Source: Giardia intestinalis (Eukaryota). Taken from it: a stretch of 64,000 nt of DNA. A program made the translations under genes and the position numbers. Numbering within the stretch: the stretch's first letter is position 1; every line of letters begins with the position of its first letter. Below the pieces are notes generated by a model. It made no database searches. It worked only from the letters and a program-made list of their open reading frames with translations, and was not told the DNA's origin. The stretch is taken from the NCBI GenBank assembly GCA_000002435.2, contig CM018792.1. The stretch is one strand, 5' to 3'. Positions 1 through 64,000 of the stretch are shown here, piece after piece.

Positions 1-91
1 GGGCCTGTGGAGTTAAATTAAGTGGGAAATTTACACAAGTAATTAATAAAAGCGCACAAATTCACACAAAACGCAAACACAAAAAGCTGCT

Positions 92-3000
92 ATGTCAGCA
101 CCCGACCAGCGACAGCAGGATTCTGCAGAGATGCTTCGAGCCCGTCTTTACGCAACAGCGCTCAATAAACAGGCACTCTACGAAACGAATGTTTCTACCG
201 AAGCGAATCCAAACTCTGTCGGCAGTGTCGCTATCCCCCCGCCCCCGAACACAAATCTTCCGCGCCGTGTGCGCACTCAGAAGGGCTGGCAGTTTACAAA
301 CATGAGCCAGCCCGGAGCAGACCATTACTCCCAGCTTAGCACAATTCCTACCCTGACTACTGCTATTGAGAAGGCCATGAAGCCAGGGGCATCAATTATA
401 CAAAAGAAGACCATGACACGACCGATGGTGACAGATATAGTCCACCCCTCCGAGTCAGCGAAGATTCTCGCAGAGGCGCCTCCTGGTAGCTTCTTCTACA
501 TGTCTCGCTTTACACAAATCCAGTTTCCACCAGGCTATGCACTCAGTTCTGATGCAGATTTCCACGAGTGGGACATTTTGGTTTGTCCCTACGAGTGGAT
601 CTCAAAGTCGGACTACTATACGATATCTGCAAAGGGTGTTACACACTTCGTTAACGGAATGTCGCAATTTTCGGATCTCAATGAATGGTTGCATGATTTG
701 GTAATGCTACAAACTCTCCGTAAAATCCCAATCTTTGCTAACTTTAGATTGTGGAAGCCACTGCGATTGCTCAAGAAGGCCGTTCTTAAAAACAGGCGGA
801 CCCGCGCCTACGGGAGCTTAGACGCAAATCTCTTCTACCTCAATCCACTTCTTCGGCAGGCTCTCTATGGGGTTTATGATAACTGCATCAACATTAAGTC
901 TTTCGTTCTAATTCTCACCGATGAGGAGTTGGAGGCCCTCAAGAAGCGGCTTAAAATAGCTCAGCATGACGATGGAATGGCCAGATACTCTGATGATGAG
1001 GGTACCTATAATGATGAACATAATGAGCAGGCAGGCTCCGGTGACGGAGCATCTCCCCGGCCCGTTTCTCCGGGGGGAGCAGGCTCTAGTTCGAGACCTG
1101 CGCGCCACGTGCTCGGGTCCTTAGCCAATACTCAGACACATAACTTCCCCTTTTCCTTAGAAGAGTTTGAGAGGATGTGCATCACCCGCTGCAGAGATAT
1201 GGCTGTTAATCTCGACGAGATTGTTACACACGTTGCATTGGGCATCCGTAAGTCCATCTCTGGAGTGATTCTGGCTGCCATCGGAAGCGATACTAATGCC
1301 AGTGAGAATAGCGCTGATGATACCTCAGCTGTTCGTAAGCTAGACTTTGAGGAGTTTGACAACTACAGGGGTACTATCAAAAAGGCCGCGACAATGACAG
1401 CAATTGAGTCCAATGCTGCTCAGGCCCACAAGGAGGGGAAAATCACGTACACAGAGAGGGCGACTCGCCTCAATCTTTGCAAGCGAATGGTGAGCTTTCT
1501 ACGTTTGGCAGACTTTATGATTATGGACAGTCTCTATGACCTGGCCTATCTAACTCTGAACACGTTCTTTACTCGTCTTCGCGAAGCTAGCAAGATAGTC
1601 TTCCCAACATATGAGCAGGTTGTTCCATCGATGGAGGTCTTGCGCAATCTGGAGCGCATAGGCGTGATAAACTTTAATCCAGTAGAAGAGGATGAGATGG
1701 CCGGCTTCGATGGTCCTGGTGGAGATTCGCTCACCAACGTCAAGGGTATGGATATCACCGAAGAGGAGGCCATGCCTAAGCTTGTTGGTGATGGATCGTA
1801 CGTCGTATTTCTTGGGCGTGTCGTGTGCATGCTATCCACGATGCCTCCTGCTGCAGGAACCACGGCGCTAAATGCTTATGGGTATCGAGGAGGATACCGT
1901 AATCTAATGAACCTCAGTGACCCCTCTACACCAGGGGATGCCATCAGACCGGGCTCAGTGGCGGACATTTCGGTCACCCCATCATTCGAAGATTTCTATA
2001 GAGCAATCGAGACAATGATTGAGAACATTCTCTCTGTAGAGACTGCTGTGCGCCGTCTTGTCACCCACGAAGACTTCTCAGATGTCACTAGCCCATTCAG
2101 CTCTGGTGGCGTCCTGGCAAATGCCACCGGCGGAGATGCCAGTGGGGACGTGGGGATGTCTGAAATCCAGGCTCCTGACATCTCCCTGCTCTTCTCCACA
2201 AACCCGGCCTTCCACGTTGTCATCTCTGACATCTCAACTACAGTCAGGAGCACGTATGACGCAGCAGTCAACTGGATGGTCAACCTCCAGAGCTATTTTG
2301 ACTCATTCAATGACGTGATTTCCCTTGACATCGAGGCGCTTGAGAAGTCTCTTCTTGTTCTTCCTCCAGGTGTTGAGGACCTAATGAATGTAAGCATCCC
2401 AGACATCCTGATGAAGATTTTTGATTACGGCAAGGAGCTCCTCGGTCAAGATGCTCCTCAGGTAGCTGCAGTTCTTTCGCCTCTTGACGCTCTGGAGGCT
2501 GAGGTTGACTTCGATTCCCAAAAGAAGGAAAAGCCTGACGACCCAGTATACAGATTTGATGTAAGGGCCGCGGTTCTTCAACTGCCCGACCTCTCTGTTT
2601 CAGGTAGAAGGGACATTCCACTGACTAGCTATCAAGGCCTGACACGGGCCGTTTTGCTGGAGCATCTGTACCCCATTGACCGCATTGTTGAGCTTGTAAC
2701 CCAGTTGGAAGAGTATCGGCTCCTCACATACGCTATGCCGACACGGATTAACTTGGGCGCCTTTGCGTTTGATCTGACAGAGCTGAAGGACGCCTTCGTT
2801 CCTGCTCCCCAGCGGGTTTTGACGTTTCTCCAGACCTTGATTCCGCTGGCTTGTCATCGCAGGCTATCCATACTTATCCTAAACATGATGCAGATACAGG
2901 CCTTTCTCGTACGTCAGACTCAATCTGTCGACGAATTCATAATATTTAAAGAATGCTTGAGCTTGATAACGGAAGAAATAGTGGATACCATTCGGCTTTT

Positions 3001-6000
3001 CTCTGATAATATCTTCCAATTAGTTCATAGACTGACCAATAATCACGGGTTTGTGTTCCCGAATGAGTTCCTCCATCTTCAGAACATTTTCGCGCAGTAC
3101 TTCGAGCAACTTCGTAATACGATCCTGTCATCTGAACAGCTCGTTGATCAGCAGCTCAACAGCTGGATCATGAACCTCCACGAGCGTGCTCAAAAGATCA
3201 AGCAGGACCTGGCTCTGCTGACTCACAAGACCACGGATCCACTTCTCAACAAGAGCATCGAGCTTTGTACTCTCGAAGAAGTAACAGAGGTAGTATCTAA
3301 CTATATTCATGCATTTGAGCAAGATACCAGGTTGTTGGGCACGTCCCCCAATCCTGACACTTTAGTTTCAGGTCAGGAGGCAAACAGTACAGAGAAGCCT
3401 GTGGAACAGCCAAACGAGGAAGTCAGCGAGCCCTCGCGTTCTAGTGGCCCTCAAAAGGATGACGATGCGATACAGTCCGAAGAGTCTTCTAGCGAGAAGA
3501 AGGATGGAGACGAGCAACAATACGAGGGTGGCACGGGCCAGATGCAAACGGTTATTACTTTGGCTGATAAGCTCAACGCTCTGACTCTAGAATATATCTT
3601 GCAAGAAGCGGCAGAATCTACAGAGTACGATAGCTTCATAGAAAGCCAAACAGTTGCGAATGATGGCACCGCTGGAGCCACAATTGCTGCAGCAGAGGCC
3701 TCTCAAATGAGTGAGACAGGGCATAGCGCTGTCTCGGGTCCAGTGGAAGCAGAGACTTCCGACACCTCCAGGACACTCAGCAGAGAGCCAACAGCTCATG
3801 GTGCCTTTAATCTCTCTATGAACTTGCCTGGGGAGTTAGCGATTCTTTCTGCTAAGAAGAAGCTTGTGCTCACCTCCACTCAGATTAAGGATTGCTACAA
3901 TCAAACGCTCGCGCTTCGCGAAAAGCTGTCAGCGATAGAGTCTGCTATCCGTGTTAATCAGAGATACCAGACGTCTCTGGGCACGGATGTCACTGTGTTC
4001 ACCGACCTGGAGAGCACAAGCCAGACGGTGAAGCTCTACGATTCGCTGTGGGGGACATGCTTTGCGTGGCTTGAAAACATGGTTGTGTTTGCAAAGTCAT
4101 TCTTCTTTGGACAGTTGGACGTCGACTATATGACAAAGTTTGTGGCCGAGAGCGGAAAGATCGCCTTTCAGTGCGAAAGACAGCTTCCACAAGTGGATAT
4201 TGCTCTGGTGCTCAAGCTCCGTGTCAATGACTTCCGGCAACTCATACCCGTTGTCCAAAGCCTGGATAACCAGACGCTTAAGCCTCGCCACTGGGCAAGC
4301 GTAGGCCAGGCCCTTGGGGTGGAAATACCGAAGTTTGGAGACGATGCACGGAATCCCATCAAGATTGTCAGACGCAAGTTTCTTACTGAGAAGGAGCGGG
4401 AGCGAGCGGCACCCGAAGAACTACTCCCAGTTACTACCACTATTAAAGTTTCAGAGGACACGCCGAAGATCACCATTGCTTGGCTGATACAAAACGATGC
4501 CCTCAACTTCAAGGATGAGCTTTCCTCGGTCTCTAACACTGCAGCCAACGAAGCAAGTCTTGAAGTCAGCTTCCGAAAGCTCGAATCAGAATGGGCCAAC
4601 ATTGACATTTCTACCAACAATTACAAGGACTCGCTCGATATCTTTGTGATCACGGACGTTGTTGACCTCATTGCAAAACTTGACGACTCCATTCTTGTTC
4701 TGTCCGGGATAGTGTCCAGTAGATATGTCAAGCCAATCCAGGAGGAGGTGCAGAAACTCTATACACAGCTTACCAATCTATCTAGTACGATTGATGTTTG
4801 GTGTAGGGTCCAGAAGGGCTACCTATATCTCCTCAATATCTTCGGATCTGGAGACATTCAGCGCCAGCTGCCCAATGAGACGAAGATGTTTATGGATTTG
4901 GATGGCTTCTGGAAGAAGCTTCTATCAAAGACGCAGGATTATCCAAAGGCGGTGGAGGTGCCTCAGTTCAACATAATTGGTACTGCAGCCGTTGTTCCAA
5001 CCGGCAACACACCTCCGTTGGAGGCGATGCTTAAGCGATATGAGCAGGTTCTAGAATCCATACAGAAATCTCTTGACGAGTACCTGCAGAACAAGCGGAT
5101 GTCTTTTGCCCGTCTTTACTTTCTATCAGACGAAGAGCTGCTTGACATACTTTCTCAATCAAAGAATCCATATGCAATCCAAGCGCACATTCGCAAGATC
5201 TTCGACTCCATACAATCACTTGAATTCTCAGTCGGTCAATCCGGTGGCTTAGACATTGTTGCCATGCTTTCGGAAGAAGGTGAGCGTGTTGTGCTTAATG
5301 TGCCAATCAAGGCACGAGGCTCCATTACGGCCTGGCTTGGAAACCTGGAGCAACGCATGAAGCAGACGATTAATCGACACTGTCAGGTAGCGGTCCTCGA
5401 TTACTCTGTGGAGAAGCGTAACGCGTGGATTCTTTCCCATCCAGCACAATGCATCATTTGCGTCAGTCAGATTTATTGGTGTGAGGGAATTCATCTTGCT
5501 CTAGAAGGAAGCTCCTATGCTGGATACGGTGGTAAGCGCGCGAATGGCACAGACTGCACAGTTGACGAAGCAGAAAGCATGGCTCGGAGCGTGGTTCAAG
5601 ACACAGATGTGCACCACTCAAAGAAGTCAACAGAGAAGACGTCTCCCCTAGCAATCTACATTCAGAACTTTGAAAAAATGCTTCTAGACCTGATTAAACT
5701 GATCCAAGACACCTCTCTGACGAAGCTCCAGCGATGTATTGTCACTGCGCTGGCCACTATTGACGTCCACTCTAGGGATACTCTGTATGACCTCCTGCAT
5801 GAGAAGGTCACGTCTATCACCTCGTTTGAATTCCAAAAGCTCTTACGCTACTATTGGAACACGTCTGATAACCAGGTGCACATCCATCAATCGGCAGCAC
5901 ACTTTCTCTACAACTGCGAGTATCTTGGTGCATCTCCTCGCCTGGTTATTACCCCGCTCACAGATCTTTGTTATTTAACTCTGATGATTGCGCATCGCTT

Positions 6001-9000
6001 TTATCTTGGTGGAGCTCCGCAGGGGCCCGCTGGAACTGGGAAGACAGAGACCACCAAGGACTTGGCGAAAGCGCTTGCAATGCCTTGCATCGTCTTCAAT
6101 TGTTCAGAGTCTCTGGACTATCGTATCATGGGCCGCTTCTTCGCCGGTCTCTCCCAAGTTGGTGCCTGGATCTGCTTCGATGAGTTTAATCGAATTGACC
6201 TGGAGGTGCTTTCAGTCGTTGCGTCGCAGGTCATGTGTATTCAAAATGCAGTCAAAGCCGGGCAAGATCGTTTTATTTTCGAGGGCGTTGACATGCCTAT
6301 CAACAAGACGGTTGGAATCTTTATCACGATGAACCCAGGGTATGCGGGCCGTGTGGAATTACCCGATAATCTCAAGGCTTTGTTCCGCGCAGTTTCCATG
6401 GTTGTTCCAGACTATTCACTTATAGCAGAAATCATTCTCTTCTCGGAGGGCTTTACAACGGCCAAGGTCCTTAGCCGCAAGATGGTGCAGCTCTACAAGC
6501 TCAGCTCGGAGCAGCTATCGCAGCAGGACCACTATGACTTTGGCATGCGTGCGATCAAATCGGTCCTTGTCATGGCTGGCGGGCTGCGGCGCAAGTACGG
6601 GCATCTTACCGAAGATGTTGTTCTCATCCGTGCCATGCGTGACGCTAATTTGCCGAAGTTCACTGCAGCAGATATTGAGCTCTTCATGGGCATCATTCAG
6701 GATCTCTTCCCCGGCGTCCAGATTCCCTCTGTGGAGCACGGTGAATTGGCTCTTTGCATTGAGCAAGTACTAAAGAAAAATAATTACTACAACATTCCTC
6801 TTCAGGTCAATAAGATTGTTCAGCTTCACGAAACCATGCAGGTGCGTCATGGTGTGATGCAAGTAGGGGCAGCCAAGTCTGGAAAGACGGTGTGCATGCG
6901 GGTGCTTCAGGAGGCCCTCGGCATACTGAGAGACAAGGTGGACACAGAGTTCACACCAGAGCAGCGGAAGGTCTTCCTTCAGGCAAACCCAGACCATATC
7001 GTCAATCATGTGCAGGTCAACGTTCTCAACCCAAAGTCCATTGACATGACAGAGCTCTATGGAAACTATAACGACGTTTCTGGCGAATGGAAGGACGGGC
7101 TTGTTGGGGTCTTGATCCGGGATATGCTTGCAAAAACGGCTGCCGGTCTCAAGGATGAGCAAACAGGGCTGCCCATCCAACAGAAGAAGCAGTGGATTTG
7201 CTTCGATGGCCCGGTGGACACCCTTTGGATTGAGTCTCTCAACACGCTCCTCGACGATAATAAGCTTATTTGCTTTGCCAACTCCGAGCGTTTAAAGATC
7301 AACGAATATATAAGCATCGTTTTTGAGGTAGAGAACCTGAAGAATGCATCTCCAGCTACGGTTTCACGCGCAGGCATGGTCTATTTCAGTCAGCCTCAGG
7401 GCCTTGCCTATGCCCGAGACATGTCCGCTTGCATAGTACGTTGGGACGCATATGTTATCTGTTGGCTTAATGGCGAGTTTGATAAGCGTGTTAAGATGAT
7501 CTCCGGCCTGCGTGAAGTAGGGTACGGGAATTCATCTGAAGCTAGCGGCTCGGCGTCTTCTGTTCCAGTACCTCAGGGTTGTGACAAGACTCTGGAGGCG
7601 CTCATCTACGACCACTTTATGTTGCTGATTTTCAAACTGTTCGCTATTTTCATCCCCGTAGGGATGGAGTTTTACTCCAGGAACTGTAGCGACATGTTCA
7701 TTCCAACAAACGAGTTTTCAGTGATTCAGTCCATTACTCGGATATTCACGGCCATTCTCGTCTACAATCGGTCCATGATTGCACATGAGCGCATCCAGAA
7801 GCAGGAGGAACTTAATAGGGCCGCTGAAGAAAACGGTCTCACAGAGATACCCCAGGCAAAAGACAAGGCTGTCATGGATCTCATTGACATGACCCTGATG
7901 GTGCGGTTTTTGACACTACAATTTGTAGCTAACAACAATTCTCTCATGATCCAGTCGTCCCTATCAAACGCAGAGAAGCTTGTTAAGATTCATGAATATG
8001 TCTTAGCGAGCGACGAGTTTGTCACCTGCGAAAACATCATCAAGTCAGCGTTTCTGTATGCCTTTATCTGGAGCTTTGCAACCACGGCAATGCAGAATAC
8101 AAAGAAGCGAGAAGAATTCGACAATGCAATTCGCACTCTCATTGAGACGAATAACGAACAGTACATTGCATATAAGGCAACGGGCTCTCTCCCCGAAGAA
8201 ACAGAGCAGGCCAAGCAATTCCACCCCTTTGAGGGTTACTCCTTGCCACCGTGTATTTCCCTTCCGTCGATCCCTAACAGCGGGCTCATATTTGATTACT
8301 ACGTCGATTGGCAACCAGTTATAGATTACCAGCAGAAGATGCTCACAACCATGACCTTCATGTCGCCCTTCTACACAAGTCAGGCAGACGATCAGCATAC
8401 GTCTAAGCCGCTCGGAACCTATCAGCTAACAACAGATCTCTTTTCCGAAAAGGCTACGCACATCTCTGCGATCCTCTCCTCTAACGACGAAGCGGCAGCC
8501 TTTCTGACTGCAAAGATAGTCTCCCCGCAGACTGCTTGCACCTTTGCGCCATTTGGAAACGTCATGCCCAAGTTCAGCTACGACCCAAAGCTACCCTTTT
8601 TCCAGATTTACGTCAATACTCTTGACTCAGTGCGGTATAGTCACCTTATAGAGAGTCTGGTTAAGCAGCGAAAGCCAGTGCTAGTCACAGGGAATACAGG
8701 GAGCGGCAAGTCTGTTCTTGTCAACGATCTCCTTGCAACTCTAGATAAACGAGGATTGGCGCAGAACACTTTTATTAATTTCTCTGCTGCGTCCAACTCT
8801 CTCCGAACACAGGAGATGATAGAGAGCAGTCTTGAGAAGCGGAGAAAGACTATCCTAGGACCAGTGGTTGGAAAGATAGCATGTATTTTTGTTGACGATA
8901 TCAACATGATTGCGTACGATCTGTTTGGGTCACAACAGGCCGTCGAGTTCATCCGAGACATAGTCGACGCAGATGGATTTTATGATAGAAAGGAGTGGTT

Positions 9001-12000
9001 CTTCAAGAACCTAGCCGACACGACTGTTCTTGCTGCCTGTGCGCCTGCTGGAGGAGGGCGTAATGTCGTATCTATGCGGACTATCAGTCACTTCATTAAT
9101 TTTGCTCTTCCAGACGCCAGCGACGAGGTTCTGCATAGCATATTCAACAGCATTCTTCACGGCCACCTAACATATGTTGACATTAGCGACCCCCAGGCCC
9201 AAGGAAACAAGTTCCCAGTTGACGTTGCCAATATTAGTGCAAGTGCTATTCGTGCGCTTATTCAAATCTATCAAACGCTTTCGACGATTCTTCGTCCAAC
9301 CCCGTCGAAAATTCATTACACCTTTAATCTGCGCGACGTCAGCAAGGTTGTTCAAGGCGTCCTGCGTGCCACTACAGGGGTGATAAAGTCGGTAGAGGAC
9401 TTCTCCAGCTTATTTAGGCACGAGTGCCTGCGCGTGTTTGCAGACAGAACGATTGCCGACGAGGACAGAAACGCTGTATATGACACTATCATTGACATTT
9501 TCAGCACAACACCCGGGTTGGCGAACACTCCGTCAGCTAAAAAGCCACAAGAAGGAGACCCCGGAGTTGTTGACACCAGACCCGAGGATATATGGGGCAA
9601 CTATATGAAGCCTGGAACCCCAATCGACATGCGAGTCTACGAGAAGGGTGGATCCTTTAATGCCGTGCAGACGCTTCTAGAAAGTTACCTCAGCGAATAT
9701 AATACTGCCGGGAGCAAGCAAGCGATGAATCTTGTTCTTTTCAAAGATGCCGTTGAGCATGTCTCTAGGATTGCACGGTCAATCACAGCACCCCGCGGCT
9801 CCATGTTGCTTGTAGGATTTGGGGGTTCCGGGAGAAAGTCCTTGACCAGATTGGCCGCGTTCATTTGCGATTGTGACCTTGAAACCATTGAGCTGCGAAA
9901 GGGGTATGGGCTGAATGAGTTCAGGGACGATCTAAAGACCTTATTTCAAAAGGCTGGCGTTGAGAACAAAAATATCGTGTTCATGCTGGACGATAGCCAG
10001 ATCGTGGTGGAGTCACAACTAGAAGATATCAACAACATTCTAAACAGTGGAATTGTGCCAAACTTATTCGAGCAGGATGAGCTGGACAAGATTATGGCCG
10101 ACATACGGTCCATTATCAATAAAGAGGGGGTGCCAGTCGACGTAGGCAATAAGGACGCGGTGTTTCGCTTTTTCATCAATAGGGTACGCGATAACTTGCA
10201 CATCGTCCTCTGCTTGTCGCCCTCTGGAGACCAGTTCCGCGATAGGCTCCGCACCTTCCCTTCTCTTGTCACAAATCTCACCATAGACTGGTTTAAGAAC
10301 TGGCCTAAGGCCGCCCTGATGGATGTTGCAAATAGCGTTCTTCAACAGGAGCTCCGACGTGTCAATATGACAGAGTGTTATGACATCTCCAAGGGAAGCG
10401 AAATAGACATGGCTCTAGAAGAACAACGAGCAGAGTTCAACAAGAGTAAGGATGCTGGAGACTTTGACGAGCAATTCGAGCTAGCAAAGGTTCTTGCCAA
10501 GAGACTTACCAAGCGTCTAGCTCCCATCGCTACTGAAATACATGACTCTGTCGAGCGTATGTTGATGAGATACTATACAGACACGCGGCGGAAGCACTAC
10601 GTTCCCCCTGCATGCTATCTCGAGCTGCTTAGCCTATACTCTGAGCTCCTTGCCCAAAGGATTGCAGGGATTAATAAGCGATATTATCAGCTAACTACGG
10701 GTGTGCAAAAGCTCATAGAGTCCAAGGCGCAAGTTGAGACGCTACAGAAAGAACAAGAGGCGCTTGCACCGGAGCTCGAGGTGGCTGCTGCTAGTTCTGA
10801 GAAGCTTATCAAGGAGCTCACGAGCGAGAAGGCCGTAGTGGCAAAGATGAAAGAGGTTGCTATCTCCGAAGAGACCATCGTCAAGGCCCAGGCGCAAGAC
10901 ACGGAGATCATCGCTCAGGATGCACAAAAGGATTTGGACGCGGCCATGCCTCTACTAATCGCAGCCAACAAGGCACTGGACTCGCTGAACAGTTCAGATA
11001 TCACGGAAATAAAGTCTTTCAAGCAGCCGCCGCCCTTGGTGAAGATGGTTATGGAGGCGATCTGCATCTTAGTGGGCGCAAAGCCAGATTGGGATAGTGC
11101 CAAGAAGGTCCTCAGCGACACTGGATTTCTGAAGTCGCTGATATCATACGACAAAGACAATGTTCCGGACAGCATTCTCAAGAGCTTGAAGAAGTATACC
11201 ACCTCGTCCGATTTTGTTCCAGAAAAGGTAGAGAAGCAATCACTGGCTGCCAAGTCGCTCTGCTTCTGGGTTATTGCCATTGAGAAATATTCCTATACCA
11301 TCCGCGAGGTTGAGCCCAAGCGACAGCGCCTCGAAGCAGCAAAGGCCGATCTGAAGGAGAAAATGGATGCACTGGCTGTCAAGCAAGCTCAGCTCAAGGA
11401 GGTTGAAGATAAGCTTACCGTCCTGGAAGAAACCTTCGAAAAGCAGAATAACGAGAAAATCCGGCTGGAGCAAGCCATGGAGCTTACGAAGGCGCGACTG
11501 ATGCGTGCTGAGCAGCTTACTGGTGCGTTGTCGGACGAGCGTGAGCGCTGGATCTCGCAGAGTGCCGCTCTCAAGGAACAATTGAAACTGGTTCCAGGTG
11601 ACGTCTTCTTGGCCACCTGTGCCATTGCTTATCTTGGAGTTTTCAACCTCAAATACCGTGCAGAGCTCCTCGAGTTTTGGCACGGACTCCTTCTGGCCTA
11701 TAATGTAAGGTGCTCTCCCCTTGAAACTATTCTCCAGAACGGCATTTTCCCCTTGGTTTCATCAGACGACGTTCTTTTGGAATCGTGGCGCTCCCAGGGA
11801 CTCCCGTCAGACCTTACCTCTACTGACAACGCTGTGATGGTCACTACAACGCGCAGATTCCCTTTGATTCTAGATCCACAAAGTCAGGCTTTGACATGGA
11901 TTAAGGGGATGGAGAAGGCAAACAACTTGATGGTCTTGAAGCCTACTCAATCTGGACTGCTTCGTATCTTTGAGAACTGTGTGCGGTCGGGCACTCCTGT

Positions 12001-15000
12001 TATCTTGGATGGCGTCGGGGAGGTCATAGAGCCCAGCCTAAAGCCAGTAATTGAGCGAGAAATCATTATAAGTGCCGGAAGACAAATCATTATGCTGAAT
12101 GATAGCGAGGTAGAATGGCATCCCAATTTTAGGTTGTATTTGGTCACCAAACTGGCCAATCCGTCGTTTAGCCCGGAGGTGCATGCAAAGCTCACCATCA
12201 TTAATTTCACGATCAGCACAGACGCTCTTGAGGACCAACTTCTGCAAGCCGTCGTCAGTGCAGAGTACCCATCTCTTGAAAAGAAGCGCATAGAATTGAC
12301 GACCGAGTCGTCCAGAGACAGAAGGCACCTCGCTCAGCTGTCCAACCAGATCCTCCACGAGTTGACAAACTTTCAGGGCTCGGTTCTAGATAATGAAAAT
12401 CTGATTAGAGTGTTAGGGGAGAGTAAGTCCGTCTCGGCAGATATAGAGGCTAAAGAGAAGCAGGCGATAACGACGCGTGCTGAGATTGCTCGTTACTATA
12501 GCATTTACCGGCCCATTTCCATCAGGGGTGCGCTCATATACTTCATTGTTTCGGACATGTCATTGGTAGAGCCCATGTACCTCTTCGCCTTGAGCTACTA
12601 TATACGCCTCTTTGTCACTGCCATAAATTCCATTGCAGATTACAGAGGAGACCCAGAGAGCATGATTAAGAGAGTGGAAGTGCTGCTTGAAAAGGTGACA
12701 TACTTCATGTTCTCTAACATAAGCAGGGGGGTTTTTGAAAAGGATAAGCTTGTCTTTGCGTTCCTCCTGGCTACGCGAATTCTTCAGATCCAAGGTGACA
12801 TTGGGCTTGACGACTGGAGCATCTTATGCCGTGGCAACCTTTATGCCGACATTATTCTTTCTGACGAAAACAGATTATCCCGTGCATCCCCAGCAATGAA
12901 GGATACGTATAAAAGACTGGAGGAGCAAGGAGAGGCGCTATTTGGCGATGGCCCCATCGCATCCCTTGGTGCAGGGCGGCTACTTACCTTCCTAAAGGCC
13001 TTGTCTGTGATACCTACACAAGAACGACTTTGTTCATTCATAGAGCAGAACTTTGCTGCAATCGAACGGGAGTTTGCAGGCACAACTGACGGAGATGCCC
13101 TTTGCCGCGCTCTCTTGTTCTTTGATTCAAATAACCGCATTGTACAGATGATGATGGAGGCCGGATTACAAATCTCCAACGAGGGATTTAGGATTATATC
13201 TATTCTCCTCTTGATTAAGTTCTTCTCTGAGAGCTTTATGATTCTTGCCATTCCACTGTTCATTGAGGTGGTCCTAGGGCCTAAATACTCGAACATAGAG
13301 CCACCAAAGTTGTCCGAAATATACTGCGATAGCTCATCGACGATCCCAATCATCTTCCTTCTTACGGTCGGGGCTGATCCCCTTTCCCAGCTGCAGGCAC
13401 TGGCTCAACAGAACAACCAGCCTCTTTACCTGATATCCCTCGGCCAGGGACAAGCTCCCGTGGCCCGGAATGCGATAGAGAAAGCGTCCTCAACCGGCGG
13501 ATGGGTATTTTTACAGAACGGACACCTGGCGCGGTCATGGATGGCAGAGCTGGAGATGATCGTTGAGGCTCTGTCCCTCTGTGAGACCATGTCTCCTGAT
13601 GCGAAAAAAGATGCTGCAGCTACCCTGCCGTTCCTGAGTTTGCCTCCGAAGTCGTCATTTAGATTGTTTATATCATCAATGCCAGTGAAACACTTCCCAG
13701 CATCTGTGCTCCAGACCTCACTGAAGATCACCACCGAGCCGCCCACGGGGCTCCGCAACAACATCGTCCGGGCAGTGGGGACGTCCACTGTTGAAGCATG
13801 GGAGGCCGAGGAGATCATTTCTGAGCTGCGTTATGACGATATTATTCCCAAACCGGAAGAGGGTGAGGAGCCGTTAGTGGTTGATGAGAACGCCATGGCA
13901 CGCTTTTCTGAGATAGTTAACACAAAGGCAAAGGCCATGTGGAAAAGGCTCTTTTACGCCATTGTCTTTTTCCATGGAATTCTCCTTGAGCGCAGGAAGT
14001 TTGGACCCCAGGCCTTCAATGTGCGCTATGAGTTCAATGACTCAGACTTTTCTATCTGCGTGCAAAGCCTCCGCAGCTTCATGGTTGACAGCATAAACGA
14101 GTTTATTATGGCGCATGGATTTACCTCGGTAATGGATAATCGTGGAGAGGTTTCTTCTCCGAATGGCGTATCATTTAAGCTTCCTTGGGATGCAATCACC
14201 TTCATTTTTTCTAAGATACACTATGGTGGAAGAGTTACTGACTCCTGGGACCTTCGGACACTGAGCTGCATCCTAACAGGCATTATCAATGATAAAGTTA
14301 TCAGCGACTTCTCCAAACCGTACGACTTTATCGCAGCAAACAAAAAGTATACCATTGACTTCGATGCATACACCTCCTACGACATGGTCCGGAGCTTCGC
14401 CCAGAATCTGCCCATCCTGGACGGAACGGAGGTCTTCAACATGAGCGAAAACTCGCTCGTGGTCTTCAGGCAAAGCGAATCAAATAAGGTTATCGCACGC
14501 ATCCTCGATATTAGCGCAGACTGTTTGCCGAAGAATGAGAAGCTTTTTGCAACTGAGGAAACGGACAAGGAGCCCACGCCAGGTGATGAAACAAAGCAAA
14601 TTGCTGAGGCTGTGAGCACCACCGACGCGCTCCCGGACCCTCAGATTGTTGAGCAAGACCTTGCACGCCTGCGCCTCAAGCTCTATGGCGAGCCCTCAAA
14701 CGACCTAACAACCGACCAAATAGTCGATAGCATATCTGCAACTCTTTTGTCGAAGCTCCCCTCTTTGCTTGACATTGAGAAAGAGGCTGGTCCATCGACC
14801 TTTGTGACAGCATCGAATGGGATGATGCACTGTCTCTCTGTTGTTCTTTCGCAGGAGATTGAGCGCTTCAACAATCTCCTGCGGTTCCTGAAGACGTCTC
14901 TGGATAGCATCCGTCTCGCAATCAAAGGCTTGATCCTACTATCTGTTGATTTAGAGCAACAGTATAAGTCTTTAGCGCTAGGCCGCGTGCCAAGCAGCTG

Positions 15001-15583
15001 GACGAAGCTGGCATATCCAAGCCTCAAGCCACTGACCTCGTGGTTTGATGACCTAATTCAGCGCGTTGCATTCATGCGTCGTTGGCTCACAAACGGACAA
15101 CCAGCAACGTTCTGGATGTCTGGCCTATACTTCCCGCAAGGATTCATAACTGGTGTGCTCCAGATGCATGCACGTGAGTACAAGATCTCCGTGGACAGTC
15201 TGGTCTTTGACTTCCGCTACCTCACCACGTACGATGAGGAGAGCACGGCTTCCGCTGATCTCTGTGTGGAAACAGGGGTTCTGATTTATGGTTTGTATCT
15301 AGACTGCGGGTTTTTCGATCTCGACGGAGGCAAGCTGCTTCCTGCAAAGCCAGGGATCCTATATCCTCGCGTTCCGATTGTTCACTTTGCGCCAGTTAGC
15401 ATGGATTCAAAGGTAGTGAAAGGGTATAACGCACCAATTTACAAGACAAGTGAAAGAGCGGGGATACTGAGCTCTACGGGTCGGAGCACAAACCACATCA
15501 TGCCAATGGTGATTCCAACTGATGAGGACCCCAACTTCTTCATTCGACAGGGTTGTGCTGTTCTTTGCCAGCTGAACGATTGA
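92..15583 (+). CDS. dynein heavy chain (probably axonemal), 5163 aa, single exon
   Basis: Uninterrupted 15.5-kb ORF starting at ATG 92. AAA1 Walker A GPAGTGKT (nt ~6023-6046) in the classic dynein context ...[35 protein letters not shown]. Walker B [9 protein letters not shown]. AAA2 GAAKSGKT (nt ~6860), AAA3 GNTGSGKS (nt ~8690), AAA4 GFGGSGRKS (nt ~9820). Long N-terminal tail (~1.9 kb of protein before AAA1), coiled-coil stalk region (nt ~10.7-11.6 kb) and C-terminal domain. AT-rich initiator immediately upstream of the ATG. Confidence 0.9.
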   Translation: [5163 protein letters not shown]

Positions 15584-15592
15584 AAAAAAGCC

Positions 15593-16471
15593 ATGAATAA
15601 AAGTGAACGCAAGGTCTGGGCTATTGTATCTGGGGCGTGCGGTGGTGTTGGGCGAGAGCTCACAAAGCGCCTAAGTGCCATGGGAGTTTCCTTAATTCTA
15701 ACTGGGCGCGATGCTACTGTTCTCGATAGGCTCCGGCATTCTGTTGAAAGCCCTGCAGTATCGGTTAGGACATGTGTAGTCGACTTCGATTCCGAAACAT
15801 GGGAGCGTGATTGTAGGACGGTCCTTTCGGCAATTTCGGAAGAGAACCCGTCTATCCTTCTTTTCTTCAGCAATGCCGGATATGGGCTTTTTGAGCCATA
15901 TGAGGCGACGCCCTTTTCCGAAAAGACATCATTTATACAATGCAATGTTCAGCAACATGTGTACTTGACTGAGCTGCTCCTCTCATCACCCTTGAAAGAA
16001 AAATTAGTCTATGTCTGCTTTACTTCAAGCATTGCCTCCTTGATGCCTTTGCCATACTTTGGCCTCTACCATTCTGCAAAGGCATTTTTGAAAGCATACG
16101 CACAGGCCCTTGAAGAGACTGAAGAGGCAACGTGGAGTGAGACTTGCCCGTCCACTTCTATCAAGCAGTCTGTCTCTCAACTTATTGAGCCAACTGATAA
16201 GAAAATACGCACGCGATTCCATTACGTTATGCCTCACATTGTTAGTGGAACATCTTTCTACACAGCCCCGACCGTCAAGCGATCGAAATCAGCCCTCTTG
16301 TTTTCCCTTCTCCGAATTCCGCTCTTTAACACCACGCCTTCGAGAGTTGTAGATGCTATGCTCAACCCCACTGAGCGGCCCATAGTGGGCCTTGGTGGCA
16401 TACTGTGGGCGTGGGCCTACAGGGTTCTGCGGGCTGCCTTCCAGTTCAGTGCTCGCATGCGTTGCAAGTAA
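15593..16471 (+). CDS. short-chain dehydrogenase/reductase (SDR) family oxidoreductase
   Basis: ATG 9 nt after the dynein stop. N-terminal Rossmann motif AIVSGACGGVGRELT (TGxxxGxG-like). NAG-type motif FSNAGYG. Catalytic YxxxK present as YHSAKAF. 292 aa. Confidence 0.7.
   Translation: MNKSERKVWAIVSGACGGVGRELTKRLSAMGVSLILTGRDATVLDRLRHSVESPAVSVRTCVVDFDSETWERDCRTVLSAISEENPSILLFFSNAGYGLFEPYEATPFSEKTSFIQCNVQQHVYLTELLLSSPLKEKLVYVCFTSSIASLMPLPYFGLYHSAKAFLKAYAQALEETEEATWSETCPSTSIKQSVSQLIEPTDKKIRTRFHYVMPHIVSGTSFYTAPTVKRSKSALLFSLLRIPLFNTTPSRVVDAMLNPTERPIVGLGGILWAWAYRVLRAAFQFSARMRCK
15602..15608 (+). terminator. candidate Giardia-type polyadenylation signal (AGTGAAC) serving the dynein gene
   Basis: AGTGAAC matches the diplomonad AGTRAAY consensus. 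It lies 19 nt downstream of the dynein TGA (15581-15583), inside codons 4-6 of the downstream SDR CDS. Confidence 0.35.
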
Positions 16472-16632
16472 ATTGGACATGATCGTCTTTTGAACTGACT
16501 ACATCAATCCGGTGTGAAGTCTGTTGATTGAGAATGATGCTGTAGGATGACGGCTTTTGAGGTACATACCATTTATCACCAAGAGAGAAGCTTTGGACCT
16601 CGTCTCTTGCCCCCTGAAAAAACAACTAACTT

Positions 16633-18978
16633 ATGATTGCGCAGTGGTTCAATGCCATCTCCGCTGGCGACGTAGACTTCATAGAGAGAAACAGGCGGAT
16701 GATGGTCAAGACCCGTGACCGACAAAGACGGACTGCGTTGATGTGTGCCGTAGAAATGGACAACACCTCTATCGCACAACTTCTTTTGGACGACGAGGCA
16801 AACGAGTGCGATTCTCTGAATCACAATGTTCTGACAGCTATCCTTGCAAGGCCATCGTGTTTTGATGAGGCATTCAAGCTGCAAATGAAAGCTCAAAGAA
16901 CTCTGCCTTGCTCGTCCACGCCAAGTTACGAAATGATCAAGCTCCTAGCATCTCGTCTAGCAATGTGTCCTGACCTATCGGGGGTCCTGCCGATTGTGTA
17001 CGCCATTGAGAACAAACATATAGAATATCTCCCCGCGCTTATAGAGCCTACTCGTCGGTTCCTCATGAAACACAGCGAGCAGCTTAGTGTATTAGTACCA
17101 GGATACACGGGGCTTATGCTGGGCTGCATTCTTGGTGACATCAATCTCTGCAATCGGCATTGCCACCAAGTGCGATCTACTAACTTGGCCGGACAGACAG
17201 CCCTAATGATTAGTGCCATGCTTGGCTTCCATCAAGGTATAGGCTTTCTTTTACAGCATGAGATGAGAATGCGTGACAAGTATGGGTTCACTGCTCTGAT
17301 GTACTCCGCGATGATAGGGGATACAGACTCAATACGTACGCTTGGCCCACAGGAAGGTGATATCGTTTCCTCGACTGGATGCACAACGTCCATGATCGCC
17401 GCATATCACGGGCATGTCAGCGTTGTCTCTGGTCTGCGGAACATAGGGCAATATCAGCGACGCACGGATAACGAAGGTCGATCTCTGCTTATGTACGCTA
17501 TGTTTGGAGTGCCCCCGCAACATCTTTCTAACATCATCCAAGAATATTGTGGGATGCAGGATAACCAAGGGAAGACAGCCTTAATGTACGCTGCCGAGCG
17601 GGACTATGCTGAGCTTTGCCGTTTTCTTCTGCATTCAGAAGCTGACATTGTTGATACTACGGGGAGATGTGCTCTTTCTTATGCTCTTCGCACTCGCTCC
17701 TTCAACACTGCAAGGGTCATCCTCGGGTATAGGAATCGAGAAGTGGAGGTTGATGACTGGTCTCCTCTTATGCTTTGGGTGCTTAGAGGCAATAGAGGAG
17801 ATGTAGCACCTGATGATGCAGTACTCCAATGCCACCTAGGTAAAGCAACAGCCGAGGGGACCACTGCGCTAATGCTCGCTGCCATGTTTGGACATCTAGA
17901 GGCGGCAAAGCTCCTCCTGAGGGAAGCATGCATGCAGGAGAGTGCTGAGATTGGCGGGAGGTCTGCGCTCATGTATGCTATCCAATTTGGCCATGCAGAT
18001 GTAGCTGCTCTGTTGGTGAGTATAGAGCACTCACTCTTTGACTCGCATGGGCAGACAGCCCTCATGTATACTGTTAGATACAGCATGCCACAAGTGCTCC
18101 AACTCTTGCTGCCGCACGAGCTCCATGGAAGGGATAGCAATGGCATGACGGCACTCATTCATGCAGCAAAGGCAGGTGATCCAAATGCTGTTTCTCTTCT
18201 TCAGGATGAAGCAGGTGATGCCGACAATGAAGGGAGGACAGCACTGATGTACGCCCTTGCATACGATCATCAAGGATGCTACCAGTTCCTTTTTCCGGCC
18301 GAAGGAAATGTTGTTGACAAGTTAGGTCAATCTGCTCTAATTTATTTCAAAAACAAGCGCTTAGTACATTCCCAAATCCATATGATAACCCCTTCCTTCT
18401 CCTCGACTAGTCCTCCGCTTGACGTACATTCCACACCTCCCGTCTTTAAAACAGAGATACGGACCTTTAACAATAAGAAGGGCTCATTCTGTCACTTGAA
18501 TAGCCGTCCAGCTCCCATTTCCTTACCTAACATCGTTGTCCCTCCGATGAACTGCATAACTGATATCCTCAAGATGAACATTTTGGCGGAAACGGCGGAG
18601 CGAAACAGTTTTACGGAGTATCCATGGTCAGGAGCGCGGGCAATCCAGCTTCTATTGTTCCTCATGCAGCTGAAAAGCGTGGCTAATACCAAAGGCGAGG
18701 TTTCCAGTCAAACCCCCAATTCAGAGATGGAAGCAATCGCATCAGAAAATCTCTTTAGCGAGTCACTGACTCAATATCCTATCAAGTCGATAACTCCACA
18801 AGTTCGCCGAAAGAGCAACAAACTGCAGGTTGCGCAAAAGGAGCACGTCCCAAATATAGTGCTCTACCCATGCCAGCACTTTGTCTACACCCCAGTAAGC
18901 CCTGAGCTCCTGGATACACCACTACTTTGTCCAAAATGTCAGGCCCACGTTAAAAGCTACGATTGCTCTTCTAATTAG
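16633..18978 (+). CDS. ankyrin-repeat protein (Giardia protein 21.1-like), 781 aa
   Basis: Begins MIAQWFNAISAGD, the typical 21.1-family N-terminus. More than 15 tandem ~33-aa repeats with the G(R/Q)TALM(Y/L)AA signature (TALMCAV, TALMISA, TALMYSA, TALMYAA, TALMLAA, SALMYAI ...). C-terminal ~200 aa is non-repeat, with a small Cys/His cluster (CQHF...CPKC). Confidence 0.8.
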   Translation: MIAQWFNAISAGDVDFIERNRRMMVKTRDRQRRTALMCAVEMDNTSIAQLLLDDEANECDSLNHNVLTAILARPSCFDEAFKLQMKAQRTLPCSSTPSYEMIKLLASRLAMCPDLSGVLPIVYAIENKHIEYLPALIEPTRRFLMKHSEQLSVLVPGYTGLMLGCILGDINLCNRHCHQVRSTNLAGQTALMISAMLGFHQGIGFLLQHEMRMRDKYGFTALMYSAMIGDTDSIRTLGPQEGDIVSSTGCTTSMIAAYHGHVSVVSGLRNIGQYQRRTDNEGRSLLMYAMFGVPPQHLSNIIQEYCGMQDNQGKTALMYAAERDYAELCRFLLHSEADIVDTTGRCALSYALRTRSFNTARVILGYRNREVEVDDWSPLMLWVLRGNRGDVAPDDAVLQCHLGKATAEGTTALMLAAMFGHLEAAKLLLREACMQESAEIGGRSALMYAIQFGHADVAALLVSIEHSLFDSHGQTALMYTVRYSMPQVLQLLLPHELHGRDSNGMTALIHAAKAGDPNAVSLLQDEAGDADNEGRTALMYALAYDHQGCYQFLFPAEGNVVDKLGQSALIYFKNKRLVHSQIHMITPSFSSTSPPLDVHSTPPVFKTEIRTFNNKKGSFCHLNSRPAPISLPNIVVPPMNCITDILKMNILAETAERNSFTEYPWSGARAIQLLLFLMQLKSVANTKGEVSSQTPNSEMEAIASENLFSESLTQYPIKSITPQVRRKSNKLQVAQKEHVPNIVLYPCQHFVYTPVSPELLDTPLLCPKCQAHVKSYDCSSN

Positions 18979-19022
18979 CCTGCACGAACAATCTAAGGTG
19001 AATAAAAAGATTCATAATTGTA

Positions 19023-20231
19023 ATGAAATCAGGTTCTGGCCTTCCTCCCTGTCCTTTATTCTTCCAGGATGGCCGCGTGGCAGGGAAATATCTGCGTTAT
19101 ACAGTAGCACCCATTATCCTTGTCGCGGGGGCTCCACTCGTTTTAGTCCGCCTTTTCTTAGCTATTCTGGGATCTATCGTCTTCGTCGCTTTAGCTTTCC
19201 TCGTCAACCTGGGGACTGATGCAGCCAAGCCTCTTCCTCGCGCACGAGACAAGTTCTGTGTTGGGCTCTTTCATTGGTATAGTCTTTACATTTCAGTTGT
19301 TACGGGTTACTTTTACACGGTGAAAAATGAGCAGCTGTCACACCACAAGGATGCACCGGTTGTTGTGGCCAACCATTCTTCGATAATGGACGCCTTCACC
19401 TTTTCGCTCAAATGCTTCGGGCATCCCGTTGGCAAGGAAGGGGTTCTAAACAACTGGGCCATACGGCAGATATTCCTCGCCGCTAGAGTTGTGATTGTTA
19501 GGCGTCCTCCGTCGGCCGAGATGCGTGAGCTACTCCAGCTCTATACGTCCCCGAGTGCCTCCGAAGCTGAGATCATATCCCTCAATCCGCAAGATGAGAA
19601 CATCCCTGCGCGTGATGCGGAGAAGATTGCAAAGTATCAGAAGCTGCTTGAGAGGCGCAAGGCGTTTGGAATCGCTGGTACATCTGAGATCCTGTGGAAC
19701 CGCGTCCACGATAGCGAGAACGAGTGGAAGCAAATCGTCCTATTTCCTGAAGGAACAGTCACTCCAGCCAGTTGTTTTACCAGGTTTAAAACAGGCGCCT
19801 TCCGCCTAAACGTCCCAGTTCAACCAGTGACGGTGCGGTACCGCAGCATCCTATCGACATGTTGGCTTTCAGACAGTGTTCTATTCAATCTGTATAAGAT
19901 TCTTGCCAATCCTGTGACACTCGTTGAAATGGAGTTTCACGAACCAATGTCGCGCGCAAGTGAGGAGACTCCGCGAGCTTTTGCAGATAGGGTTGGCAAA
20001 TATATGGCAGATGCGCTTGGAGCCGTTTATACCAACTATACAAACGATGACATGCTCTATTTCTATGGATACAAGAACATATCTGCATGCACAGAGGATT
20101 GGATCCGCGACTATGGGTGGATGCAACGTCTGACCGACTTTTCTGCACGCTTCGGCATCAACCCTAACTTCGGGATAGACCAGGAATTTGTTGATAAGTG
20201 CTACTTACAGCATCTTAAAGAGAAGAAGTAA
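19023..20231 (+). CDS. membrane-bound glycerolipid/lysophospholipid acyltransferase (PlsC/LPLAT family)
   Basis: N-terminal hydrophobic helices (IILVAGAPLVLVRLFLAILGSIVFVALAFLV). Acyltransferase motif I HX4D as VVANHSSIMDAF. Motif III FPEGT as VLFPEGTVT. 402 aa. Confidence 0.7.
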   Translation: MKSGSGLPPCPLFFQDGRVAGKYLRYTVAPIILVAGAPLVLVRLFLAILGSIVFVALAFLVNLGTDAAKPLPRARDKFCVGLFHWYSLYISVVTGYFYTVKNEQLSHHKDAPVVVANHSSIMDAFTFSLKCFGHPVGKEGVLNNWAIRQIFLAARVVIVRRPPSAEMRELLQLYTSPSASEAEIISLNPQDENIPARDAEKIAKYQKLLERRKAFGIAGTSEILWNRVHDSENEWKQIVLFPEGTVTPASCFTRFKTGAFRLNVPVQPVTVRYRSILSTCWLSDSVLFNLYKILANPVTLVEMEFHEPMSRASEETPRAFADRVGKYMADALGAVYTNYTNDDMLYFYGYKNISACTEDWIRDYGWMQRLTDFSARFGINPNFGIDQEFVDKCYLQHLKEKK

Positions 20232-20253
20232 ATTTACAACATATGGTATCTGC

Positions 20254-23067
20254 TCACTTCTTAACGACGCGTACCTGAGAGTTCTCCACAGCAGACGATC
20301 CCAGCTCAGGTGCATGGGCTGACACAGGGTAACGAGGGATAACGGTTTCACCCAGAAATGTAACTGTATCAAAGGACGCACGAATCTCTTGGCTAAGCAA
20401 GCCATAGACTGCAGGGCTTGGAATCTTGATGTCCACCTTCACGACCATCTGGTCCCAATCAAGGTCATCTCCGCCTCGCAGGTATGTAACATATCGTATG
20501 GTAGAGTAGTATTTCAAGGCAATCTTGCTGAGCTTTGCAAGGCTGCCATATGTGTCTGCCTGTCTGATCTCAACGCTGAGCATCCTCCCTAGAGCAATGA
20601 GTCCGTAGTTATAGATCTGTCTGACTCTAGTGAGGTCGATATTGCCACCACACAGAACGACAGCTATGTTCTCACGCTCAGCAAGGGTCAGCTTGTCATA
20701 CATCAGGGCCGCAATACCCATTGCTCCGGCGCCCTCGCAGAGCGTCCCTGTCGTGATAAGAGCATGAACAACCGCACTGGCGATCTCGTTCTCAGTCACC
20801 GAAATGAACTCGTCAACGTAGTTCTTGAGGACATCGTTGTGGATTCCTCCAAGAACCTTGACATTGCAGCCATCTGCTATTGTTCCAGCCGTTTTGTCAA
20901 CAGGGACAAGCTGGCCACTCTCTTTGTAGTTGCGGAGAGGAAACACCTTCTCTGCTTGGATCCCTGTGATCTTGATATTTGGATTGACTCTCTTAGCGTA
21001 AAGGGAGATTCCTGAAATCATACCGCCTCCTCCAATATTGACCAGGATGCGGTCAATGGAGGAAACGTGCCCTTGCCCGACCATCTTGTTCATCAGTTCG
21101 TGAGCAATTGTTCCTTGGCCCTCAATGACGTCGAACGAGTTATAGGGCGGGATAAACATCCAGCCGCGCTTCTCACAGAGTTCCTGGGAATACTTGCTTG
21201 CCTCATCGAAGACAGCACCGTGCTTAATCACTTCGGCGTTGTATCGCTTTGTGTTAACCAATTTGACAGTCGGAGCCGTCTCAGGGCAAACTATTGTGCA
21301 GCGAATACCCAACAAGTCACTTGTCTTGCTGACTCCCTGGGCGTGGTTTCCTGCAGAGCATGCCACAACCCCAGAGATCTCAGTATTATTGCTCTCGGCC
21401 CACTCCTTGCTCTTAATGAGCATATTGCTCGCCCCGCGGATCTTAAACGAGCCCGTCTGCTGAACATTTTCAAACTGGAGAATAACGGTGTGGTCAACGC
21501 CTGTCTTCTTCTGCAAAATATTGCTGTACGCCTTGGAGATGATGCAGGGGGTCTCGTGTATGGCTTTAGCTGCCTGAAGCTTGTTGTAAGCAAGCTCAAT
21601 AGTTGCCGGCGTTATCTCATCACACGACTTGATGGGGGAAACATATGTTCTGATGGGCTCGCCACTGGACGAAGCTCCCTCATTGAACTCCTCATAGGAG
21701 ACATCGCGCAGCCCCTCCTCCTTTATATTGTACTTAGGGATCGCCAACCCCAGGATGTTCTCATCACCGAAGACCTCGGACAACTCATTGTACAAAGAAA
21801 CTAAGTGCTGGTAGCCAGGGCCCGAGGCCTTGATAGAGACCTGCTGGTGTTGTATAGTCTTTACGTGAAAGCTAAGAATATTAATCGAGTGCTTGGAGAG
21901 GATATCTGTCAAACGGGTCATGAGATTCCCATCAAGTGTGTTGAGCTTGACAACGAAGTTCATGAGCTCTCCAGACTGGATTAGGGCATGCATCAAGGAG
22001 TATTCAATATTTGATGCAATGTCTATTTCCTCAAGAGAGGCAGAGACCGCCCCTGTGATGAAGCATAGTACGTTTGGTGTCGGGTTAAATCTTCTGAAAC
22101 CGGTCGTTCGCAGAAGCAGGGCTGTGAATGCCTCCACGTGGACATTTGTGCTGATGCAGTGAGTGGTAGACAGGAACTTGTAAAAACCTAGATGAACCAT
22201 GTCCTGGTCAACAAGCGCTGTGCTATATGGGAAGCCGCGAAGCTCTTCCTGGGACACGGAGTTGACGAGCTCGTTGTACTGATTCTCAATGAGTTTCTTG
22301 AAGTACTTAACCGTATCTATCTCATTGTAGAGGGCATCGAACGCGGCTTTGACAATAGGGTGCGTCTCACCAAAGATGCAATTGGCAAAGAACTGCTCGT
22401 GGGTAACACTGTCGCGCACAGTTTGGACCCATACGTGTGGATCCATTGCAGGGATGTGCTTAAGGTGCACGAGAGTGAGATCGCCACTGAATGCGATCTT
22501 CTTGTAATACTCAAGGCAGTACGTTGCAAAGTCGTTTCTGCGATAGAGCATGACGTTCTGAGGGATCACTACTTGGTGAACTATGTCTACCTCGTTGGCC
22601 ATCTGCGCATGCGTTGCATCAAGCATAAGCCATATGGCCTCACGGAAGTGGTCACTTATGTGAACAACCTTTTCCACCACGATATCTGCGACATAGTTGT
22701 CCAGATCAGCTCCGAGCTCGTGACATGCATAGGCGACAAACGCATATGCAAAGTTGGTGAGCAGGCCCGGGGCAAACTGAACACTTATTCTATAGTGAAG
22801 GCTGGCGGCTGCACCAACGAGCGGTATCAGCAAAGGAAAAGCCTTGTAGTTAGTCACCTTGAAACATATGCTCTTACTCTTGTCCCACCCTGTAATCTTT
22901 CCAATTGAGTATGCATAGCAACGATAAGCAATATCCATGTTGCTGCTCATATTCTCCATCTTTAGGTACACTTTGCAGCCCATGTCTCTATCCAGGAGCG
23001 GGAAGTTGTAAACAGGAGGCTCCCCCATGTTGAGGAAAGAGAGGAACTCCTGCATGGTGATAGTCAT
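20254..23067 (-). CDS. threonine/serine dehydratase (PLP-dependent, with C-terminal regulatory domain) carrying a ~480-aa N-terminal extension of unknown function
   Basis: Single 937-aa ORF with ATG at 23065-23067. C-terminal half contains TGSFKIRGA (PLP lysine motif), ACSAGNHAQGV (SAGNHAQG signature of IlvA/TdcB), GGGG(M)ISG glycine loop, and a following ~100-aa tail consistent with a regulatory domain. Alignable by eye to E. coli IlvA over ~430 aa. The N-terminal ~480 aa has no motif I recognise. Confidence 0.75.
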   Translation of the reverse strand: MTITMQEFLSFLNMGEPPVYNFPLLDRDMGCKVYLKMENMSSNMDIAYRCYAYSIGKITGWDKSKSICFKVTNYKAFPLLIPLVGAAASLHYRISVQFAPGLLTNFAYAFVAYACHELGADLDNYVADIVVEKVVHISDHFREAIWLMLDATHAQMANEVDIVHQVVIPQNVMLYRRNDFATYCLEYYKKIAFSGDLTLVHLKHIPAMDPHVWVQTVRDSVTHEQFFANCIFGETHPIVKAAFDALYNEIDTVKYFKKLIENQYNELVNSVSQEELRGFPYSTALVDQDMVHLGFYKFLSTTHCISTNVHVEAFTALLLRTTGFRRFNPTPNVLCFITGAVSASLEEIDIASNIEYSLMHALIQSGELMNFVVKLNTLDGNLMTRLTDILSKHSINILSFHVKTIQHQQVSIKASGPGYQHLVSLYNELSEVFGDENILGLAIPKYNIKEEGLRDVSYEEFNEGASSSGEPIRTYVSPIKSCDEITPATIELAYNKLQAAKAIHETPCIISKAYSNILQKKTGVDHTVILQFENVQQTGSFKIRGASNMLIKSKEWAESNNTEISGVVACSAGNHAQGVSKTSDLLGIRCTIVCPETAPTVKLVNTKRYNAEVIKHGAVFDEASKYSQELCEKRGWMFIPPYNSFDVIEGQGTIAHELMNKMVGQGHVSSIDRILVNIGGGGMISGISLYAKRVNPNIKITGIQAEKVFPLRNYKESGQLVPVDKTAGTIADGCNVKVLGGIHNDVLKNYVDEFISVTENEIASAVVHALITTGTLCEGAGAMGIAALMYDKLTLAERENIAVVLCGGNIDLTRVRQIYNYGLIALGRMLSVEIRQADTYGSLAKLSKIALKYYSTIRYVTYLRGGDDLDWDQMVVKVDIKIPSPAVYGLLSQEIRASFDTVTFLGETVIPRYPVSAHAPELGSSAVENSQVRVVKK

Positions 23068-23343
23068 TAGTTTAAAAATAGCAATCTGAAAATTATTGAC
23101 TGCTTTTTTGAAAATAAGCGTCTAAAGGGCGAGCAGATCGGCGATACAAAGAGCGGTTAAAACACAGCGACGCAGCGACACAGAGAATCCTGTCAAGGAC
23201 AAGGCGGCTCTGCAAGAGCTGTGGAAACCTTCGAGTGCCCCTTCAAATGTATGGGAATAAGTCTGGAAATATGAAAAGTGAAAAGTTGGCCAAAAGCTAC
23301 TGAAAATCCAAAAATCTGCTGCATCTTCGCTGGGTAGAAGTGG

Positions 23344-25209
23344 ATGCAAACAAACCTTTCTCAGTCGTCGAGGGTTAGATTTGCAGAGCAGTACAACGAC
23401 GAGATTGAAGAGTGCAGAGAGGAGAAGCAAATAGAACAAAGTGAGGCCTCACGAGGAACGGAGTCCGAGTCGATCGCAGCTACATTTCGCATCACTGTAG
23501 GAAGAGACACCGAGCCACTGACAGATGACAAACCAGAGAAATCCGAAAACAGCGCGTATGGGAAGCTTTTACGCGCGCTTTGTGACAATGCCCCGCTCTC
23601 TGAGTCTGGACACAGCGCAACCGATCGTGAGTGTGTTTCAACTCTGATCGGTGGGATTATTCCCGAGATAGAAGGAATGGTGTTCGTCAGAACTCTCGAC
23701 GAATTCTTATCCCAGTTTTCGGTCATTGGAGACGCGACTAAGAAGGTGGCTGCGTTAGCATCAGAGATGGAATCTAAGCAAGTACTTATCCCACCTAGCC
23801 CGCTGGAGCTGTTGCACAACATGAATGTCAATTATGAGGAAAATAAGGTCTATGTGAAGCCCTCCAATCTCATGGAAAATTCAGTTATCAACCAGTCAAT
23901 TTCTGTGCTCAACAAGTCTGGCCTTATGGCCCCAAAATCGTCGTCTTCTAAGGGAGATCACGTGCCGAAAGTCAACTTCTTAGCCAGTGCAGATCTTTCC
24001 TGTTACACTAAGATTCTTGCGGACCTTGTCTCCAGGTACGGGTCTCAAACGGGATACAAGCCCATTCTTCCCCCGAGAATGAAGGCTGAGGCCGTTGTGG
24101 AGATGGCAGCCATGATAGAGAAGCTCATTCCCCGCGAAGCCATGGGGATGACCCTCCTGGTCACCGATGTTGAGAAGATGTTCACTACCCTACGCATATT
24201 ACCTCGATATGTTAAGCAAACAGATATCGCACCCCTCTTCAAGAAGGCCGTAGCAGTGCAGCAGAAGGTTCTTCTAGGCTATCCCATATATGCTCCAGAA
24301 AGCAAGATGTTTGCTCTGTACAAGGCCCAAAACATCTCTGAAGGAAGTGCCCGTATGCGCACAGCAATGAACATCACTAGGATATGCTATATAGGCTTTG
24401 TGTACCTACTATACTATCTGGCCGAGGACATATTCAACCGTACGCACAAGCTGAGTAACCGTGCGGACATTTTACAGGGGCAGCTATCGGCCCCGGGGAC
24501 CTATGATGTCCATGAGGCAGCAGAACAGCTTATGTCGAAGCAGCTGAAAGCGAAAAGAAAAGCAATGGCCACTCAGTCAAATGCACCTGACGAGCAAGAC
24601 GGAGCCGCGAGCTTTTCGCACTCTAATACTAGTGAGTTAACCAAGTCATCTCGGTGCGACGTAGAAGACATAGAACATCCCTACGAGCGGTTCAGAGCCC
24701 CAGACAACATTGTTGAGCTAGAGGTCTTTAGACCAGCGGCCTATCTTTGGCGCTGCATTTATATCTTCGCAAGTCTGCTGGACAGAGAGCTCTCCTCTCC
24801 AGATATTGGCTTTGGCCTGGCAATACCTCGTCCTCGCTTGACTCCAAACCTCCGCGAATATCCAGAGTGCATTCGCGTGATGACCCGGCACGTTCCCATC
24901 ATAAAGAAAGCATACACCAACTACTGTCTCAACAGCCCTGTTCTCAGCTGCCAAGGTCTCTTACAGCTTTTAAAGTGTGCCAAGATCAACCACATCATCA
25001 CTTATAAATTTGCGTTTGAAGTGGTGATGCGGAACTACTCCAAAATTGACAAAGAGACATATATCCCTGGCTTGACTATAGAGGAGTTCCTGGTTGCCCT
25101 TTTTGTCTGTGCGAACTATGCATACTCTAAAGAGCCTATTGTCCAGACTCTTCAGACTCCGGAAATGCGCGTGGAGCACCTTATCCTGCAACTCTCTGGG
25201 AAAAGCTAA
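23344..25209 (+). CDS. hypothetical protein, 621 aa
   Basis: Long ORF with ATG start, Giardia-like codon usage. No recognisable motif. Acidic N-terminus. Confidence 0.45.
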   Translation: MQTNLSQSSRVRFAEQYNDEIEECREEKQIEQSEASRGTESESIAATFRITVGRDTEPLTDDKPEKSENSAYGKLLRALCDNAPLSESGHSATDRECVSTLIGGIIPEIEGMVFVRTLDEFLSQFSVIGDATKKVAALASEMESKQVLIPPSPLELLHNMNVNYEENKVYVKPSNLMENSVINQSISVLNKSGLMAPKSSSSKGDHVPKVNFLASADLSCYTKILADLVSRYGSQTGYKPILPPRMKAEAVVEMAAMIEKLIPREAMGMTLLVTDVEKMFTTLRILPRYVKQTDIAPLFKKAVAVQQKVLLGYPIYAPESKMFALYKAQNISEGSARMRTAMNITRICYIGFVYLLYYLAEDIFNRTHKLSNRADILQGQLSAPGTYDVHEAAEQLMSKQLKAKRKAMATQSNAPDEQDGAASFSHSNTSELTKSSRCDVEDIEHPYERFRAPDNIVELEVFRPAAYLWRCIYIFASLLDRELSSPDIGFGLAIPRPRLTPNLREYPECIRVMTRHVPIIKKAYTNYCLNSPVLSCQGLLQLLKCAKINHIITYKFAFEVVMRNYSKIDKETYIPGLTIEEFLVALFVCANYAYSKEPIVQTLQTPEMRVEHLILQLSGKS

Positions 25210-25741
25210 GTAACACACTGATAGTAAAGAGCCAAAGTTTATTAGTTCTGCTCCCTTCCCTCTTGTTATACTATGTCCAACAATTCACAGTGGTGAGGGA
25301 GCGGGCTCACTGCCACATACAATCTTGAACAATCTTTGACTAGCAAATTTGTTAAAATTATAAAAGCCTAAATTTAAAATGAGGGTAGAATACTCGATTA
25401 CCAACAAAGAACAGGCAGAGCTTTAACCAAGCATATGTTCAGAAGTTGGTTGCTCACCCTTCTGATTCTACTAAGAAAGAACTTCAGGAAAAGACTATTC
25501 TCATGTATCCAATGAAGGCAGATAATGGGGATATTGCTAATGTTCTTATGAATCAAGGAAAGGGACTGACAAGTAAGCATGGGAGAATCGTTCTTTAGAG
25601 TTACACAAGATTGCCTGATTGTACTGATCAGTCCAGACAAACCCTTGAAATACTGATTCTTATGTTAAAAGCTACGGAGCGAGGGACAGGGGCCCTTCAT
25701 CCGGGCAACAACGCGGTCCCGTGAGAGAAGCAATCCAGAAA

Positions 25742-25748
25742 GATTCAC
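25742..25748 (-). terminator. candidate poly(A) signal AGTGAAT (minus strand) for EF1-gamma
   Basis: Reverse complement of plus-strand gattcact gives AGTGAAT within ~10 nt 3' of the EF1-gamma stop. Coordinates approximate (+/-2). Confidence 0.3.
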
Positions 25749-25752
25749 TCAC

Positions 25753-26961
25753 CTAGTGCCAAGTCTCCCCATCGATGGTTTTCCCATAGACCTGACCATT
25801 GTGGACGATGTCGGTCTCCTCGTTCCAGTACCAGACGTCCACAAGGAGCTTCTTGTCTTCCTCGTTGTCGAGGTCGAGCTTCGTGAACTCAAAGCTTGCC
25901 GACCCGCCGCACTCGGTGATCTCCGCTGGAACCGTGTCCAGAGGGAAGAGGAATACGCCAATGATGTTGATGCGCTTGTCATCGGTGCCCGTGACAAGGA
26001 CGTTGCCGAAGGTGTGTCTATCTGCCTTCTCGCCCCTGAGGCGCTGGAGCCAAACCGTGATGAGGTTCTTGACTTTCCAGTCCTCTTCCAACTTCGATGG
26101 ATCGTAGTACGTGCACTTCCAAAGACTATACTCCTTCGGGTCGTAGTGCTCGAAGAAGTACGGCTCCCACTTCTCCTTGTTGTCCCAGTCGAGGTTCTTG
26201 TAGTGCTTCTTCCAAGCATACATGTCGAACTTCAGAGCTGCATACGGGTCTTCTTTCTTCGGGGCAGCAGGGGCCTCCTGCGCATCCTCCTCCGACTTGG
26301 CTTTCTTGCCGGCATCGTGGCAGGACCCAGGAGGCGGGAGAGCCTTAGCTTCTTCGGGACTCTTCGGAATAGAATGGCTAGCGTGGTTGAGTTTTGGAAC
26401 GACTGACGAGACGCCAGAGAGGGCCTGCACGGTATTGAGCCACCTGGTCAGGTTGACAAATGCACTGACTTCTTCCTTGGTAAATACTGCCCCATAAACC
26501 GGGACGAGGGCTCCGAACATAGCAAAGTCTGCGATAGTCGGCCTTTCGGTGACTAGGAAAGTGCGGGTCAGGAAGTAATTATTGATGCATGTCAGGTTCT
26601 GCTTGACCATTTCGAGAGCCCTGGCATGTGCCTTGGCGTTGTAGCCGGGGATGTTTGAGGGACAATAGACCGTCGCCACCAGTCCGGCACAAAGGTACTG
26701 GATGCGGGCAGCCGCGGCCACGAACTGGTCGACGCGCGCTTCCTCCTCGGGTGTCACACCACAGAGGCTGGCGACCTTGCCGTACTTGCGAGCAAGATAC
26801 TTCAGCATACCAGCAATCTGCTTGACCTGGAAGTCCTTAGTGATGAGAGTAGGGACGTTACAGCCACAGGGGGTCTTCTCTGCGGTCTCAAACTTACAAC
26901 CGAGGTACGCCGCAAAGGCGCGGGGGCCGACCGTGCTGCACTGACTGCCTGTGATCTGCAT
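25753..26961 (-). CDS. translation elongation factor 1-gamma
   Basis: GST-like N-terminal domain. Conserved EF1G C-terminal domain (KFDMYAWKKHY, SLWKCTYYDP, WLQRLRGEKADRHTFGNVLVTG, GVFLFPL, acidic-Lys-rich linker). 402 aa. Confidence 0.8.
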   Translation of the reverse strand: MQITGSQCSTVGPRAFAAYLGCKFETAEKTPCGCNVPTLITKDFQVKQIAGMLKYLARKYGKVASLCGVTPEEEARVDQFVAAAARIQYLCAGLVATVYCPSNIPGYNAKAHARALEMVKQNLTCINNYFLTRTFLVTERPTIADFAMFGALVPVYGAVFTKEEVSAFVNLTRWLNTVQALSGVSSVVPKLNHASHSIPKSPEEAKALPPPGSCHDAGKKAKSEEDAQEAPAAPKKEDPYAALKFDMYAWKKHYKNLDWDNKEKWEPYFFEHYDPKEYSLWKCTYYDPSKLEEDWKVKNLITVWLQRLRGEKADRHTFGNVLVTGTDDKRINIIGVFLFPLDTVPAEITECGGSASFEFTKLDLDNEEDKKLLVDVWYWNEETDIVHNGQVYGKTIDGETWH

Positions 26962-27031
26962 TTATTTGAGTTGTTTAAGATCATTGAAATCAGATTTAAA
27001 TTAGTTTCATAAAGCGTTGCTTGGGAAGGGG

Positions 27032-27919
27032 CTAAATCTGCATCCTTCGCAAGTACACTCTACACCGGTCTATCTCTCTTGCCAATTTATCTCTGGCCTC
27101 GGTAAGGTCCTGCACCTGCTGAAGTAGAAACTCGGCCTCTCCGTCCCCATACTTCCCCTGAGCCAATTTTCGAATTAGCTCGGTCTCCGCTGACGCCCCG
27201 CGAACACTTTCTTCCAAGCTTTGCAGATTGATCTGAAGCTGCATATTGTGCCTTAGTAACTCCTCCAATTCAGAAGATAGGTTCTCACAGTGGCTTTCTT
27301 TGGCTGTCAACCTCGCTTCTTTGGCTGCCAGTTCATCTGTTAGGGTGCTGATTTGGTCTAGTAAATCTTGTCGGGTTCTGTCCGCAGCTTCGCAGCTGGC
27401 GGTATTCCTCTCTATCTCTGCCTCTATCGCACGTATTTCACATTGCAAGCTGCTGCACGGAGTGTCTACTGCCGTTAAAGTAAGCTCGCTGAGCTCTTCA
27501 ACCATGCTCCGATATAAACCTTCAATCTCTGTGGCCTGGCGCGTATGCTCTGCAATGAATGCCATGATATGCTCGGCACATGTATGAATTCTGTTGCTCA
27601 CTAAGGCCTCCTCCGCCTGCGTAAGGAGACTCTCAAGATGGCTAACATCAATCTGTGGTGTACGCTTTAGGGCCTCCGTTGCAAACTCTTCAGTGAACAC
27701 CCGATGGATGGCCAGCTGCTCTGCAGCTGGACGTTGTTCGTGCAGACTTCCACTAAGACGCATTGAAACAGCAAGCTCTTCCACCGGGCTTTTAACGATC
27801 TGTCCCCGTTCTTGCAATTTACGCTCTATGTCATGAATGTCGTTCATCAGGCGCCGCTCAAGCTCTTCCACTGCGGCCGTCTGTGTCAGCTCGACGTCTG
27901 GCGGTAGCGAGTGAAACAT
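27032..27919 (-). CDS. coiled-coil hypothetical protein (~295 aa from first ATG)
   Basis: ORF track start 27955 is a GTG. First in-frame ATG is at 27917-27919 (MFHSLPPDVE...). Heptad-rich sequence (LEELLRHNMQLQINLQSLEE...). Confidence 0.45.
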   Translation of the reverse strand: MFHSLPPDVELTQTAAVEELERRLMNDIHDIERKLQERGQIVKSPVEELAVSMRLSGSLHEQRPAAEQLAIHRVFTEEFATEALKRTPQIDVSHLESLLTQAEEALVSNRIHTCAEHIMAFIAEHTRQATEIEGLYRSMVEELSELTLTAVDTPCSSLQCEIRAIEAEIERNTASCEAADRTRQDLLDQISTLTDELAAKEARLTAKESHCENLSSELEELLRHNMQLQINLQSLEESVRGASAETELIRKLAQGKYGDGEAEFLLQQVQDLTEARDKLAREIDRCRVYLRRMQI

Positions 27920-27944
27920 TTTTGGCAAGCAATGCGTGCCAGAT

Positions 27945-30599
27945 TTATTCGTCACTGTGCTTCGTCATCTCGCTTATCGCGCTTATATCGCTAAGACTTG
28001 GAAATGCTTGCGCCAGATCCTGTATCTTGTTTCTATACTGTTGAAGGGGCGATGCCTCTGAAACGGGCAGGGCTGCACTGATCTCAAGAGCGGTCAACCT
28101 CTGAACCGAAGCTTTTTTGCTACTGACCTCAGAATCCCGCTCACGATCAGCAGATGAACGTAGTTCGGAAATGTCTGGCAAGTGCTGCATGGGCATGGTA
28201 AGAAATTGGCTACTACTTTCGTCAACTAAGCCTTTCTGGCTTACACCCGGAAGAAGTGCCTTTGCAGAGGGCCGTTCTCGAGTATTGGCTCGCTCCAAAA
28301 GCGAGCTTTCTGTCGCATTTGTAAGCGCTAAGGCCTCCAGTGCCGAAAGGTTCTCTATTGTTGCCTTAGGAGCTGTAGAAGGAATAATACGAGGAGGATG
28401 CCGTACGCTCAATGCTTGAGGCGCTTCAGGTGTAATATTGAAGACGACAGAGTCGTTATCATTGACCTTTACTTTCTCTGACGTTTGCTGAGTCGTTCGT
28501 TGAATTTCCGAAGGAGAGCTAATAGAGGCTCCGATGTGCGTTGCAGATGGTAGGCTTACACTACATGCGTTAGTAGGCTGGTCTTCGATTACAATTACGG
28601 ACAGTGGGGCAGGCTCTGGATTCAAGACAGATTCATGCTTGTGTGTGCTGGTAGTAGATAGCGTATCACTTATTTCATAGATGCTATTAGGCAAATCCAA
28701 CTGCACTTGAGTGTGTGAGGCATCGTTTTCAGATAGGCCAGGCGAGAGCCCGTGTCCATGGCCCATGTACACCGCTGAATAAGTGCCGGATGAAGTGGTC
28801 GCAGCGCTGCCGTAGCGCTTGCCTGTGGCCGTGGGCTGCTGGTCCTTGCTGGGCTGTTGAACATCGGTGCAGTTCTCGTAGTACCGTGATACGTGACCCC
28901 TCGTTGCCTCATAGAGCATGTCTGCCGGCGTAATCTCTCTATATTCACGATAGTTGCGAAAGTATTTGAGGTAATGCTCCCGTGTAGCTTCCACACGAAG
29001 AATGTTAGCATCTTTTGTGTTGTGGCTGAACAAAACTTTTGGTATCTTTTGACTTAAAAGGGTGTTGAAGCGATGCCTCTGCCGCAGTATTAGTTCGTTC
29101 TGCATATTTATGATCAAGTCCGTCCGAAGCTCTTCTGCTCTATTCGAAAAGGCCTTGGGAACCTGTGCGTCGTGCACGCTATTGAAATTGCCTTGAAATG
29201 TAGACTTTATATATGGATTTGTGAAATTTATCGCGTATAGTCCGGAGCGATGCTGGCAGACCATCTCAAGCCCGTTGATGAGAAGATTGTGTGTGTTTGG
29301 CAGGAACACAGCCATCTGCAATGCATATTCTGCAGACAAATTATTAATTGTTTCAATCTTTATGCTCTCTATGTCTGCATGAAAATCCTCGTCGAGAAGG
29401 GTGCCAAGCCGCATGTTATCGTCGATCTGCTCGTCCATAGTCCGCTCTTTGTGACAGAGGTTGTCGGAAGTTGAGCTTCCATTAGGATCCTGGTTCTCTG
29501 AGGTACCTTGCAACAGACCTTCAGCTTCCTTGGCTTGCTTTGAAAGCTGATTCTTTAGGATTGAATGAGAGCATATCTGACATAGTGGAATAAAGTCCTC
29601 TTCCTTGAGGATTTCCTGTTCAATGGTCTTATATCTGCTAACTACGATGTCAACGATGTGGTTTAGCTGGGATTCTTCCTCACATAAATCCTTCTGATCG
29701 GTGCCAATCAGTATTCGTGTCTCGTCCGAGTCTTCGTTTTCTTCTTGGACAAAGTCTGATATGTTGTATCTAATATCGACATTGGCGCGGTCCAAGATCG
29801 TCGAGAGAACATGGCTTTGAAGTCTTGTCTGAAGCTTGACATCTTTAGTACTTGGCCTACTGTCTCCGATGCTCTTTTCAAATTTATCTCCTAACTTGAG
29901 GTCGTACTCACGGATAGTCTTTTCAGCATACTGCTTAGCCTGTTCGATCTGGGCAATGTGCTGCCGCAGCGACTTGATATGGTTGTCCTTGAGAGTGCAC
30001 TGCTCCTCGAGGGATGATATGTGAGAGTATGCGGACATTATCTCGTTCTTATTTTCAGTGAGCTTATCTAACAGCTTGTTGAGCACTCTATTATCGTAGG
30101 CCAAGGAGGTAATAGAGTCTCTCAGCTCGTCCTCGAAGCAGATCCTTTGCTCCAACCGTGAATTGCTTGCTTCAGACGGCACGTTGTGTGGATGACTGTC
30201 TGTGGTATATTGCTTACTCAGGGTGTCGTGTGCTTTGCCCGGATGCTCAATATGCCTCAGAGGGCCTACTGGCATATCCTGATCACTGTCAGGAAGATGA
30301 TAGGCATCTGTGTGGTGAGTAGTTAACAGCATCGGCTTAGCTGAACTGTCACCAGCCATGTGATGTGCAAAGGCAGAAAGGACGCGATTGTGCCTCCGCT
30401 CTCGACTTTGTGGAATATTGTGAGTAACTTGGCCTATGTTCTGTTGTGCTTGGACAGCAAGGGTCCCGAACGAGTGTTGGTAGAGAGGGACTCCGTCCTC
30501 GTTCACCGTAACCAGTTGTTGGCTAGCCGAGGCTCCACGGCGGCCCCTGGTCCCTGGGAAGTTGTCACATAGATTAACCCCATGCTGATTCTTTCTCAT
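27945..30599 (-). CDS. hypothetical protein, 884 aa, central coiled coil and Ser/Thr-rich C-terminus
   Basis: ATG at 30597-30599. Long ORF, no recognisable catalytic motif. Confidence 0.5.
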   Translation of the reverse strand: MRKNQHGVNLCDNFPGTRGRRGASASQQLVTVNEDGVPLYQHSFGTLAVQAQQNIGQVTHNIPQSRERRHNRVLSAFAHHMAGDSSAKPMLLTTHHTDAYHLPDSDQDMPVGPLRHIEHPGKAHDTLSKQYTTDSHPHNVPSEASNSRLEQRICFEDELRDSITSLAYDNRVLNKLLDKLTENKNEIMSAYSHISSLEEQCTLKDNHIKSLRQHIAQIEQAKQYAEKTIREYDLKLGDKFEKSIGDSRPSTKDVKLQTRLQSHVLSTILDRANVDIRYNISDFVQEENEDSDETRILIGTDQKDLCEEESQLNHIVDIVVSRYKTIEQEILKEEDFIPLCQICSHSILKNQLSKQAKEAEGLLQGTSENQDPNGSSTSDNLCHKERTMDEQIDDNMRLGTLLDEDFHADIESIKIETINNLSAEYALQMAVFLPNTHNLLINGLEMVCQHRSGLYAINFTNPYIKSTFQGNFNSVHDAQVPKAFSNRAEELRTDLIINMQNELILRQRHRFNTLLSQKIPKVLFSHNTKDANILRVEATREHYLKYFRNYREYREITPADMLYEATRGHVSRYYENCTDVQQPSKDQQPTATGKRYGSAATTSSGTYSAVYMGHGHGLSPGLSENDASHTQVQLDLPNSIYEISDTLSTTSTHKHESVLNPEPAPLSVIVIEDQPTNACSVSLPSATHIGASISSPSEIQRTTQQTSEKVKVNDNDSVVFNITPEAPQALSVRHPPRIIPSTAPKATIENLSALEALALTNATESSLLERANTRERPSAKALLPGVSQKGLVDESSSQFLTMPMQHLPDISELRSSADRERDSEVSSKKASVQRLTALEISAALPVSEASPLQQYRNKIQDLAQAFPSLSDISAISEMTKHSDE

Positions 30600-30697
30600 T
30601 TGCAGATACCAAAAGAGGTTTTACTAAAAGGAGATTTGTGAATCTAATTAGAAGATTTAATTGGAGCATGCTAGGGGAGACCAGCCTGTCTCCTGTC

Positions 30698-32950
30698 CTA
30701 TTTTCTGGATGCCTTCTTTCCTTTAGTAAGTAGGGGAGACTTTTGCGTGAGTTGACTCTCTGACTTCGTTCTGAAGTTACGCAGATCTATTGTAGGTGAC
30801 TCGACTGCAGGTGGGATTGGCGCCTCTGAAAAAAGTGCAGTAATGTTAGGATTCGATGAGGATAATGCGTACTCGAGAGCTGTTTTGCCTGTTTTTGTGG
30901 GTATATCTCGTTCAGAGTCTATAAGTAGCTTGACGACGTCCTTATGCTGACCAAAGAGGGCGTAGACAAGAGCTGTCCTGCCTTCGTCGTCCTGTATGCG
31001 TGTTTCTTTGGGCATTAGAATCTCTACTATTGAAGCATAGCCTTTGTATGCTGCAAGCATCATAGCAGTAAGCCCCCGGCTATTTTGCTTTCGGGCCTGT
31101 AGGCTGGCGAGAGCAGGTACGCAGTCTGCTTGTCCAGCCTGAGCAGCAAACATCAGCGCTGTCCATCCATTGGGGGCAACGATGGAGTGCTCTACACTGG
31201 CAAGAATCTCAACGACAAGTGTGACTCCTGCCCGTGCCGCATACATTAGTGACGAGAGACCAGACTTGTCCAGCAGGCCAGCTTCTAAGGAAGAAAGAGT
31301 TAGAGCATACCGTCCAAAATTATCACGCAAGAGGTGCATCAAGGCCGTCATCCCCAATGCGTCTTGCAGCTTGGCTTCCTTATGTATAAGGCACTCTATT
31401 CCGACGCTGAACCGATTATGTATTGCGAACATTAAAGCACTTCGGCCATTAGCGTCTTGGTGTCCTGCCTCAAGATCACAGAGGGTACGAACTCCGTCTC
31501 CAAACCCGACTCTGCACGAAATCATCAAGGCTGTAAGTCCCCTTTTTGTCTGCTTTCCCGGCTCGATAGTTAGCTCCGAGAGGCGCTGAGTGTCGCAGCC
31601 TACGCAAGCCAACATAAGGGGAGACCAATCTGTTGGTACATTCAAATGCTTCTCCTGACTGTAAAGCTGGTGTGCTATGTCTAGGTCTTCTTTCTCTAGA
31701 GCATAATACAATGCACTCTTGCCTTCCTTATCAACAAGGCCTCCTTCCAAAGGCTGCAGAAGAGATACAGCCTCTCTGTCTCCTTTCAGTACGGCGTGCA
31801 TTAGTGCAGTTCGCTGATTCATGTCTACCATAGCAGCCTCTTCTACACATAACCTTTGGATTGCGGTCGCAGAAGCTTTGCAGCGATTGAGCTCGGACAG
31901 CCTGTTGTACTTTGCGGCGAGAATAAGTGCGGTTTCACCGTCACAAGTATATATTCTTCCCTCCTTGGTGAGCAAAGACTCTATTGCGTGGTAATTCCCT
32001 ATTATTGAAGCGTATTGTAAAGCGGTGTATATGGTTTTCTGCGTAAGGCTGTGGCAGTTCTCAACCAAGAAGTCTAAAACATCGTGCTGCCAACTAACCA
32101 CTGCATATATTATCGCTGTCCAACCAGCCAGGTCCTCGCTCTGCCCTTCTGCAGCAACTAGAAGCTTTACTACATCGAGATTTCCATAAACAGTGGCATA
32201 CATAATGGCGGTACGCCCCTCCCGATCCCTCATGTTCTTCTCCCGGGGCCACAGAAGCGTTGCAATGCTTGTGTGCCCCCCTATCCCGGCAAACATTAGG
32301 GCTGATCGGCCGCAGGTGTCTTTCAAGCCCCACTCTTTCCCAAAGAAGAGCCGTGCAGCTCGCAAGTTATCAACAAGAGCAGCTAACATCAGGGCAGTTA
32401 CCCCAGAGCGTGGCCTTTCATATTGAAGGTTTTCTTCAAACAGCGCACGGTCATCGTGGCCCCTGAGCACTAGGTACATGGTCTCCGACCAGCCGTGCTC
32501 ACTACTAAGTCCAGCCTCAATGTTCCCAAGCAGAACTGTTGCATCGTAGTTGCCCGTCTCAATAGCCATCATAAGGGCGGTTTTTCCTCCATCAGAAACC
32601 TTTGTGGCTTCATGGTGTGCAAGAATCTTAAGCAGAGCAAGACCCTGTGCATACTTACCTATCTGAGTAAATTTGCAGACCCATTTAGCCGTTCTAGGAA
32701 TCTTGGCTTCCTGACCAAAAGCTAATAGCGGGTGCGGTGCCTTGCAGAGAAGCATGAGAGCTGTCTCGCCCTCATCTGTTACCATACTGTGCTCATACCG
32801 CGCAATCGTTAAGGCTATATCATAGTGGCCCATCTGAATGGCCACCATAAGCCCCGTGTATCCTCCATCTGTTTGCGTCCTGAGAGATGCAACCAAGAGC
32901 CCAGCAACCCCAAGAGAATCTCCGCGCCGGATAGCCCGGAACCATTCCAT
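30698..32950 (-). CDS. ankyrin-repeat protein (protein 21.1-like), ~750 aa
   Basis: ORF track start 33028 is TTG. First ATG at 32948-32950 gives MEWFRAIRRGD, the canonical 21.1 N-terminus. More than 18 ankyrin repeats (G.TALM.A, GRTALVYAL, GKTALEYAL). Basic C-terminal tail. Confidence 0.8.
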   Translation of the reverse strand: MEWFRAIRRGDSLGVAGLLVASLRTQTDGGYTGLMVAIQMGHYDIALTIARYEHSMVTDEGETALMLLCKAPHPLLAFGQEAKIPRTAKWVCKFTQIGKYAQGLALLKILAHHEATKVSDGGKTALMMAIETGNYDATVLLGNIEAGLSSEHGWSETMYLVLRGHDDRALFEENLQYERPRSGVTALMLAALVDNLRAARLFFGKEWGLKDTCGRSALMFAGIGGHTSIATLLWPREKNMRDREGRTAIMYATVYGNLDVVKLLVAAEGQSEDLAGWTAIIYAVVSWQHDVLDFLVENCHSLTQKTIYTALQYASIIGNYHAIESLLTKEGRIYTCDGETALILAAKYNRLSELNRCKASATAIQRLCVEEAAMVDMNQRTALMHAVLKGDREAVSLLQPLEGGLVDKEGKSALYYALEKEDLDIAHQLYSQEKHLNVPTDWSPLMLACVGCDTQRLSELTIEPGKQTKRGLTALMISCRVGFGDGVRTLCDLEAGHQDANGRSALMFAIHNRFSVGIECLIHKEAKLQDALGMTALMHLLRDNFGRYALTLSSLEAGLLDKSGLSSLMYAARAGVTLVVEILASVEHSIVAPNGWTALMFAAQAGQADCVPALASLQARKQNSRGLTAMMLAAYKGYASIVEILMPKETRIQDDEGRTALVYALFGQHKDVVKLLIDSERDIPTKTGKTALEYALSSSNPNITALFSEAPIPPAVESPTIDLRNFRTKSESQLTQKSPLLTKGKKASRK

Positions 32951-32994
32951 CTGCCTTTTAAAAAGGTAGACGCGTGCCTCTGATATCAGAAGGT

Positions 32995-34725
32995 TTACTG
33001 CCGACCCTCGCGCAGGCTTTTCAGGCAATCTCTGAGATTCCTATTAATTGTCTCCCCAATTGTTTCAAAAGGACACCCTACATGGTTCCTTTTCTGCTGT
33101 GGCTTTGTAGCCAGGTGTCTGTTTAGCGCCTCTAGCTTACTATCCAATTCCTTGTGAATGGAATCAAACTCGTTAGCGTTGGTTTTGTCGTCAGCAAGCA
33201 GGTATTGCTCTACGAGTTCTCGTGGCTGTATCCACTGTTCTGGAAGTAATAGACTTGCGTAATCGTGTTGAAATCCTTTAGACGATTGTAATAGTGAGGA
33301 CGCTGTGCAGCCCTTTTCGTTGTAAATACCCAGCTCACAGAGTAACAATTTAACACATTCGGGATTGCACCCTAAAACAGCATAGTAGAGCGCTGTCTCT
33401 CCTCCAGTAAGATAGTTATAGCAGTATCTTCCTGAGAGATGAAGACTTTCCAAAACGCCCGCAACATTGCCCTCGAGCGCGGCAGTCATCAAGGGGGTTT
33501 TTGAATTAGTGGAGACGCCCTTACGGGCAGAAACGAAGATGTCTAGATTATGCTCATAGTTCCATAAGCAGAATTGGTGTACAATCTCTGGGCGGCAATC
33601 ATCAATCGCCCGTTGAAAATACTTACATGGGCACCGAAGAAAGGTTGCCTTTTGGGCCACAACATCAGGGAGGTCGTTATTTCTAATTGCCATGAATAGC
33701 AGTGCATCTCGGGCCATAGCAAGCTTGACCTTAGACTCCTTTAATAGCATAGATTGCTGTGCTCCCATCCAAGTGCCATCAGCATTACCGTCGTAATGAG
33801 ACTGATTGGCTGCAAAAGAATCCTGTGCAGGAATAGATAGTATACCGACGTCTGCAGTCGTCTCCGCCGAGTCCATGCAAACATTTGACAAAGCAGACGC
33901 TGAGCGCCGGGCACAGAGATCCCTGAGGACAGAAGCGGAGGGGCGCAGTTCAGGTAGATAGTGAAGACATGACTTTATGCATAGAATAAGCTCGTGCGAA
34001 AATGCTCCAGCATCGACCAGCTGCTGAAGAGAAGGCAAGGTCGGCGTCTCTGTCAACGTTCCAGAGTCAAATGGAGGAGGAGTGAGTGTGCATAGCTCAT
34101 ACATGAGACATCCAACCATCCAAATATCCGAACACTCGCTGAGTGACTTACTTTGCACTGTCTCTGGAGCCAAGTAGCTAAACCCTGCCTGTTTATACTC
34201 AGATGGAAGCAAGTGGCTGACAAAGTGTGCGGGAAGAATAGGCTCTCCGAGAACGAACTTATTGGTCGCCGTTCTAAGAATATTAGATGGCCATATTTGA
34301 CCATGTGCTTTGATGGAAAAACTTTCATTAGTGTATAGATATGTCAGACTGTTAACGATGCGCTCCATCAGGTGCCAGATATACTCTTCGTCAAAAGGAA
34401 TTCTAGCCCCGGCAGCGTCGTGAATCAACGCCTTCATCGATCCGTGGAAATACTCCAGCTCGATGAGAAGGCAGTGCCCCTCCCCTGCATCGTAGTATAT
34501 GTCCTGCACAGAAAGAAGACAGTCGTGTCGCAGAGTTAATAACTGGGTATACTCTTTGAGCAGCTCTTGTCGCTCTTCCGCAGAAATGTAGGATAAGGCA
34601 ATGGCTTCCACTAGGACCTTTTCGTTATCACAGATCCTCCTAGCCTCGAAGAGACTCCCACGCTCATCTGTATGCAATAGAAAAGCCTCTTTGTAGCGAT
34701 CAGAACAAAGTGTTTTGACGCCCAT
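32995..34725 (-). CDS. NEK-like kinase-fold protein with C-terminal ankyrin repeats, predicted catalytically inactive (pseudokinase)
   Basis: Kinase-like N-terminal half retains YLAPE and the C-lobe (DIWMVGCLMYEL). It lacks the GxGxxG loop, the VAIK lysine context, has HGQIWPSNIL in place of HRDLKPxNI, and LGE in place of DFG. C-terminal ankyrin repeats (TPLMTAALEGN, ETALYYAVLGCNPECVKLLL). Confidence 0.7.
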   Translation of the reverse strand: MGVKTLCSDRYKEAFLLHTDERGSLFEARRICDNEKVLVEAIALSYISAEERQELLKEYTQLLTLRHDCLLSVQDIYYDAGEGHCLLIELEYFHGSMKALIHDAAGARIPFDEEYIWHLMERIVNSLTYLYTNESFSIKAHGQIWPSNILRTATNKFVLGEPILPAHFVSHLLPSEYKQAGFSYLAPETVQSKSLSECSDIWMVGCLMYELCTLTPPPFDSGTLTETPTLPSLQQLVDAGAFSHELILCIKSCLHYLPELRPSASVLRDLCARRSASALSNVCMDSAETTADVGILSIPAQDSFAANQSHYDGNADGTWMGAQQSMLLKESKVKLAMARDALLFMAIRNNDLPDVVAQKATFLRCPCKYFQRAIDDCRPEIVHQFCLWNYEHNLDIFVSARKGVSTNSKTPLMTAALEGNVAGVLESLHLSGRYCYNYLTGGETALYYAVLGCNPECVKLLLCELGIYNEKGCTASSLLQSSKGFQHDYASLLLPEQWIQPRELVEQYLLADDKTNANEFDSIHKELDSKLEALNRHLATKPQQKRNHVGCPFETIGETINRNLRDCLKSLREGRQ

Positions 34726-34788
34726 GAAAATCTTGGATTTTGAAGACTTTCTGGCTTTTCTAGTTTCTATGTCGACCTAAAGCATGCC

Positions 34789-37700
34789 CTAGGGCATCGG
34801 CTTAACATCAAATAGCTCTGTAAAGCACATGCATCCAGCCACCACTTCACAGAGCATAATGCCAGACCCCCGCTTATTGGCAATATCGCATAGGAGAGTC
34901 CGACTCAAAAGCTCACCGGATTGCTCCGCTAGCATGTTAATTTTTAGGGCATGCTGGATATAGAGCAACACGGCACTGATCATGTTGGCGTCCACGGTAT
35001 TCCCCTTGAAGATACCATCCGAAGCGTGTATCCGATGCACTTCGGCGTACATTGTAAATATGTCAGTGTATATTTTGCGCATATTTTTCATGATGGGCTT
35101 GAGGTTGAAGATAACGGCCACCGAGGAGCCTAATAGAGCTGACATATCGAACTCAAATTGCTCCTGTGATACCTTTTCAGTTAGTATATACCACTGCACA
35201 ATAAGCCAATAAAGGTCTGTCCTAGGGCTCTTGGCTTGTTCATCTCGGGCCTCTGAGCCCACTCCTGGCTGGAAGCTGTCTTTAGCAGAGTCCAATGCCT
35301 CAGCAATCTCCTTTTCTGTAAAGTATGCGCCAAGGGATTGCGTTGGTATCTGGTCTATGTCTGCACAATTGGCTATGTTTCCTGGAATAGCGTTCAAGAG
35401 ATTCATAAACAGGATCGAGTACTCATAGGCGTTTCGTGGGTTTGCAGGGTCAAATGGATCTACAAGCCCAAATTTGCGAAGTACCTCGAACTGTAATGTC
35501 TCGGCAGACACGCCAGGGCGGACCTCTTCACAGATCTGTCGTGCGATTGAAAGCCTAGTGAGCACAGAGTAAGCAAATCTCAAGAGAATGTATGTCATGA
35601 ACTCGACAATAGAAGCAGATTGGGTTTCGTTCATCTCTACGTCTCTGTCTGCGTAAAGGATCTGCCCGAAGACTGCATTAAAGAAGCCCTCCTGAAGGCC
35701 ATCATCCACCGTTGCCGAAAAGACGGATGAGGGAGTGTCGGAGTGGGAGTGCAGTAACCAGGTCTTGAGAAACTGAAGCGCCTCAGGCTTAATGTGGCGT
35801 ATATTGAATGCTATATGGGGCAAAAAGTAGCACTTGTGTTGGGCGGGATTGGCAGAAAGGCCTAGCTTCTGGCGCGCTTGTGCATACATGGCATCGACCA
35901 CTATCTTCAGCTTGTTGAGCAGAGAGAGGCCAGTGTCACTGATCGGAGTCTCCTTCACATTACTCAACCGATCGCTACAGGAGCAATAGCAACCAGGATA
36001 AGCTTGGCTGGATAAGATATGGATAAGTTGGTCCTGGGTGATCTTTCTCTGCTCTCTAAAGCGCTCCTCTGGACACTGCTCTTCATCGTGCCAGAACTTG
36101 GTGAGCGTCGGACACGCATCGCTGATTGACATGAGCTTGTCCCAAAACGACATCTGGTTGTCATCAGTTGGGTCTTTTATCTCTGGTTTGAGAACAAATT
36201 CAGAAGTAATGCAGTCATAGTGCCCTCGATCTAGAAGAGTGTCGCTGATATAATAACTGTTCTTTTGTTTTAGTTCAAAATCTGCAAACATGTTCCGTAT
36301 GACAAACGCCTTCTTGTCTATCTCAGCCTGACCGTTACTCAAGTGGTCCAGATTTCTGAGACTACAAGTCCTTAACTTCCGTATGATCAACGGACTCTGA
36401 TTAAGGTTTCGGTGGCTTTGAAGATCTCTGAGGAATACCCTAAGTCGCTTAAGAACGAACGGGGCCGAAGTCTTGGGATGTCTGAGGAAGAGGTCATAGT
36501 AGTCCAACCCTATCACTGACTTGATTGTTTCCAGGCATGGTAGCGGTAAATCGAGACATGCAGTTTGACCCAGTTCCATGTCCTTCATAACCTCCCGCTG
36601 AATGTCGGTTGTGGAGAGCTTGCTTCTATGCCGCTGTTGGGACCCAGCTGCATTGCCTGGAGATAGGGGATATATACTGGTCTCTTGAGGGTGTTGTAGA
36701 AAGCGTGCAGTAATATGTGCGGCAATAGGGGAGTCGGGGACTGTGTTTCTGCAGGTAATTTCCCCATCTGCAGGATCCTTGGGGGCTGAACCTTGCACAC
36801 CCAACTCTTCCTCTCTCTTGACAGATACACCTGCATGTCGTATATCCGGCAAATACGTAGCTTCATTCTTAATTAGAAGCTTGGGGGCTGCCATAGGAAT
36901 ACTTGGCTCGCCGTGAACCGGGTCGGAATTTTCTCTTTCAGAGGGCCTTGGTAGGAGAGATGCCTCTGGTTCAGCATGATTGGTGGGACTTGTAGGAGAC
37001 GGTGCAACTAACTTCTTAATTTCAGGCTCATTCATGTTTCTAGCAACCTCTTCCGGCTCCTGGACAGTCGAGATGACATACGGATCTGAGCAGGATGACT
37101 CCATAGTATGTGAGGACCCGCCCATCTCTTTGGCAATGGAGCCACTCGCGAGAACAGACTCCCGCTTCTTGACAGTCTCGAACGTCATGTCATCAAATTG
37201 ACAATCACCTTCATAAAGAACATCGTGTGCGCCTTCATAGTTGCGGTTACACTCTATCCGTAGAAGATTTGGACAGTATTTTGAGCAAAAGACTTGGAGC
37301 TTCTGCTCTATTAGCTTAAGATTGTATATGACCACGTCATATTTAATGAGTTCTTCTTCCAATCCAGCAATGTCATCAGTGCTTTGGACTATTTTTCTGT
37401 TATCCTCCATGAGTTGCGAGACGTTCATCTGACGTATGGATTTGGCGCTGCTCTCAGACCCCATTGGGAAGGTGCCATAGTAGTACTTATTCAGCACGGA
37501 GTCTTGTCTGACTAATCGAACGGGGTGCTTGAATCGATAAGATGTGTTACACTCAGGGATATTCGCAGCAGAAATCCTGTTCCTTTCCTCCATACTCAGA
37601 CGATTCACCCGCATCTCAAAGGTTGTCAAGTTACTCTCCGTGGCAATGCTCATGACAGGTATGTCGAGGGGAAGAAGCATGTCGCCTGTCTGAGTGAACC

Positions 37701-39798
37701 ATTGAGAATATGAGGGTATCGTCCCCGTGGATATTCCCTCTGCAATCTGTGCTGTTTGTTGAATACTGATCATATTGTGGGTATGAATGTTTTGAGTCGT
37801 GTAGTTGCCAGAACCAGAGTAGAAAAGAATGTAGTTGATTGCACTGCTCCATGATTGTGGGATCTGAGATATTGTATCAAAGTTGCGGTCGTTGCTGAAG
37901 AATAGAAAGTTCTCGTAGATATCGCGTGTACTTAGAATCCCGCGCTCAATGAATGGCGCATGCTGGTCAAGGATCTCTTTGTTAGTACGCTGAGCCAGAA
38001 GCCCTCGACATGCCTTATGTCCAATCGATGGATAGGACTCTAGAATCTCCTGGATGTGCATCGAATGAGTCAATTGCATGTAGACTAGAAAAGAATCGTC
38101 CACTGTTATTCTACAAGGATAGTTCATCTGCGAATTTGCCTTGATGTATGATGCGGTCACTTGTTGCCATGCATACGAGAGAGGACGCGAGTCACCAACT
38201 TCGTTGAGGGACGCCAGAGCGAAGAGCCCTCGTAAATTATACTTTAATTGACAAAAGAAGGCGTTCTCAATGAATGTAATGGCTTCGTTGTGCTTTCTAG
38301 TGATAAGAAGATATTGATCTGCTAGAGGAAGAGAGACATATCGTTTCATAAATAGCTGAACCTTCCTCAAATATTCTTGGCGCCGAGTGAAATACTCTAG
38401 GCTCAAAGCCGTTGATGGAGCAGTTTTTCCCTTGTCTGTTTCGTCGTGGCTTTCCATGTCGAAGTTGCTGGAGACAACTCCATAGTCTGTAAAGGAATCG
38501 ACAAGCCCATACTTGTGCATCTTCGCAGCAGCATAGCTGTCCTTCATAAGGGGTAGTGCGTTCGAATTTAGGAGCGTCTCACAGACGTCAATGAGAAACA
38601 CCCGACAACACGGTATACGATATGATAAAATGGCATGTCGTGGAAGTTCCTTTGCGTGAAGCAGTGCCAAAAAGTAGCTCTCTGTATGTTGTGCCAGTTC
38701 AGCCAGATTTTTGAATTCAGCCCCGAAGGCACCCTCATATAGCAGTATCGAGCGCATGCTCCCTATAGTATTTCTACCCAAAGACCAGTGATCAGATGAC
38801 CGAGAGTTAGAGCCTGATTTTGCTTTGTAAGGCTTTATAGATTTATCTTTTGCCGCAGCCTTTCCCGGAGCAGCACGCAGAGAGCCAGCCGAAGCTCCAG
38901 TAGGTACCCCGTATTCTGCACTAGATTGCCTGTACATTTGTGGAGGCAATCCTGCTTGGTCGTCAAAGGGTTGATAGACCTCTTTTGTCCGGTTATCAAC
39001 CATCAGATTCAGTACAGTGGTTCGCGTGTGGTCGAAGAGCTTCGGAGACTTCGCCATCATCTCATTTAAACTGGAACTTATGGACTGAATCACTGACGTG
39101 CGCCACTCTAGAGCATTCTGAGATAATAAATTAGAATTAGAAACGAAATAGAGAATAGCACGCATGTATTCATCATCCGACAAGTCCTGGGACAGTCCAT
39201 ATTTGGCACCCATTTGTTCGAGGGGAACTATGTTTAAGGATTTATATGAAAACTTCTTCCAGCTGGGGGTTAAATAGAACATCAAGCAGGTTAAGAACTC
39301 CGGATACTCCTTCATTAGGTACGTACTGTACATAATAAACTCAACTGCTTCCACTTGCTGGGATGAAAAAGCGATAATGAGGTGCTTAAATTCTAACGAA
39401 CTATCGGCCGGAAGTAGGCTCTCTATGGTGTACATCAGCACGTTCTCGTCCTCATGAGAGTTCGGATGGTGGGTGGCACCGTGGTCATTGGGACAAGTCC
39501 TGCTGTGCTCTTCTAAGGCCTTGGGGAGGAGGACCAGTGGCTTGGCACCAGGACCGGCGCTCTTCGCTATGAAAGCATAGTCAGCGGGTAGGAAGTCATT
39601 GAATTGCAGAAGGGCCTCAGGAGCGTCGGTGGAACAGAGGTTGAATAGGCGTAAGCACACACACGCTTTTGTAGAATCTGTGCAGGAGCCAACGATGTCT
39701 TTGAAGACTTTGAAGAGGCCCGGGACCTTGTTACCGTTGAAAATGGCCTCAAATTGCTCGTAGGAGCTCGCTATCGACTTTAGAAGGTTGACAGTCAT
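34789..39798 (-). CDS. large hypothetical protein, 1669 aa
   Basis: Uninterrupted 5-kb ORF with ATG start. Mostly alpha-helical-looking sequence. No motif I can name. Confidence 0.55.
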   Translation of the reverse strand: MTVNLLKSIASSYEQFEAIFNGNKVPGLFKVFKDIVGSCTDSTKACVCLRLFNLCSTDAPEALLQFNDFLPADYAFIAKSAGPGAKPLVLLPKALEEHSRTCPNDHGATHHPNSHEDENVLMYTIESLLPADSSLEFKHLIIAFSSQQVEAVEFIMYSTYLMKEYPEFLTCLMFYLTPSWKKFSYKSLNIVPLEQMGAKYGLSQDLSDDEYMRAILYFVSNSNLLSQNALEWRTSVIQSISSSLNEMMAKSPKLFDHTRTTVLNLMVDNRTKEVYQPFDDQAGLPPQMYRQSSAEYGVPTGASAGSLRAAPGKAAAKDKSIKPYKAKSGSNSRSSDHWSLGRNTIGSMRSILLYEGAFGAEFKNLAELAQHTESYFLALLHAKELPRHAILSYRIPCCRVFLIDVCETLLNSNALPLMKDSYAAAKMHKYGLVDSFTDYGVVSSNFDMESHDETDKGKTAPSTALSLEYFTRRQEYLRKVQLFMKRYVSLPLADQYLLITRKHNEAITFIENAFFCQLKYNLRGLFALASLNEVGDSRPLSYAWQQVTASYIKANSQMNYPCRITVDDSFLVYMQLTHSMHIQEILESYPSIGHKACRGLLAQRTNKEILDQHAPFIERGILSTRDIYENFLFFSNDRNFDTISQIPQSWSSAINYILFYSGSGNYTTQNIHTHNMISIQQTAQIAEGISTGTIPSYSQWFTQTGDMLLPLDIPVMSIATESNLTTFEMRVNRLSMEERNRISAANIPECNTSYRFKHPVRLVRQDSVLNKYYYGTFPMGSESSAKSIRQMNVSQLMEDNRKIVQSTDDIAGLEEELIKYDVVIYNLKLIEQKLQVFCSKYCPNLLRIECNRNYEGAHDVLYEGDCQFDDMTFETVKKRESVLASGSIAKEMGGSSHTMESSCSDPYVISTVQEPEEVARNMNEPEIKKLVAPSPTSPTNHAEPEASLLPRPSERENSDPVHGEPSIPMAAPKLLIKNEATYLPDIRHAGVSVKREEELGVQGSAPKDPADGEITCRNTVPDSPIAAHITARFLQHPQETSIYPLSPGNAAGSQQRHRSKLSTTDIQREVMKDMELGQTACLDLPLPCLETIKSVIGLDYYDLFLRHPKTSAPFVLKRLRVFLRDLQSHRNLNQSPLIIRKLRTCSLRNLDHLSNGQAEIDKKAFVIRNMFADFELKQKNSYYISDTLLDRGHYDCITSEFVLKPEIKDPTDDNQMSFWDKLMSISDACPTLTKFWHDEEQCPEERFREQRKITQDQLIHILSSQAYPGCYCSCSDRLSNVKETPISDTGLSLLNKLKIVVDAMYAQARQKLGLSANPAQHKCYFLPHIAFNIRHIKPEALQFLKTWLLHSHSDTPSSVFSATVDDGLQEGFFNAVFGQILYADRDVEMNETQSASIVEFMTYILLRFAYSVLTRLSIARQICEEVRPGVSAETLQFEVLRKFGLVDPFDPANPRNAYEYSILFMNLLNAIPGNIANCADIDQIPTQSLGAYFTEKEIAEALDSAKDSFQPGVGSEARDEQAKSPRTDLYWLIVQWYILTEKVSQEQFEFDMSALLGSSVAVIFNLKPIMKNMRKIYTDIFTMYAEVHRIHASDGIFKGNTVDANMISAVLLYIQHALKINMLAEQSGELLSRTLLCDIANKRGSGIMLCEVVAGCMCFTELFDVKPMP

Positions 39799-39852
39799 AG
39801 GTTTTTAGATTTACTAATCATTCAACAGAAAGAACAGAAAGGTCCTGAGAAG

Positions 39853-41349
39853 TTAAAACAAGGTCTTAGAGAGATCGATAGACATGTGCTCTGCTACTTT
39901 ACGGAATGCGCTTGGCTTTTTGCCAGTGCTGCGTGCCTCCAGACGACTCTGCGCGCCCGGCCGCGGAACACTCCGAATCGCGGTCGGGCCGCCTGGCCGA
40001 GGAGCAGTCTTTGCTTGGGTAGCACTCCCGTACTGATCCTTTAAGGAGTTCCCTGCCTCATCGATGCATAACGAAAAGAGAAGATCCTTAATCGTTTCAC
40101 GCATGTTATCAATCTCTGTGCTCAATAAACCCTTCTGACTGTAGAAGACGTCAATAAACCGGTTCCTGGTTGTAAGGAGATCCCCCAGTGAGTAAGATAT
40201 ATCTACATAAACTTCGTGGTCAAGGAGAGATTGTAAGACAGAAAGCACGGTCTCACAGCGCTCCTCTGCAGCAGTGCTAAGAAGAGCCTTAGTGCTGTAG
40301 AGTCTCCGCATCGGGCTGGGGCTTCTACTCCGGAACTCGTCAAAGGCTGCCTCTGCAGCGGCCTGTGCCCGCTCTGCCTCTTCTCCGACTTCTCCGTGCA
40401 ATGCCAATTTTGTAACGATGCCTGGGTCTGCTGTGTCAATGCTCAGCACGAGAAGTGACAGCAATGCGGCTCTGCTTCCAGCGTCCCTACCACTGATAGC
40501 AACGTTTAGAAGAGATGATATGGCTTGCTCGTCTTCTGCAAAATGCTTATAAAATAGCTCTGACTCTAAGAGGCAGGGGAGGATGCAGGAGGTGATCACG
40601 TAAGTATGCGATGATCTGAGGCTCGTCACAAGACTGCGGCGCAGAGGTTCAGAGAGCATTGCTGCGCACTGTTCAAGGACCTTCTCTCCGCTGTCCAAGG
40701 CCAACGCACGAGCAAACCTGTATGTAATAATGTTGCTAAGCGTCTCCCAAAGCGAGAGAGCCAAATCACTAGTGCCTCCCTTCATATCGAAGAAATCAGC
40801 TCCTGTGTGCAGATCCTTGACGACGGACGATACAGTTTGGAGCCCACCACTGAGCAAAACCTTTTTCTTTCCTTGAGAATAAAATGTGAGACCCTCTAAA
40901 GCCAATACAGCCGCATGAAAAAGGGATTGGTTTGCATCATAAACTTCATGGCTGATTAGGCCCTGTATAAGTATAACGAGTCTGTCAGACGGAGAATGCT
41001 TTGCCAAAAAGCCAAACGACGGAAAGAAGTTGTCATCGGCAGAGCTTCCATCCTCGATTGTAGACTCAAATAAAAGCATTTCCATGGCAAAACGCTCGCA
41101 GTGACACAAAGTGGCGACTATCCTGAGCGCTTGAATCAGCATTTCATAGTCCGAAAGGGCATACGCCAGAGTCAAAAACCTATAGAATTTAGGAGCAAAG
41201 GGCTCAGACCAAGACTCAAAACCGCTGGAAATCACTGATCGAGAGGCGACATAAAGTGAATGGATATTAGCAGGGCTCATCCCTCCCGGATTCAGCACAC
41301 CATCCAAGGCAGTAGCCAGAGCCTCCGCAGAGGTTACTGGAGGCTCCAT
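39853..41349 (-). CDS. hypothetical alpha-helical (ARM/HEAT-like) protein, 498 aa
   Basis: ATG at 41347-41349, preceded by AT-rich CAAAAATTGAAAAATGC which overlaps the stop of the upstream gene. Confidence 0.45.
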   Translation of the reverse strand: MEPPVTSAEALATALDGVLNPGGMSPANIHSLYVASRSVISSGFESWSEPFAPKFYRFLTLAYALSDYEMLIQALRIVATLCHCERFAMEMLLFESTIEDGSSADDNFFPSFGFLAKHSPSDRLVILIQGLISHEVYDANQSLFHAAVLALEGLTFYSQGKKKVLLSGGLQTVSSVVKDLHTGADFFDMKGGTSDLALSLWETLSNIITYRFARALALDSGEKVLEQCAAMLSEPLRRSLVTSLRSSHTYVITSCILPCLLESELFYKHFAEDEQAISSLLNVAISGRDAGSRAALLSLLVLSIDTADPGIVTKLALHGEVGEEAERAQAAAEAAFDEFRSRSPSPMRRLYSTKALLSTAAEERCETVLSVLQSLLDHEVYVDISYSLGDLLTTRNRFIDVFYSQKGLLSTEIDNMRETIKDLLFSLCIDEAGNSLKDQYGSATQAKTAPRPGGPTAIRSVPRPGAQSRLEARSTGKKPSAFRKVAEHMSIDLSKTLF

Positions 41350-41356
41350 GCATTTT

Positions 41357-50239: not shown

Positions 50240-52474
50240 CTATTCAGCTATCGCGTTTAGAGCTGCAAGATGTCCGCTCCTATCGACTGCATCCAGGGCT
50301 GTCTCTATCTTTCGAGCTCTCCCCATTGAGGAGTCCATCTTCTTAGTAATAAATCTGAGTCGCTCTGCCATGGAAGATGGAGAGACAGCAGAGGTGTGAT
50401 TAGGGGCAGAGGGGGTGGACGCAGAGCGAAAGGCCGACCGCTTTCGTAGTCTTTCATTTTCGTCGCGTAACAATAAGAGCTCAAGCTCGAGGTTGGAGTG
50501 GACCGTCCTGTCCACCAAGGATGTTGATGGAGTCATTGAATATAGCATGGGCTGCGGTGGAGCCTGAACAACACGCCTAGTTGGCGATAGCGAGCGAAGA
50601 GTGTGTTGAACGGCAAGCTCTATCTCCTTGTAAGAGGCTGGATTTGTTTTGGGAGAAGATGACACGCTTCTCTTGGCCTTTCCTGTCCTTGCTACTCTCC
50701 TTGTCTGTGTCGACATCTCCACGCCAACAAAATTAGGGGCTTCTTTCTTAGTTGCCACTGTAGCAGAAATATCGGAAGTAGTAAGGTCTTTTTCTGGCAT
50801 AGAGTGCCCATCATGGGCGTTGCCTAAGTCAATTGTCCTGGGTACCGAATGTTTATGATGCTTAGATGCTAAAATAAGTTGTTGTTGCGCGAGCTCGGTT
50901 ATGTTTGCTTCTAGGTTGGCCAGAGTATCGTGTATGCTTTTGCGATCTGCCATGAGGTCGTCTAAGCTATCGCTGAAATTCCGACAAATACTCATTTGCG
51001 TCTCGTTGTTCTTCTTAATCTCGCTCAGAGACTTTTTAAGCTCATCGACTTGTTCTTTCAGAGATGCCGTCTCTGTGGCTGCGGCCACTTCTGTCATTCG
51101 CAGCTTGGCAACGGTGCCGACAAGTCCCTTAACCAATAGGTCAAGACTCACGTGGTCATCATCTATGGGTATCCCAAGGTATTCATATGCCTCTCGTACT
51201 TCATCTGTCAAAGGTACAGCATCGCGGGGTGCGTCGTGCTTCTCTTTATTATTTCCAAACCCAGTGGATTGTCTGAGAATGAGGCCATCTAATGAGCCAC
51301 GGTCTTCATGGCCATTCCGGTCTGAGTTCCGACTGATTTCAGACAAATTCATTGAAAAGCTATCAACGTGAACTGCATCTTCCCTTGCACGCACTGGCTT
51401 GAAGCTCTCAGTTTTGGTCAAACACGCCGAAGTAGAAAGCAGCTTGCCCAGTGGGCCGCATTCAATGATACTACCATCAAAAGCCACTAAGTTCCCACTA
51501 TGATAGATGCACTCCTTTCGGAATACATCAGGAAGATCGGTAAATAGCGAGATTGTCTTAGATTGCTGCTTAGAAACAGGAACTGGAGATGAGCCAACGC
51601 TGAATACGATGGCACAAAGAGAGCTCCCCACTCTGCTAGAGGACATTGACAACGTGAAGCTTGCTATGCTATTGCCCTCTCCACGATCACTCACGTTGCT
51701 GGAGGCCATTGACTTTGAGCCACAGATGGCAACAATGTGAAAGTTTGCTCTAAAAACATAAAGGAGCCTAGTGGCATAATCAAAAGAGTGATCGGCGAGG
51801 CTTGTGCAAACGTAATTTTCGAGATCGACTTGTAAAAGGTTACAAGCTATCTGGTCATAGTGTACAATGGCGTACATACCTTTGTCCAGAGAAATCAGGT
51901 GCACGCTAGTTACACGCCCGTGGAAGATCTCTGTTAGTGCCGCGCCTGGAGCTGTTCTAAAAGACAAAAATCGACCCCCCTTCTTTCCGTCTATGATGTA
52001 TCCACGCATGTCAGGAGTGAAGCCCATAATGCAGTAGGATCCGTCAGTGTAGGCAATCGAGTTAATACGACTGCTCATGGCCTCCATGTTAATGAATGAG
52101 ATCTTCTTTGAAAGACTCAAGTCGTTGTACATGTGGTAGACCTTCTGCTCCGGTCTACTCAGAATGAAGAGAGAGGTGTCACCCCTTGCAAGGCACAGAT
52201 CTTGAAGAGCTTGTGCGCGTAGCACAGAAGGGAGATGAATTGCCCTCCACCGCCCCCTAGAGTCGTCCCTCCAAGACAGAACGAGCTCACCTGACTGTTC
52301 AGAAAAGCGGTAAAGTTTGAGGCCAAAGCTAAACATGGCTCCACGCCTTCCACCGATCTTTTTAAAACAGATGTTCGGCGGATTTGCCGGGTTTGGGGAG
52401 GAGCCTGCCACTTCTGGCGTCACTGTCGCAACTGGTGACGCGCAGGCCCAAAAACAGTATCCACCAACTTCCAT
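50240..52474 (-). CDS. hypothetical protein with C-terminal coiled coil (744 aa from ATG 52474; alternative ATG 52336)
   Basis: ORF track start 52501 is TTG. In-frame ATGs at 52472-52474 (MEVGG...) and 52334-52336 (MFSFGLKLYRF...). Heptad-repeat C-terminal third (LKEQVDELKKSLSEIKK...). Confidence 0.5.
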   Translation of the reverse strand: MEVGGYCFWACASPVATVTPEVAGSSPNPANPPNICFKKIGGRRGAMFSFGLKLYRFSEQSGELVLSWRDDSRGRWRAIHLPSVLRAQALQDLCLARGDTSLFILSRPEQKVYHMYNDLSLSKKISFINMEAMSSRINSIAYTDGSYCIMGFTPDMRGYIIDGKKGGRFLSFRTAPGAALTEIFHGRVTSVHLISLDKGMYAIVHYDQIACNLLQVDLENYVCTSLADHSFDYATRLLYVFRANFHIVAICGSKSMASSNVSDRGEGNSIASFTLSMSSSRVGSSLCAIVFSVGSSPVPVSKQQSKTISLFTDLPDVFRKECIYHSGNLVAFDGSIIECGPLGKLLSTSACLTKTESFKPVRAREDAVHVDSFSMNLSEISRNSDRNGHEDRGSLDGLILRQSTGFGNNKEKHDAPRDAVPLTDEVREAYEYLGIPIDDDHVSLDLLVKGLVGTVAKLRMTEVAAATETASLKEQVDELKKSLSEIKKNNETQMSICRNFSDSLDDLMADRKSIHDTLANLEANITELAQQQLILASKHHKHSVPRTIDLGNAHDGHSMPEKDLTTSDISATVATKKEAPNFVGVEMSTQTRRVARTGKAKRSVSSSPKTNPASYKEIELAVQHTLRSLSPTRRVVQAPPQPMLYSMTPSTSLVDRTVHSNLELELLLLRDENERLRKRSAFRSASTPSAPNHTSAVSPSSMAERLRFITKKMDSSMGRARKIETALDAVDRSGHLAALNAIAE

Positions 52475-54581
52475 TGCCAGCTCAGTGAACGCGATTGACA
52501 ATCAATCATTTGCAAGGTTTGGTTCTCATACATCCTCATTCTCCGCAACAAAAGCCCACCCAACTGCCATGTCTGCATTAGATGATGATTTTAGTGATTC
52601 TGCACCTGCGCAGAGGCGGAGAAACGAATCATCGGCTGGATCACCTTTCTACAACGCTTCAGCTAGCAAAGGGGCTAGCAGAAGCGAAGGGAGTGAGCCA
52701 CCAAGAAAGCACGGTTTCAGCATTCAACATGATGAGGACAGCTCTCGCCTCAGCCTGTTCAGTAGGCTGAAATCGAGTACGTCCTCAGGAGGCAGGCAGT
52801 CTTCCAAGGTTATGAGTTCTCTTCCGCTTGGCCGCAGAAAGTTGCGAGAGAGTCGGATGCACATATCCTGGCCGTCTGGGCCCATAGAAGTTGCAAAACT
52901 CGATGACTTTCAAAAGGATTTCTACTGCGCAACTGATCAGGCATCCGCCAAAGCCACAAAGGAGATTCACGAATATCTCCAGAGCCATAGCATGGTCTTC
53001 CATGGGGACTATGAGCCTGTCATCTTCTTCGACTTCTCAGGGCTCGATCCACATTTTTCAAATGCCATGTATGATCTTCAATTCACAAAGAAAGCGGGAG
53101 ATTGCTGCCTATCGACTATACTAAAAAACCACTACAAGTTTTCTAAACCAACATGCGTTCAAGCCGCGTCCTGGCCTATACTCATACAAGGGCGTGACTG
53201 CATAGGCATCGCAGAAACAGGCTCGGGAAAGACGCATGCATTCTCCATTCCTGCATTGCTGCATGCTGCGGCCCAACCACCAACTTCAGAGGCTGTTCCT
53301 TCGCCCATTGTGGTTGTATTTGCCCCAGCACGCGAGCTTGCATCGCAAATATATATGGAGATTGAAAACCTCCTAGATCACTTTAACTCCATGCTCTACA
53401 GATGCTACGGGGATGAAATTGCATATGACGGAACAAAGAAAACCCCCCTGAGGCCACTCTATGCTGCCGTAAGCTATGGCGGCAAAGACTGGAGAGATCA
53501 CTACAAAAAGATGATGGTCGAACCCCTTGATATACTTGTCACGACGCCAGGAATATTTGGCTACTTTTACGGCCGCAATCTCATCAATCTGTCGCGTGTT
53601 ACCTACGCTGTTCTAGACGAATGTGACGCCATACTATCCTCCGGGTTTAAGGCCGAGCTTGACATTCTTCTTACGAATTCTGCGTCCAACAGACAAACAT
53701 TACTATGGAGCGCTACGTGGCCAAGTGAGGTGAGTGAAGTGGCACAGTCTTATTTAAACGAAAACACTGTCTTCTTAGGCATTGGAAACTACAGAGCAAG
53801 TGTCAACAAGCATGTAATCCAGCATATTGTCGTTGCTAAAAGCATTAAGCAGAAAAATATATACTTGATTGATCTACTGAAGTGCATTATGGATGGAACA
53901 TTCGATGATTCAATGGAGAAGCTCCAAGGCAATGGCGTGTTCACGTCAATTGCGACGTCTATCCAAGATGAGTATCGTGCTTGGTGCTCATCACTAAAAC
54001 AGCAGTCAAAAGATCAGTCACCGGAGACAAGCGAAGCATCTGCTTCCGTCAGGATTATCGTCTTCGTCAACAAAAAGATCTCGGCCGATGAGATACACGA
54101 CGAATTGTCAAAGCTTTACGGCGGAAAGTCTTGCATTATTCATGGAGACATTCCGCAGATTGACAGGGAAACGGCCCTAGAGAAATTCAAGAACGACGAG
54201 GGAAGTATCCTTGTTGCGACAGATGCAGTCGCCAGGGGTGTTCACATTGAAGGCGTAACGCATGTGATCAATTACGACATACCCAAGGAGCATGTCTCCT
54301 ACGTGCATCGCTGTGGGCGGACAGGTCGTGCCGGAAAGTTCGGCCATGCTATATCCATATTCCTTCCGTGTACCGACAGGCAAATGGTAGACGCACTGGC
54401 GGGATACTTCAAAGAAAACAACGAATCGGCGACTCTGCCACCTGAATTCCTGGACCATGACGCTGATAGCAACGATGCAAATAGGATTTCACGCCGTGGC
54501 CCTCGAACGACAAAAAGAGATTTTAAGGATCAATCTGGACAACCCTTTGCGAATGACGATGATGATCCATTTGATGGTTAG
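52335..54581 (+). CDS. DEAD/DExD-box ATP-dependent RNA helicase
   Basis: ORF track start 52317 is TTG. First ATG 52335 (MAPRLPP...), next 52371. Q-motif region (F..TCVQAASWP), motif I AETGSGKT, Ia PARELA, II VLDECDAI (DECD variant), III SAT (WSATWP), V/VI ...ATDAVARGVHIEGV... HRCGRTGRAG. Low-complexity N-terminal ~250 aa and acidic C-terminal tail. Confidence 0.85.
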   Translation: MAPRLPPIFLKQMFGGFAGFGEEPATSGVTVATGDAQAQKQYPPTSIASSVNAIDNQSFARFGSHTSSFSATKAHPTAMSALDDDFSDSAPAQRRRNESSAGSPFYNASASKGASRSEGSEPPRKHGFSIQHDEDSSRLSLFSRLKSSTSSGGRQSSKVMSSLPLGRRKLRESRMHISWPSGPIEVAKLDDFQKDFYCATDQASAKATKEIHEYLQSHSMVFHGDYEPVIFFDFSGLDPHFSNAMYDLQFTKKAGDCCLSTILKNHYKFSKPTCVQAASWPILIQGRDCIGIAETGSGKTHAFSIPALLHAAAQPPTSEAVPSPIVVVFAPARELASQIYMEIENLLDHFNSMLYRCYGDEIAYDGTKKTPLRPLYAAVSYGGKDWRDHYKKMMVEPLDILVTTPGIFGYFYGRNLINLSRVTYAVLDECDAILSSGFKAELDILLTNSASNRQTLLWSATWPSEVSEVAQSYLNENTVFLGIGNYRASVNKHVIQHIVVAKSIKQKNIYLIDLLKCIMDGTFDDSMEKLQGNGVFTSIATSIQDEYRAWCSSLKQQSKDQSPETSEASASVRIIVFVNKKISADEIHDELSKLYGGKSCIIHGDIPQIDRETALEKFKNDEGSILVATDAVARGVHIEGVTHVINYDIPKEHVSYVHRCGRTGRAGKFGHAISIFLPCTDRQMVDALAGYFKENNESATLPPEFLDHDADSNDANRISRRGPRTTKRDFKDQSGQPFANDDDDPFDG

Positions 54582-54638
54582 ATTCTCTAAATGTCTACAG
54601 ACTACAGTTGACACTCTCTAGTTTTCTTTAGGCATAAA

Positions 54639-55361
54639 ATGGAAAGGGTAATTAGCGCAATAGTGGGGTCCACAAAGATAGCACTTGTTCATATGGAAGA
54701 ATGTATATCAACCCAGATTGTTGCCAAGGAGTATACGTATTCTCCAAACGACCATATCGTCATCTTTCACACATGGAACCAAACGGCTGGATATGGGCGT
54801 ACAGGGCCCTGGCAGTCAGCTGCTGGAAACCTTGCGGCGACGTGGTCCTTCCCCGTCCATGTGTTCTCCCCGTCCTCTATGTACTTGCGCACATCGCTTG
54901 CTCTTCTCAGGCTTTTTGAGTACTACGGAATCGCCTCCACCATTAAGTGGCCAAATGATATCATAGTAGACGGCGAAAAGTGTGCCGGCTTTCTTTGTGA
55001 GCAGCTATGCCCTGACCGCGTTCTTATCGGCGTTGGAATTAACGTAGCAGTGGCTCCTCCGGGGACTTCTAAGGCTCCTGCTTTTGCAAAGCACCTAGAT
55101 CCGTCCACCCAAACGATAGACCTCGTAGGATACCTCACCAATGAGCTTCTAGCTGCAGCAGACATCCCAGACAGCATGGCATTGGAGTTATATAGCCAGG
55201 CATGCACAACAATAGGCAGGCAGTATCAGCATGCTCAGTATGGCCCCCTGACTGTCACTGGGGTGACCGAGAGCTGCTGTCTGGTTGCCAAGATTGCAAG
55301 CGGGAAATACGTAGTCCTAACGGATGTGAGGTCCTTGCAGGATCTTTCGCCAGTCTGTTAG
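54639..55361 (+). CDS. biotin--protein ligase (BirA / holocarboxylase-synthetase catalytic domain; BPL_LplA_LipB fold)
   Basis: 240 aa. Biotin-binding loop QTAGYGRTGPWQS (cf. GRGRxGRxW), KWPNDIIVDGEKCAGFL (cf. BirA KWPNDLY...KLAGIL), VLIGVGINV (GIGxN). Confidence 0.65.
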   Translation: MERVISAIVGSTKIALVHMEECISTQIVAKEYTYSPNDHIVIFHTWNQTAGYGRTGPWQSAAGNLAATWSFPVHVFSPSSMYLRTSLALLRLFEYYGIASTIKWPNDIIVDGEKCAGFLCEQLCPDRVLIGVGINVAVAPPGTSKAPAFAKHLDPSTQTIDLVGYLTNELLAAADIPDSMALELYSQACTTIGRQYQHAQYGPLTVTGVTESCCLVAKIASGKYVVLTDVRSLQDLSPVC

Positions 55362-55539
55362 CCTTTTCTTCGCAGACACGACGTCAAGTAGGTTAGGCAG
55401 TTGTAGTGTAAATAATTATGAACAAGGTTGGTACGAAGACGCAAAGGATAATACGGTAGCCCGTGGCTGAGGAGCGGCTGAGATGAAAATGCAACTGTTG
55501 GAATTATACAGCCAAATACGCCTTTAACAGATTTACACT

Positions 55540-55566
55540 CCACCATTTATCACAGTTAAATGGTGG
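55540..55566 (+). repeat. perfect 9-bp inverted repeat (CCACCATTT ... AAATGGTGG, 9-nt loop) whose 3' arm contains the OGT ATG
   Basis: Read directly: arms 55540-55548 and 55558-55566, loop ATCACAGTT. ATG at 55560-55562. Confidence 0.5.
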
Positions 55567-58500
55567 CACTTATGGATAAAATCGCACAGCTTTTCCGCAA
55601 CAAACAATATAGCGATCTTATTCAACTCATAGACAAGCAGCTACACGCGAAGAATGAGCCAGAAGCACTAATCTTTCTTTACGCTATACAAGGCGAGATA
55701 TCCTTTAAACAGAAGGATTGGATTCAAGCATTTGCAGCTTATGAGAAGGCTGTCGCCGAATCTAAACAGAAGGGGCTCCCGACACAAGTCTACGCCCAAA
55801 TAGTTCAGAGGCAGATGATTATCCTTTTAAGATTGCAGATGTTAGACACAGCGTTCGGATTGTTTAGTGAAAATCAGAGTGTATCTGTTGATAACGTACA
55901 AGTATTAGCACAGTTAGCCTTGTTGTATCTGATGTGTGAGCGATATTCAGAAGCAGAGAAATTACTTTCTTCTATAGTCGAGAGTTCTACCTCAAATACC
56001 ATCACCCTTTCAAAGCAATTCAAGGAGGACATAGGCCCGTTCAAAGAGCTATTTGGCGTTTTGGACACATATGACACATTTCTTGCGACCATTTTGAACA
56101 ACCTAGCCATCTGTAATAGCAAGCTTGGGAATCACACGCTAGCGTTTGATCAGTTTCAGCAGGCACTAGACATAATAAAAGACCCAGAGAAAATAACCAG
56201 GCCACCATTGTCACCGATCACCGTGCTGTTCGACAACTGTGTCTCCACGGTAGATGAAGATAAAGAGAAAGCTCTAAAAGTAGAGCACCACATGCTGACG
56301 ATTAACGAGTCTAAAGAGAACCAAGAAGATGACACAGTCCTGAGCTTGCTTAGGGATGGGTGCACGCTGATTCCTTCAAGTACACTGGGCACCCACCTGC
56401 CACTCATAATCGAATTACACTCTACCATATGCTATAACATTGGAAAATTAGAATTGACTCTAGGGAACCTTGACCGGTCAGTCAATCACTTTAAGAAGTC
56501 CATTGAATATCAGCCCAGCTTTGCTCGATATGTGGCACTTGGTCTTGTATATCGCGACATGAGGAACTTCTATGATGCTGCAGAGATGCTGACTAAAGCA
56601 GTAGACTCGTGCGTGGGAATCAGCAACCTTTGTTTGGGAGAAGTGGTATATAATTTAGGTATATTAGTTTCTGAAGAGCTAAAGATGCCGTACAAGTCTC
56701 TACAGTTTTTCGATGAAGCCACCGTTTTGTTTATTAGGGGCGAGTTTAGTGCTGGCGCTATTTTGTCAAGAATAATGAAGGCTAATTCTTTGACAACTAT
56801 CACCACAGCTACCGCTGTAAGTAGTGACTGGGAGTTCATAATGGCATTTCTAAATACGTTATATTTAGACCTCTGTGCATTTAGCAAAGATCAGGGGTTT
56901 AATGTAGAAGCCGCCTTCACTGGCACCAACGCTATATCCTTCAATCTGCCAATCACGGAGCCACAGGAAAAAGAGTCCCCTAAGAGTGACAAGATAGCTA
57001 GCGAAAAGCCTCTAGTTGAAAGTAACCCTGGCAGATCAAGAACACCCTCATCAATGAATGACGTATATATGCTGAGCGCTGAAAACTTGAGCTTCAGCCT
57101 GCTAGAGTCCTCATTTGCTCAAAAAGAGACTATCACATCACGGCTATTTCCAACCTTCCAAGCTGAAACAAAGAGATACTTGGCAATCTTGTATACCAAT
57201 CTTGGGCTGATCTACTACCGCATTGGCATTCCTACGTATTACAAGCAAGCAAGGAGGTGTTTTGAGGTTGCCATCTGGTTCGATAACGACTGTGTTTTTG
57301 CCATCAACTATCTTAGCGTCCTGTTGCTGAAGGAGAACTCTAAAACCTTGGCCATTGAAGGTCTGCTTAAATGCACAAGGTTGTTTCCAGAATATTACGA
57401 GCCATTTTATAACCTTGGCAACATACTGAAGGCAGACGAGGAGAACAAGAAGGCGCTTCAATATTACAGCAGGGCTATTGAGCTGAACCCCCGTTTTCTT
57501 GACGGATATCTTGCCAGAGGGGTGCTCTATGCTGAACTACACCGCTTTGAAACGGCCTATTTAGACTTCAGTAAGTGTATCGAGCTCGATCCTGACAACA
57601 GGCATGCATTTTGTAACTACATCCATATGAAGCAAATACTGGGCATTTTCCATAACGATACCTTAGATATGCGAAAGATCTCAAAAATCATAGACGATTA
57701 TATCCACGAATATCTGACTGTCCAGAATGCGATCAATAAAGGGGTGGTTCTTCCAAGCCACCCTCTCCCTCCAATAATGCCCTACCACTGTTATCTTTAC
57801 CGGCTGTCGTCGTCTCAACTGAGATTTATTTGTCAGCGATACTCTGAGCAGAATGTTAATTGGGTGAAGCAGAACATAGATATGATGTCTACCCCGCTCC
57901 TGGATCTTTCTATTCATCAACGCCCAATGCCGCCAAGTATAGGTCTTATCAACTCCGTATCTTCTAGCTCTCAACTCCAACTCTCCATGCTTCCGCTCAA
58001 CCAATCAGCCGCCGATTCTATGGTGCCTCTTGCTATGCTTACACCTGGGCCTACTCTCTGCACAGCCATAGGATTCCAAAGCATTAAATCCGTCATTAGA
58101 GATTCGCAGCACATAACACACGGACCAATTTTTTCATATGATAGGGCCCTGATTACCCTAGCACGATCCAAGCATTCTTCCAAGTGCCCTATTTCATACA
58201 TTGATATTGTCAATCTTAAGTCACCTCTGAGGCTCGGAGTGTTATGTGACGACATAAACTCCATCCCGATTGGCTGCATCCTTGAGTCGTGGCTACGCAA
58301 TATCGATCCCAAAGTAGCATCCCTATCCATTTATAGCACAGTTGCCTCCGACAAATCCGCCCTCCGCACTTCTCTTGAAGCTCACTGTAGCAATTTCATA
58401 GACTTTACTAACTATAAGTACCAGAACAACCCCTTTTTGTGTGCTCAGAGAATAAACGGAGATGGGATTTGTATCATGATATCTATGTGTCAGCATAATT

Positions 58501-60002
58501 GTGGTCTGGAAGGAAGGATCCTGGCAATGCGGCCGGCGCCGATCCAGATAAGCTATTGGACGCACGGCGGAACCACTAATAGCAACTATCTCGACTATAT
58601 TCTTGCGGATCAATACTGCATACCACCAGGCTATGCGCACTTGTATTCCGAGCATGTCATCACAATGCCGGGGTGCTTCATTTGCCCCAGCCATAGTATG
58701 CATTATAGCAATGCGATTCTCCTGGAGGAGCACGCGGACATCCTCAAGGTCACTGTGGAGGAGGTCAGAAGTCTCATTCAGGACAGCAAGCCCGATATAG
58801 ATGTGAACCATCACAGCGCTGCTGGAGAGAATATTCTGAGCCTGGACGGAAGCGATGCAACGTCGTCGTCTGTTGATAGTGGAATAGGGAGCCGCACACA
58901 TTCGGAAGCACCGATTGGAGGCGGCGACAAGGACGAGGGAGCCCACAGCTCAAAGATATTAGAGCTGGAGCTGGAGCTGGCAGAAATAGCGAAGATGAAG
59001 GGGGAGACTAAGAATGGGGTGTCGACAAACTCGGCTAGCGAGGGGAGGGACGAGCTTTTGATGAACGATAGAATCCTCATCACCGGTGACAATGTGTTTT
59101 TCCAGGTCCAGCCGATCCGAAACGGACGGTTGGTTGGCGGCAGAGATAGATCCATGATCAAGAAGATGGAGCCGCTGTTGAAGGCCATTTATCCGCTGCA
59201 AAGAATCGCTTCGGAAGCGGCAGTTCCAGCTAGCATGGAGAAGAGTGAAAATAATTCTGATCTCACCAGTCACCGCGTGTGTCTGGAGCTGCCTCTATAT
59301 CGCAAGAACATCCGCGCGCTCTACGGGATACCGGCTAACTGCTTTTTGTTCTGCACGTTCAATCAAGTGTACAAGTTCGACATGGGGACGCTGGGAATCA
59401 TCGCCGCTCTGCTGCGCAGTGTGCCCAATGCATACTATGCGCTCCTCAAGTTTCCCCCTGCGTCTCAGCTGCACATCGAGGCCTTCTTTAGGCACAAGGC
59501 GCCGGACATCTTGGATAGGGTCATCTTTCTAAGCATGCTTCCGATGAAGGTGGAGCACATACGGCGCTACCTGGCCGTTGATGTGTTCGTGGACACCTTG
59601 AAGTGCAACGGAAGCACCATCGTGCTCGACGCGCTGTGGTCAGGTGTTCCTGTCGTCGGATTTGTAGGGGAATACATTCTTAGCCGGAAGACCCTTTCGT
59701 TTCTGAGCGTCCTGGAATGCAAAGACCTGATTTGCGCGTCCCAAGGGGAGGCCGTACTATTGTGCACCCGCTTGGCGGTAGACAGCGGCTACTATTTTAG
59801 CGTACGGAAGCGGATCCTAAAGAATAGATCGAATCTCTTCAACATTTCGCGGTGGTGTGACAACTTCGTGTTGACCATGATGCTTGCCTACAAAAACTGG
59901 ATCTTCGGCGGCAAGCCGACCAGCTTTTCGACAGAGAGGGTCATTGCAAACGTGAAGAGCCAGGGCTTCTCGTGGCCCTTAAAGAGTACGGGGGCACAGT
60001 AG
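55560..60002 (+). CDS. OGT: UDP-GlcNAc:protein O-GlcNAc transferase (N-terminal TPR array + GT41 catalytic domain)
   Basis: 1480 aa. TPR repeats through the N-terminal ~800 aa (e.g. YYSRAIELNPRFLDGYLARGVLYAELHRFETAYLDFSKCIELDPDN). Catalytic core ISYWTHGGTTNSNYLDYILADQYCIPPGYAHLYSEHVITMPGCF aligns with metazoan OGT (SYWGYPGTSGA.FMDYIITD...YSEKLAYMPHTFF). An intervening low-complexity domain follows. C-Cat LFCTFNQVYKFD...LLRSVPNAYYALLKFP...VDTLKCNGSTIVLDALWSGVPVV matches VFCNFNQLYKID...ILKRVPNSVLWLLRFP...[23 protein letters not shown]. Confidence 0.85.
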   Translation: MVALMDKIAQLFRNKQYSDLIQLIDKQLHAKNEPEALIFLYAIQGEISFKQKDWIQAFAAYEKAVAESKQKGLPTQVYAQIVQRQMIILLRLQMLDTAFGLFSENQSVSVDNVQVLAQLALLYLMCERYSEAEKLLSSIVESSTSNTITLSKQFKEDIGPFKELFGVLDTYDTFLATILNNLAICNSKLGNHTLAFDQFQQALDIIKDPEKITRPPLSPITVLFDNCVSTVDEDKEKALKVEHHMLTINESKENQEDDTVLSLLRDGCTLIPSSTLGTHLPLIIELHSTICYNIGKLELTLGNLDRSVNHFKKSIEYQPSFARYVALGLVYRDMRNFYDAAEMLTKAVDSCVGISNLCLGEVVYNLGILVSEELKMPYKSLQFFDEATVLFIRGEFSAGAILSRIMKANSLTTITTATAVSSDWEFIMAFLNTLYLDLCAFSKDQGFNVEAAFTGTNAISFNLPITEPQEKESPKSDKIASEKPLVESNPGRSRTPSSMNDVYMLSAENLSFSLLESSFAQKETITSRLFPTFQAETKRYLAILYTNLGLIYYRIGIPTYYKQARRCFEVAIWFDNDCVFAINYLSVLLLKENSKTLAIEGLLKCTRLFPEYYEPFYNLGNILKADEENKKALQYYSRAIELNPRFLDGYLARGVLYAELHRFETAYLDFSKCIELDPDNRHAFCNYIHMKQILGIFHNDTLDMRKISKIIDDYIHEYLTVQNAINKGVVLPSHPLPPIMPYHCYLYRLSSSQLRFICQRYSEQNVNWVKQNIDMMSTPLLDLSIHQRPMPPSIGLINSVSSSSQLQLSMLPLNQSAADSMVPLAMLTPGPTLCTAIGFQSIKSVIRDSQHITHGPIFSYDRALITLARSKHSSKCPISYIDIVNLKSPLRLGVLCDDINSIPIGCILESWLRNIDPKVASLSIYSTVASDKSALRTSLEAHCSNFIDFTNYKYQNNPFLCAQRINGDGICIMISMCQHNCGLEGRILAMRPAPIQISYWTHGGTTNSNYLDYILADQYCIPPGYAHLYSEHVITMPGCFICPSHSMHYSNAILLEEHADILKVTVEEVRSLIQDSKPDIDVNHHSAAGENILSLDGSDATSSSVDSGIGSRTHSEAPIGGGDKDEGAHSSKILELELELAEIAKMKGETKNGVSTNSASEGRDELLMNDRILITGDNVFFQVQPIRNGRLVGGRDRSMIKKMEPLLKAIYPLQRIASEAAVPASMEKSENNSDLTSHRVCLELPLYRKNIRALYGIPANCFLFCTFNQVYKFDMGTLGIIAALLRSVPNAYYALLKFPPASQLHIEAFFRHKAPDILDRVIFLSMLPMKVEHIRRYLAVDVFVDTLKCNGSTIVLDALWSGVPVVGFVGEYILSRKTLSFLSVLECKDLICASQGEAVLLCTRLAVDSGYYFSVRKRILKNRSNLFNISRWCDNFVLTMMLAYKNWIFGGKPTSFSTERVIANVKSQGFSWPLKSTGAQ

Positions 60003-60023
60003 GTACAGCTCCACTGGGCAGCC

Positions 60024-61691
60024 CTATGAGGACTGCGCTGATCTGTGCCTACGAAATCGAGATCCTATATACGTGTTATTGTATTTGTCCACCCACGCAG
60101 GCCAGATGCACGTGTACCTGGCTGCTCCACTCGATGGCTGCACCATCGTGCCGTGCTCCATTGCGTGCTCACACATTCTGAGCTCGTGATATCCGTAGGT
60201 GGCCCTCTGAACGGGCAGAATGTGCAACTCGTGGAGGATGGCAAATGTGGAGAGGATTGCATAGAGGAACGAAAAGTCCAGCTCGCCGTCTCGTAAAAGG
60301 TGCCTCTCTGCATTGAATAGGCGGACGCGCTTGTACTGGGGCCACAGCGGGACAGTGATCCTGGACATGCTGTTGATCTGCAGGAACTTGAGGTAGTAGC
60401 GGTGCAGGAAGTTGCCGTAGCTGGACTGAACGGAGTCAAACCAGTGGGCCCTGACGTACATGCGTAGAGACACCAGTAAGTTGACTGTATTGTAAATATC
60501 GCTATCACCGTGCGATGATGCGCCGTCATCTCTAAGAATGGTCCGAGCCTCTGCCAAGGAGGCAGGTAGGCGAGGAAGGTCCGCTGGCTCCAGAGCAAGC
60601 ACAAACTTATAGAAGGCGTCGCTGCTGAGGAGCTCGCGAACAAACTCTGCTATCTTAAAAAGGGTCACACCTATCATAATGGAGGCCTTGATAGCCGAAA
60701 GAGCCGGCTGCGCGTCGGCGAAGAGCTGGTAGAGCTTGTCGAGCGGCGGAAAGAGGGAGATCAGCGAGTATGTACACCCATTGCGATACTTATCGATCAC
60801 GGTGAAAAGGTTCTTCCTGAGCTGGCGAGGGTCTTCTGACGAGGGTCTGCTGCACGGGGGCTCATTGAGACGTGGCTCTCCAGAATACAGAGACGTTCCG
60901 CCTACTGTGTTCTGTTCTTCTGGATGGCCTGCACGTAAGGAGACCAGATCTTCCATAGGTGGCAATGCAGAAACTTTTCTCCTGAAATAGTCGAGCTCGT
61001 CAAACGCAACGGGGTCAGAAAACCTGCCATTGGCATGCGGTCTGATGGCTGATGTGCGGAGACGCCTGTGGCGGGATGAACGGATGCTTGCCGCCGACTT
61101 GCGGGCTATATTTCCAGCGAGTGCACACGTTTGTGCCTCGCATTCCTCAGAGGGTGAATCATAGAATGAATCCTCGCAGGCCATTTGAGCCGGCTGCCCA
61201 GATGAGTGGACCTCCTTCCAGAAAAGAGAATGCTTGGGCCGAGGTGAAGAGCTGTGAGGAAGAAAGCCGTCAGATTCACGCACCTTCCAACCATGCGCCA
61301 TATCACTCTGTAGCCTGTCACGGTCTGCAATAAGAGAAGAGCTACAAGAGCGTTTCATTGAAGAGCACGATGAGCCTCTGCATAGCTGTGTCTTGATGTC
61401 CTCAGAGCTCAGGCTCAGCAAATGTATCTTGGCCTCAAGATCTGCAATTGCCGTCGTCGTGCTGTTTAGAACATCGAGATAGTGCGCCGCCTGTAGCTTT
61501 AGTCCCCGAAGCTGGCTCATACACGCAGTAATTGCTACGTCGTCTCTGCGCACCTGGGAGTCAATGCGACGCCACATCGCTTGTCGCCGACACCTTTCCT
61601 CTGTGTCTTGGAGTGCCCTGACACTGCTTCTCTCTGTCCCACGTCGATGCTGCTCTGTAAGCTCCTCGGGGGACAGATATGCAAAACCCAT
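60024..61691 (-). CDS. hypothetical protein, 555 aa
   Basis: ATG at 61689-61691. Long ORF, no recognisable motif. Converges on the OGT 3' end with a 21-nt spacer. Confidence 0.45.
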   Translation of the reverse strand: MGFAYLSPEELTEQHRRGTERSSVRALQDTEERCRRQAMWRRIDSQVRRDDVAITACMSQLRGLKLQAAHYLDVLNSTTTAIADLEAKIHLLSLSSEDIKTQLCRGSSCSSMKRSCSSSLIADRDRLQSDMAHGWKVRESDGFLPHSSSPRPKHSLFWKEVHSSGQPAQMACEDSFYDSPSEECEAQTCALAGNIARKSAASIRSSRHRRLRTSAIRPHANGRFSDPVAFDELDYFRRKVSALPPMEDLVSLRAGHPEEQNTVGGTSLYSGEPRLNEPPCSRPSSEDPRQLRKNLFTVIDKYRNGCTYSLISLFPPLDKLYQLFADAQPALSAIKASIMIGVTLFKIAEFVRELLSSDAFYKFVLALEPADLPRLPASLAEARTILRDDGASSHGDSDIYNTVNLLVSLRMYVRAHWFDSVQSSYGNFLHRYYLKFLQINSMSRITVPLWPQYKRVRLFNAERHLLRDGELDFSFLYAILSTFAILHELHILPVQRATYGYHELRMCEHAMEHGTMVQPSSGAARYTCIWPAWVDKYNNTYIGSRFRRHRSAQSS

Positions 61692-63005
61692 AGCGCAGGG
61701 CAGTCGGAAAGTAGAGCCGGACTCTCGCTAATTTTTCAGACCAAAGGTCGCCAATAAACCTGTTCACTGATAGTCTGTCTAGTCGAACGTCTGGGGTCTG
61801 TGCATAGCAGTCCTCAACAAAACACCAATAGGCCCCCAAGGCTCTAGCGTTTGACTTGGGAAAAGTAGGGGATGTGACGAACAGACACGTTTCACTAGGT
61901 GTATCTGAGCAAATTCCCTCGTGCAAGCTACTGCACTGGATGGGTCTCCTGCTTACCGTCCAAGATCCGAGAGTCGGATGCCCTCGATTCCGGCGGAAGA
62001 ACCCCTATGTCCCAGCTCTCCTAAAAGCTGCCGCTCCTCGCGGTGCCCCCTAGGACTTCCCTCCCTCTGGCCCGTCGGGGTCAACCATCGTCTGATATCT
62101 AGTGAGCACCCGTTGTCTCGGGGCTACCGTCGGTCACAGCAGCCTGGCCTCCGCGTGACTCTGGTGCTCCGTGACGAAGATTGCACGCCACGACCCCGGG
62201 TGTCTACCCCGTTCCTCGGGGTGCCTCTTCGTCTCCTCGTGGATTATACCATCAGTCTCGAGTATGATCGGAGGGTGCGCTCCACGTACGCCTCCATCTT
62301 GAGGTTGTGGTACGCATTCGTGGATGTCGATGGAGTACTCCCATGTGTTGTGTCGGGGAGAAGTATGGCCCTCTGCTCATGGATCGCAGGGCGCTCTTGC
62401 AGGTGCTCCGTCACCCAGGACGAGATCATGTCGATGCTCACCCTGTGCAGTGCGTCTGGCTCAGTGACCTGTGGGCTGGTCCATCTGCACCGCACAGCAC
62501 GCTTGGGGGTGATGCTTCGGTCTGTCGAGACGGTTGGTCCAGGGCCGCATCTCTGAGAGGCGTCGTCTGAGGCACCAGGAGCAGTCAGGACCGGTTCACC
62601 GAGGCCGTCTCTCTACAATCGGCACCCGTCTACTCGATGGTGTCAGGCACTGCCAGCTGCTGTAGTAGACCCCCGGCAAGTGACCCAGACCGCCACCACT
62701 CTCCGGTGCAGGCAGGATCAGTCCGCCTCTGTCAGCCAAGCACCCCAACTCCTATTTCTTGTCGAGGGATTCATATGGGTCACGTGTGGGTCTGTCTGGA
62801 CAAGCGGGGCGAGTGATTAGTACCATCACTAGCTTCGGCCCTCCGTTGCCCTCTCTATCGCCTCGGGGGAGGGGCATAAATCTTCTTCCATCAAAGTGGA
62901 TGACGTCTGACCTGTGAGATCTGGATCTCGGTTGCTGAAGAGCGAGAGACACGCCCAGTATAATAACTTGCATAGGGACTTCCTCGGGCAGTTGGCAAAC
63001 TAACC

Positions 63006-63482
63006 TTGGTGAAGCAGAGTAGATTATGGACAATAAGCAACAGTTCGACGCCTCAAAGCAAGGCCCTGCTACTATACAATCCAGCGATCAATGCATACGA
63101 GGTCTCTATCAGTGTTGCTCTGCTATCGTTATATCACTCGCAAAAGCAGTACATTCTTTCCGACCCTGTCATAGCTGTCCTGCGGAACATGTGCAGCGAT
63201 ACTACGTTCACCACAGACAGCGATACACACCTGAAGGTGCGTCTTAACTTGGATATCGAAACCAGCGATGGATATCAGGGGCTCGAGGCAGATGTCGTCT
63301 TCTTGTCGTTGTCGGAGCCCAGAGGTAATGAATTCAGGAATAACCTCTGCAGATCTCTTGTGGCTGTAAGCCGGGCACGCAGGCTATTCGTCTGCATCGG
63401 GGCAGTAGACCAATACGACAATCAAATATGGAGAAATGTATCTAGCACAGTGTCCTGCCCAGGTGTTCAAACAGTAGCGTAA
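63006..63482 (+). pseudogene. C-terminal fragment of an Upf1/Sen1/DNA2-like superfamily-1 helicase (motifs V-VI only); probable gene relic
   Basis: Frame opens immediately after a TAG at 62973 and begins with TTG (no ATG for ~60 codons). Encodes ...TSDGYQGLEADVVFLSLSEPRGNEFRNNLCRSLVAVSRARRLFVCIGAV, which matches Upf1 motif V TVDSFQGREKDFIILSCVR and motif VI RRLNVALTRARYGVIIVGN. No Walker A/B-containing N-terminal part is present upstream. Confidence 0.45.
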
Positions 63483-64000
63483 CGACATCGTCAAGTCCAG
63501 TTAGTATACTTACATCATTTAAACCCTCAAGTCTTTCTTTATCGAGTGGGCCTATCCGGAGTCTCAGCACAAGTTTTTCTCCCTCCTGTATCAGGCTGTG
63601 CATGGTCTTAGCCACATGTCGAAGAATGGTTGAAGCCCGTATTGATATAGATGCATCGTCAGTATTAATAAGAGTTTTGGAGAGCATTGCGGACTGATCA
63701 TAAAAACTGTGGGGATCCACTTCAAATATGTCCCTGTCTAAGTTATACTTTGTCACTATTTCATTAAAGGTACTGCACTCCTTATTAACAAATTTGATGA
63801 GTGTATCAAACTTTCGGCTCTGGATGAAAAGTTGCTCCTTATATTGTCCAGTAAGCCTTAGTGCGTCATCTAATTGTTTCCTTAACACCGCTTGCTTCTC
63901 CTGTAACCTGATGTTCTCCTTTTCAAGGCTTTCATACTCTGCTGTGGTCTTTAAAGTGTCAATGGCGGTTCTAAGTGATAAATTCTCAGCCCTTAGGTCT
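63442..64000 (-). CDS. partial coiled-coil hypothetical protein; 5' end lies beyond the window
   Basis: ORF track start 63888 is a GTG and the frame stays open to the window edge. Heptad-rich (LRLRIGPLDKERLEGL..., and upstream ...LKAENLSLRTAIDTLKTTAEYESLEKENIRLQEKQAVLR by eye on the reverse strand). Confidence 0.3.
   Translation of the reverse strand, partial: DLRAENLSLRTAIDTLKTTAEYESLEKENIRLQEKQAVLRKQLDDALRLTGQYKEQLFIQSRKFDTLIKFVNKECSTFNEIVTKYNLDRDIFEVDPHSFYDQSAMLSKTLINTDDASISIRASTILRHVAKTMHSLIQEGEKLVLRLRIGPLDKERLEGLNDVSILTGLDDVVTLLFEHLGRTLC

Follow-up and report, generated by a model that had tools for sequence, protein, structure and literature searches.

The threonine dehydratase of Giardia duodenalis encoded in the 64,000-nucleotide stretch of DNA analysed here (the window) appears to be a tandem of two related enzyme modules, in which a complete, active-looking C-terminal module is preceded by an N-terminal half that is very probably a degenerate, catalytically dead duplicate of it. 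We further propose, with moderate confidence in the statement as a whole, that the dead half of this dead-plus-live tandem serves the live half as a partner subunit. The gene occupies positions 20254..23067 on the minus strand, where the ORF listing gives a single unbroken frame from an ATG start, comprising 937 aa and a stop. Its product was 100 % identical to the annotated protein GL50803_12108 (XP_001707324). We use the gene identifier as printed in published papers (GL_12108; GL50803_12108), to which the ORF was tied by name and by residue L739. An initial sequence-only reading had the ORF running about 1.45 kb beyond the dehydratase domain to an upstream ATG and considered 937 aa an unusual length; both points held, as the frame is uninterrupted and the bacterial relatives measure 398–432 aa. 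Directly before the ATG at 23067 the sequence reads as an AT-rich stretch, tatttttaaacta (23068..23080, minus strand), presumably with a promoter function, going by general knowledge of Giardia promoters.

Residues 502–900 have the appearance of a complete, active-looking one-ACT threonine dehydratase. The catalytic PLP-dependent domain (aa 502–807; 20647..21564, minus strand) matched Pfam PALP (PF00291) with E = 3.4e-67 and 227.3 bits, above the curated threshold of 35, and matched TdcB (PDB 2gn0) with E = 7e-64. It carries the motifs GSFKIRGA, SAGNHAQG (571–578) and GGGG (679–682). The predicted PLP Schiff-base lysine, Lys542 (GSFK542IRG; codon 21442..21444, minus strand), aligned to a column in which 97 % of dehydratase modules have lysine; of the 95 columns that are conserved in 90 % or more of those modules, the C-terminal half kept 76. 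The NCBIfam model TIGR01127 (threonine ammonia-lyase with one C-terminal regulatory domain) aligned to aa 513–892 over model positions 4–368 of 380. The whole-protein score of 305.5 bits fell under the curated equivalog cut-off of 378.75, indicative of a divergent member whose naming rests on the motifs and best matches. The same alignment placed a single ACT-like regulatory domain at aa ~826–900 (20368..20592, minus strand), where homologues carry PF01842 or PF13291, whilst Pfam ACT itself was not detected in the Giardia sequence. Beyond it lies a poorly conserved C-terminal tail (aa 901–937; 20257..20367, minus strand) with 76–89 % identity among Giardia lineages. The earlier assignment of the C-terminal ~450 aa to a threonine dehydratase catalytic plus regulatory module was therefore confirmed by PALP, TIGR01127 and the motifs. 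In contrast, the Thr_dehydrat_C domain (PF00585) that had been suggested for it gave no match at E ≤ 1 to the whole protein or to its halves taken separately, and the regulatory tail is, on the TIGR01127 alignment, a single ACT-type domain and not one of the PF00585 type. A search of the searchable literature found no biochemical characterisation of a Giardia threonine dehydratase.

The N-terminal half had been put down as a domain of unknown kind. Profile comparison instead identified it as probably a second, highly diverged tandem copy of the PLP-fold plus ACT module found in the C-terminal half. Against a 60-sequence dehydratase profile, hhalign matched the Giardia N-half with a probability of 81–85 % and E = 1.2e-5 to 5.7e-6, and the match was colinear (1–463 versus 3–449). 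The real score of 50.3 compared with 16.8 ± 3.0 (maximum 32.3) for 120 full shuffles, a maximum of 22.2 for 120 block shuffles and 16.0 for the reversed sequence. Residues 1–70 by themselves matched the lysine-motif strand in the right register, scoring 31.2 versus a shuffle maximum of 19.1. A profile combining the N-halves of two eukaryote lineages, Giardia and the one described below, matched the dehydratase profile with a probability of 97.1 %, E = 5.5e-11 and a score of 87.8 across 358 columns, spanning N-half positions 15–432 and module positions 24–418; 100 column shuffles of this profile reached 15.9 ± 2.9 (maximum 27.7). Independently, MAFFT placed the YLK.EN motif, VVIP strand, EGAGA helix, GGNID and ACT elements in the same columns as those of the dehydratase modules. 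The N-half HMMER profile found L-serine ammonia-lyase as its best PDB match with a merely suggestive E = 0.14, followed by calaxin and EF-hand proteins. When the two halves were compared directly by BLASTP, the sole match was out of register (E = 0.006) and was not used, and nothing in register reached significance; faint Pfam ADDT and aGPT-Pplase3 matches in the N-half (E = 0.03–0.3) were regarded as noise.

Based on hhalign, the shuffle controls and the link through the homologue in the second lineage, we place a degenerate PLP-fold (fold type II) domain at aa ~15–355 (22003..23025, minus strand). It is confidently alignable at aa 17–61 and 299–355, and its middle, corresponding to the small-domain region, has diverged past recognition. 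A putative ACT-like domain with a beta-alpha-beta-beta-alpha order follows at aa ~365–435 (21763..21975, minus strand), supported by the hhalign match of 299–432 to 290–418 and by predicted secondary structure (E369–374, H380–392, E396–403, E409–415, H419–433) that appeared even in an alignment-poor model and agrees with an ACT fold in both models described below. The same region displayed a faint Pfam ACT_AHAS_ss match (E = 0.095) and a pLDDT of 79–93 in a second model. The two modules are joined by a less conserved linker (aa ~441–500; 21568..21747, minus strand) with a pLDDT of about 30. AlphaFold modelling of the N-half from a three-sequence, Giardia-only alignment was unusable (pLDDT 35). 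The second model, built on an alignment of N-halves and dehydratases, took a dehydratase-like fold (pTM 0.62; pLDDT below 50 at aa 61–137, 172–196 and 224–270), and Foldseek returned E. coli IlvA as its top match. Since that alignment contains dehydratases and biases the model, this fold is not independent evidence and serves as a consistency check only.

The features required for catalysis were not retained in the N-module. Ala47 (codon 22927..22929, minus strand) occupies the Schiff-base lysine position, its alignment columns pairing it with K542 (MDIAYR for GSFKIRG), and the local sequence reads D[IV]A in every Giardia variant and DVA in two members of the second lineage (L008 and P0137). 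SAGNHAQG is represented by a gap in MAFFT or by the non-matching residues AASLH in hhalign, the GGGG phosphate loop has become AFSG, and just 20 of the 95 conserved columns defined above are kept. Having lost the Schiff-base lysine, SAGNH and the glycine-rich phosphate loop, the N-module should not form the covalent PLP link that catalysis needs.

The same two-module layout was also observed in another eukaryote lineage. A 3.5-kb JGI contig (Ga0352984_1046320; L008) carries a complete ORF of 1,104 aa, the C-half of which is 48 % identical to the Giardia C-half, whilst its residues 28–151 aligned with Giardia aa 16–128 (E = 2e-6). Its N-half is about 125 aa longer than that of Giardia, keeps 33 of the 95 dehydratase residues versus 20, and matched Pfam PALP (PF00291) with E = 8.5e-7 and 29 bits, under the 35-bit cut-off. 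Relatives of this sequence comprise P0002 and P0136–P0138. A further two relatives (L005 and L006, 44–45 % identical) are truncated too near the module start to tell a long form from a short one. One contig of the L008-type lineage originated from a human gut metagenome. A word-index search recovered homologues with the query split into parts, the whole-protein query having returned only its own sequence; among the matches listed, the sister lineage was represented by no NCBI or EukProt protein. The N-module of the sister lineage includes an EF-hand-like loop insert, DADSNGVLTASE, that matched Pfam EF-hand_6 with E = 0.009–0.013, below Pfam thresholds, and is missing from the Giardia N-module. 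Aligned to each other alone, the N-halves of Giardia and the sister lineage were significantly similar only at aa 16–80 (hhalign, E = 2e-5), and beyond this segment the case for their homology is made by the blocks that MAFFT aligned and by the rise in hhalign score upon combining them, from 50.3 and 47.1 separately to 87.8. The presence of the same architecture and the same Lys-to-Ala change in a second eukaryote lineage points to a single origin of the fusion and to its retention since.

Among Giardia lineages the N-module is strongly constrained, as judged by its sequence identity of 94.5 % between assemblages A and B compared with 78 % genome-wide (PMC2723961). Identities to the other two Giardia lineages were 97.7 % and 91.5 %, and the corresponding values for the linker were 85 % (A versus B), 95 % and 78 % (the most divergent Giardia variant).

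We propose that the gene goes back to an ancestral one-ACT threonine dehydratase gene, encoding about 400 aa with a PLP fold and one ACT domain, which underwent a head-to-tail duplication and fusion. In the C-terminal copy (aa ~481–900) every catalytic feature is preserved, and this copy would be the enzyme that turns threonine, and probably serine, into 2-oxobutyrate (or pyruvate) and ammonia. What the N-terminal copy (aa ~15–435) preserves is the overall order of the module, some of the large PLP-fold domain and a putative ACT domain. The dead module may then fold back on the live module as a covalently attached partner subunit, supplying a dimer interface and a second ACT domain that pairs with the ACT of the catalytic module; it would stabilise the single active site and perhaps contribute to allosteric regulation. 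Dehydratases of this type act as dimers or higher oligomers. As these enzymes are oligomeric and a single ACT domain needs that of another protomer for a two-ACT regulatory unit, a covalent partner subunit is the most likely role for the dead module, a mechanism to which we give slightly better than even odds. Of the three roles raised at the outset, 'regulatory or scaffolding' is the best reading for the N-module. In the one-ACT IlvA of S. aureus, the ACT domains of two protomers pair and mimic the two-ACT unit of E. coli IlvA (PMC12224302). In the E. coli enzyme, isoleucine sits at the ACT1/ACT2 interface (PMC12224302) and activity relies on inter-subunit contacts (PMC13476584). The S. aureus IlvA model, however, has different protomers as catalytic partner and ACT partner, so one intramolecular partner may not satisfy both interfaces.

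An alternative that we consider unlikely is that the dead N-module has taken on the role of a sensor, the vestigial cleft or ACT domain of which binds a metabolite or ion and signals to the live module, with structural partnership not its main role. The N-module is nearly as conserved as the catalytic module, more so than a simple spacer needs, but ligand-binding residues were looked for in it and none were identified. ACT domains serve to bind ligands, and ACT–ACT interfaces are where isoleucine sits, yet the one-ACT S. aureus IlvA binds no isoleucine (PMC12224302). The EF-hand-like loop of the sister lineage is also consistent with a sensor; its matches are nevertheless below the Pfam thresholds and Giardia has no such loop. 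Metronidazole-resistant lines have been reported to carry three non-synonymous changes, two of them in the N-half (PMC5355454), but these substitutions are few, their numbering is one off relative to the 937-aa ORF, and L739P is no more than the allele that all other isolates have. Extended further, the N-module would be an allosteric sensor that gates threonine catabolism and 2-oxobutyrate supply to PFOR-2, responding to a metabolite in Giardia or to Ca2+ in the sister lineage, and the fused gene may have moved by lateral transfer between unrelated anaerobic or gut eukaryotes; we hold this extended version to be similarly improbable. Were it true, the N-module would be a regulatory handle specific to the parasite, unmatched in the dehydratases of host or bacteria, and might have a bearing on metronidazole tolerance.

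There is very little room for the view that the dehydratase has been fused to an unrelated N-terminal domain of 480 aa whose fold and function are both novel. The initial impression that this half resembles nothing recognisable did stand for single-sequence searches, which gave no significant match in Pfam, NCBIfam or PDB sequences. A phmmer search of 1.84 billion representatives likewise returned 0 matches, although it missed the query's own sequence too and so cannot show absence elsewhere. In addition, residues 61–298, about 240 in the middle of the N-half, had no detectable similarity to anything when taken alone, and could have acquired a different structure or function. The impression did not survive profile comparison, in which two separate segments matched the dehydratase profile colinearly and far above the shuffle controls, the family profile extended the match over 358 columns at E = 5.5e-11, and the N-half of the ortholog matched Pfam PALP.

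More remote still is the idea that both modules are catalytic, with the N-module a second enzyme of different PLP chemistry or cofactor-independent activity: the module is strongly conserved and keeps a few motif residues (K36, E38, N39, R49 and G339), but an alanine in place of the Schiff-base lysine in both lineages, the disappearance of SAGNH and the GGGG loop, and the retention of only 20 of 95 conserved positions effectively exclude the second catalytic module that had been raised as an option.

Equally remote is a gene-model artefact, with the functional dehydratase made from an internal start and an N-half that is either a gene of its own or a remnant in decay. An early GenBank entry (AAM94634) does give a 579-aa partial product only, starting at M359. 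However, 30 contigs on record (23 read) encode the identical 937-aa product, all Logan assemblies from separate sequencing runs, and the assemblage B and E orthologs, which the sequence-only reading had proposed to check, are likewise 937 aa; together these indicate that the ORF is not a sequencing artefact. No stop or frameshift was present in any Giardia lineage examined. There is no Met between residues 383 and 549, and M549 lies downstream of K542, which leaves the ORF with no usable internal start. The N-module identity of 91.5–97.7 % is far above the genome average of 78 %, and another eukaryote carries the same fusion on a single contig. Neither a stop codon nor a usable internal start separates the two halves, and the only full-length homologue found outside Giardia was the same fusion and not two genes. 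RNA and protein have both been detected for GL50803_12108 (PMC8866875). In G. muris, in which the sequence-only reading had also proposed to look for the fusion, the threonine dehydratase gene is missing (PMC7641422 Table 4).

The Giardia threonine dehydratase is thought to supply 2-oxobutyrate to PFOR-2, and in metronidazole-resistant lines it is repeatedly down-regulated and has been reported as mutated (PMC5355454, PMC8866875). The tandem arrangement offers an explanation for half of an annotated metabolic enzyme that had been blank in sequence databases, and would extend the few known pseudoenzyme partners by a fused dead-plus-live case from the PLP fold-type II/ACT family; no tandem dead-plus-live threonine dehydratase was described in the searchable literature. 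Because the non-catalytic module is parasite-specific and strongly conserved, it is a plausible regulatory or drug-targeting handle. The architecture held in common with a second eukaryote lineage is likewise relevant to the acquisition of this 'lateral transfer candidate' gene. What is known of the enzyme family stays in place, as the Giardia tandem form overturns none of it.

Amongst known systems, the Giardia C-module has the part order of the one-ACT threonine ammonia-lyases (TIGR01127 'ilvA_1Cterm'; the S. aureus and B. subtilis IlvA proteins of about 400–420 aa), namely a PLP domain of fold type II that bears SFK, SAGNHAQG and GGGG, followed by a neck and a single ACT-like domain. The C-module shares 36–42 % identity with bacterial TIGR01127 members, and the Giardia N-module is colinear with the same layout. 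The bacterial proteins are single-module and pair their ACT domains between protomers, whereas Giardia has two modules per chain, the first predicted to be dead. E. coli IlvA (PDB 1TDJ, 9D2Q; PF00585) combines a catalytic PLP domain with a regulatory unit of two ACT-like folds, between which isoleucine is bound, and its regulation crosses protomer interfaces. The Giardia chain would resemble it in having two ACT folds, if both of these pair. In E. coli IlvA, however, the ACT folds are adjacent after one catalytic domain, whereas those of Giardia each follow their own PLP-fold domain, and the Giardia protein, unlike E. coli IlvA, has no PF00585 match. Prozyme systems such as the trypanosomatid S-adenosylmethionine decarboxylase provide a functional parallel, in which selection has kept a dead duplicate that partners the live enzyme and controls its activity. 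The partners are separate polypeptides there and one fused chain here, where an activating role is something we infer. TdcB (PDB 2GN0) is the best solved-structure match to the Giardia catalytic domain (E = 7e-64), and its catabolic, energy-yielding role is akin to that proposed for the Giardia enzyme, with 2-oxobutyrate passing to PFOR-2 (PMC5355454, PMC8866875); TdcB differs in being a single module of about 330 aa that lacks an ACT domain. The L008 homologue has both the two-module architecture and the Lys-to-Ala change in common with Giardia, and differs in its longer N-half with an EF-hand-like insert.

The threonine dehydratase gene occupies 20254..23067 (-) of the window as a single, uninterrupted ORF of 937 aa with an ATG start, bearing out the sequence-only reading, in which the frame ran unbroken for ~1.45 kb upstream of the catalytic region. 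The product matched the annotated protein XP_001707324 (Giardia duodenalis 'Threonine dehydratase') at 100 % identity; two papers carry that enzyme under gene ID GL50803_12108 (PMC5355454, PMC8866875). The identical product was recorded on 30 contigs (23 read) from separate sequencing runs. Orthologues of assemblages B and E were likewise 937 aa, and cluster members of 933 and 909 aa represented other start-codon calls on an unchanged sequence. An AT-rich stretch lies immediately 5' of the ATG, and a convergent 402-aa acyltransferase gene (19023-20231 (+); PF01553, E = 2e-12) has its stop codon only 22 bases from that of the dehydratase. From the identity across contigs, the orthologue lengths, the AT-rich stretch and the close neighbour, we conclude that the ORF is real and represents a typical Giardia gene in a compact setting. 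The neighbourhood also includes a 781-aa ankyrin-repeat protein (16633-18978 (+); Ank_2, E = 3e-64), the C-terminal third of which is non-repeat and closes with the Cys-containing motif CPKCQAH, and a 621-aa ORF (23344-25209 (+)), divergent from the dehydratase gene across a 276-base intergenic region, for which a Pfam search gave no match at E <= 0.01. Two antisense ORFs inside the gene (21067-21804 (+), 245 aa; 22192-22908 (+), 238 aa) are most likely non-coding shadows of the dehydratase frame.

The C-terminal half was confirmed as a threonine dehydratase module. Residues 502-807 matched Pfam PALP (E = 3.4e-67) and residues 513-892 aligned to NCBIfam TIGR01127, threonine ammonia-lyase with one C-terminal regulatory domain (E = 5e-91), at a score of 305.5 bits against a curated equivalog cut-off of 378.75. 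The closest solved relative was catabolic TdcB (2gn0; E = 7e-64). All three catalytic motifs were present (K542 in GSFKIRG, SAGNHAQG at 571 and GGGG at 679), and of the 95 alignment columns conserved across 90 % or more of a 58-module dehydratase set, in which this module is itself included, it kept 76. The Pfam scan returned no PF00585 match in the dehydratase; the regulatory tail is therefore of the single-ACT type and not of the E. coli IlvA type, contrary to the PF00585-type tail proposed previously. Judged by these matches, the C-module belongs to the one-ACT threonine ammonia-lyases as a divergent member.

The N-terminal half had been described as resembling nothing recognizable, which held for single-sequence searches and failed at the level of profiles. 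Residues 1-480 gave nothing significant in Pfam, NCBIfam or PDB sequence searches, and BLASTP of the N-half against the C-half was uninformative. Exhaustive phmmer against 1.84 billion cluster representatives returned zero matches but missed even the query's own cluster, apparently because that cluster's representative is absent or does not contain the N-half; this result therefore cannot show absence elsewhere. By eye, residues 20-50 (FPLLDRDMGCKVYLKMENMSSNMDIAYRCY) looked like the opening strand and the lysine motif of dehydratases. Profile-profile comparison of three Giardia N-halves with 60 one-ACT dehydratases placed residues 299-432 on module positions 290-418, which take in the last part of the PLP fold together with the neck and ACT domain (probability 81 %, E = 1.2e-5), and at a lower alignment threshold the two were colinear end to end (1-463 versus 3-449). 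The score of 50.3 compared with 16.8 +/- 3.0 (maximum 32.3) for 120 full shuffles, a maximum of 22.2 for 120 block shuffles and 16.0 for the reversed sequence. Without the strong C-terminal segment, residues 17-61 were still matched, in register, to profile positions 26-76 (score 31-33; shuffle maxima 19-26), and the middle of the N-half alone (residues 61-298) had no detectable similarity to the dehydratase profile.

The closest relatives of the C-half were JGI contig fragments (47-49 % identity), one of which, P0002, extended past its contig edge upstream of the module. Scanning metagenomes with this upstream piece uncovered L008 (Ga0352984_1046320), a 3,498-base contig from a non-Giardia eukaryote with a complete 1,104-aa ORF laid out as in Giardia. 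Its C-half was 48 % identical to that of Giardia, and residues 28-151 aligned to Giardia residues 16-128 (E = 2e-6). The L008 N-half matched Pfam PALP directly (residues 27-165 versus model 6-125, E = 8.5e-7, 29 bits) and kept 'IIAGGLIDAH', similar to the dehydratase motif 'LCGGNIDL'. A joint profile of Giardia and sister-lineage N-halves matched the module with a probability of 97.1 % (E = 5.5e-11, score 87.8) over 358 aligned columns (N-half 15-432 versus module 24-418); after column shuffling (n = 100) the score was 15.9 +/- 2.9 (maximum 27.7). MAFFT, run independently, agreed on the column positions of the anchors. On these comparisons we consider it established, with high confidence, that the N-half is homologous over its whole length to a dehydratase module of PLP fold and ACT domain.

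Other contigs bear on the range of these relatives. A human gut metagenome contig (ENA UOJE01013642; 3,321 bases, GC 63 %) carries a sister-lineage C-module, 87 % identical to P0002 over the matched stretch, and, after it, a eukaryote-type gene for an RNA cap guanine-N2 methyltransferase (PF09445, E = 1e-11). Its gene content and source indicate that a eukaryote found in a human gut sample is among the sources of the Giardia enzyme's closest relatives; the matches listed included no NCBI or EukProt protein from that eukaryote. A second group of relatives (44-45 % identical; L006:1-340 and L005:1-30), on short contigs, may likewise have an upstream extension. Ahead of 'MSDITPETI', L006 keeps an open frame of 38 codons, which includes 'KKYSPYVP', a sequence similar to the ends of the linkers in L008 ('KKFVPEL') and Giardia ('RTYVSPI'); the frame then breaks (intron or indel).

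AlphaFold failed on a Giardia-only alignment of the N-half (pLDDT 35), although the secondary structure of residues 369-433 was nonetheless beta-alpha-beta-beta-alpha. An alignment of N-halves plus dehydratases gave a pTM of 0.62, with the ACT region (residues 361-440) at pLDDT 79-93 and parts of the PLP-fold core well predicted; residues 61-137, 172-196 and 224-270 were poor. Foldseek with this model ranked regulated threonine deaminases top (1tdj, 8y1j, 9d2q), a result that shows consistency but does not count as independent evidence, because the alignment includes dehydratases.

In the joint alignment, Ala47 pairs with the Schiff-base lysine K542. The motif there is D[IV]A in all Giardia variants and DVA in L008 and its relative P0137. 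The N-half has no SAGNHAQG counterpart, GGGG is replaced by AFSG, and 20 of the 95 conserved columns survive in Giardia (33 in the sister lineage). Because the lysine and the phosphate loop, by which functional membership is judged, are both lost, the N-module is a pseudoenzyme module homologous to the C-module's family. The Lys-to-Ala change and the architecture are common to both lineages and so point to a single origin of the tandem arrangement. Identities to assemblage A were 94.5 % (B), 97.7 % (E) and 91.5 % (P0134, the most divergent Giardia variant) for the N-module (residues 5-440), and 97.0, 99.0 and 96.0 %, respectively, for the catalytic module (501-900). The corresponding values were 85, 95 and 78 % for the linker (441-500) and 76, 89 and 78 % for the C-terminal tail (901-937); A-B amino-acid identity genome-wide is 78 % (PMC2723961). 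The N-module is thus strongly constrained, a copy predicted to be catalytically dead but under selection.

Both halves also share one ORF on one contig in L008, and RNA and protein have been detected for GL50803_12108 (PMC8866875). No Met occurs between residues 383 and 549, and M549 lies downstream of K542; any active product therefore starts at or before M383, within the N-module. Codon 739 (20851-20853) encodes Leu here (CNVKVLGG) and Pro in every other Giardia variant examined, so that L739P, reported in a metronidazole-resistant line (PMC5355454), is the common Giardia allele. N12D and D348H from the same report map, offset by one, to N13 and D349, both in the dead N-module.

In the N-module, the strand and helix at the N-terminus, the C-terminal portion of its PLP fold and its ACT domain are retained, and the region where the SAGNH motif would be expected is the most degraded. 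In E. coli IlvA, isoleucine binds at the ACT1/ACT2 interface, and IlvA regulation crosses protomer interfaces (PMC12224302); oligomer contacts are needed for its activity (PMC13476584). Given this dependence, IlvA ACT pairing and the parts retained, we lean modestly towards an intramolecular pseudo-dimer, in which the dead and live modules would pair to leave one active site per chain, the N-module supplying an interface and a second ACT domain. The chief competing reading is that the dead module now serves as an independent ligand sensor. This is hinted at by an EF-hand-like loop (DADSNGVLTASE) inserted in the N-module of L008 (L008:1025-1099, residues 288-312), which is absent from Giardia and scored below threshold for Pfam EF-hand_6 and EF-hand_1 (E = 0.009-0.1); calaxin and an EF-hand protein were the next PDB profile matches of the N-half profile.

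In the searchable literature we came across no account of a threonine dehydratase in tandem or pseudoenzyme form. The papers on Giardia regard the gene as plain threonine dehydratase and as a lateral-transfer candidate that G. muris lacks (PMC5355454, PMC8866875, PMC7641422). The pseudo-dimer reading draws on the one-ACT IlvA of S. aureus, where the ACT domains of two protomers pair like the two-ACT unit of E. coli IlvA (PMC12224302). There the ACT partner is another protomer, whereas the Giardia chain, with its dead and live modules, would carry its own.

Follow-up and report, generated by a model that had tools for sequence, protein, structure and literature searches.

Giardia reportedly carries remnants of retrotransposons, namely GilM, GilT and the dead GilD. 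Segmental duplications of at most 20 kb each account for 6.9% of the WB genome (Xu et al., 2020, Sci Data, PMC7000408). Some Giardia genes are split and trans-spliced, as with Hsp90, dynein heavy chains and the p68 helicase, and a screen of the WB, P15 and GS transcriptomes yielded five trans-spliced cases (Roy, 2017, PMC5224939). We analyzed the region 61692-63482 of a 64-kb window (the whole stretch of DNA under study, 64,000 nucleotides of Giardia intestinalis WB), in which a non-coding block adjoins the start-less tail of an Upf1-like helicase gene. Like the segmental duplications of WB, it belongs to a multi-gene inter-chromosomal stretch (~3.4-4.2 kb plus ~0.55 kb) with >90% identity and truncated genes at the ends. 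We propose, with a probability of about 0.8, that the region is the junction of a chromosomal rearrangement or segmental duplication, produced by a duplicative staggered exchange with a repeat at its edge. The orphan tail and the repeat are ordinary rearrangement debris and not a new gene or RNA.

The block at 61692-63005 is the sole clearly non-coding stretch of the window and also the most GC-rich. Its left edge is the start codon of the 555-aa gene, with the ATG at 61691. Between there and 63005, the longest ORF has 211 codons (61921-62556, GTG start; 215 codons measured stop to stop) and lies on the strand of the helicase fragment, in line with a preliminary description that reported no ORF longer than ~210 codons. 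Codon-usage scores are positive in no frame of the block, against +10 to +20 per 100 codons in flanking genes. GC content reaches 59.2% and 59.6% in the 1-kb windows at 61751 and 62001, the two highest values across the 64 kb, where 44-51% is typical, as expected from the earlier remark that the block is GC-richer than its surroundings. It had also been called CpG-rich, which holds for the raw count but not for the observed/expected ratio of 0.755, within the normal range of 0.6-1.1 across the stretch. A search of 61000-64000 for direct, inverted and tandem repeats returned nothing beyond two 12-13-nt chance pairs. The block is composed of three pieces: the putative promoter region of the neighboring gene, a truncated dispersed repeat and unique filler (Table 1).

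Table 1. Features at and around the junction, in window coordinates
Feature	Position	Strand	Evidence
Segment common with locus B, 91-99% identity	58631..62060		blastn, sliding identity
GL50803_114392, 555-aa hypothetical protein	60024..61691	-	Exact WB protein match
Upstream region of the 555-aa gene	61692..61896	-	Four-way alignment, P15 conservation
Dispersed repeat copy, right-truncated	61897..62852		HMMER, word-index and tblastn matches to other copies
Junction filler	62853..63019		No match elsewhere; flanked by two homology ends
Partial duplicate of the helicase gene 3' end	63020..63565	+	Locus-B contigs, WB protein, Pfam
Gene X 3' part, putative coiled-coil protein	63442..64000	-	Open frame, codon score

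The helicase frame opens at 62976, immediately after a TAG (62973-62975), and runs uninterrupted for 169 codons to a stop at 63480-63482. Its first in-frame ATG (63189) is codon 62 of the listed 158-codon ORF, matching the ~60 codons without ATG noted before. Pfam AAA_12 (PF13087) matched the fragment with E=1.8e-7 and 31.4 bits (cut-off 27) over profile positions 103-193 of 195, corresponding to the C-terminal half of the second RecA domain only, motifs V and VI included, and this supports the initial assignment to the Upf1-like SF1B family. Positions 63030-63479 encode residues 1282-1431 of the 1431-aa WB helicase XP_001707935/KAE8301346, with 93.3% amino acid identity (140/150), and the fragment is 94.6-94.8% identical in nucleotides to the contigs carrying the full-length gene. 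Besides these codons, the duplicated piece includes the stop and the 83 bp downstream of it. Like UPF1/NAM7, ZNFX1 and Aquarius, the fragment has the portion of AAA_12 with motifs V/VI; unlike them, it is the last 150 of 1431 residues, without RecA1, Walker A/B or the start codon of a complete ORF. Neither Pfam nor tblastn detected RecA1, Walker A (motif I) or motif II (AAA_11/AAA_19) in the fragment. When the full-length 1431-aa paralogue was compared with the window by tblastn, aa 1282-1430 matched, nothing did upstream of 63030, and no frameshifted motifs I-IV appeared in the block; the catalytic N-terminal part is missing, as first described. With no start codon, no promoter-like context and no first RecA domain, the fragment is most likely non-functional. 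Relaxed constraint on it is not demonstrated, because its dN/dS against functional copies is 0.17-0.50 rather than ~1, on small counts (20 differences). GS protein GL50581_1441 (40% identity), considered as a second fragment, turned out to be the contig-truncated end of a full-length relative.

An intact parent gene lies on another chromosome, which argues for a truncated duplicate at a rearrangement junction rather than a dying gene. We refer to the locus of the window as locus A and to that of the full-length helicase as locus B. XP_001707935/KAE8301346 maps to a 1.485-Mb (1.49-Mb) WB contig, while the OGT and 555-aa genes of the window match WB proteins of the 2.76-Mb contig exactly (XP_001707303/KAE8303407 for the 555-aa gene). 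The accession KAE8301346 is consecutive with KAE8301345 (GL50803_111871), a paralogue of the 555-aa gene. The parent helicase combines a 780-residue N-terminal region with AAA_11 and AAA_19 (aa 787-1118) and AAA_12. It is very divergent, its nearest solved relatives being ZNFX1, UPF1 and Aquarius (PDB E ~1e-8, over ~90 residues only). This helicase occurs as aa 1-628, as aa 1-1431 and as aa 1282-1431, each version at a locus of its own with different neighbors, and the three together record a small cascade of duplicative rearrangements.

We read the DNA of locus B from a contig of isolate DH and an ENA metagenome scaffold, both from assemblage A; its structure in WB would follow from the WB protein records combined with these two sources. 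In both, the 3' end of the helicase gene corresponds to window positions 63028-63565 and is followed by 58631 onward. The break lies 83 bp past the helicase stop, within a 41-codon stub of gene X; next come ~41 bp of filler and a second copy of the shared segment, made up of the final ~1.37 kb of OGT, the whole 555-aa gene and the ~370 bp that precede it. This is a segmental duplication with an intact parent, the second-locus DNA being that of DH and the ENA scaffold, in which the duplicated pieces are 94.6-99% identical to locus A. Sliding identity between the loci declines from 99% (OGT) to 96-97% (555-aa gene), 90-92% (61701-62100) and then 66-85%. The right end of the shared segment is approximate (62060-62100), with the ENA scaffold stopping at window-equivalent 62058, and the last base of locus-B homology on the repeat side is 62852. 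Between loci A and B, the helicase piece has a dS of 0.07-0.13 and the 555-aa gene one of 0.06-0.07, values comparable to the between-strain dS of 0.065-0.09. We found no A-run after the fragment copy, as a processed pseudogene might carry, and the companion duplicated piece holds genes on both strands and intergenic DNA, unlike a retrocopy of a single mRNA.

On the right side of the junction, the gene X frame is open across 63445-63999, including the breakpoint at 63565 where locus-B homology stops, and has a positive codon score. Gene X overlaps the last 13 codons of the helicase fragment and runs past the end of the window; its coiled-coil Pfam matches are weak and sub-threshold. Its last 41 codons are the sole part copied beside the full-length helicase. 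Locus A therefore has OGT and gene X intact with the helicase truncated, and locus B has the helicase intact with OGT and gene X truncated. One partner intact and the other truncated at each locus fits an exchange with staggered breakpoints. While the sequence similarities, their break positions and the existence of a repeat family are observed, the order of events and the mechanism described next are inferred. At the ancestral site, the 1431-aa helicase gene would have ended tail to tail with gene X, and 63020-63565 would have been retained there. Two ancestral loci would then have exchanged DNA with staggered breakpoints, leaving overlaps of ~0.55 kb and ~3.4-4.2 kb in both products, with filler DNA at the joins.

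The comparison with repeat-mediated rearrangement (non-allelic homologous recombination, ectopic gene conversion) is mixed. As in such systems, the high-identity paralogy between loci A and B ends at or just inside the repeat, past the boundary the two loci carry different repeat members, and short-read assemblies break there. The repeat was probably a boundary of recombination or gene conversion, because the high-identity paralogy ends there. Unlike in such systems, the other ends (58631, 63020, 63565) fall within unique coding sequence and have filler DNA at them, which would resemble end-joining or template switching and not homologous recombination. A divergent Giardia lineage with 69% amino acid identity carries the helicase, 30 bp and then a 3' fragment of OGT, which begins at window-equivalent ~59468, with no gene X stub. 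Because this lineage has the join, the helicase-OGT junction may be old and its copies kept alike by gene conversion; recurrent rearrangement may equally have produced it. A single recent event behind the A and B junctions is not established. In the searchable literature, we found no description of the junction, of its permuted two-piece arrangement or of the edge repeat, and no papers by gene ID.

The left part of the block belongs to the neighboring gene. Homology to P15 (assemblage E), at ~74%, extends to 61896 and then ends, and the AT-rich element CTAATTTTTCAGACC at ~61729-61743 is invariant in a four-way alignment. Its position and conservation suggest that this stretch is the promoter region of the 555-aa gene, which itself has a positive codon-usage score and in which we found no Pfam domain. 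P15 lacks the repeat at the equivalent position.

The central part (~61897-62852) is, by sequence comparison, one right-truncated copy of a dispersed non-coding repeat of ~60% GC in assemblage A, with a left edge uncertain by ~50-90 bp (61897-61990). With the 211/215-aa ORF as query, HMMER and a word-index search matched only short Giardia ORFs on many contigs (DHA2_154554, 151684, 152905, 152276, 150217, 150211 and GL50803_31118), in the case of HMMER against 1.8 billion proteins. On the window, tblastn places these matches on 61874-62848, with shifting frames. The copies (six DH ORFs on six contigs, the locus-B copy on a seventh and one WB ORF) put the family at a minimum of seven loci (>=7) in assemblage A genomes, and multiple diverged copies at unrelated loci of one genome make it an interspersed repeat family. 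A copy at a third locus, flanked by NEK/ankyrin debris and a TFIIB gene, shows 84.7% identity across 62062-62544 (476 aligned bases), so that in this interval the window copy is nearer to it than to the locus-B copy (78.0%). Overall, the copies differ by ~15-25% with many indels, and others run on past the equivalent of 62852, with truncation points that vary between copies. The 10 longest stop-free segments of the six frames of the block gave no Pfam match at E<=1 except a chance zinc-finger match. Of two metagenome scans for further copies, one returned nothing and the other seven matches, two of which share just a 21-22-nt word and five of which have no blastn similarity. Like GilM, GilT and GilD, the block is dispersed, degenerate, ORF-less, multi-copy and found near VSP and NEK/ankyrin debris; unlike them, it has no reverse-transcriptase or endonuclease similarity in any frame and no poly(A) end, the comparison covering their coding remnants. 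We also considered a VSP/HCMP pseudogene, an idea suggested by the P15 neighbor; tblastx gave only marginal, low-complexity similarity (best E=0.001), and Pfam showed no match to a VSP family. Between repeat and fragment lie ~170 bp of filler (168-175 bp), which contain the in-frame TAG and found no match in ~200 kb of Giardia DNA beyond a single 15-nt chance word.

We further considered whether the repeat (~1 kb or longer) plays a more active role, as a recombination-prone element behind recurrent inter-chromosomal duplications and translocations, with old loci subject to GC-biased ectopic conversion. The loci would be old because the helicase-OGT join is also present in the 69%-identical lineage. 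Continuing ectopic GC-biased conversion would then keep the loci 95-99% identical, and would also explain the intact ORF and low dN/dS of the relic and the GC3 of OGT, which rises from ~0.48 to 0.61-0.78 near the duplication boundary. We regard this extended scenario as unlikely.

It is very unlikely that the fragment is functional, as a trans- or cis-spliced 3' exon or as a small protein translated from the ATG at 63189. Its ORF is intact, its dN/dS is low, and the stretch 7-25 nt ahead of the homology start contains a branch-like ACTAAC hexamer and a CAG. Some split genes of Giardia are indeed trans-spliced, a different helicase among them (PMC5224939), and like these the fragment is a start-less C-terminal coding piece far from the remaining gene. 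Unlike them, it lacks the defining splice and cleavage signals. The extended 3' splice signal CT[AG]ACACACAG (consensus from PMC5224939) is absent from the plus strand of 61692-63482 even with up to two mismatches (<=2), and neither the GTATGTT 5' site nor the TCCTTTACTCAA cleavage motif occurs in 61692-63482; across the 64-kb window, the counts of both equal chance expectation. The spacing from ACTAAC to AG is also unlike the fixed Giardia spacing, and none of the five trans-spliced introns of the transcriptome-wide screen is in the helicase gene (Roy, 2017, PMC5224939). The helicase gene is not split, since the full-length paralogue includes its own C-terminus. The ATP-binding RecA1 domain is missing from the fragment, and youth or gene conversion would also give an intact ORF and low dN/dS.

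There is only a slight chance that the GC-rich block holds a structured non-coding RNA, close to the second possibility raised by the preliminary description, or a conserved and functional non-coding element of another kind. The block is the only long non-coding stretch of the window and GC-rich, one 150-nt window on the minus strand (62100-62249) folds with z=-3.55, and a structure proposed by RNAalifold for three copies has a few compensated pairs. Yet the mean folding z-score across the block is -0.14 (sliding 150-nt windows, both strands), and covariation contributes -3.5 of -113 kcal/mol in the three sequences. Rfam cmscan of 60500-64000 on both strands gave 0 matches at E<=1 and ARAGORN 0 tRNA genes. 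The copies are 78-85% identical with many indels, the best-folding segment is only 66% identical between the locus copies, and truncation points differ among copies.

Decay in place is barely credible: a full helicase gene would have stood between the 555-aa gene and gene X, its 5' two-thirds mutating into the GC-rich block. The 3' context of the fragment, gene X, does appear ancestral, and the 211-codon ORF of the block is unusually long and on the helicase strand. However, aa 1-1281 have left no residual similarity in any frame although the kept part is 93% identical, the homology stops within a few bases, ~1.3 kb of block faces 3.8 kb of missing coding sequence, and the first 200 bp of the block are the conserved upstream region of the neighbor. 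Nor can the block be taken for eroded 5' helicase sequence: it belongs to a repeat found at helicase-free loci and, by these comparisons, is unrelated to the helicase. Of the earlier wording of a truncated or eroded relic, we retain relic and truncated and drop erosion, the similarity to the full helicase beginning sharply at ~63020-63028.

An assembly artefact, with the reference wrongly fusing the two paralogous loci, is just as improbable. In its favor, the region borders both a duplicated segment and a dispersed repeat, and three short-read assemblies break at or near this border. The DH locus-A contig stops at window-equivalent 61528, within the duplicated 555-aa gene. The ENA locus-B scaffold stops at 62058, within the repeat, and the DH locus-B contig runs ~350 bp past the equivalent of 62852. 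Against it, the window comes from a PacBio chromosome-scale assembly and shows no intact helicase at this locus, a Logan contig (SRR9222601) is 100% identical over 62958-63889, through the join of filler and helicase into gene X, its support beginning at 62958, to the right of the repeat/filler join at 62852, and the fragment represents a distinct locus because it differs by ~5% in bases from the locus-B copies.

The main value of the rearrangement-junction reading is annotation hygiene. The fragment is better labelled as a truncated paralogue (pseudogene) of the GL50803 helicase XP_001707935, and the GC-rich block as promoter plus interspersed repeat than as a candidate gene or RNA. The identity step at or just inside the repeat, together with the GC3 step of OGT, offers a concrete place for tests of ectopic conversion. 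If the conversion scenario were true, this locus would serve as a natural reporter for both ectopic recombination and GC-biased conversion in Giardia, a tetraploid protist without a proven sexual cycle.

The start-less helicase fragment most likely arose by truncation at a rearrangement junction, and its intact paralogue lies elsewhere in the genome. The frame is open from 62976 to a stop at 63480-63482 and start-less, as the preliminary description had it, with no ATG before 63189. It matches the C-terminal half of the Pfam AAA_12 profile only (E=1.8e-7). It corresponds to the final 150 residues of a 1431-aa protein with AAA_11, AAA_19 and AAA_12 domains, found intact, together with a close paralogue of the 555-aa hypothetical gene, on an ENA metagenome Giardia scaffold (L003) and on a contig of the assemblage A2 isolate DH (L005). 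The WB orthologue (XP_001707935/KAE8301346, 'AAA domain-containing protein'), on a 1.485-Mb contig, is identical to the fragment at 140/150 residues; the accession immediately before it, KAE8301345 (GL50803_111871), belongs to the WB paralogue of the 555-aa gene. The window's O-GlcNAc transferase gene (OGT) and 555-aa gene are both placed on the 2.76-Mb contig of the chromosome-scale WB assembly. When the full-length helicase was compared with the window by tblastn, aa 1282-1430 alone matched, at 63030-63476, and nucleotide similarity begins within a few bases of 63020-63028. The parent is a very divergent Upf1-like SF1B helicase; among solved structures it comes closest to ZNFX1, UPF1 and Aquarius (E ~1e-8 over ~90 residues).

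We established locus order from blastn and junction sequences, taking locus-B DNA from DH (L005) and the ENA scaffold (L003) and WB locus B from protein records. At locus A, in the window, OGT and the coiled-coil gene X are intact and the helicase is truncated; at locus B, on another chromosome, the helicase is intact, OGT is truncated and gene X is a 41-codon stub. Filler lies at the joins of both loci. This reciprocal pattern of intact and truncated genes is what would be expected if two ancestral loci had exchanged DNA at staggered breakpoints. An independent short-read contig reproduces 62958-63889 exactly.

Features of loci A and B in window coordinates, with identity of locus A (WB) to locus B (DH)
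Feature	Coordinates	Strand	Identity	Remarks
Locus A, 1st: complete OGT	55560-60002		99% (OGT part)	1480-aa ORF; exact match to WB XP_001707304/KAE8303406
Locus A, 2nd: 555-aa gene GL50803_114392	60024-61691	minus	96-97%	exact match to WB XP_001707303/KAE8303407
Locus A, 3rd: upstream DNA and GC block	to 62852		61701-62100, 90-92%; beyond 62100, 66-85%	beyond 62100, indels not multiples of three
Putative promoter region of 555-aa gene	61692 to ~61896			~74% conservation with P15
Dispersed repeat copy, truncated at right end	~61900-62852			homologous short ORFs at other loci; L011 DNA copy
Locus A, 4th: unique filler	62853-63019			168-175 bp; no match in Giardia DNA compared
Locus A, 5th: helicase 3' piece	63020-63565
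Locus A, 6th: gene X	63442 to beyond 64000	minus		seamless continuation; frame open across 63565
Locus B, 1st: complete helicase	ends in equivalent of 63028-63482
Locus B, 2nd: 83 bp	equivalent of 63483-63565
Locus B, 3rd: AT-rich filler				~41 bp
Locus B, 4th: shared segment	equivalent of 58631 onward			last 1.37 kb of OGT, 555-aa gene and its upstream DNA

At synonymous sites the A and B copies have diverged to a comparable degree in the helicase piece (dS 0.07-0.13) and the 555-aa gene (0.06-0.07), by no more than strains differ from each other at the same locus (0.065-0.09). The lineage of Logan contig L008 (ERR3333382), whose helicase is only 69% identical, shows the helicase-OGT adjacency of locus B with another breakpoint: 30 AT-rich bp after the helicase stop are followed by an OGT 3' fragment (L008:4334-4456) that begins at window-equivalent ~59468, without the gene-X stub. 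In P15, an assemblage E isolate, the repeat and the helicase piece are both missing after the 555-aa gene; an unrelated spacer of ~1.2 kb stands there instead, then the 3' end of a gene resembling those for cysteine-rich membrane proteins. Because of these two lineages, the events may date further back, with the copies homogenised by conversion, or else be recurrent. The end of the P15 contig (L006:17800-18020; minus strand in window orientation) is 69-71% GC and encodes the cysteine-rich C-terminus, with a transmembrane stretch and a short basic tail.

The GC block, 61692-63005, directly adjoins the ATG of the 555-aa gene and is ORF-poor and GC-rich as first described, with a longest ORF of 211 codons and the highest-GC 1-kb windows of the whole window (61751, 59.2%; 62001, 59.6%); it is CpG-rich in raw count only, its CpG observed/expected of 0.755 being ordinary. 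Codon-usage log-likelihood, trained on the window's own genes, is positive in no frame of the block, unlike that of the helicase piece and of the genes on either side. The block has three parts. The first is most simply read as a promoter region, since it is conserved in P15 and holds an invariant AT-rich element ~40-50 bp ahead of the ATG of the 555-aa gene. The second is a repeat copy, whose 211-aa ORF matched 21 clusters of short ORFs in a full HMMER search and 18 in a word-index search. All named matches are Giardia hypothetical ORFs, GL50803_31118 from WB and six from separate DH contigs, several of these marked 'partial' where the contig ends. Placed back on the window by tblastn, they span 61874-62848 with changing frame, as would be expected of DNA-level homologues lacking a conserved ORF, and no frame of the window copy matched a Pfam family. 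Copies elsewhere run on past the equivalent of 62852, and the window copy is therefore truncated there. The DH copy on L011 (~60% GC) has broken NEK/ankyrin and VSP ORFs on one side and a TFIIB gene on the other. At L011:6729-10022 (AHGT01000023) it adjoins a chain of short ORFs resembling an NEK kinase/ankyrin gene broken by frameshifts and a piece of a VSP gene, which suggests that the repeat tends to occupy gene-debris regions. The third part is filler.

Over 62062-62544 the window copy is 84.7% identical to the L011 copy, from an unrelated locus, versus 78.0% to the locus-B copy, sharing 63 informative sites with the former and 30 with the latter; the ENA scaffold ends at window-equivalent 62058. 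Together with the drop in identity between loci, this closer relationship indicates that the truly shared segment stops at ~62060-62100, at the repeat's edge or a little way into it, and that to the right the two loci carry different family members. On the simplest reading, it is within the repeat that the duplication, or later gene conversion, would have its boundary. Within OGT, GC3 is ~0.40-0.57 over codons 1-1000 and rises to 0.61-0.78 over the final ~480, with a step near 58560 that lines up with the duplicated part (58631 onward); GC at codon positions 1-2 shifts far less (~0.38-0.47 to ~0.43-0.51), and P15 OGT shows the same GC3 trend more weakly (0.50-0.64). GC-biased gene conversion between paralogous copies could account for this rise.

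A third, N-terminal partial copy (L009:10001-11929 and L010; WB GL50803_14637, KAE8301580) runs from aa 1 to ~628, followed by 14 unrelated codons and a stop; three loci therefore carry versions of the helicase, comprising aa 1-628, 1-1431 and 1282-1431. The left flank of this third copy (a 1459-aa gene) is common to locus B over at least 6 kb at 98.4%; a VPS13 gene lies farther left in L009, outside the aligned stretch, and the right-hand neighbour is an ARID-domain gene. Within assemblage A, the functional helicase seems to be evolving rapidly. In the stretch matching the fragment, the private differences of the L003 helicase (codons at window 63063, 63081, 63111, 63213, 63240 and 63348) are all non-synonymous C->T or G->A transitions (6/6); two also occur in the WB protein, so some, at least, are real polymorphisms.

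On sequence alone, the fragment is unlikely to be functional. Its ORF is intact and its pairwise dN/dS is 0.17-0.50, but this ratio rests on just 20 differences, and a recent origin of the copy, or conversion by the functional paralogue, would equally well give both features. The fragment's last 13 codons (63442-63482) overlap tail to tail with the last codons of gene X, so that selection on gene X also acts on part of the fragment. The structured non-coding locus envisaged in the preliminary description found no backing: there was no Rfam match at E<=1 and no tRNA, the mean folding z-score was -0.14 with a single outlier, and conservation was poor with weak covariation over three copies. The sole unusually stable 150-nt fold in the repeat (62100-62249, minus strand, z=-3.55) falls in the very segment where the copies at loci A and B agree least (66%). 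Expression of the fragment through Giardia-type splicing fares no better: the extended 3' signal CT[AG]ACACACAG, 5' signal GTATGTT and cleavage motif TCCTTTACTCAA (PMC5224939) are absent from 61692-63482, an ACTAAC...CAG directly before the homology start lacks the fixed Giardia spacing, and none of the five trans-spliced introns in Roy's transcriptome-wide screen lies here (PMC5224939). Erosion in place of the helicase 5' part is made very unlikely by the abrupt homology start and the intact paralogue.

The fragment was thus rightly taken for a gene relic in kind, but the GC block, made of upstream region, repeat and filler, is no helicase remnant, and the mechanism is most likely truncation at a junction. 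Segmental duplications with truncated genes are documented in WB, where they make up 6.9% of the genome and reach 20 kb in length (PMC7000408). This junction is one more such case, particular in its informative permuted layout and in the unclassified repeat at its edge.
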